Shown piece by piece: positions 1-24,705 of a DNA stretch of 24,705 nucleotides. A model generated the notes under the pieces. The model had not been told where the DNA came from, did no database searches, and saw only the letters and a list, made by a program, of their open reading frames with translations. Position numbers and translations under genes: made by a program. This DNA comes from Promethearchaeati archaeon (lineage in GTDB: Archaea > Asgardarchaeota > Heimdallarchaeia > JABLTI01): assembly GCA_013166835.1 (NCBI GenBank), contig JABLTI010000035.1:1-24705 (forward strand), read 5' to 3'. Each line of letters starts with the position of its first letter. The stretch's first letter is position 1.

Positions 1-1
1 G

Positions 2-187
2 GGTGAACTTAAACTATTATTTGAAATTTTTGATAGTGAAATGAATGATGGTCGTCCTGCAAAGAAAGTGATAGTAACTATTTGTGGTGAAGAAGCAAAT
101 AGTGGTCAAGTTAGAGCAATTGTAAGAAATATGATTCATACATCGGATACAGCTATCAAAAATTTAGAAGATATTATGGAAAGATAG
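2..187 (+). CDS. 3' end of a truncated ORF, possible Roadblock/LC7-like (GTPase regulator fold) protein
   Basis: Frame 2 is open from the window edge to TAG at 185-187: GELKLLFEIFDSEMNDGRPAKKVIVTICGEEANSGQVRAIVRNMIHTSDTAIKNLEDIMER*. The strand-'EEANSGQVR'-helix ending resembles the Roadblock C-terminal 'xxxNlGxir' pattern. Not in the supplied ORF track. Confidence 0.45.
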   Translation, partial: GELKLLFEIFDSEMNDGRPAKKVIVTICGEEANSGQVRAIVRNMIHTSDTAIKNLEDIMER

Positions 188-315
188 AGGAAAAAGTAAT
201 AGGTTGTTTCTGAGGGAAAGATATTCTTTCTATTCATTTTGAACAAAAGAATTAAAAACGAAATAATGTGGAATTGCTTTACAAGATTATTAACCATACT
301 TTATGTTAACAAAAG

Positions 316-1005
316 TTGAGGTATAATACATTGTCAATAGAAGCAGAACAGATAACTGAAGAATTACTCATAGGTTTAGATGAATATTTAGCTGCTGGTG
401 TCCATATAGGCACCCGTATTGGCACAAAGTCAATGAAGAAATTTATTTATCTTATTCGTAGTGATGGTCTTTACGTTTTAGATGTTAGAGCAACAGATGA
501 TCGAATTAGAACTCTAGCAAAATTCCTAGCAAGATATGAACCTAATCAGGTTGCAGTCTTTTCAGCTCGTCAATATGGTCAAGTTCCTGGCAGTAAACTA
601 GCAAAAGTATGTGGTTTTAGAAGCGTGCCAGGGAGATTCATTCCTGGAACACTAACTAATCCAGAATTTTCCGGATTTATTGAACCAGAAATTATTCTTG
701 TAACAGATCCCCGTGCAGATAAACAAGCAATAAAAGAAGCAAATAAAGTTGGTATAGTTGTTGGAGCAATGTGCGACACAGATAATGAACTCAAAGGTGT
801 TGATATTTGTGTACCAACAAATAATAAAGGGCGTAGAGCTCTTGCATTAGTTTACTGGCTTCTTGCTAAAGAGATCTTAAAAGCTCGTGGAGAAATTCCT
901 CCTGATGGATCTATTCCTGAAACCATTGAAGATTTCACCTTCAAAGTTCTACCAAGTAGTATGCAAATTACTACAGATGAACAAGAGGGAGAAGCACAAC
1001 AATAA
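316..1005 (+). CDS. rps2: 30S ribosomal protein uS2 (archaeal type); probable real start TTG at 331
   Basis: Motifs YLAAGVHIGT, RSDGLYVLD, GRFIPGTLTNP, VTDPRADKQAIKEA, PTNNKGRRALALVYWLLA. SD-like GAGGT at 318-322 precedes TTG331. Confidence 0.97.
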   Translation: MRYNTLSIEAEQITEELLIGLDEYLAAGVHIGTRIGTKSMKKFIYLIRSDGLYVLDVRATDDRIRTLAKFLARYEPNQVAVFSARQYGQVPGSKLAKVCGFRSVPGRFIPGTLTNPEFSGFIEPEIILVTDPRADKQAIKEANKVGIVVGAMCDTDNELKGVDICVPTNNKGRRALALVYWLLAKEILKARGEIPPDGSIPETIEDFTFKVLPSSMQITTDEQEGEAQQ

Positions 1006-1042
1006 TTCTAAATTTAATCTCTATACTTTATAGCTGAAAAAT

Positions 1043-1063
1043 CTCCGAGTTATTCTCTCGGAG
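1043..1063. terminator. Hairpin between convergent rps2 and presenilin genes (possible bidirectional terminator)
   Basis: CTCCGAG-ttattct-CTCGGAG, a perfect 7-bp stem flanked by an A-run on the left and T-rich sequence on the right. Confidence 0.5.
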
Positions 1064-1074
1064 TCATTTATTTT

Positions 1075-2193
1075 CTATCCAAACCATACAGGTTCCAACC
1101 AACCGTAACTCCAACCACTATAATTCGTTAAAGCTAGGATTCCCCATACTCCTAAGGCAAAAATTAATCCGAGACCAACAGACAAAGGTAACCCAGGCAT
1201 CATTTTTACTTTTTCAAGTAATTTGATTGTTAATATTGCACCAATAACTACACCAAAGAAAGCAGCTATTGCTGAATAAAGTCCAAGTCGTATAAGTGCA
1301 AAGCTAAACAACATACCATAAAAAGCTAAATCACCCAATCCTAATTCAATGTAATCCGAATAAATGTACTCTTCATCAGCTACCCGACTTGATGATTTTT
1401 CGTCAGTCATTGATTCTATTTTTTCTGTATTTATTTCTTCTTTCGCTGAATCTGAATTAATACTTCCTTCCTCTTTATTTTCCACCTGTAGTTTTTCATT
1501 TTCCTCCACATCCTGTAAGTAGCGTTCTTCACTTATTTCAGCTATTTTCTTAATTGGTCCTTTGAAGACAGAAATGACATCATAAATACTTAAACCAATC
1601 ATAACGAGTATTGCAGCAAGTGCTGGAAGAAAAACTGCAAGAAAAGTCCCAGCTAATACCGCAAAAAGCATAGCCATAATTTGTGGGGCAGGTTCAGGAA
1701 TTAATTGATAGACCATTGAAACTACTGTTAGAGCAGCATACAATAATCCAATAATAATACCTAGAACTAGGATTAAGGCATCCGTACTATTAGCAAATAC
1801 CATGTTCTCTGTGAGGACTTCATGAAGATAATAGGGAGCGGTATAAATTAGCATAAAAACAAAGAAGAATGATGTGAGAGTTACTGCAATAGCAAATAAA
1901 GCCTTTAGTAATTTGATATTTCCATATTTGAATATCAAGAAAATCACAAATGCACCAACAAATGCTATTCCTACAAAAAACAACGCAGTTAAATAAGGAC
2001 TTTCAAAAGGTGAAGCACTTGGTGTTCCTTCACCTCCTCCTACATCAGAATTGAAGAAACCAAAGAGCAAGAAACTACAAAGACCACTGAGAATTGAAAT
2101 GATCAATGTAGGAATTGCAATAGAATATATTCGTTTTTTAATCGTAATACTAAAAGTACCTAATTCACTCGCGTAACTCACTCTGTTAACCAT
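1075..2193 (-). CDS. Presenilin-family (A22) intramembrane aspartyl protease
   Basis: About 9 hydrophobic segments. TM6 YD (SIYDVISVFKGPIKKIAEISEER), TM7 GxGD (LGLGDLAFYGML), PAL-equivalent MPGLPLSVGLG, and an acidic loop between the two catalytic Asp helices. Confidence 0.93.
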   Translation of the reverse strand: MVNRVSYASELGTFSITIKKRIYSIAIPTLIISILSGLCSFLLFGFFNSDVGGGEGTPSASPFESPYLTALFFVGIAFVGAFVIFLIFKYGNIKLLKALFAIAVTLTSFFFVFMLIYTAPYYLHEVLTENMVFANSTDALILVLGIIIGLLYAALTVVSMVYQLIPEPAPQIMAMLFAVLAGTFLAVFLPALAAILVMIGLSIYDVISVFKGPIKKIAEISEERYLQDVEENEKLQVENKEEGSINSDSAKEEINTEKIESMTDEKSSSRVADEEYIYSDYIELGLGDLAFYGMLFSFALIRLGLYSAIAAFFGVVIGAILTIKLLEKVKMMPGLPLSVGLGLIFALGVWGILALTNYSGWSYGWLEPVWFG

Positions 2194-2314
2194 CCATTAG
2201 TTAAATTTCATCATTTTAATAATATGATAATAAGTTCTTTAACATATCAAAAATATTTGCTTATATCAAAAAAAGAGGAAATCGAAATCCTTCAATAATA
2301 CTTGAAAGATTATC

Positions 2315-2533
2315 TCATTCTGATTTTTTCGCAGGTTCGTCATCTGCACTAGGTTTCTTGATGAAAGCAACGACCATTACAATTAAACCAATACCAAAGA
2401 TAATTATGCCAAACCATAGGACCCAATCATTCCAAGTGTTAAGATTGGGATCATAGAATATTGAACCAACGATAACCATGGCTATACCAATAACATATTG
2501 TACTCCTGCAGCGATTAATGGACCTTTTCTCAT
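2315..2533 (-). CDS. Small 72-aa membrane protein with two TM helices, unknown function
   Basis: Two ~20-aa hydrophobic stretches joined by a polar loop (YDPNLNTWND), followed by a charged tail. ATG start; same strand as both neighbours. Confidence 0.7.
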   Translation of the reverse strand: MRKGPLIAAGVQYVIGIAMVIVGSIFYDPNLNTWNDWVLWFGIIIFGIGLIVMVVAFIKKPSADDEPAKKSE

Positions 2534-2680
2534 TCATTACACATCCAATTAACAATACATTAGAGAATTTATTTGTAAATAACTACGTGATTATTTTGAA
2601 TGTTTTTCATAAATAAACTCGAAGTAATTAAAAGTTTGTGCTGAAAAGTAATTATTGAATATTGAAACAAACGACTATTC

Positions 2681-4957
2681 TTAAAGGATATTTTTAATTT
2701 TCAGAGCTAATTCTGGTTCAGTATTTCTTAGTAAATCAATAGCAAAAGGTGGAAATTGAGGATCAAATTCAGAGAGAATATCTCGCATCTCTTGTTTTGT
2801 AGGAGATCTATCTTCAAAAGCTTGAATTTTCTGAATGAATTTGTTAACTTGACCAAACATGTCATTTATCTTATCTCGAATGAATTTTGGTCTTTCTCTC
2901 GATCTTCTTCTCCACATTAGTCTTAAGAAACTGTGAAGATATTCCGATCTTGGACCACTATATGCACTCATAGATCGCAAATTGACTTTTGCTGCTTCTT
3001 TAAATAATTTATCAGTTCCTTCTTGAGCTCCCATGATATCGAATTGACCTATATTTATTCCAGCAAAATTTGTGGTCCAGATTTGAGCGTTTATTGCTTT
3101 ATGAGGAGCAAAAATTGAAAGAGCTTCTATAATATGGTAAACATCTAAAGGATCATCGCCAATTATGACAAGTGGTTCTCCGACAATGATTGATCTAACA
3201 GCAACATCCAATCCTTTTCTAATATAGAATCCTGCTAAATATGCACAATCTTTGTGTAATCGAATTAATTTCTCAGAGAGAGTTAGACCTGCATCTAATG
3301 CTGCTACTCCAAATGCTTTTTTCACTTCATTCAAGTATTGATCAGGCGATCTGCCTTCAATTTTTAGTGTATTAATATCACGAGCAACTTTGAGTAGAAT
3401 AGAAGTCGAATTAGTTATTTCTTTAAGAAATTCTTTTGGAGAAATAATTTTCTTTAGCTTCTTTACTAAATTTTTTGTAAATTCAGAAGAGCTTCCACCA
3501 ATTATTCGATTTTGGTCTACATCAATAATTGTAGCCCAAGAATAATACTTAAGTAAAATTTTTGGAACAACAACAATATCTGCGTCTTTAGGATGAACAA
3601 AAGATTCATTTTTTACGCAAATTAAATTTCTATGTGGAGTGATGAGGTTCAAGGTATCTAATAATTTATCAATATCTTCATCTTCAAACAGAGAAGAATT
3701 TTCACTTGTTACTACGACGAAATTCCCCATAAATAGAGCTTCAAAGACATTCTCAATGTCTCTTTTGAATAAAGTATTTAATAGAAAGGGATCACGATTA
3801 CGCTCGTTTGGGATTCTAATTTTTCCTGAAGTAAAACCTTTCTCTCGTCGAAGAGAATTTGAGGGTAGAAAACCATTTTTTGGAATGATTATAGTTTGTC
3901 TGTGAGTTTTGTCTATTTCCTGTGCAAGTGGGTCAGCTTTTAGTTTAATTCCTCTTGATTCTTTCTTAGGGATGTCAATCATTGAATCTTTTACTTCTTC
4001 AAGTCTAGGTGAAATCGATTCTGTTTCAGAAAATACGGAAACATCGCTACTTTCGTCAGAAGGTTTTGGGACACTAAAGGAACTCTCAGCACCAAGCTCA
4101 GAAAAATCTAAATCTGGTGGGGCCATCATAGCAGATTCAATTGAAGTAGAATCATCTTGTTCAGAAACATCACTTACTTTTGCTTGTGAGATAGCAGGAG
4201 CAGAGGGTTCAGTAATAGGTGGAAAACTTATTTCTTGAGTCTCTGGGCCTTCTATTTGAATGATCTCTTTATCAGCAAGTTGCGGTTCAGTCCGTCTTGA
4301 GACAATACGTGGAGCTTCATCAGATTCAAAAGGTTTTATTGAAAAATATGATTTATCCGAGATTGTTGTGATAAACAAATACCCTCTTTGGTAAATATCT
4401 CTCAATTGGTTTTCAACTTCGCTTGTTGTTAATCCAGTTACTTGAGTAACCATATCTGGTGTAACAACTTGCATTTTCACTAAAACAAGTGCTACCATCT
4501 GTAATTCTGTTGGCAAATTTAGAACTTCAAATGCATCTAAGCCCTTTCTTTCACCTTTAGCTTCGATTTTTCTTTGATCAAATGCTTTAACTAATTCAAT
4601 CAGATTTTTATCAAACACCCTAAATTGTGAAACATCTTTCCCATCATAAGAATCAGCAATTTCTGGTGGAAATATTGAGAAGAAAACATCCTCCAATTCA
4701 GGTGTGAACACAGAAGGAATACTTGTTTCTTCGAGATCAGTACCAACAACAAATAAGACTTCGTTATTTGTATGATAGTAATATTTTGTCCCTTCAATAA
4801 TTATGTCTTGAACTTTTTCAGTAAATTCACTAATTGGACCGCTCAACCAACCATAGAATTTTTCTAATCGTTCTCTTTCCTCTTGGTCAGTCATCTTTAT
4901 GAAACGCATTCCAGCAACGGGAGTATCCTTAATTACTATCCATACGAATTGAATCAT
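2681..4957 (-). CDS. Longin-like domain + winged HTH + disordered linker + two tandem DENN-like domains (ORF open to 5017; likely start ATG 4957)
   Basis: N-terminus MIQFVWIVIK...KYYYHTNNEVLFVVGTD...F..FP...DVSQFRVFDKNL fits the longin pattern. LNLPTELQMVALVL...VTGLTTSEVENQLRDIYQRGYL fits a wHTH. A S/E/P-rich linker follows, then two mutually alignable alpha/beta repeats (EALFMGNFVVVTSEN...LITPH and RSIIVGEPLVIIGDD...IFAPH). GAGG precedes ATG4957. Confidence 0.65.
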   Translation of the reverse strand: MIQFVWIVIKDTPVAGMRFIKMTDQEERERLEKFYGWLSGPISEFTEKVQDIIIEGTKYYYHTNNEVLFVVGTDLEETSIPSVFTPELEDVFFSIFPPEIADSYDGKDVSQFRVFDKNLIELVKAFDQRKIEAKGERKGLDAFEVLNLPTELQMVALVLVKMQVVTPDMVTQVTGLTTSEVENQLRDIYQRGYLFITTISDKSYFSIKPFESDEAPRIVSRRTEPQLADKEIIQIEGPETQEISFPPITEPSAPAISQAKVSDVSEQDDSTSIESAMMAPPDLDFSELGAESSFSVPKPSDESSDVSVFSETESISPRLEEVKDSMIDIPKKESRGIKLKADPLAQEIDKTHRQTIIIPKNGFLPSNSLRREKGFTSGKIRIPNERNRDPFLLNTLFKRDIENVFEALFMGNFVVVTSENSSLFEDEDIDKLLDTLNLITPHRNLICVKNESFVHPKDADIVVVPKILLKYYSWATIIDVDQNRIIGGSSSEFTKNLVKKLKKIISPKEFLKEITNSTSILLKVARDINTLKIEGRSPDQYLNEVKKAFGVAALDAGLTLSEKLIRLHKDCAYLAGFYIRKGLDVAVRSIIVGEPLVIIGDDPLDVYHIIEALSIFAPHKAINAQIWTTNFAGINIGQFDIMGAQEGTDKLFKEAAKVNLRSMSAYSGPRSEYLHSFLRLMWRRRSRERPKFIRDKINDMFGQVNKFIQKIQAFEDRSPTKQEMRDILSEFDPQFPPFAIDLLRNTEPELALKIKNIL

Positions 4958-5147
4958 TAGCCTCTTACCTTTATTTAATAGCAATCCTAATCGTTTTAGG
5001 ATGCAGTGAAACTTCAATCCTCAGATTTTTGATTTTGTTAAATGATTTTTTCTTAGTTAAGATTTGTTTACTAGGTTTTAAGTGTAGTGAAATAAGATTA
5101 AAATTTCTTCTATGGATTCTAATCACTTTCTGGGTAAAAAAAATGGA

Positions 5148-7145
5148 TTAATAGCCCCAGAACTTATTTTCTTCACTTAAGCTTCTTTTCAAATTTATAA
5201 GATCTTCTAATGCTTCTCTCTCATCGACAGTTAAATCCTCATAGAATTTCTCTTTTATCCGTCTAACAACGCCTTCTGGTAAATCAACAAATAGTTCCAT
5301 GTCTTCTGTGATTTGACGACCAACAGTAGGACCTCGAATTGAAACTGCAACTTCGGAACCTTTTTTAGCTTCACGAATAGATTGACCACTTTCTTGTATT
5401 TGTTGAATAGTTCCACATTTCTTACCATCAGTTCCTCGAATCAATGGCACTCTAGGAACAATTCGACCTGAAAGAACTTCTACACCAACTATTGCAGGTC
5501 TATTTGCGCGAAAAGTCATGCCTGGAAGAATTTTTATTTTGGCTGGATAGGTCAAATCTTTCAAGCTATCGGCTTTTAATTTGCTTTCAAGTTCTATTTT
5601 CCAGTGCGCATATTCATCCAACAAAGTGTAAATGATATCACTTTGAAAGAACTCTATGTCATTTACTTCAAGTTCTTCTTGAGCATCAGGCAAAGCTGTA
5701 ACATTAAAACCAACTATTGCTGCTAATGAGGGAGCATTTTCCTTTACGACAATTGCTTCTGAGACGTTATTCTTATTGATGTCACCGATATCAGCTAATT
5801 TAATTGGAATTTTTCTATCTCGAAATTCTTTGACGAGAGCCTCAAGAGCTCCAAGGGTGTCTGCTTTAATAATAATGCCTTCTTTATCAGTATCAATTCT
5901 AATTACTTTCAGTTCTTCTTCGATAAGTTTCTTAGCATTCGAAATTTCTTTGACAGTATTAGCAACCATTACTTGTGCTCCAGCAACAGCTTCACTCAAA
6001 CCGGAACCAGTTATTTTAACTCCTGCAGCAGCATGAACCATATCAATTGAATTAAACTTTTCACGCGGATCGCGAATTTCATCTAGCTCTTTAGGTTCGA
6101 GAAGAGCTCGTATTTTAGCTTGATGAGCTTTATCTCTACCACCAAAAACTATGGAATCAGTTTTTGAGAAGGTACCTTTGTGAACTATTACATTAATCGT
6201 AGTACCCATACCCATTTCTTCAGTTACTTCAAGAATTGTCCCTTCACCAGGACCTTCACTATACACTAATTTTTTCAAAAGAAACTGTTCTGCTAAACCA
6301 GAAAGAACAAGGAAAAGATCTTGAATACCCTCAAGAGTTTTAGCACTGGTAGGAATGATGGCAACATTCTCAGTATAATTTCTAATTCTATCATACCTAT
6401 CAGAAGGATAGCTCAACTTAGATAATTCACCCATTAACTCATACAAATGCCTGTCAAGGGCTTTTTGTGTATCTACGGTTTGCTTGCTGAAGGTTTTAGA
6501 AAAAGTTTCGTTATTATGTGATTTCCAGCCAGCAACTTTATCTGTCTTATTGGCTGCAACTAAGAAAGGTATTTTCCTTTGCTTAAGCAAACGCATTGAT
6601 TCGAAAGTTTGAGGTTGGAAACCTGCTTGCACATCCACAACAACTATAGCAATATCTGCAACAGATGCACCTCTTGTTCGTAGATTTAGAAATGCAGCAT
6701 GGCCAGGAGTGTCAACAATGAGGATACCCGGGATTCTGAGTTTAATTGAACCCTTTTTCAATAAGTCTCCACAGATTTCTTCGATAGTTTCAATAGGGAA
6801 ATAAGAAGCACCAATCTGTTGAGTTATTCCCCCTGCTTCTCGTGCTTGAACAGCAGTACCTCGAACAGCGTCTAAGATGGAGGTTTTACCATGATCAATA
6901 TGTCCCAAGATAACACAAATAGGAGCTTTGAGTCTTTTGTTTTCATCAACTTCTACTATCTCTTCTTTTTTAGGAGGTTTCTTAGTAGGTTCTTTAGTAG
7001 ATTTCACAGCAGGTTTCTTGGTAAGTTTCTTAGTAGATTTCGCAGCAGGTTTCTTGGTAAGTTTCTTAGTAGATTTCGCAGTAGGTTTCTTGGTGGATTC
7101 TTTAGTAGGCTTCTTAGTAGGTTTCTTTGTTTTTTCTTCTGACAT
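5148..7145 (-). CDS. infB: Translation initiation factor aIF5B/IF-2 with Lys-rich N-terminal extension
   Basis: GHIDHGKT, REAGGITQQIG, DTPGH, NKTD, SAKT, KADTLGALEAL and the archaeal domain IV (FR..RPAIVGVEV; GPTVGRQI). SD GGAGG upstream. Confidence 0.97.
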   Translation of the reverse strand: MSEEKTKKPTKKPTKESTKKPTAKSTKKLTKKPAAKSTKKLTKKPAVKSTKEPTKKPPKKEEIVEVDENKRLKAPICVILGHIDHGKTSILDAVRGTAVQAREAGGITQQIGASYFPIETIEEICGDLLKKGSIKLRIPGILIVDTPGHAAFLNLRTRGASVADIAIVVVDVQAGFQPQTFESMRLLKQRKIPFLVAANKTDKVAGWKSHNNETFSKTFSKQTVDTQKALDRHLYELMGELSKLSYPSDRYDRIRNYTENVAIIPTSAKTLEGIQDLFLVLSGLAEQFLLKKLVYSEGPGEGTILEVTEEMGMGTTINVIVHKGTFSKTDSIVFGGRDKAHQAKIRALLEPKELDEIRDPREKFNSIDMVHAAAGVKITGSGLSEAVAGAQVMVANTVKEISNAKKLIEEELKVIRIDTDKEGIIIKADTLGALEALVKEFRDRKIPIKLADIGDINKNNVSEAIVVKENAPSLAAIVGFNVTALPDAQEELEVNDIEFFQSDIIYTLLDEYAHWKIELESKLKADSLKDLTYPAKIKILPGMTFRANRPAIVGVEVLSGRIVPRVPLIRGTDGKKCGTIQQIQESGQSIREAKKGSEVAVSIRGPTVGRQITEDMELFVDLPEGVVRRIKEKFYEDLTVDEREALEDLINLKRSLSEENKFWGY
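6968..7135 (-). repeat. In-frame tandem repeat (12-bp subunit, 36-bp higher-order unit) encoding KKPT/KKLT/AKST units of the aIF5B N-terminus
   Basis: + strand GCAGGTTTCTTGGTAAGTTTCTTAGTAGATTTC occurs twice exactly, 36 bp apart, with degenerate copies on both sides. Confidence 0.85.
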
Positions 7146-7187
7146 AATGTTTTCCTCCTATTGGTTTAAGGGAAATTAAAGTTAGGC

Positions 7188-7655
7188 TTATTCATAAATC
7201 CAATCTTCATCAAGCATTGGATTCTTTACAAAATCTGACTCTTTAAAGTAAATTGAATACTCTATTTTAGCATTTTCCGGTGAATCAGCAGCATGAACAA
7301 CATTTCTACCAATTTCCATAGCTAAATCACCTCGCATAGTGCCAACTTCTGCTTCCATTGGTTTTGTAGCACCGGCTAGCTTGCGAACACGTTTCACAGC
7401 ATCTTTGCCTTCGACAACCATCGCAACAACTGGTCCACTGGTGATGAATTTCACTAAACCATCAAAGAATGGTTTATCTTTGTGGATTGCATAATGCTCT
7501 TCAGCCATAGCTTTTGTCAATTGGAGCATTCTCATAGCTACGATGCGTAATCCTACTTTTTCTAACCTCGAAATAATTTCACCAATTAATCGTCTTTTAA
7601 CAGCATCTGGTTTAACCATTACGAAACTTCTTTCAATATCTGACATAAGATTCAC
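7188..7655 (-). CDS. ndk: Nucleoside diphosphate kinase (likely start ATG 7646)
   Basis: ERSFVMVKPDAV, HKDKPFF, SGPVVAMV, GTMRGD, RNVVHAADS. The listed GTG lies inside the SD (AGGTGA-atctt-ATG). Confidence 0.97.
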   Translation of the reverse strand: MNLMSDIERSFVMVKPDAVKRRLIGEIISRLEKVGLRIVAMRMLQLTKAMAEEHYAIHKDKPFFDGLVKFITSGPVVAMVVEGKDAVKRVRKLAGATKPMEAEVGTMRGDLAMEIGRNVVHAADSPENAKIEYSIYFKESDFVKNPMLDEDWIYE

Positions 7656-7756
7656 CTACAATAACAAATGCGAAAGAATCAGCTCAAAAAACTTTTGATG
7701 AAAAAGAAAATAAAAAAATGCTATAAAAAATGATAAGAAAAGAAGAATACCGGGAA

Positions 7757-8989
7757 TTAAACCCAATCACCGGTTTCAATTTTAGTGGGAAGATACTCCT
7801 CAGTGAAGAATTTAATACCACGACTTGCTAAAGCTTGTATTTCCGCTTTTTGTTTGGTATCAATCATGAGTTTTAGTTCTTTCACCCAATCAGGACGAAC
7901 TCGAACGAATCTTTCTTCCATCATCATTTTTGCTCTGGAAATATCCATTTTACTCATAGGTAAACGACAGTTCTGAGGAAGATTATACTTGTTAAGATCG
8001 GATGGACGAACACCAAGCCACTTAATATTGGGAGTAGCTAATTCATAAGATTCGTAGGATAAAGCCTTACTACCTAAGCCATACACTCTAAGTATGTCTA
8101 AGCCATACGGATCCGAATCCATGATTGCAAACACAGGTAACGAAAGGTCATGACTCATTTTTCTCAAAAAGATTCTTGTAGCAACGTTTGGCTGTCCACT
8201 ACCTGTTAGAATTATACATGGATATTTTTCATAGAATTTATCTTCTGCTAACCTTAGAAATGCTGCTTGTTTCTCTACTACCAGTATGAATTCTGCATCT
8301 GATTCTAAGTCAGTTATGTGATCTTGCATTGGATTAACGTTTTTCCCACTTGACCCTTGTTTTGTACAATCGATTAGGTCCCCGTTATCTAAATAGGATA
8401 CACGACCAACTACTAATCCTCTATCGTTTGCTGTAACATGGATGTTTTTCCGATATGTTCCAAGCAAAACAGCAGTATCTTCAATTAGTGGATCGCTCCC
8501 TCTGTTTTGATCTTCAAATAAAGCTACATCTGTATAGAAGACTTCCCTCTTACTCCCGTGAATATTTAATTCCAATAATTCATGGATAATCTGTAAAACA
8601 CGAAGTTGAGCTGTGAATTTCTTTACAGTCCCTATATCATCCCATTTTCTTTCAAGAAAATTTTCCCCAAGAAGTAGCAGATCCATTTCTTCATCATATA
8701 TTACATTGCTTCCACTTCTAGATGGGACCTTCATTATTGGAGTGCCAGTGTTAATTGTGTCAACAAAGATTTTTCTAAAAATCTCCTCTATCCTTCGCAT
8801 TCCTTCGTCTCTACTTATTTCCCTTATTTCATGAATGCCTTCTGGTAAATCATCTAACTCGTATCTTTTTGTTTTTTTGAGTATATCTCTTTCTTTTAGA
8901 ATTTCTTTTATTTTTGCTTGTGGAACTTCATTTGGGAATTTCTTCTTCTTACTCGACATTTTTTTTCCACTTCTATTCGATAGGTTCAT
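7757..8989 (-). CDS. top6A: DNA topoisomerase VI subunit A (Spo11-like); start may be ATG 8959 (MSSKKKK)
   Basis: Catalytic Tyr region KREVFYTD; TOPRIM motifs VVEKQAAF and DSDPYG; C-terminal KAEIQAL...YLPTKI. Confidence 0.96.
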   Translation of the reverse strand: MNLSNRSGKKMSSKKKKFPNEVPQAKIKEILKERDILKKTKRYELDDLPEGIHEIREISRDEGMRRIEEIFRKIFVDTINTGTPIMKVPSRSGSNVIYDEEMDLLLLGENFLERKWDDIGTVKKFTAQLRVLQIIHELLELNIHGSKREVFYTDVALFEDQNRGSDPLIEDTAVLLGTYRKNIHVTANDRGLVVGRVSYLDNGDLIDCTKQGSSGKNVNPMQDHITDLESDAEFILVVEKQAAFLRLAEDKFYEKYPCIILTGSGQPNVATRIFLRKMSHDLSLPVFAIMDSDPYGLDILRVYGLGSKALSYESYELATPNIKWLGVRPSDLNKYNLPQNCRLPMSKMDISRAKMMMEERFVRVRPDWVKELKLMIDTKQKAEIQALASRGIKFFTEEYLPTKIETGDWV

Positions 8990-9016
8990 TTTTTAATGTT
9001 GAATTTCTGCTGTTTT

Positions 9017-12000
9017 TCAGGACGTTTTTCCTTCCAATTCTACAGATGTTTTGAATGATCGTAAAATATGTTTTCTAATCGCTTTTACTGTTTTTACTCC
9101 TAATCCTTTAACTGATGATGTTTTTGCGATTTTTGCATTTTGGAATTGTTTTACTGTATAAATCCCCATAGTGTTTAACTGCTTCATTATTGCTGGAGTC
9201 ACATGTGGTAACACTTCTACTGATAGCATTTTACGAAGCTCAATGATGTCTTTTTCTTCTATTCCTCTGATTTTTGATAACCGCTTAATGCTCTTCTTGA
9301 AAAGATCGCCTACTGTTTGGACGCCTAGTGCTGCGAAACGTTCTTCTGTTGTTTTCCCTAAACCTGGTAGCTTGCTTATTTTTACAGTTGGTTTCAACAA
9401 ACCTTTTGGTGGTCCTCTCACGACTTTCTCTTCTTCAGATACTTCCTTTGGTTTCTTTGTTCCCAAATATTCAGCAATTGTTGTATCCTTTGGTATTGTT
9501 GGTTTCTTTGTTTTTGCAGTGGTTGTTTTCTTTGTTGGTTTCTTACCAATCGGTTTTTTAGCGGGTGCTTTTGGTGGGGTTTTTGCTGGAGGTTTTTTAG
9601 GTTCCTTTCTTTTTGGAACAACTGTAGAACCAGGGGTCTTTAGCAGTTTTTCTTCAATATCTAACTTTAATTTAGTAATTGTTGGTGATCTTAGCCCTCG
9701 AACAGCTGTTAAACTATCATCTTCTGCTTCATAGAATTGTTTGACAGTAAAAATCCCCATTAAGTTTAGATCTCTCTTTCCTTCAAAATTAATTCTAGGA
9801 AGAACTAAAACATCTGTGTTCCCTCTATTGGTTGAGATAGTTTTTGCTCCCAATCCTTTAATCTTCAGTAATCGACTATTTGAAACCATGTAGAATTTTC
9901 CAACAGATTCAATACCTTTTGCTTCTAATCTTTCCGCCATGGTTTTTCCTACGCCTTCAAGCTCAACTACAGAAGCATCTACTACAATGAAGTCATGCGG
10001 AGGAGTTGGCATCTTAATTTCTGTTGGTTTTGGAATTACTGCTTCAGCTTCTATTGGTTCATCAACACTTACTTCAGCGGTTTCAGCTCTTAATTCTTCA
10101 ATATCCAAGTCAAGAGTGGCTCTTATGAGTTCAAATAAGGCGTTTATTCTTTCGGTGGTTAACCCGTGTATTTTAATTAATTTTGCTTCATCTGCTTCGA
10201 GGAAATCTAAAACACTGTAGATTTTTTTCTTGTGTAATTCTTCTATTGTTTTTGTGGTAACATTCGGTAAGACATTAACGTTACATTTAGATTTCAAATC
10301 AATGATTACTCCAAACGGTAAATTGCTTTGAGTTAAATCATTATTATTTGTTAAGAAGAAATCTTTTACAAATCGTACACCGCGTGTACGGAGAGATTTT
10401 TGTGTTGCAGGACCAATTCCAGGAAGTACTGAAACACTATCTATAGAATTGTAAATTTGCAAACCATCTAAAATACCACGTTCTTTAGCAAATTCATCTA
10501 ATGCTTTAGCACTAACAGATTCAACTAATTCATCTTTTGCTAATTCAGGTAATTCCAATATTGCTCGTAGAATTTGTTCTGCTTGATCAGGTGCTTCTTC
10601 GGATAAACCAAGTGAGATTAGTTCTTGTAATTGATTATCACCTATGAGAATCAAATCTTGTAAAGTTTGAATATCATAACGTTCAAGATTAACACCTTCA
10701 ATGGAATCCATAGGTAACGCTTCAACTGGGATTGGGTTCTTTGGTAAAAATAAAGAGCCTTCTCGTAATTTTAGGCAATTTGAAAATTGTGTTGAACTAA
10801 AGAGAAATTGAAAATCATCTTCATCCATTTTACCGAGCATTTGTCCAACAATAGAAGTTGTAATAGGAGCATACTTTTCAAAAATTTTCATACGCTTGGC
10901 AGCTTGCTCACGTTTCTTCAGAGCTCTTTGGAATCTCATTAATTTTCTGCCTGCTTTTTGCAGGCAAAGTCTTAGTTCTTTTCTGATTTCATCTACTTCA
11001 GCAATATATTCTTTACTTGTTTCTGGAAATGGTATTTTTGTGCTAACTAATGAAACTGCAAAAACTAAAGGATCATTATTCAAATTAGACTTATAATTCG
11101 ACCAATTAATACTTTCAATTGTTTTCTTGATGAGATCGTTTCCTTCTCCAAAAAGCAAAGGAATTCTATTTGCGAATCTTACAAGCTTGTAAGGGGGACT
11201 GTTTCCCTCTCCGCCATAACCAATGGCTACTTCTACTTGAAATGCATGACCGCTATAACTGGAAGGAGGTCTTGTTTCAGAGCAAGTAAATTCTGTTTGG
11301 TAAACATCTTGCAAACCAGCTTCCAAATTTTCATGTCCTAAGGGGGACAGGCATTTGCCATCAGGTGGGAAAAATCTAACTTTTGTGAATCCTTCATGAA
11401 TTAGCCTTCTCAATTCCATTTCATCTAATTTTTTAGGACTCTTTGAAGGAGTAATTTTTGAGATTTTCAAGACATCGGTTGCAGTTTTATCACCTATTCT
11501 TTGGAAATGCTTTTTCAGAAAATCTCTCATGTTTTTAGTATTAGTTCGAGAAATTTCGCTTTTTAATTGATTAATATCGGTACCAACAGGATGCAACGGA
11601 ACTTCTATTGGAGGTGCAGGAATAACATCTACTTTTCTAGTATGAATAATTGGTTCATCAGGATTATCAGGAGTAATAATGGAAAACGAAGCGTAAGGAG
11701 TAATTACAGCCATTTCCTCAAAATATTCGAAAACGTAACGTTTTGCTCTACTCCATGTCCCTGCAAAACAACATGATACTTCTGTTCCATGACCTTTTAA
11801 CTGATTCTTAGATTGACCAGTATATTTCTTCTCATCCACAATTTCTGGTGCATTTTTCACAATATCAATAAATAATTTGTAGTGACTTGTTGATTCAGCA
11901 GATTTCTTTTTGGATACAGCTACTCGAGATTTGATTTCAAAAGGTACTCTAATGGTAGACTGAGAGTAAATCAAAACCATTTTTGCTCCAAGACCAAAAC

Positions 12001-12373
12001 GACCTCTTGACTGCCTTTCACCATAATTCGAACCGGTTAAGACGCGCCCGAATAATTTAGGGATATCAGTATGTCGAATGCCTATACCATTATCACGAAC
12101 AGATAATCTGATGAATTCGAATGTTGCATCTTCATCAATTTGATAATCTTTTATCCCCATTAAATCGCCTATTTCTTCTGTTGGCATTAATTCTATTTTA
12201 ATTTGAATATCTGGTAGAAACCCACCTTTTTCAGCTGCATCTAAAGCGTTTTCTACAAGCTCTCTTACACTGGTATATGTTGATCTAGTAGGATTGTCAA
12301 AACCAGCTATTGCTTTGTTTGCTTCAAAGAATTCCGCAGCGGAACGCTCTATTATTTTTTCACGCGCAATCAT
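9017..12373 (-). CDS. top6B: DNA topoisomerase VI subunit B with a very long C-terminal HhH-repeat extension
   Basis: GHKL motifs RELVENALDA, DNGIGI, SRGRFGLGAK, GTEV; H2TH (FQRIGDKTA); transducer RFANRIPLLF and KIPFPETSKE. 1118 aa, roughly twice the core length. Lies directly upstream of top6A. Confidence 0.95.
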   Translation of the reverse strand: MIAREKIIERSAAEFFEANKAIAGFDNPTRSTYTSVRELVENALDAAEKGGFLPDIQIKIELMPTEEIGDLMGIKDYQIDEDATFEFIRLSVRDNGIGIRHTDIPKLFGRVLTGSNYGERQSRGRFGLGAKMVLIYSQSTIRVPFEIKSRVAVSKKKSAESTSHYKLFIDIVKNAPEIVDEKKYTGQSKNQLKGHGTEVSCCFAGTWSRAKRYVFEYFEEMAVITPYASFSIITPDNPDEPIIHTRKVDVIPAPPIEVPLHPVGTDINQLKSEISRTNTKNMRDFLKKHFQRIGDKTATDVLKISKITPSKSPKKLDEMELRRLIHEGFTKVRFFPPDGKCLSPLGHENLEAGLQDVYQTEFTCSETRPPSSYSGHAFQVEVAIGYGGEGNSPPYKLVRFANRIPLLFGEGNDLIKKTIESINWSNYKSNLNNDPLVFAVSLVSTKIPFPETSKEYIAEVDEIRKELRLCLQKAGRKLMRFQRALKKREQAAKRMKIFEKYAPITTSIVGQMLGKMDEDDFQFLFSSTQFSNCLKLREGSLFLPKNPIPVEALPMDSIEGVNLERYDIQTLQDLILIGDNQLQELISLGLSEEAPDQAEQILRAILELPELAKDELVESVSAKALDEFAKERGILDGLQIYNSIDSVSVLPGIGPATQKSLRTRGVRFVKDFFLTNNNDLTQSNLPFGVIIDLKSKCNVNVLPNVTTKTIEELHKKKIYSVLDFLEADEAKLIKIHGLTTERINALFELIRATLDLDIEELRAETAEVSVDEPIEAEAVIPKPTEIKMPTPPHDFIVVDASVVELEGVGKTMAERLEAKGIESVGKFYMVSNSRLLKIKGLGAKTISTNRGNTDVLVLPRINFEGKRDLNLMGIFTVKQFYEAEDDSLTAVRGLRSPTITKLKLDIEEKLLKTPGSTVVPKRKEPKKPPAKTPPKAPAKKPIGKKPTKKTTTAKTKKPTIPKDTTIAEYLGTKKPKEVSEEEKVVRGPPKGLLKPTVKISKLPGLGKTTEERFAALGVQTVGDLFKKSIKRLSKIRGIEEKDIIELRKMLSVEVLPHVTPAIMKQLNTMGIYTVKQFQNAKIAKTSSVKGLGVKTVKAIRKHILRSFKTSVELEGKTS
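9060..10436 (-). repeat. Three protein-level ~105-aa repeats, each with two (HhH)2 units, in the Top6B C-terminus
   Basis: Modules begin VSVLPGIGPAT (~10436), VVELEGVGKTM (~9970) and ISKLPGLGKTT (~9379). Each continues G[VI]xxV, then VLPx[VI]...[KG]I[YF][ST]Vx[DQ]FxxA...GL. Confidence 0.85.
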
Positions 12374-12606
12374 TTCTTTTACCTACTAGTCACACCTTAG
12401 TGTATGATAACTGGACTAATATATTCTATGTCCTTTTCACTTTTCTCCGAAACCTATTCACCATGCTTTTGTTCTTAGGAAATATTTTTTCTATCGTTTT
12501 AAGTTCTATTCCTTTTTTTATCATTCATTTCCTAATGGTTTCTTTAATACTTTTACTTTCTAGCAAATTAGAACATACATGCTTTTTTAATTTACGGTGT
12601 AAGACC

Positions 12607-13938
12607 TCACGGTTTTAGGATATCTGGGGTTCTTGGAAACATAATCGCTTGTCTGATGTTGTTCAAACCACATAACCACCAAACTAATCGTTCTATTCCT
12701 AAACCATAACCAGCATGAGGAGGCATACCATATTTGAAGAGATTCAAGTACCAATCATAACTCTCGAGACTAAAACCTTGATTTTTGATCACTTCAACCA
12801 TTTTATCGAATTCATGTACTCGTTGCCCTCCAGTGCAAAGTTCTGCAAAACCATCAGGAGCAACTAGATCAAAACTATTCGAGATTGTTGGGTCTTCGTC
12901 ATTAACACGATAATAAATCCCTCGAGTATGAGTAGGCCATTCTGTGATAAAGAATGGGGTTTTAAAGTGGCGAGATAAAGCAGCTTCCTCTGGAGATGTG
13001 AAATCATCTTCAAAATTCACTTTTTCTTCGAGTTCAAAACCTGTACATAATTCTTTAGCTTCTTGGAAGGGTATTCTTGGGAACCCACCTTTGAGTTTCT
13101 TTGGTTTCGCACCTAATTCAGCCAAAGGTTCTTTGGCAGTTTTTATGGTTGTATTTACAACATAAACCATCATGTCATCTAATACTTGCATAATACTAAT
13201 GTGATCATGAAAAGCAGCTTCTACTTCTATTTGCCAGAATTCTGCCACATGTTTTCGAGTTCGAGATTTTTCCATTCGAAAAGAGGGAATTATTCCGAAA
13301 ACTTTCTCATGCGCAGTTATTGCTGCTTGCTTGTAAAATTGGCCACTTTGAGCTAAAAACGCATCTTTTTCGAAGAATTTTATTGGAAACAACGTAGCTC
13401 CACCTTCTGTTGCAGTAGCGACCATTAAGGGTGAGAATAACTCAACATATTCTCTTTTAAGGAAGAATTCACGAGTTGCTTGAGCAACATGAGTTTTAAC
13501 TTCAAATGGTAATTTATTCTTCGGCATTCGAATAGTCATTTCTCGAAAAGCAAAAACTGTGCCATCATCCATTGGAGTTCGACCTGTAATATCAACTGGA
13601 ACTGGACCTTGAACTTGATTTAATACTAAGACTTCTTCCGGCAGAATTTCTATTCCACCAGGTGCTTGTTCGTTTTTCTTTATTTTACCTGTAATCCATA
13701 CTATGGTTTCATTCTTTAATCCAATGAGAGCTTCCCAAAGCTCTTCAGAAACCTTAGTTTTAATTCCTGTAACTTGTATTTTTCCACTTGAATCCCTTAC
13801 AGTAAGAAAGCAAATCTTGCCTTTATGAACTAGATGTTCAGCCCAACCACCTATAGATACTTGTGATCCATCATCTAGTTTTTTAATTTTCTTAATAGCG
13901 ATTTTCTTTGAGTAATCTACCATGTGAATTCCACTCAA
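12607..13938 (-). CDS. asnS: Class IIb asparaginyl/aspartyl-tRNA synthetase, AsnRS-like overall (start may be ATG 13923)
   Basis: OB-fold (FLTVRDSSGKIQV, APGGIEI), TEGGATLF, motif 2 PSFRMEKSRTRKHVAEFWQIEVE, DLVAPDGFAE, motif 3 PPHAGYGLGIERLVWW...FPR. Specificity is uncertain (see findings). Confidence 0.7.
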   Translation of the reverse strand: MSGIHMVDYSKKIAIKKIKKLDDGSQVSIGGWAEHLVHKGKICFLTVRDSSGKIQVTGIKTKVSEELWEALIGLKNETIVWITGKIKKNEQAPGGIEILPEEVLVLNQVQGPVPVDITGRTPMDDGTVFAFREMTIRMPKNKLPFEVKTHVAQATREFFLKREYVELFSPLMVATATEGGATLFPIKFFEKDAFLAQSGQFYKQAAITAHEKVFGIIPSFRMEKSRTRKHVAEFWQIEVEAAFHDHISIMQVLDDMMVYVVNTTIKTAKEPLAELGAKPKKLKGGFPRIPFQEAKELCTGFELEEKVNFEDDFTSPEEAALSRHFKTPFFITEWPTHTRGIYYRVNDEDPTISNSFDLVAPDGFAELCTGGQRVHEFDKMVEVIKNQGFSLESYDWYLNLFKYGMPPHAGYGLGIERLVWWLCGLNNIRQAIMFPRTPDILKP

Positions 13939-14127
13939 GTGAGTGTATCTCTTTTAGTCGTGAGTTTGTTGCTTATGCTTAAAAGGTTTTTTTTGTTTAT
14001 TCATATTGCTAACTGGGCTTATCGCAATAAATCTTGGTAATATAAAAAAACCTCAGAATTATATTCTCAAATAATCTGAATTATATATAGATAGCAATTT
14101 GAGTTGGGTTATAGCACTTAGTTTGAA

Positions 14128-14529
14128 TTAACTCTTTATTTTTCTAATTGCGTCTGCGGCCCAAGATCTTACTCGAATATCTTCATCTTCTAAAGCTATT
14201 TTAGTTAATTCAGTAACAGCGTCTTCATCACCAATACTACCTAAAGCAACTGCAGCTTCTAAGCGAACACCAACGATTTGATCAGTTTTAAGAATTTCAA
14301 TCAATGTTCCAACGGCTTCCTCTGCTTCATCACCCAAATCCCCTAGGGCAGCAGCAGCTGAGGAACGAACTAAGGAATCCCTATCTTCTTTGAGAATTTT
14401 TGCTAATTCTTCAACAGCTTCTTTGGCTTTTAATTCGCCTAATCTTGTAGCAGCTCTAGAGCGAACCCAACCATCTCGATCCTTTAGATTTTTAATAAGT
14501 TGCTCAAGCTGTTTTTCGTCGTAGCTCAT
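14128..14529 (-). CDS. HEAT/PBS-lyase-like repeat protein (4 repeats)
   Basis: Repeated L.D.D..VR..AA..LG.. units (VRSRAATRLG, VRSSAAAALG, VRLEAAVALG, VRSWAADAI). Confidence 0.9.
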   Translation of the reverse strand: MSYDEKQLEQLIKNLKDRDGWVRSRAATRLGELKAKEAVEELAKILKEDRDSLVRSSAAAALGDLGDEAEEAVGTLIEILKTDQIVGVRLEAAVALGSIGDEDAVTELTKIALEDEDIRVRSWAADAIRKIKS

Positions 14530-14689
14530 ATAATAACCTTCGACTAATCATATAGTAAACAATCAGCTTACTAGAAGAAAAGTGTTATTGAATCATTTTA
14601 AAGAGTTTCGACAAAAATAATGTTTTTTTAAATAAGAAACTTGTTTGTTTGGAAAATTATCGAAATTTTAATGAAGAACGTGTAATGAT

Positions 14690-15202
14690 TTGTCAGTCAT
14701 GAAGGTTTTCTCTGTTATTGGATTCACAAATTCTGGTAAAACAAGTACTTTAATTGAGATAATAAAAGAGCTTGTTAAACGAGGAAAAACTGTTCATACT
14801 GTTAAAGCAATCCATATAGATGGGTTCAGTATTGAATCAGAAGGCAAGGATTCTTGGTTACATAGAGAAGCAGGAGCAACCCGTACTGCAACTAGATCAA
14901 ATACTGAAACAACAATAATGTACCAAAAAGCCATGAGTGCTAAGGAACTAATCCCGTTTTTTGATGCTGACTACTTAGTTTTAGAAGGTTTTTCTTCTGA
15001 GAAAAAAGTGCCTAAAGTTTTATGTTCAAAGAATCTAGCTGACTTGGAGAAATTACTAGATGATTCTGTATTTGTTATATCTGGAGTAATTAGCAATGAA
15101 ATTAATGAATATCAAGGAATAAGAATTATTAATAGTCATGATTCCATTTCAGAACTAGTGGATTTAGTGGAAAGAAACGTAATAAACAGCTCAAGTGTTT
15201 AG
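14690..15202 (+). CDS. mobB: Molybdopterin-guanine dinucleotide biosynthesis protein B (MobB); start may be ATG 14699
   Basis: P-loop GFTNSGKT, TVKAIH, EGKDSWLHREAGA, DYLVLEGF. Confidence 0.85.
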   Translation: MSVMKVFSVIGFTNSGKTSTLIEIIKELVKRGKTVHTVKAIHIDGFSIESEGKDSWLHREAGATRTATRSNTETTIMYQKAMSAKELIPFFDADYLVLEGFSSEKKVPKVLCSKNLADLEKLLDDSVFVISGVISNEINEYQGIRIINSHDSISELVDLVERNVINSSSV

Positions 15203-16029
15203 AATTCTAGGTTTTGCTTGAAATATTCAATCAAATCTTTTTTCCGATAGATTTCTCTTGGAAGAGCAATATTCCTTAGTTTAAATAACATCTTCAAGTA
15301 ATTCGTAGGCATTAGTCCTATTTTACTTAAACAAGTTTCATCCATTAAGAAATCATTAATGGGTAAATCATAGGTAATTTGTCCTTCAGTTAAAGCAATT
15401 ACTCGAGAACAATTCTCTAAAATAGAATCTATGTTATGAGTTATCAAAATTATGAGTTTCCCTTCTTCACTCAGGATTTGAATGTATTTAGCTAGATTTT
15501 CTCTTTGCTTAAAATCAATTCCTGAAAAGGGTTCATCTAAAATAATTGCTTGTGGTTCTTGTATTAAAACAGTTGCTAGAGCTAGTTTCTGTTTTTCCCC
15601 ACGACTCAAATTTCTTGGATGAGTGTTTCGATACTGCTCAAGATCAAAGAAACTGAGCATTTTACTTATTCGTAAATCTTGTTCTTCTTTTCCAATATTT
15701 AATCTATAAAGGCTTAAAGCTAATTCTTTTTCCACAGAATTAGTAAAAAGCATTTGATTTGGGTTTTGGAAAACAAATCCTATTTTTGTGGCAATATCAG
15801 CAATTGATTTATCACTAGTTGATTCCCCAGAAATATTTATGCGACCTTTTTGAGGTTTTAGCATTCCGTTTAATAATTTAACAAGTGTTGTTTTTCCAGA
15901 TCCATTCTGACCAATTATCGCTACTTGTTCACCTAAATTGAAAGATAATGTAATGTTGCTAAATAATAATGAATCACTAGTGTATCCAAAAGATAAACCA
16001 GAGACAACTATGTAGCTCATGATAACCAC
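15199..16029 (-). CDS. ECF transporter ATPase (EcfA2/CbiO-like); likely start ATG 16020, coupled to the upstream stop (ATGA)
   Basis: GQNGSGKT, GFVFQNPNQMLF, HPRNLSRGEKQK, LDEPFSGID, ITHN. Confidence 0.88.
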   Translation of the reverse strand: MVIMSYIVVSGLSFGYTSDSLLFSNITLSFNLGEQVAIIGQNGSGKTTLVKLLNGMLKPQKGRINISGESTSDKSIADIATKIGFVFQNPNQMLFTNSVEKELALSLYRLNIGKEEQDLRISKMLSFFDLEQYRNTHPRNLSRGEKQKLALATVLIQEPQAIILDEPFSGIDFKQRENLAKYIQILSEEGKLIILITHNIDSILENCSRVIALTEGQITYDLPINDFLMDETCLSKIGLMPTNYLKMLFKLRNIALPREIYRKKDLIEYFKQNLEF

Positions 16030-16856
16030 TCCGCTAATATCTCTGTAGCTTCTTCAAAGGATGTTGGGATTCTGCTTACGGGTAAATTGCTCTCCTTTAA
16101 TTCATAGAAAAGTGAGGTTATAGTTGCTGGAATTAATCCATTCTCTCTTAGTAATTTAACATCAGTTAAAATATTATTAGGCGTACTATCAGCAATGATT
16201 TTTCCATCATTAATTAGAAGAATTCTTGTAGCAATTTGAGCTACAAAATCTAAATCATGATCAATTAAAACAATGGTTTTTTGTTCGTTTTGATTTAGCT
16301 CCTTGAGGATTTTCATTAAATTAATTTTACTTGTCGTATCCACCATACTTGAGCTTTCATCTAAAACTAATATATCTGGTTCCATTGATAGGATTGATGC
16401 TAAGATAACCTTTTGCTTTTCACCCTCACTCAAATTGGCAGTTTGTCGATAACGTAAATGCGAAATATTGAGTTTCTCAAGTATTTTATTCAGTTTGTTA
16501 TCCATTTCTTCTACAGATAATCCTAGATTTTCCATTCCAAAAGTAATTTCAGATTCTACATGAGGAGAGGCAATTTGAAAACTAGGTTCTTGTAATATGT
16601 ATCCTATTTTTTCACTCATTTCTTCTACAGATACTAAAGCAGTATTTTTGCCATCTATAATTACTGATCCTGAGAAAATTCCTTTGATTGTATGGGGAAT
16701 TAATCCATTGAAAAGATAGCAAATTGTACTTTTACCACTTCCAGTTGGTCCGATAATTCCTATTATTTCCCCTTTAGAGATATTAAGAGAAAAATCTTGC
16801 AGTACTGATTTTTTAGAATTCAAGTATCGAAAATTGACCTTCTCTATCTCAATCAT
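16017..16856 (-). CDS. ECF transporter ATPase (EcfA1/CbiO-like)
   Basis: GPTGSGKST, NGLIPH, LQEPSFQI, EITFGMENLG, LSEGEKQK, LVLDE, IDHD. Confidence 0.88.
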   Translation of the reverse strand: MIEIEKVNFRYLNSKKSVLQDFSLNISKGEIIGIIGPTGSGKSTICYLFNGLIPHTIKGIFSGSVIIDGKNTALVSVEEMSEKIGYILQEPSFQIASPHVESEITFGMENLGLSVEEMDNKLNKILEKLNISHLRYRQTANLSEGEKQKVILASILSMEPDILVLDESSSMVDTTSKINLMKILKELNQNEQKTIVLIDHDLDFVAQIATRILLINDGKIIADSTPNNILTDVKLLRENGLIPATITSLFYELKESNLPVSRIPTSFEEATEILAEWLS

Positions 16857-16917
16857 TTAGAATCATATGAAAACCATTTAATAATATTTAAAAAATTTTG
16901 GAGAGGATGGACGCTAA

Positions 16918-18105
16918 TTATGCGTCCTTAACCTTCATTTGAACACAAATTTTTTCTGCTAAAACAGTGTAGGATTTTGCTGCTTTGATGACTTGATCTA
17001 TTGGAACATGTTCTATAGGTGTGTGAGAAAATTTCTCATCACCAGGTCCGAAACCAACCACTGGTAGCTTAATATCAAAAATTTCAGAAATATTTACTCC
17101 ACTATTCCATTGGCTAATTTTTGCAGTTTTTCCAAATGCAATATTTCTGGACTCTTGTATAACGTCGATTATTTCCTCTTTTTGATTTACATTATGTGGG
17201 TTGAAAAATCGTCTCAATTTTATTTCTACATCTTCTTCTTTGAAGCTATTTTTAAATAAGATTTCCAATAGTTCATTTCGAATTGTTTCTGGGTCTTCAT
17301 TTTTGAAGAATTGTCGAACCAACAAAGCTTGACAGAGATTTGGTATAGAATGTGATTCCCCTACAGTATTTGATGTTATTGAGCTAAATATCATATTTGC
17401 TTTGCCAAACCGTTTATCTTCTGGTAATACAACATTTTCCTTGAAACAATTGATCATTTTATTCATCTTTAAGATAGCATTCTCTCCTTCTTTTGGATTA
17501 CCAATATTGGACATTTTCCCTTTAGCAAGAATTTCAAAGGTAGCTTGCCCTGGATGAGCAGTATTTATTTCCAAGTTTGTAGGAGTACAGGAAACAACAA
17601 AATTCGGAGTAAGTTCGAATTTCTTAATTAATTGTTTCAAACCAACCGATTTACCAGTCTTAGTTTTTGCTAAACCAATAATAACAAAATCTCCTTTCAA
17701 TCTTGCTCGTGCTCTTTTCAAAGCACTCCCAGCACTTAGCATTGCAGCTAAAGCAGCTTTTGTATCACACGAACCTCGACCAGTAATCACTTTACCTCGT
17801 GTTCCTAATTTAGCTCCATCAATTTCCTGCGGGTTAAAAGGATTCTCCATTCCTCCCTCTGGAACGGTATCGAGATGTCCTACAAGAATAAGCGATTTAC
17901 CCCTACCTAGGCCTGGCATTATACCAACGATATTATTGTGTTCATCATATTGTACGAGATTGAAACCAGCTTTTTTCATTTCTATAGCCATAAGTGTAGC
18001 AAGTTTCTTCTCATTCCCACTTTGACTTTGGGTTTTAATCAATCGCTTAGTTAAATCTATAGCATTTTGTTCATCAACATACTCCAAGGATTTGGACATG
18101 ACCAT
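16918..18105 (-). CDS. M20 (ArgE/DapE/YgeY-like) metallopeptidase-fold protein, probably catalytically degenerate
   Basis: GHLDTV, GRGSCDTK and GFGPG...HTPIE are present. The EE motif and the E of EPT are missing. Confidence 0.85.
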   Translation of the reverse strand: MVMSKSLEYVDEQNAIDLTKRLIKTQSQSGNEKKLATLMAIEMKKAGFNLVQYDEHNNIVGIMPGLGRGKSLILVGHLDTVPEGGMENPFNPQEIDGAKLGTRGKVITGRGSCDTKAALAAMLSAGSALKRARARLKGDFVIIGLAKTKTGKSVGLKQLIKKFELTPNFVVSCTPTNLEINTAHPGQATFEILAKGKMSNIGNPKEGENAILKMNKMINCFKENVVLPEDKRFGKANMIFSSITSNTVGESHSIPNLCQALLVRQFFKNEDPETIRNELLEILFKNSFKEEDVEIKLRRFFNPHNVNQKEEIIDVIQESRNIAFGKTAKISQWNSGVNISEIFDIKLPVVGFGPGDEKFSHTPIEHVPIDQVIKAAKSYTVLAEKICVQMKVKDA

Positions 18106-18212
18106 TTTCTCCGGTTATCTATATTACTTGAACAACCCACTCTGATATCCTAATAACATAACTTCCAATATTATTACCCATTACTATGAAAAAAACTTTT
18201 TCAACATTAGAA

Positions 18213-18950
18213 TCAATTTTCTTCAAAAGATAAAGTTATTCGTTCTTTCCCTTTACCCATACTTCTTCTTTTCACTACTTTAATATTCCCAATTTCAGAA
18301 GTGTTTTTGACGTGAGTTCCTGCACACGAAGCGTGATCGTAATCATCCACAGAAATTACTCGAAAAGTTTTCACGGATTTGGGAACCATTTGAATGTAAT
18401 CAGTTTGGTATCCTTTCTCTTCCAAATATTTTATTGCTTCATCCCGTGGCATGAATGTGATTTTAACTGGTAGATTTTTTGCAATAATTTCATTTATGCC
18501 GTTTTCTATTTTCTTTAAATCCTCACCAGTTAGGGATTCTATTAGATTAAAATCAGCGCGACCATTTCTTGTGGAGATATTGTTTCCAACACATTCAGTG
18601 CTATAGTGTTCTTTCATGAATGTACTCAAGACATGAATGGCTGTATGATATCTCATATGAATTAAGCGTCTTTCCCAATCAATGCTGCAGTTAACTATTT
18701 CACCCTTGTCTGGTAATTTATCAAAGTCTTCTAAGTAATGTCTTACTTCTCCTGAGTCTCGTTTTACCATTGAAATCGTTATTGTATGATTATCAAACAA
18801 CAATGTACCAATATCACACTCTTGTCCTCCACCTTCAGGATAAAAAGCTGTTTGATCCAATACTACGTAATTCTCACCAACAGCAATAACCTTGGCTTCA
18901 AAAGATTTAATGTAATTATCTTCCATATAGAGCATTTTTGTTTGTGCCAA
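18213..18950 (-). CDS. alaXM: Alanyl-tRNA editing protein AlaX-M
   Basis: LDQTAFYPEGGGQ..D.G; Zn motifs HTAIH and CAGTH; 245 aa; TTG start with GAGGT SD. Confidence 0.92.
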   Translation of the reverse strand: MAQTKMLYMEDNYIKSFEAKVIAVGENYVVLDQTAFYPEGGGQECDIGTLLFDNHTITISMVKRDSGEVRHYLEDFDKLPDKGEIVNCSIDWERRLIHMRYHTAIHVLSTFMKEHYSTECVGNNISTRNGRADFNLIESLTGEDLKKIENGINEIIAKNLPVKITFMPRDEAIKYLEEKGYQTDYIQMVPKSVKTFRVISVDDYDHASCAGTHVKNTSEIGNIKVVKRRSMGKGKERITLSFEEN

Positions 18951-19076
18951 TATTCGACCTCAATTATTGTTATCTTTAATCCATCTCAATATTACTTTTC
19001 GCATTTAAAATCTAAAGTAATTTTTAGCATCTTTATTTGCAAAGTGAGTGGATTTTAAAATTCACGAATATCTGTT

Positions 19077-20378
19077 CTATATTCTCTCAAACATTTCAAT
19101 GAATTCCCATTCAGTTACTTCAAGGGTATTAGGGTTTCTTACGTTCTTAACATAAGCTTCCCATTCCATTTTCTTAGTCTTATTATAGATTTCAATAAAC
19201 TGTGGACCCAGAAAGTCACAAAGATACTTATCGGCATTTAATGCTGCTACTGCATCTTTTAGATTTCGTGGCACTTCAGTAACACCCATTTCCTTTCTTT
19301 TTTCTTCAGTTAATTGGTCAACGTTTAGAGTTGTTCCTTCTATAGGTTCAATCTTGTTCTTTACACCATCAAGTCCTGAAACAAGTAATAAAGCTAAAAG
19401 GAGGTAGATATTACTTGCGGAATCAGCTCCACGATATTCTATTCTTGCTGATTTTTCATAACCTGGAATTCTTATTAGAGCAGTTCTATTTGCAATGCCC
19501 CAAGAAACGTATACAGGAGCTTCATGACCCGGTACGAGTCGTTTATATGAGTTTACTAGAGGATTAAATATTGCAGTTAATCCAGCTGCATGCTTGATAA
19601 GACCACCTACAAAATGTCGTAAAGTTTCTGTTGGAACACCACCCTCAGCATTAAAGAGATTTTTTCCATCTTTATACAACATATGATGAACATGTAAACC
19701 GCTTCCCGCTTCTGTTGTATATGGTTTAGGTATGAAACTCGCGACTAATCCTGCATTCCATGAAACCATTCTTATTATTTGATAAACAGTTTGAACCATA
19801 TCTGCTGCAAGTAAAACCTCTTCCATTGCGAACTCGATTTCCATTTGTGCTGGACCCACTTCGTGATGAAGCATTTTAGGATAGATATCAAAATCCATCA
19901 TGAAATCTGTCATTGCTCTTCGAAGCTCGATTTCCGCATCGAATGGGGGAGCACTCATGTAACCACCAACATCTGCTGGTTCTCCGTCAGGGCTCATAAC
20001 ATAAAACTCGATTTCTGGTCTAACTTTGAACTCATAACCAAAATCTATTTTTGCTAGATTTATTGCTCTTTTTAAAATGCTTCTAGGGTCACTTTGCAAC
20101 GGTTGACCATGGATATCATTAACATCACAAATAACTCGAGCAATTCTCGGATCCCAAGGAAGAACATGTAAAGTAGTAAGGTCGGGAGCAATTCGCATAT
20201 CACTTTGCTGAGTTGCTAGGAAACCTACAGACGAGCCATCAATTCCTAAACCTTCCTTCAAATACTTTTCAGCATATTTCTTTGGCACTTCTACCGCTTT
20301 TAGTTCACCAGTTATACTTGTAAATTGAAATTGAACGTAATCAATCTCTGAAATAACCTTAGCAATATCTTGTTTCAA
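19077..20378 (-). CDS. glnA: Glutamine synthetase type I family
   Basis: DGSSV, PEIEFY, HHEVGPAQMEI, FIPKP...GSGLHVH, NSYKRLVPGHEAP, NRTALIRIP, RIEYR. Confidence 0.92.
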   Translation of the reverse strand: MKQDIAKVISEIDYVQFQFTSITGELKAVEVPKKYAEKYLKEGLGIDGSSVGFLATQQSDMRIAPDLTTLHVLPWDPRIARVICDVNDIHGQPLQSDPRSILKRAINLAKIDFGYEFKVRPEIEFYVMSPDGEPADVGGYMSAPPFDAEIELRRAMTDFMMDFDIYPKMLHHEVGPAQMEIEFAMEEVLLAADMVQTVYQIIRMVSWNAGLVASFIPKPYTTEAGSGLHVHHMLYKDGKNLFNAEGGVPTETLRHFVGGLIKHAAGLTAIFNPLVNSYKRLVPGHEAPVYVSWGIANRTALIRIPGYEKSARIEYRGADSASNIYLLLALLLVSGLDGVKNKIEPIEGTTLNVDQLTEEKRKEMGVTEVPRNLKDAVAALNADKYLCDFLGPQFIEIYNKTKKMEWEAYVKNVRNPNTLEVTEWEFIEMFERI

Positions 20379-20656
20379 GCTTAATTCTACTCCGTTTAAA
20401 ATCGACTTCTATTCCGGATTCAAAGAACAGAAGTTTCTATAAATTAAAGATTTTCACTATGTCACTATTTTTCCAAGAATTTTCATGGTTTGTACTTGTA
20501 CAGGTAAAGATAAATGAGGAAATTCAAGTAATAATCCTGAAAATTAAGAGTTAATTTTCAAAAGAAAAAATAACGTTTATTTATTTTGAGAGTCATTTAC
20601 TCTTAATTGGCGTTTTTAATTAGTAATTATTATTCCATCTACAGAAAAATAGGCAA

Positions 20657-22558
20657 GTGATCTGTTTGATTAAAAAGAAATTATCTAAAACTTTTGTTGT
20701 TTTTATCCTGATATTTACTGCGTTTAGCTTACAAGTTATTAGTGAGAAACCGCTCCTTTCAGCTGAGGCTGAAAGTAATGACAACAACAATGAGTTATTA
20801 TCGCAAGCAAAGAATGAAAACTTAAAATTGAAACTAGAATTTATTGGTTTTAATCCAGACTTAGTTAATGAAGCGGAAATTGAGAGTGAATTATATAATC
20901 ATTTCAAACATTCCACTTCAATACCTCAAGCTGATCTTAACTTTAATTTTGAATTCAACTACGCAGATGAATCAATTAGAAAAGCATTAGAAGATTATAT
21001 GAATTTAACTGGGGTCAATGCATCCGGAGGAGGGTATGAATTAAATATCACTTTACTCTATGAAGATCTTGCTTCTGGAAATCGTTCGGACATTTTTATT
21101 CCAAGGGATGGTTTATCCATAGATGCAGATTTAGTTAATGAATACTTGTATCAGAATCTCTATCAAGAACCAGCTGCAGATGAGCCGGGTTACACATTAT
21201 ACTTAATGAATTACTCGAACTTTGATTCACCAGATCACAAAAATGAACACTGGTATGATACCAATGGTACGAGTATTGACGCTAATGAAACTGTTACATG
21301 GTGGTATTCTGGATATCGAAATCTCTCTAAAAGAGCTGCCATGGGTTGGGGTGGAAAATATCGGTTTGCTTATATTGATCTTTCTTCTCGTTCCTGGTAT
21401 CTTGATTATGTGATAAATGCATGGGGTTCCTTAGGAATTGGTTCTCCATCTTATTACGACTATCCAGACTTAGATAATCTAACACAAACTCATGATGTAA
21501 CGACACCATTAGGAAATGCGAAATTAACTGAATATTTGGCAGATTGGATTAATTCCTACATTGGGAATGTGTTCTCGGGTCCTTGTTACGACCCTCCTTT
21601 AGGAAAATCAATATCTCTTCAAGTGAAGGTACTTAACAATTTAACGGATAATGGGTATCCAGAAGAAGATTTGTTATGGTGTATTTCTAAGCATCGAATT
21701 AAGAATCAATTAGATAATGACTTCCCATGGATTGATTGGAGAATTGAAATTGAATGGGTAGAATTAACCGATGAACCAAGTCTGTTTGATTATATACAAG
21801 CAAATACTCACGAAGACATCGATGGAAAATACATAGAGGTCTCATCAGGACTCTTTTCCGTCCTACAGAATGAGCTAGACTCGCACTTTGATATGTCTGC
21901 TGCGGATGAAGTATTACCATGTTACTTTTTCCTTACAGATAATGTAGCGTTTCGATGGTATGGAACTTCTTTTGCAGGACTGGGTGGAATGGGCTGGGAA
22001 ATTCTGAAAGCATCACAATACAGTTTATTTGAAGAAGGAAATGTTTCCAAACCAATGAGAGGCATGTCAGCGGTGATGATCCATGAATTAGGGCATTCAT
22101 TAGGATTACCGCACCCCCACAGTTTTTATGGTTGGGGTTCTAGCTTCGTTGAAGAAGTCATGAGTTACTTCTCCACCACAGAAAAATTCAGCACATTTTA
22201 CAAAGATGCTGTAGGTCGAGCTCATGCAGATGCTCATTTCTTATATGGAATTGATGAGTTTGCCAATGCTTATCAGCTCTATCTAGATGCTGGGAGTCCT
22301 TCAGAATATGATGCTACTGTAGGACTTATCAATGATACATTAGATGTAGACTTTCCTCAATATTATCGTCAAATGGATTATGATTTAGCAGCAATTGCAG
22401 CTTTAACAGCTAGAGATTTAATTCAATCTTTAATAAACGATTTACAAGGAACAAGTAGTCCAGGAAATACTACACCAACTCTCGCTCTCGGATTTTTAGC
22501 TATACTGATTTTCCCTGTCATTATCTTCGTAAACAAAGCAAAACAACGAAACAGATAG
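20657..22558 (+). CDS. Secreted, C-terminally membrane-anchored metzincin-type zinc metalloprotease
   Basis: Signal peptide (KKKLSKTFVVFILIFTAF), HELGHSLGLPH (HExxHxxGxxH), Met-turn VMSY, S/T/P spacer + TM + basic tail, and many N-x-S/T sequons. Confidence 0.85.
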   Translation: MICLIKKKLSKTFVVFILIFTAFSLQVISEKPLLSAEAESNDNNNELLSQAKNENLKLKLEFIGFNPDLVNEAEIESELYNHFKHSTSIPQADLNFNFEFNYADESIRKALEDYMNLTGVNASGGGYELNITLLYEDLASGNRSDIFIPRDGLSIDADLVNEYLYQNLYQEPAADEPGYTLYLMNYSNFDSPDHKNEHWYDTNGTSIDANETVTWWYSGYRNLSKRAAMGWGGKYRFAYIDLSSRSWYLDYVINAWGSLGIGSPSYYDYPDLDNLTQTHDVTTPLGNAKLTEYLADWINSYIGNVFSGPCYDPPLGKSISLQVKVLNNLTDNGYPEEDLLWCISKHRIKNQLDNDFPWIDWRIEIEWVELTDEPSLFDYIQANTHEDIDGKYIEVSSGLFSVLQNELDSHFDMSAADEVLPCYFFLTDNVAFRWYGTSFAGLGGMGWEILKASQYSLFEEGNVSKPMRGMSAVMIHELGHSLGLPHPHSFYGWGSSFVEEVMSYFSTTEKFSTFYKDAVGRAHADAHFLYGIDEFANAYQLYLDAGSPSEYDATVGLINDTLDVDFPQYYRQMDYDLAAIAALTARDLIQSLINDLQGTSSPGNTTPTLALGFLAILIFPVIIFVNKAKQRNR

Positions 22559-22564
22559 GAATTG

Positions 22565-22598
22565 ATAAACACCATTGCTGGTGTTTATTCCATTTTTT
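22565..22598 (+). terminator. Hairpin plus U-tract downstream of the metzincin gene
   Basis: ATAAACACCA-ttgc-TGGTGTTTAT, a perfect 10-bp stem (22565-22588), followed by TCCATTTTTT. It begins 6 nt after the stop codon. Confidence 0.65.
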
Positions 22599-22671
22599 CT
22601 CTAGACTATGCGAAATGTTTATTTAAGAAATGATTTGGTTTTATTTCAATAGATATGGAGGTGCTTTGAAG

Positions 22672-22740
22672 ATGATAATGTTTAATTTCCCGTTTAAAAT
22701 TATGTCTCCTAAAAGCATCTTTGTGGAAGTCTATTCTTAG
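22672..22740 (+). CDS. Putative 22-aa leader peptide/uORF (MIMFNFPFKIMSPKSIFVEVYS) upstream of RIO1
   Basis: Strong SD GGAGGTG at 22657-22663, 8 nt before ATG22672; TAG at 22738-22740. Confidence 0.4.
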   Translation: MIMFNFPFKIMSPKSIFVEVYS

Positions 22741-22925
22741 CTCAAATTGAGCTCTTGATTCTTTCTTAATTTTGCTTCTGTTTTAGACATTTTGAACGAG
22801 AACTTTCTGGTAGGTTTATGCTGCTTATTTCTTTGCGCTTCAAATTGCATGTTGTAATTAGCATAACTAGAGAAGGATAACGAGAACTCATTATCCACTT
22901 CAATTACTCCTATAAAATTCATAAG

Positions 22926-23966
22926 GTGATAAAAATAACAAAAGCAAATAAAAAATCAGATAAATTGTTGAAGAAAAATCAAGAAATAGAAGATGAATTA
23001 GAATTAAATGCTGAATCTTTACAAGAAGATCAATTACGTACGGATGATCTCGAAAACGCTGAAAGAGTAAAGATATCTCAGAAGATTAAAGGTACAAAAA
23101 GAGTTGTCCAAGCCACAGAAAGAGATCCAAAGGAAGCAGTTACAAGATTCGATAGACATACATTCGATCCAGGGTTTCTCAGTATGCAAACGAAGGAGAT
23201 AACCTATAAGCTACTTAGAGATGAGCTGAAAAAATACGGGATAATCAGTGATTTAGTTGCAGAAGTGAATGCAGGTAAAGAAGCTACTATCTTGGTTGCT
23301 CATTTAAGAGGTGCTCCAGTAATCGTCAAATCCTTTCGTTTGCAAAATACTTGCCATAGTAGATCAAAAGGTAACCCTCAAATGAGGGCAGCAAGCATTG
23401 CTCAAAATGAATATGATCGACTAACTCGTGCTTTCAATGCTGGAATGCGAGTGCCAACGCCTGCAAGAAAAATAAATAATGTCATAATCATGAGTTTCAT
23501 CGGTTCTGACTGGGAACCTGCACCTCAACTTAGAAATTCGACTATTGAGGACCCAGAAGAAGTCTTTGATGAAATTATTGAACAATTAAGAATCATGTAC
23601 AGAAAAGCAAAGCTCATTCATGGAGACTTCTCGGAGTACAATATTCTTCTACACAATGGCAAGCCAGTAATCATCGACTTCCCACAAGCAATTGATATAA
23701 GCTTAGTTACCTCACGATATACTCATATACGGGAAAAAAACCTACAAGTGCTTCGAAAAGATATAGAAACAATTGGAAAATTCTTTGAAAGAGAATACAA
23801 CTTAACCTATGGTTTCGATGAAGTGTATCGATATATCGCTGGTAAAGATCTTGATTTTGAAAAAGTCGATTATTCAATTGAAGAGATTGAAAAAATGATT
23901 GGTTTTAAAGGATCGCAACCAGTGATTAGAGATAAAGCATTATTATCCAATAACTACCAACAATGA
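22926..23966 (+). CDS. rio1: RIO-family (RIO1-like) atypical serine/threonine kinase/ATPase
   Basis: P-loop AGKEA, catalytic loop LIHGDFSEYNIL, metal-binding IIDFPQAI, LRKDIETIGKFF; charged N-terminal extension. Confidence 0.88.
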   Translation: MIKITKANKKSDKLLKKNQEIEDELELNAESLQEDQLRTDDLENAERVKISQKIKGTKRVVQATERDPKEAVTRFDRHTFDPGFLSMQTKEITYKLLRDELKKYGIISDLVAEVNAGKEATILVAHLRGAPVIVKSFRLQNTCHSRSKGNPQMRAASIAQNEYDRLTRAFNAGMRVPTPARKINNVIIMSFIGSDWEPAPQLRNSTIEDPEEVFDEIIEQLRIMYRKAKLIHGDFSEYNILLHNGKPVIIDFPQAIDISLVTSRYTHIREKNLQVLRKDIETIGKFFEREYNLTYGFDEVYRYIAGKDLDFEKVDYSIEEIEKMIGFKGSQPVIRDKALLSNNYQQ

Positions 23967-23980
23967 TTGGTAGTTCTTTT
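23952..23980. terminator. Hairpin between convergent RIO1 and radical SAM genes
   Basis: AACTACCAA-caatga-TTGGTAGTT, a perfect 9-bp stem followed by CTTTT. The RIO1 stop codon lies in the loop. Confidence 0.55.
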
Positions 23981-24705
23981 CACTTTTTCTGTACGTAAGA
24001 ATCAAGAACGCTTTGGGTGTCTTTTTTCGATTTCCACTGCCCAGGACTAAATTTATCTAAATTATATTTTCCTCTATATTGTCTAAATAACAGATTAATT
24101 TTCTCCTGGTATTTTTTTGGTGGTGACCTTCTTTTATAGAATAATTTGTATTTCTCAACTAAATCTGGATAGTGTTTTTCAATAAACTCAAAAAAGCGAT
24201 TCTTAGTTGATCCAGTTAAGTAGAGAATTCCGGGAATTACGTAATTAGCTCCCGTTTCACTCACTGCTTTGAATAGTTCATCGATTTCATCTTCTGTATC
24301 ATTAAGGAATGGTATAATTGGCATTAGTAAAACACCAACATTAATACCACTCGCTCGAAGTTCACTTAGCGCTTCTAATCTTTTCTGAGTAGATGAAGCT
24401 CTTGGTTCAACTTTTTTTCTAATTTGATCATTTATAGAGGAGATAGAAATGACGACATCAACGTGTGAGTCTTGAGACATCTCAGCAAGAATATCTTTAT
24501 CTCGAGTAACTAAACTCGATTTTGTAGCAACTGTAAGTGGTGTTTTGTATCTTTGAAACTCTAATAACATTTCACGTGTAATTTTATACTTTCGTTCTAT
24601 TGGCTGATATGGATCACATACTGACCCTAAATTTACGAGCTCATTTTTCCATTTAGGGTTCGCTAACTCCTTGCGGAGAATCTTTGCAGCATTTTTCTTT
24701 ACAAT
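23980..24705 (-). CDS. Radical SAM protein of the SplB-like/Rv2578c family, 5'-truncated by the window edge
   Basis: The frame stays open upstream of the listed ATG to the window end: IVKKNAAKILRKEL...GSVCDPYQPIERKYKITREML, then TKSSLVTRD.D, EPRASS...RL and MPIIPFLND. The CxxxCxxC motif would lie outside the window. Confidence 0.85.
   Translation of the reverse strand: MVKKNAAKILRKELANPKWKNELVNLGSVCDPYQPIERKYKITREMLLEFQRYKTPLTVATKSSLVTRDKDILAEMSQDSHVDVVISISSINDQIRKKVEPRASSTQKRLEALSELRASGINVGVLLMPIIPFLNDTEDEIDELFKAVSETGANYVIPGILYLTGSTKNRFFEFIEKHYPDLVEKYKLFYKRRSPPKKYQEKINLLFRQYRGKYNLDKFSPGQWKSKKDTQSVLDSYVQKK

Follow-up and report, generated by a model that had tools for sequence, protein, structure and literature searches.

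The top6B gene in the window analysed here, a 24,705-nucleotide stretch of a Heimdallarchaeia contig, encodes what its sequence identifies as the complete B subunit of a type IIB topoisomerase. Six small helix-hairpin-helix (HhH) domains fused to the C-terminal end of this ATPase subunit bring it to about double its usual length. With moderate confidence, this extension is read as a flexible DNA-tethering arm, perhaps also tethering to the sliding clamp, on a topoisomerase VI (Topo VI) B subunit that is predicted to be active. The gene (9017..12373, minus strand) is a single uninterrupted frame of 1118 aa plus stop codon, with zero internal stops on ORF reading, and homologues of about 1100 aa are found in 29 protein clusters from several sources. 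The first-pass annotation had proposed a fusion of Top6B to an HhH array of about 600 aa for positions 9017-10830, approximately residues 515-1118, and this is borne out by the single 1118-aa ORF, its 599 extra C-terminal residues and their HHH_5 matches. The junction between core and extension near 10830 contains no stop codon and is spanned with zero indels by contigs from two other studies, one covering 9597-12700 and another 10328-11915; misassembly is ruled out as far as these assemblies show. The long gene is present in all 12 genomes of the host family, with open frames of 1108-1155 aa in nine and of 937, 675 and 215 aa in the other three, the last of which sits at a contig end. A promoter and terminator scan with bacterial-type models was uninformative, returning 13 sites versus 18.8 expected.

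Residues 1-519 (10817..12373, minus strand) comprise the Top6B core with its GHKL ATPase, H2TH region and a transducer with a long stalk helix at 461-515, and the AlphaFold (AF2) model is confident over this part. NCBIfam top6b equivalogs cover residues 3-518 (E 3.3e-148 and 6.7e-122), and the curated equivalog thresholds are passed by both NF003218 (494.5 bits, cut-off 274) and TIGR01052 (407.4 bits, cut-off 380.7). Pfam on the whole 1118-aa protein places HATPase_c at 35-137 and Topo-VIb_trans at 337-493 (E 5.5e-51), together with HHH_5 in four stretches (E 9.3e-25), IMS_HHH_1, RAD51D_N and DUF4332. The core aligns with the B subunits of Sulfolobus shibatae (2zbk_B, E 4.6e-94, residues 1-510) and M. 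mazei (2q2e_B, E 8.6e-74). E38, N42, the DNGIG and GRFGLGAK motifs and the ETSKEYIAEV lysine align with S. shibatae residues; we take these to be the catalytic glutamate, the Mg-binding asparagine, the DxGxG motif, the glycine-rich lid and the switch lysine of the transducer. In the stalk, both this protein and the family consensus have WSNY where 2zbk_B has WKRY, with the tryptophan and tyrosine kept and the lysine replaced by serine. The name WKxY for this motif reportedly comes from Wendorff and Berger in 2018, and it is given as a stalk DNA-binding motif in Table 1 of PMC9665070. As its lysine is absent, the core's own DNA contact may differ, and on the sequence this one accessory motif gives no ground for excluding the protein from the Topo VI-B family. 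The top6A gene (7757..8989, minus strand; 410 aa) is co-oriented and lies 27 nt downstream of top6B, with Pfam matches to TOP6A-Spo11_Toprim (E 1.8e-62) and TP6A_N. Its product aligns with 2zbk_A (E 3.5e-58), where the tyrosine of FYTD and the VVEK and DSDPYG motifs fall on S. shibatae residues, so that the catalytic tyrosine and the Toprim acidic residues (Y, E, DxD) are kept.

The extension contains three modules of about 105-115 aa, each composed of two (HhH)2 units as the annotation had described. Module 1 spans residues 645-757 (10103..10441, minus strand; units 645-697 and 698-757), has a net charge of +1 and matches HHH_5 and RAD51D_N. Module 2 spans 799-913 (9635..9979, minus strand; units 799-853 and 854-913), carries two canonical G-h-G hairpins and a net charge of +3, and shows 81% mean identity among homologues. 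Module 3 spans 996-1111 (9041..9388, minus strand; units 996-1051 and 1052-1111) and is strongly basic at +16; it is followed by residues 1112-1118 and the stop codon (9017..9040, minus strand), which by alignment form the end of a conserved tail of the FKTSAELEG type. Pfam was run on the extension piecewise (520-650, 651-790, 791-900, 901-990 and 991-1118), and HHH_5 is matched in pieces 651-790 (E 3.3e-6), 791-900 (E 1.6e-9) and 991-1118 (E 5.1e-12), covering all three modules, with module 3 giving HHH_5 in two stretches along with IMS_HHH_1 and DUF4332; pieces 520-650 and 901-990 have no HhH match in Pfam. Self-BLAST of the arm gives zero off-diagonal matches, since it does not reach across the divergence between the modules, and their homology is resolved by MAFFT, in which they align nearly gap-free at 27-35% pairwise identity with one common pattern in all six half-modules, and by hhalign, in which modules 1 and 3 match with 98.9% probability (E 2e-17, 106 columns). 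An HMM of the unit finds six of six units in every full-length homologue, with i-E values in the window's protein of 1e-20 and 3e-23 for module 1, 2e-22 each for module 2, and 2e-23 and 2e-24 for module 3. The earlier count of 12 such units per A2B2 enzyme is arithmetically right provided the enzyme is the usual heterotetramer. Among the 12 hairpins, five keep G-h-G across the family, three keep G-h-x and four are without such a glycine pattern.

The HhH fold predicted for the modules is supported by Pfam, a profile search of PDB sequences, AF2 and structure comparison. The unit profile matches 107 distinct PDB chains at E<=1, and every recognised chain among the best 60 has HhH domains, including the DMC1 N-terminal domain (E 2.7e-5), NusA AR (1.5e-4), Hjm (2.2e-4), the Hef (HhH)2 domain (3.5e-4) and the RNA polymerase alpha-CTD (1.8e-3); topoisomerase V (Topo V) is absent from these best 60 of 107. 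A PDB phmmer search with the whole arm gives the Hef (HhH)2 domain as best match (E 0.013). AF2 models three confident all-helical modules, with pLDDT of 82-90, 82-92 and 76-89 for modules 1, 2 and 3; each unit comprises four to five short helices (pLDDT 76-92). The model contains no strand of at least three residues anywhere in the extension, and an Ig-like C-terminal domain of the M. mazei type is thereby rejected. With the 599-residue arm model as the query for structure comparison, only units 1a and 1b filled the match list; VIA aligns them across the full domain with known (HhH)2 proteins, namely the RAD51D, Rad51 and RadA N-terminal domains, the Dbh thumb, Hjm and NusA AR2 (Z 6.5-7.2, rmsd 1.8-2.6 A, 53-63 residues), in agreement with the fold originally proposed. 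The arm model gives no VIA match at Z>=8 and no Foldseek match to the PDB at E<=1e-3. The best three Foldseek rows are Topo V-DNA complexes of M. kandleri (E 9e-3 to 9e-2), led by 8df9_B at E 9e-3 and probability 0.66, short of the 1e-3 line.

Between the core and module 1 lies a neck (residues 520-644; 10442..10816, minus strand), which is acidic at net -14 and is the best conserved segment of the extension, with 84% mean identity over 27 homologues. Its pLDDT in AF2 is mostly below 70, either alone or with the core, and it has no Pfam family above cut-off (best UBA_SIK3, 18.2 bits versus a cut-off of 27), no usable ESM Atlas match and no counterpart in giant Top6Bs by HMM comparison. The annotation had placed a degenerate HhH-like unit here, a proposal that is weakly supported. 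The family's own unit HMM has no match in the window's neck, while a widened HMM gives a weak match at 558-592 (i-E 0.19, with i-E <1 in 28 of 30 family rows) and hhalign of the stretch against HhH units gives a profile-dependent probability of 1.6% or 59.9%, which leaves 558-596 as a possible degenerate HhH-like stretch.

The modules are separated by linkers that are flexible, as first described: mean identity is 43% in linker 1 and 53% in linker 2 versus 69-84% in the folded parts, and both have pLDDT <50 in AF2. Linker 1 (residues 758-798; 9980..10102, minus strand) is acidic at net -7 and 38-77 aa long in the family, and linker 2 (residues 914-995; 9389..9634, minus strand) is disordered, lysine- and proline-rich and basic at net +17. 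Over 28 homologues the charge averages -16 in the neck, -0.6 in module 1, -9 in linker 1, +2.6 in module 2, +14.5 in linker 2 and +13 in module 3. The last two segments are strongly basic in all 28 and together carry net +33 in the window, and only this distal part of the arm is basic. Purifying selection acts across the arm, with pN of 0.11-0.23 in the neck and modules versus pS of 0.63-0.80; the linkers are looser.

The otherwise variable linker 2 contains one stretch, K-D-x-[ST]-I-A-E-[FY]-[LI]-G-T-K, that is kept in 28 of 28 rows. In the window's protein the alignment places it at residues 962-976 (KDTTIAEYLGTKKPK; 9446..9490, minus strand), and the sole structure modelled in linker 2 is a short helix at 966-969. 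Compared with the PIP-box consensus Q-x-x-[ILM]-x-x-[FY]-[FY], the peptide D-T-T-I-A-E-Y-L (963-970) has D instead of Q at position 1, fits at positions 4 and 7 and has L at position 8. It lies in a disordered, basic context and is similar to the PIP box at the C-terminus of FEN1 from this genome, KKKQPTLDSFF (ending in QPTLDSFF), and a PCNA gene was located and aligned in the host genome. By sequence resemblance, the invariant peptide may be a PCNA-docking (PIP) box. A review of archaeal PCNA partners (PMC4929162) names topoisomerase VI once.

Canonical archaeal Top6Bs (2zbk_B, 530 aa; 2q2e_B, 621 aa) share with this protein the core, the ATP-binding and switch residues and the adjacency to top6A. 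They are without the arm, whereas the protein described here has 599 extra C-terminal residues modelled as all-helical HhH beads on disordered linkers. The C-terminal ends of the characterised enzymes, described as short helices in S. shibatae and an Ig-like beta-sandwich of about 100 residues in M. mazei, are unlike this arm. A C-terminal tandem (HhH)2 array is also found in M. kandleri Topo V (8df9, 8df7, 2csb, 5hm5), but its catalysis is unrelated (type IC single-strand nicking versus type IIB ATP-dependent strand passage), and the beads of the Top6B arm, unlike those of Topo V, are paired and separated by long disordered linkers, with the Foldseek match below significance. The Topo V repeats carry repair (lyase) activities. 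By analogy, the arm of the 1118-aa Top6B may work like that of Topo V, yet the protein is no member of the Topo V family. The best matches to single units are the N-terminal (HhH)2 domains of RadA, Rad51, DMC1 and RAD51D, the Y-family polymerase thumb, the Hjm/Hel308 C-terminal domain, NusA AR and RNA polymerase alpha-CTD, proteins with one or two (HhH)2 domains beside another catalytic core, whereas here six are arranged in tandem on a topoisomerase. A functional analogy, as an extra DNA-binding or targeting element on a type II core, is possible with the GyrA and ParC C-terminal domains and with plant RHL1 and BIN4, although all of these have folds unrelated to the HhH arm and RHL1 and BIN4 are separate polypeptides. 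PMC9665070 names RHL1 and BIN4 as putative plant Topo VI partners.

In the favoured reading, the protein would be the B (ATPase) subunit of an active Topo VI that is produced together with its A subunit. Its arm would consist of a conserved acidic neck, three beads, each an (HhH)2 pair of the RadA/Rad51-N, Y-polymerase-thumb and NusA-AR type, the acidic linker 1 and the basic thread of linker 2. As modules 1 and 2 are near neutral, the neck acidic and G-h-G kept in only five of the 12 hairpins, the distal third alone has the look of a DNA-binding element, and linker 2 with module 3 would most likely grip the duplex DNA backbone with no sequence preference. Such a tether could keep a normally distributive enzyme by its G-segment and allow a second duplex to be caught more often. 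The predicted outcome is an enzyme that binds DNA more tightly, tolerates more salt and is more processive when it decatenates and relaxes DNA. The PIP-like peptide in the basic linker may in addition bind the enzyme to the sliding clamp.

The same charge pattern can be read differently, with the arm as mainly a protein-docking scaffold in which the beads and the acidic neck recruit replisome, chromatin or segregation factors or Top6A, and the basic thread makes weak unspecific contact with DNA. (HhH)2 domains also act as protein-binding modules, and NusA AR2, one of this kind, is among the best structural matches. The neck is highly conserved yet acidic and unfolded as an AF2 monomer, as an interface would be, and a short linear motif in linker 2 is invariant. 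Seven of the 12 hairpins are without the full G-h-G, which together with near-neutral modules 1 and 2 and an acidic neck and linker 1 means that DNA contact may be lacking over most of the arm. The scaffold reading is nevertheless rather unlikely, with the strongly basic module 3 and linker 2 in 28 of 28 homologues, the conservation of five canonical hairpins, and the fact that most close structural matches (Rad51/RadA N-terminal domains, Y-polymerase thumbs, Hjm and Topo V) contact DNA, all of which weigh against it.

The core tree places the armed lineage in one clade (support 100/99), in which the window's family is sister to giant HhH-armed Top6Bs. These giants, of 2194-4305 aa and carrying only the database name Top6B, occur in all other families of the class and are followed by top6A. 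The statement in the annotation that canonical Top6B has at most a small C-terminal domain therefore overlooks Top6Bs of 2200-4300 aa with a shared module type, and the fusion, present in 29 clusters and throughout the host family, extends across the class in the form of giant arms. The module-1 HMM matches the giants across 96-110 residues, nearly its full length, at i-E of 2e-6 to 9e-4. BLAST of the arm versus six giants gives just two weak matches and is nearly blind to this similarity, so that HMMs are needed. Pfam on 150-aa pieces of two giants gives matches in 12 of 71 pieces at E<=1e-3, all to RAD51D_N or RNA_pol_A_CTD, and an iterated unit HMM (i-E<0.01) recognises 9-22 units in each giant, which account for 23-56% of the extension. 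A phmmer search of representative proteins with residues 645-1118 yields nine matches at E<=1e-3 among 1.84 billion. One is the representative of the host family itself, six are short fragments of 73-223 aa and the last two are HhH-array proteins unrelated to it, and this arm type is therefore confined to the host family at phmmer sensitivity. The giants share the double-(HhH)2 module with the 1118-aa form, and in both a short hydrophobic motif is conserved within basic stretches of low complexity, but the giants have dozens of modules versus three, the neck and linker 2 of the shorter protein are without a counterpart in them, and the hydrophobic or PIP-like motif lies in the C-terminal tail in the giants and internally in the 1118-aa form. 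Related motifs in the basic tails are KQxTLx[DE][IMV] in all eight proteins of family f3 and G[RQ][LI][DE]x[YF]M in all six of family f6; no PIP-like motif was seen in the four complete giant tails of families f4 and f5. The 1118-aa Top6B is thus a short member of a lineage present in databases yet undescribed. An unspecified C-terminal domain in Asgard Top6B is mentioned in Villain 2022 (PMC9348778) and Brinkmeier 2022 (PMC9665070). The view that the architecture has not been characterised stands insofar as our literature search found no paper on a Top6B with an (HhH)2 arm, and is tempered by these two mentions and by supplements (figures S11 and S12 of PMC9348778, with AlphaFold models of C-termini of Asgard Top6B, and the supplementary text of PMC12680538) that, like the PCNA-partner review, may bear on its novelty.

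The topoisomerase complement of the host family bears on two further readings. A second, short Topo VI operon with frames of 503 aa for Top6B and 381 aa for Top6A is located on another contig. It occurs in 11 of the 12 family genomes, and its identities rise and fall with those of the long gene, which rules out contamination as its origin. Its Top6B groups with other Asgard lineages (94/91), in the half of the tree opposite the long gene. Of the 12 family genomes, 11 contain topoisomerase IB (Topo IB) and none gave a GyrA match, nor was GyrB detected in the genome that holds the window. This pattern is inverted in the giant-arm families, with GyrA in 69 of 71 genomes and Topo IB in one of 71. 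A division of labour, in which the HhH-armed Topo VI has a specialised role (e.g., as a replication-coupled or segregation decatenase) and the short Topo VI and Topo IB perform general relaxation, fits the second complete operon, its separate position in the tree and the presence of Topo IB with no GyrA. We consider it a doubtful reading, as the long gene is orthologous to the only Top6B match in most sister-family genomes and may thus be the housekeeping copy, with the short one as the addition. Such a division is compatible with the tethering explanation rather than opposed to it.

The lack of GyrA could also suggest that the arms wrap DNA and give a type IIB enzyme directionality, as chirality selection or even supercoiling, in substitution for gyrase. 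C-terminal DNA-wrapping domains fix directionality in type IIA enzymes, and the two arms are expected to exit near the DNA gate because the transducer end of Top6B meets Top6A in the 2zbk and 2q2e architectures. Wrapping is very unlikely, however, since the longest arms belong to the families that have gyrase (69 of 71 genomes), the reverse of what replacement predicts, the disordered linkers form no rigid wrapping surface, and Topo IB is available for relaxing DNA. An artefactual fusion of top6B with an unrelated HhH gene, through misassembly, a missed stop or a frameshift, has nothing in its favour and is of negligible probability given the indel-free bridging contigs, the 29 clusters, the nine of 12 genomes with frames of 1108-1155 aa and the selection across the arm.

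The DNA-tethering reading can be carried further to a processive decatenase that would move with the replisome, its peptide on PCNA and its distal module on the duplex, with the arm length tuned to the other topoisomerases of the lineage; this extension is speculative and on balance improbable. The tuning would correspond to three modules in the company of Topo IB and a second Topo VI with no gyrase, and dozens of modules where gyrase is present. The 1118-aa form is a far smaller construct than the giants of 2200-4300 aa and would lend itself to expression and assay with or without its arm, in a family in which the C-terminal extension is present and gyrase is not detectable. Topo VI is the main archaeal type II topoisomerase, and the Spo11 machinery, which initiates meiotic recombination, descends from it. 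The Heimdall group, in which this armed form occurs, includes the closest known archaeal relatives of eukaryotes.

The top6B gene occupies 9017..12373 (-) as one open frame of 1118 codons. Residues 3-518 score above the cut-offs of the NCBIfam Top6B equivalogs, and Pfam assigns residues 35-137 to HATPase_c and 337-493 to the Topo VI-B transducer (E 5.5e-51). Residues 1-510 align with Top6B of S. shibatae (2zbk_B, E 4.6e-94), with which the window core shares the ATP-site residues E38, N42, DNGIG and GRFGLGAK and the transducer lysine of 'ETSKEYIAEV', whereas the stalk motif reads WSNY instead of the WKRY of S. shibatae. The top6A gene (410 aa) starts 27 nt 3' of top6B, and the tyrosine, glutamate and DxD of its product match 2zbk_A in the alignment. 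Surrounding genes are of the housekeeping type (Asp/Asn-tRNA synthetase, NDK, aIF5B, ribosomal protein S2), and composition is even, with no G+C shift along top6B. The window also holds a 372-aa protein with a presenilin family match (1075-2193, -; PF01080, E 6.8e-20) and two long ORFs, 2681-5017 (-, 778 aa) and 20657-22558 (+, 633 aa), without a Pfam family at E<=1e-5.

In the C-terminal half, Pfam detects HHH_5 in four stretches (E 9.3e-25), as well as IMS_HHH_1, RAD51D_N, RNA_pol_A_CTD and DUF4332. That this half truly belongs to the core was the point of the read-coverage check proposed in the first-pass annotation, and independent contigs do bridge the core-arm junction. These derive from marine-sediment runs of two studies beyond the possible source, one covering 9597-12700 and another 10328-11915, with no indels and single-letter differences at two places only. 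Residues 520-1118 as query retrieve 29 clusters from NCBI, ENA, JGI and Logan, mostly 1101-1162 aa long and 59-93% identical in the arm; where organism labels are given, they read Heimdallarchaeota (7 clusters), Asgard group (2), Thorarchaeota (1) and Zixibacteria (1). On the junction-spanning contigs of the two other studies and the 29 arm clusters, the reading of the fusion as an artefact is rejected.

The arm is built from three modules, 645-757, 799-913 and 996-1111, which align nearly without gaps at 27-35% identity; modules 1 and 3 match each other in hhalign with a probability of 98.9% (E 2e-17, 106 columns). Every module consists of two units of ~55 residues with the pattern V.VLPGhG....L...GI.TV.DF......L..h.GL...TI..L, and 5 of the 12 motif positions keep a canonical G-h-G hairpin. 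Compared with 27 homologues, mean identity is 84% for the neck (520-644), 69%, 81% and 74% for modules 1, 2 and 3, and 43% and 53% for linkers 1 (758-798) and 2 (914-995). Net charge in the window protein runs from -14 in the neck through +1 in module 1, -7 in linker 1 and +3 in module 2 to +17 in linker 2 and +16 in module 3, the corresponding means over 28 rows being -16, -0.6, -9, +2.6, +14.5 and +13. In the neck and modules, non-synonymous differences are far fewer than synonymous ones (pN 0.11-0.23 vs pS 0.63-0.80), the ratios being rough because synonymous sites are saturated.

At E<=1, a profile built from 18 units matches 107 distinct PDB sequences, headed by the DMC1 N-terminal domain (2.7e-5), NusA AR (1.5e-4), Hjm helicase (2.2e-4) and Hef (HhH)2 (3.5e-4), with REV1, Dbh, Dpo4, RNAP alpha-CTD, Rad51 and XPF also among the best. 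In the AlphaFold2 model of the arm, computed with 27 homologues, the three modules are all-helical and confident (pLDDT blocks 76-92) and the linkers stay below 50; the model's mean pLDDT of 70.8 and pTM of 0.30 fit the expectation for beads on a string. Foldseek with this model gives no match at E<=1e-3; its best three rows are DNA-bound M. kandleri topoisomerase V (E 9e-3 to 9e-2), and short local matches of high probability fall on RAD51 paralogues, RAD51 and LigA. VIA-align places 179 of 979 aligned chains at Z>=5 and none at Z>=8, and its best-scoring rows (Z 6.5-7.2, with 53-63 residues at rmsd 1.8-2.6 A), all on the two units of module 1, are the N-terminal domains of RAD51D, Rad51 and RadA, with Dbh, Hjm and NusA AR2. 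The full-length model combines a confident core and a long stalk helix (461-515) with the same three modules, and its neck is of low confidence (523-566 and 608-638 below 50). A degenerate HhH-like unit claimed for the neck in the first-pass annotation gains weak and partial support; a piecewise Pfam scan matches HHH_5 in 651-790, 791-900 and 991-1118 and gives no such match in 520-650 or 901-990. The proximal modules are near neutral, and the neck, which is conserved and acidic, did not fold in the models; both points favor the main rival to a tethering role, namely that part of the arm is a protein interface.

The core was searched in 400 genomes of the phylum, which covers the distribution of the fusion among Asgard Top6B that the earlier annotation proposed to check. 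Open frames measure 1108-1155 aa in the window's genus, apart from three shortened ones, 2194-4305 aa in the other six families (the giants) and about 500-680 aa in most of the remaining phylum. In six verified giant ORFs, top6A is next wherever the contig goes on, and RAD51D_N, HHH_5 and RNA_pol_A_CTD signals add up. A tree of 22 cores unites the extended proteins in one clade (100/99), with the window's family as sister to the giants (99/98) and a 547-aa Top6B without an arm as the next branch outside. The window's module-1 HMM matches giants over nearly its full length (e.g., i-E 5e-6, 2e-6, 3e-6) and the neck and linker-2 HMMs find no match in them; the arms are therefore homologous in the repeat unit and very diverged elsewhere. 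Searching 1.84 billion representatives with residues 645-1118 (phmmer) returns 9 proteins: the family's representative, six short pieces 61-85% identical to it and two HhH-array proteins without a Top6B domain. The latter are built from RNA-polymerase-alpha-CTD-like HhH domains in tandem, 11 in P0037 (806 aa) and 7 in P0038 (570 aa); HhH arrays also occur free-standing elsewhere.

Three further Top6B observations concern single genomes. A giant-type protein with HhH-like repeats, 747 aa to the contig end, lies in a genome labelled outside the class (G306:C205:3772-5178, L013); it is placed inside the giants' clade, and GyrA was not found in this genome (77% complete). A second Top6B piece in a genome of another family (G039:C200:890-2446, 818-aa frame), 88% identical to the window core, may come from a mis-binned contig belonging to the window's genus. 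In two other Asgard families (G115 and G117; L011, L012), Top6Bs of 651-681 aa end in acidic and then basic low-complexity tails lacking HhH units, a different kind of C-terminal extension.

A search of the literature library returned no paper combining 'topoisomerase VI', 'Asgard' and 'helix-hairpin-helix'. In the portions consulted, the main text of PMC9348778, supplements apart, gives Asgard Top6B a 'globular domain' and Table 1 of PMC9665070 gives Asgard TopoVIB a CTD, with neither 'hairpin' nor 'HhH' in these or in PMC11302465; the corresponding portions of PMC8185306 hold nothing bearing on a Top6B HhH arm, and those of PMC12680538 report that some Asgard lineages have extra, polyphyletic copies of Top6A and Top6B.

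Within the otherwise variable, K/P-rich linker 2, the peptide K-D-x-[ST]-I-A-E-[FY]-[LI]-G-T-K-K is kept in 28/28 sequences and forms the sole helical turn of the linker in the full-length model (966-969). Its sequence is PIP-box-like, with D replacing Q; the C-terminus of the genome's own FEN1 is KKKQPTLDSFFSG. Among 21 giant C-terminal tails compared, KQxTLx[DE][IMV] stands in the basic tail of family f3 (8/8) and G[RQ][LI][DE]x[YF]M at the end, after RLRRK, in f6 (6/6); four complete tails of f4 and f5 have no such motif, two tails are cut off by contig ends, and one tail of f5 lacks basic character. The PCNA gene was located and aligned (G000:C59:31065-31808, the window's own genome); the PCNA of the window's family reaches 54% identity to other Asgard classes vs 24-38% to its own class, and PCNA is strongly diverged in the giant-arm families. 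The first ~60 residues of aIF5B (5148-7145, -) form a K/P/T-rich low-complexity extension in which motifs of the KKPTKK / STKKLTKKPA kind recur. Its composition resembles that of linker 2, and the window organism may favor basic K/P tails in general.

The topoisomerase kits of the class are complementary, with Topo IB and no GyrA found in the window's family and GyrA with almost no Topo IB in the others. GyrA (PF00521) is found in 0/12 genomes of the window's family (64-92% complete) vs 69/71 of the other six families, topoisomerase IB (PF01028) in 11/12 vs 1/71, the sole match lying at a contig start, and a second canonical Topo VI operon in 11/12, most genomes of the other families having a single Top6B match. 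In the window's genome, which has one type IA enzyme and in which GyrB (PF00204) was not found, this operon (G000:C172, L007) encodes Top6B in a 503-aa frame (2786-4294, +) and Top6A in a 381-aa frame (4298-5440, +). Its identities parallel those of the long top6B across the family, and the short Top6B groups with other Asgard lineages (94/91), apart from the long copy. GyrA often adjoins top6B in the other families. In the 2300-aa-arm family and its neighbour family, a giant top6B is immediately preceded by gyrA on the same strand (G067:C1:4657163-4661141, G080:C296:12612-16649 and G070:C68:2023-6031). GyrA matches at G015:C1:2232384-2235035 and G016:C1:2465029-2467680 are split by ~1.3 kb (profile 1-41, 37-431) within one 1270-aa open frame, which looks like an intein-type insertion; similar splits occur in several genomes of that family. 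The window's family, with an arm and GyrA in 0/12, is a counter-example to the statement of Villain et al. Within the class, arm length is what accompanies gyrase. Since the longest arms occur in gyrase-bearing families, replacement of gyrase through DNA wrapping by the arm is unlikely.

The safest statement is that the Topo VI B subunit encoded in the window is intact and bears a flexible arm, conserved and under selection, that comprises six (HhH)2 domains. Tethering is the most likely role of this arm. The basic distal third would hold duplex DNA non-specifically, and the linker-2 peptide could perhaps hold the clamp. For Topo VI, described as a preferential decatenase in the abstract of PMC8837201, either hold would raise local concentration and processivity.
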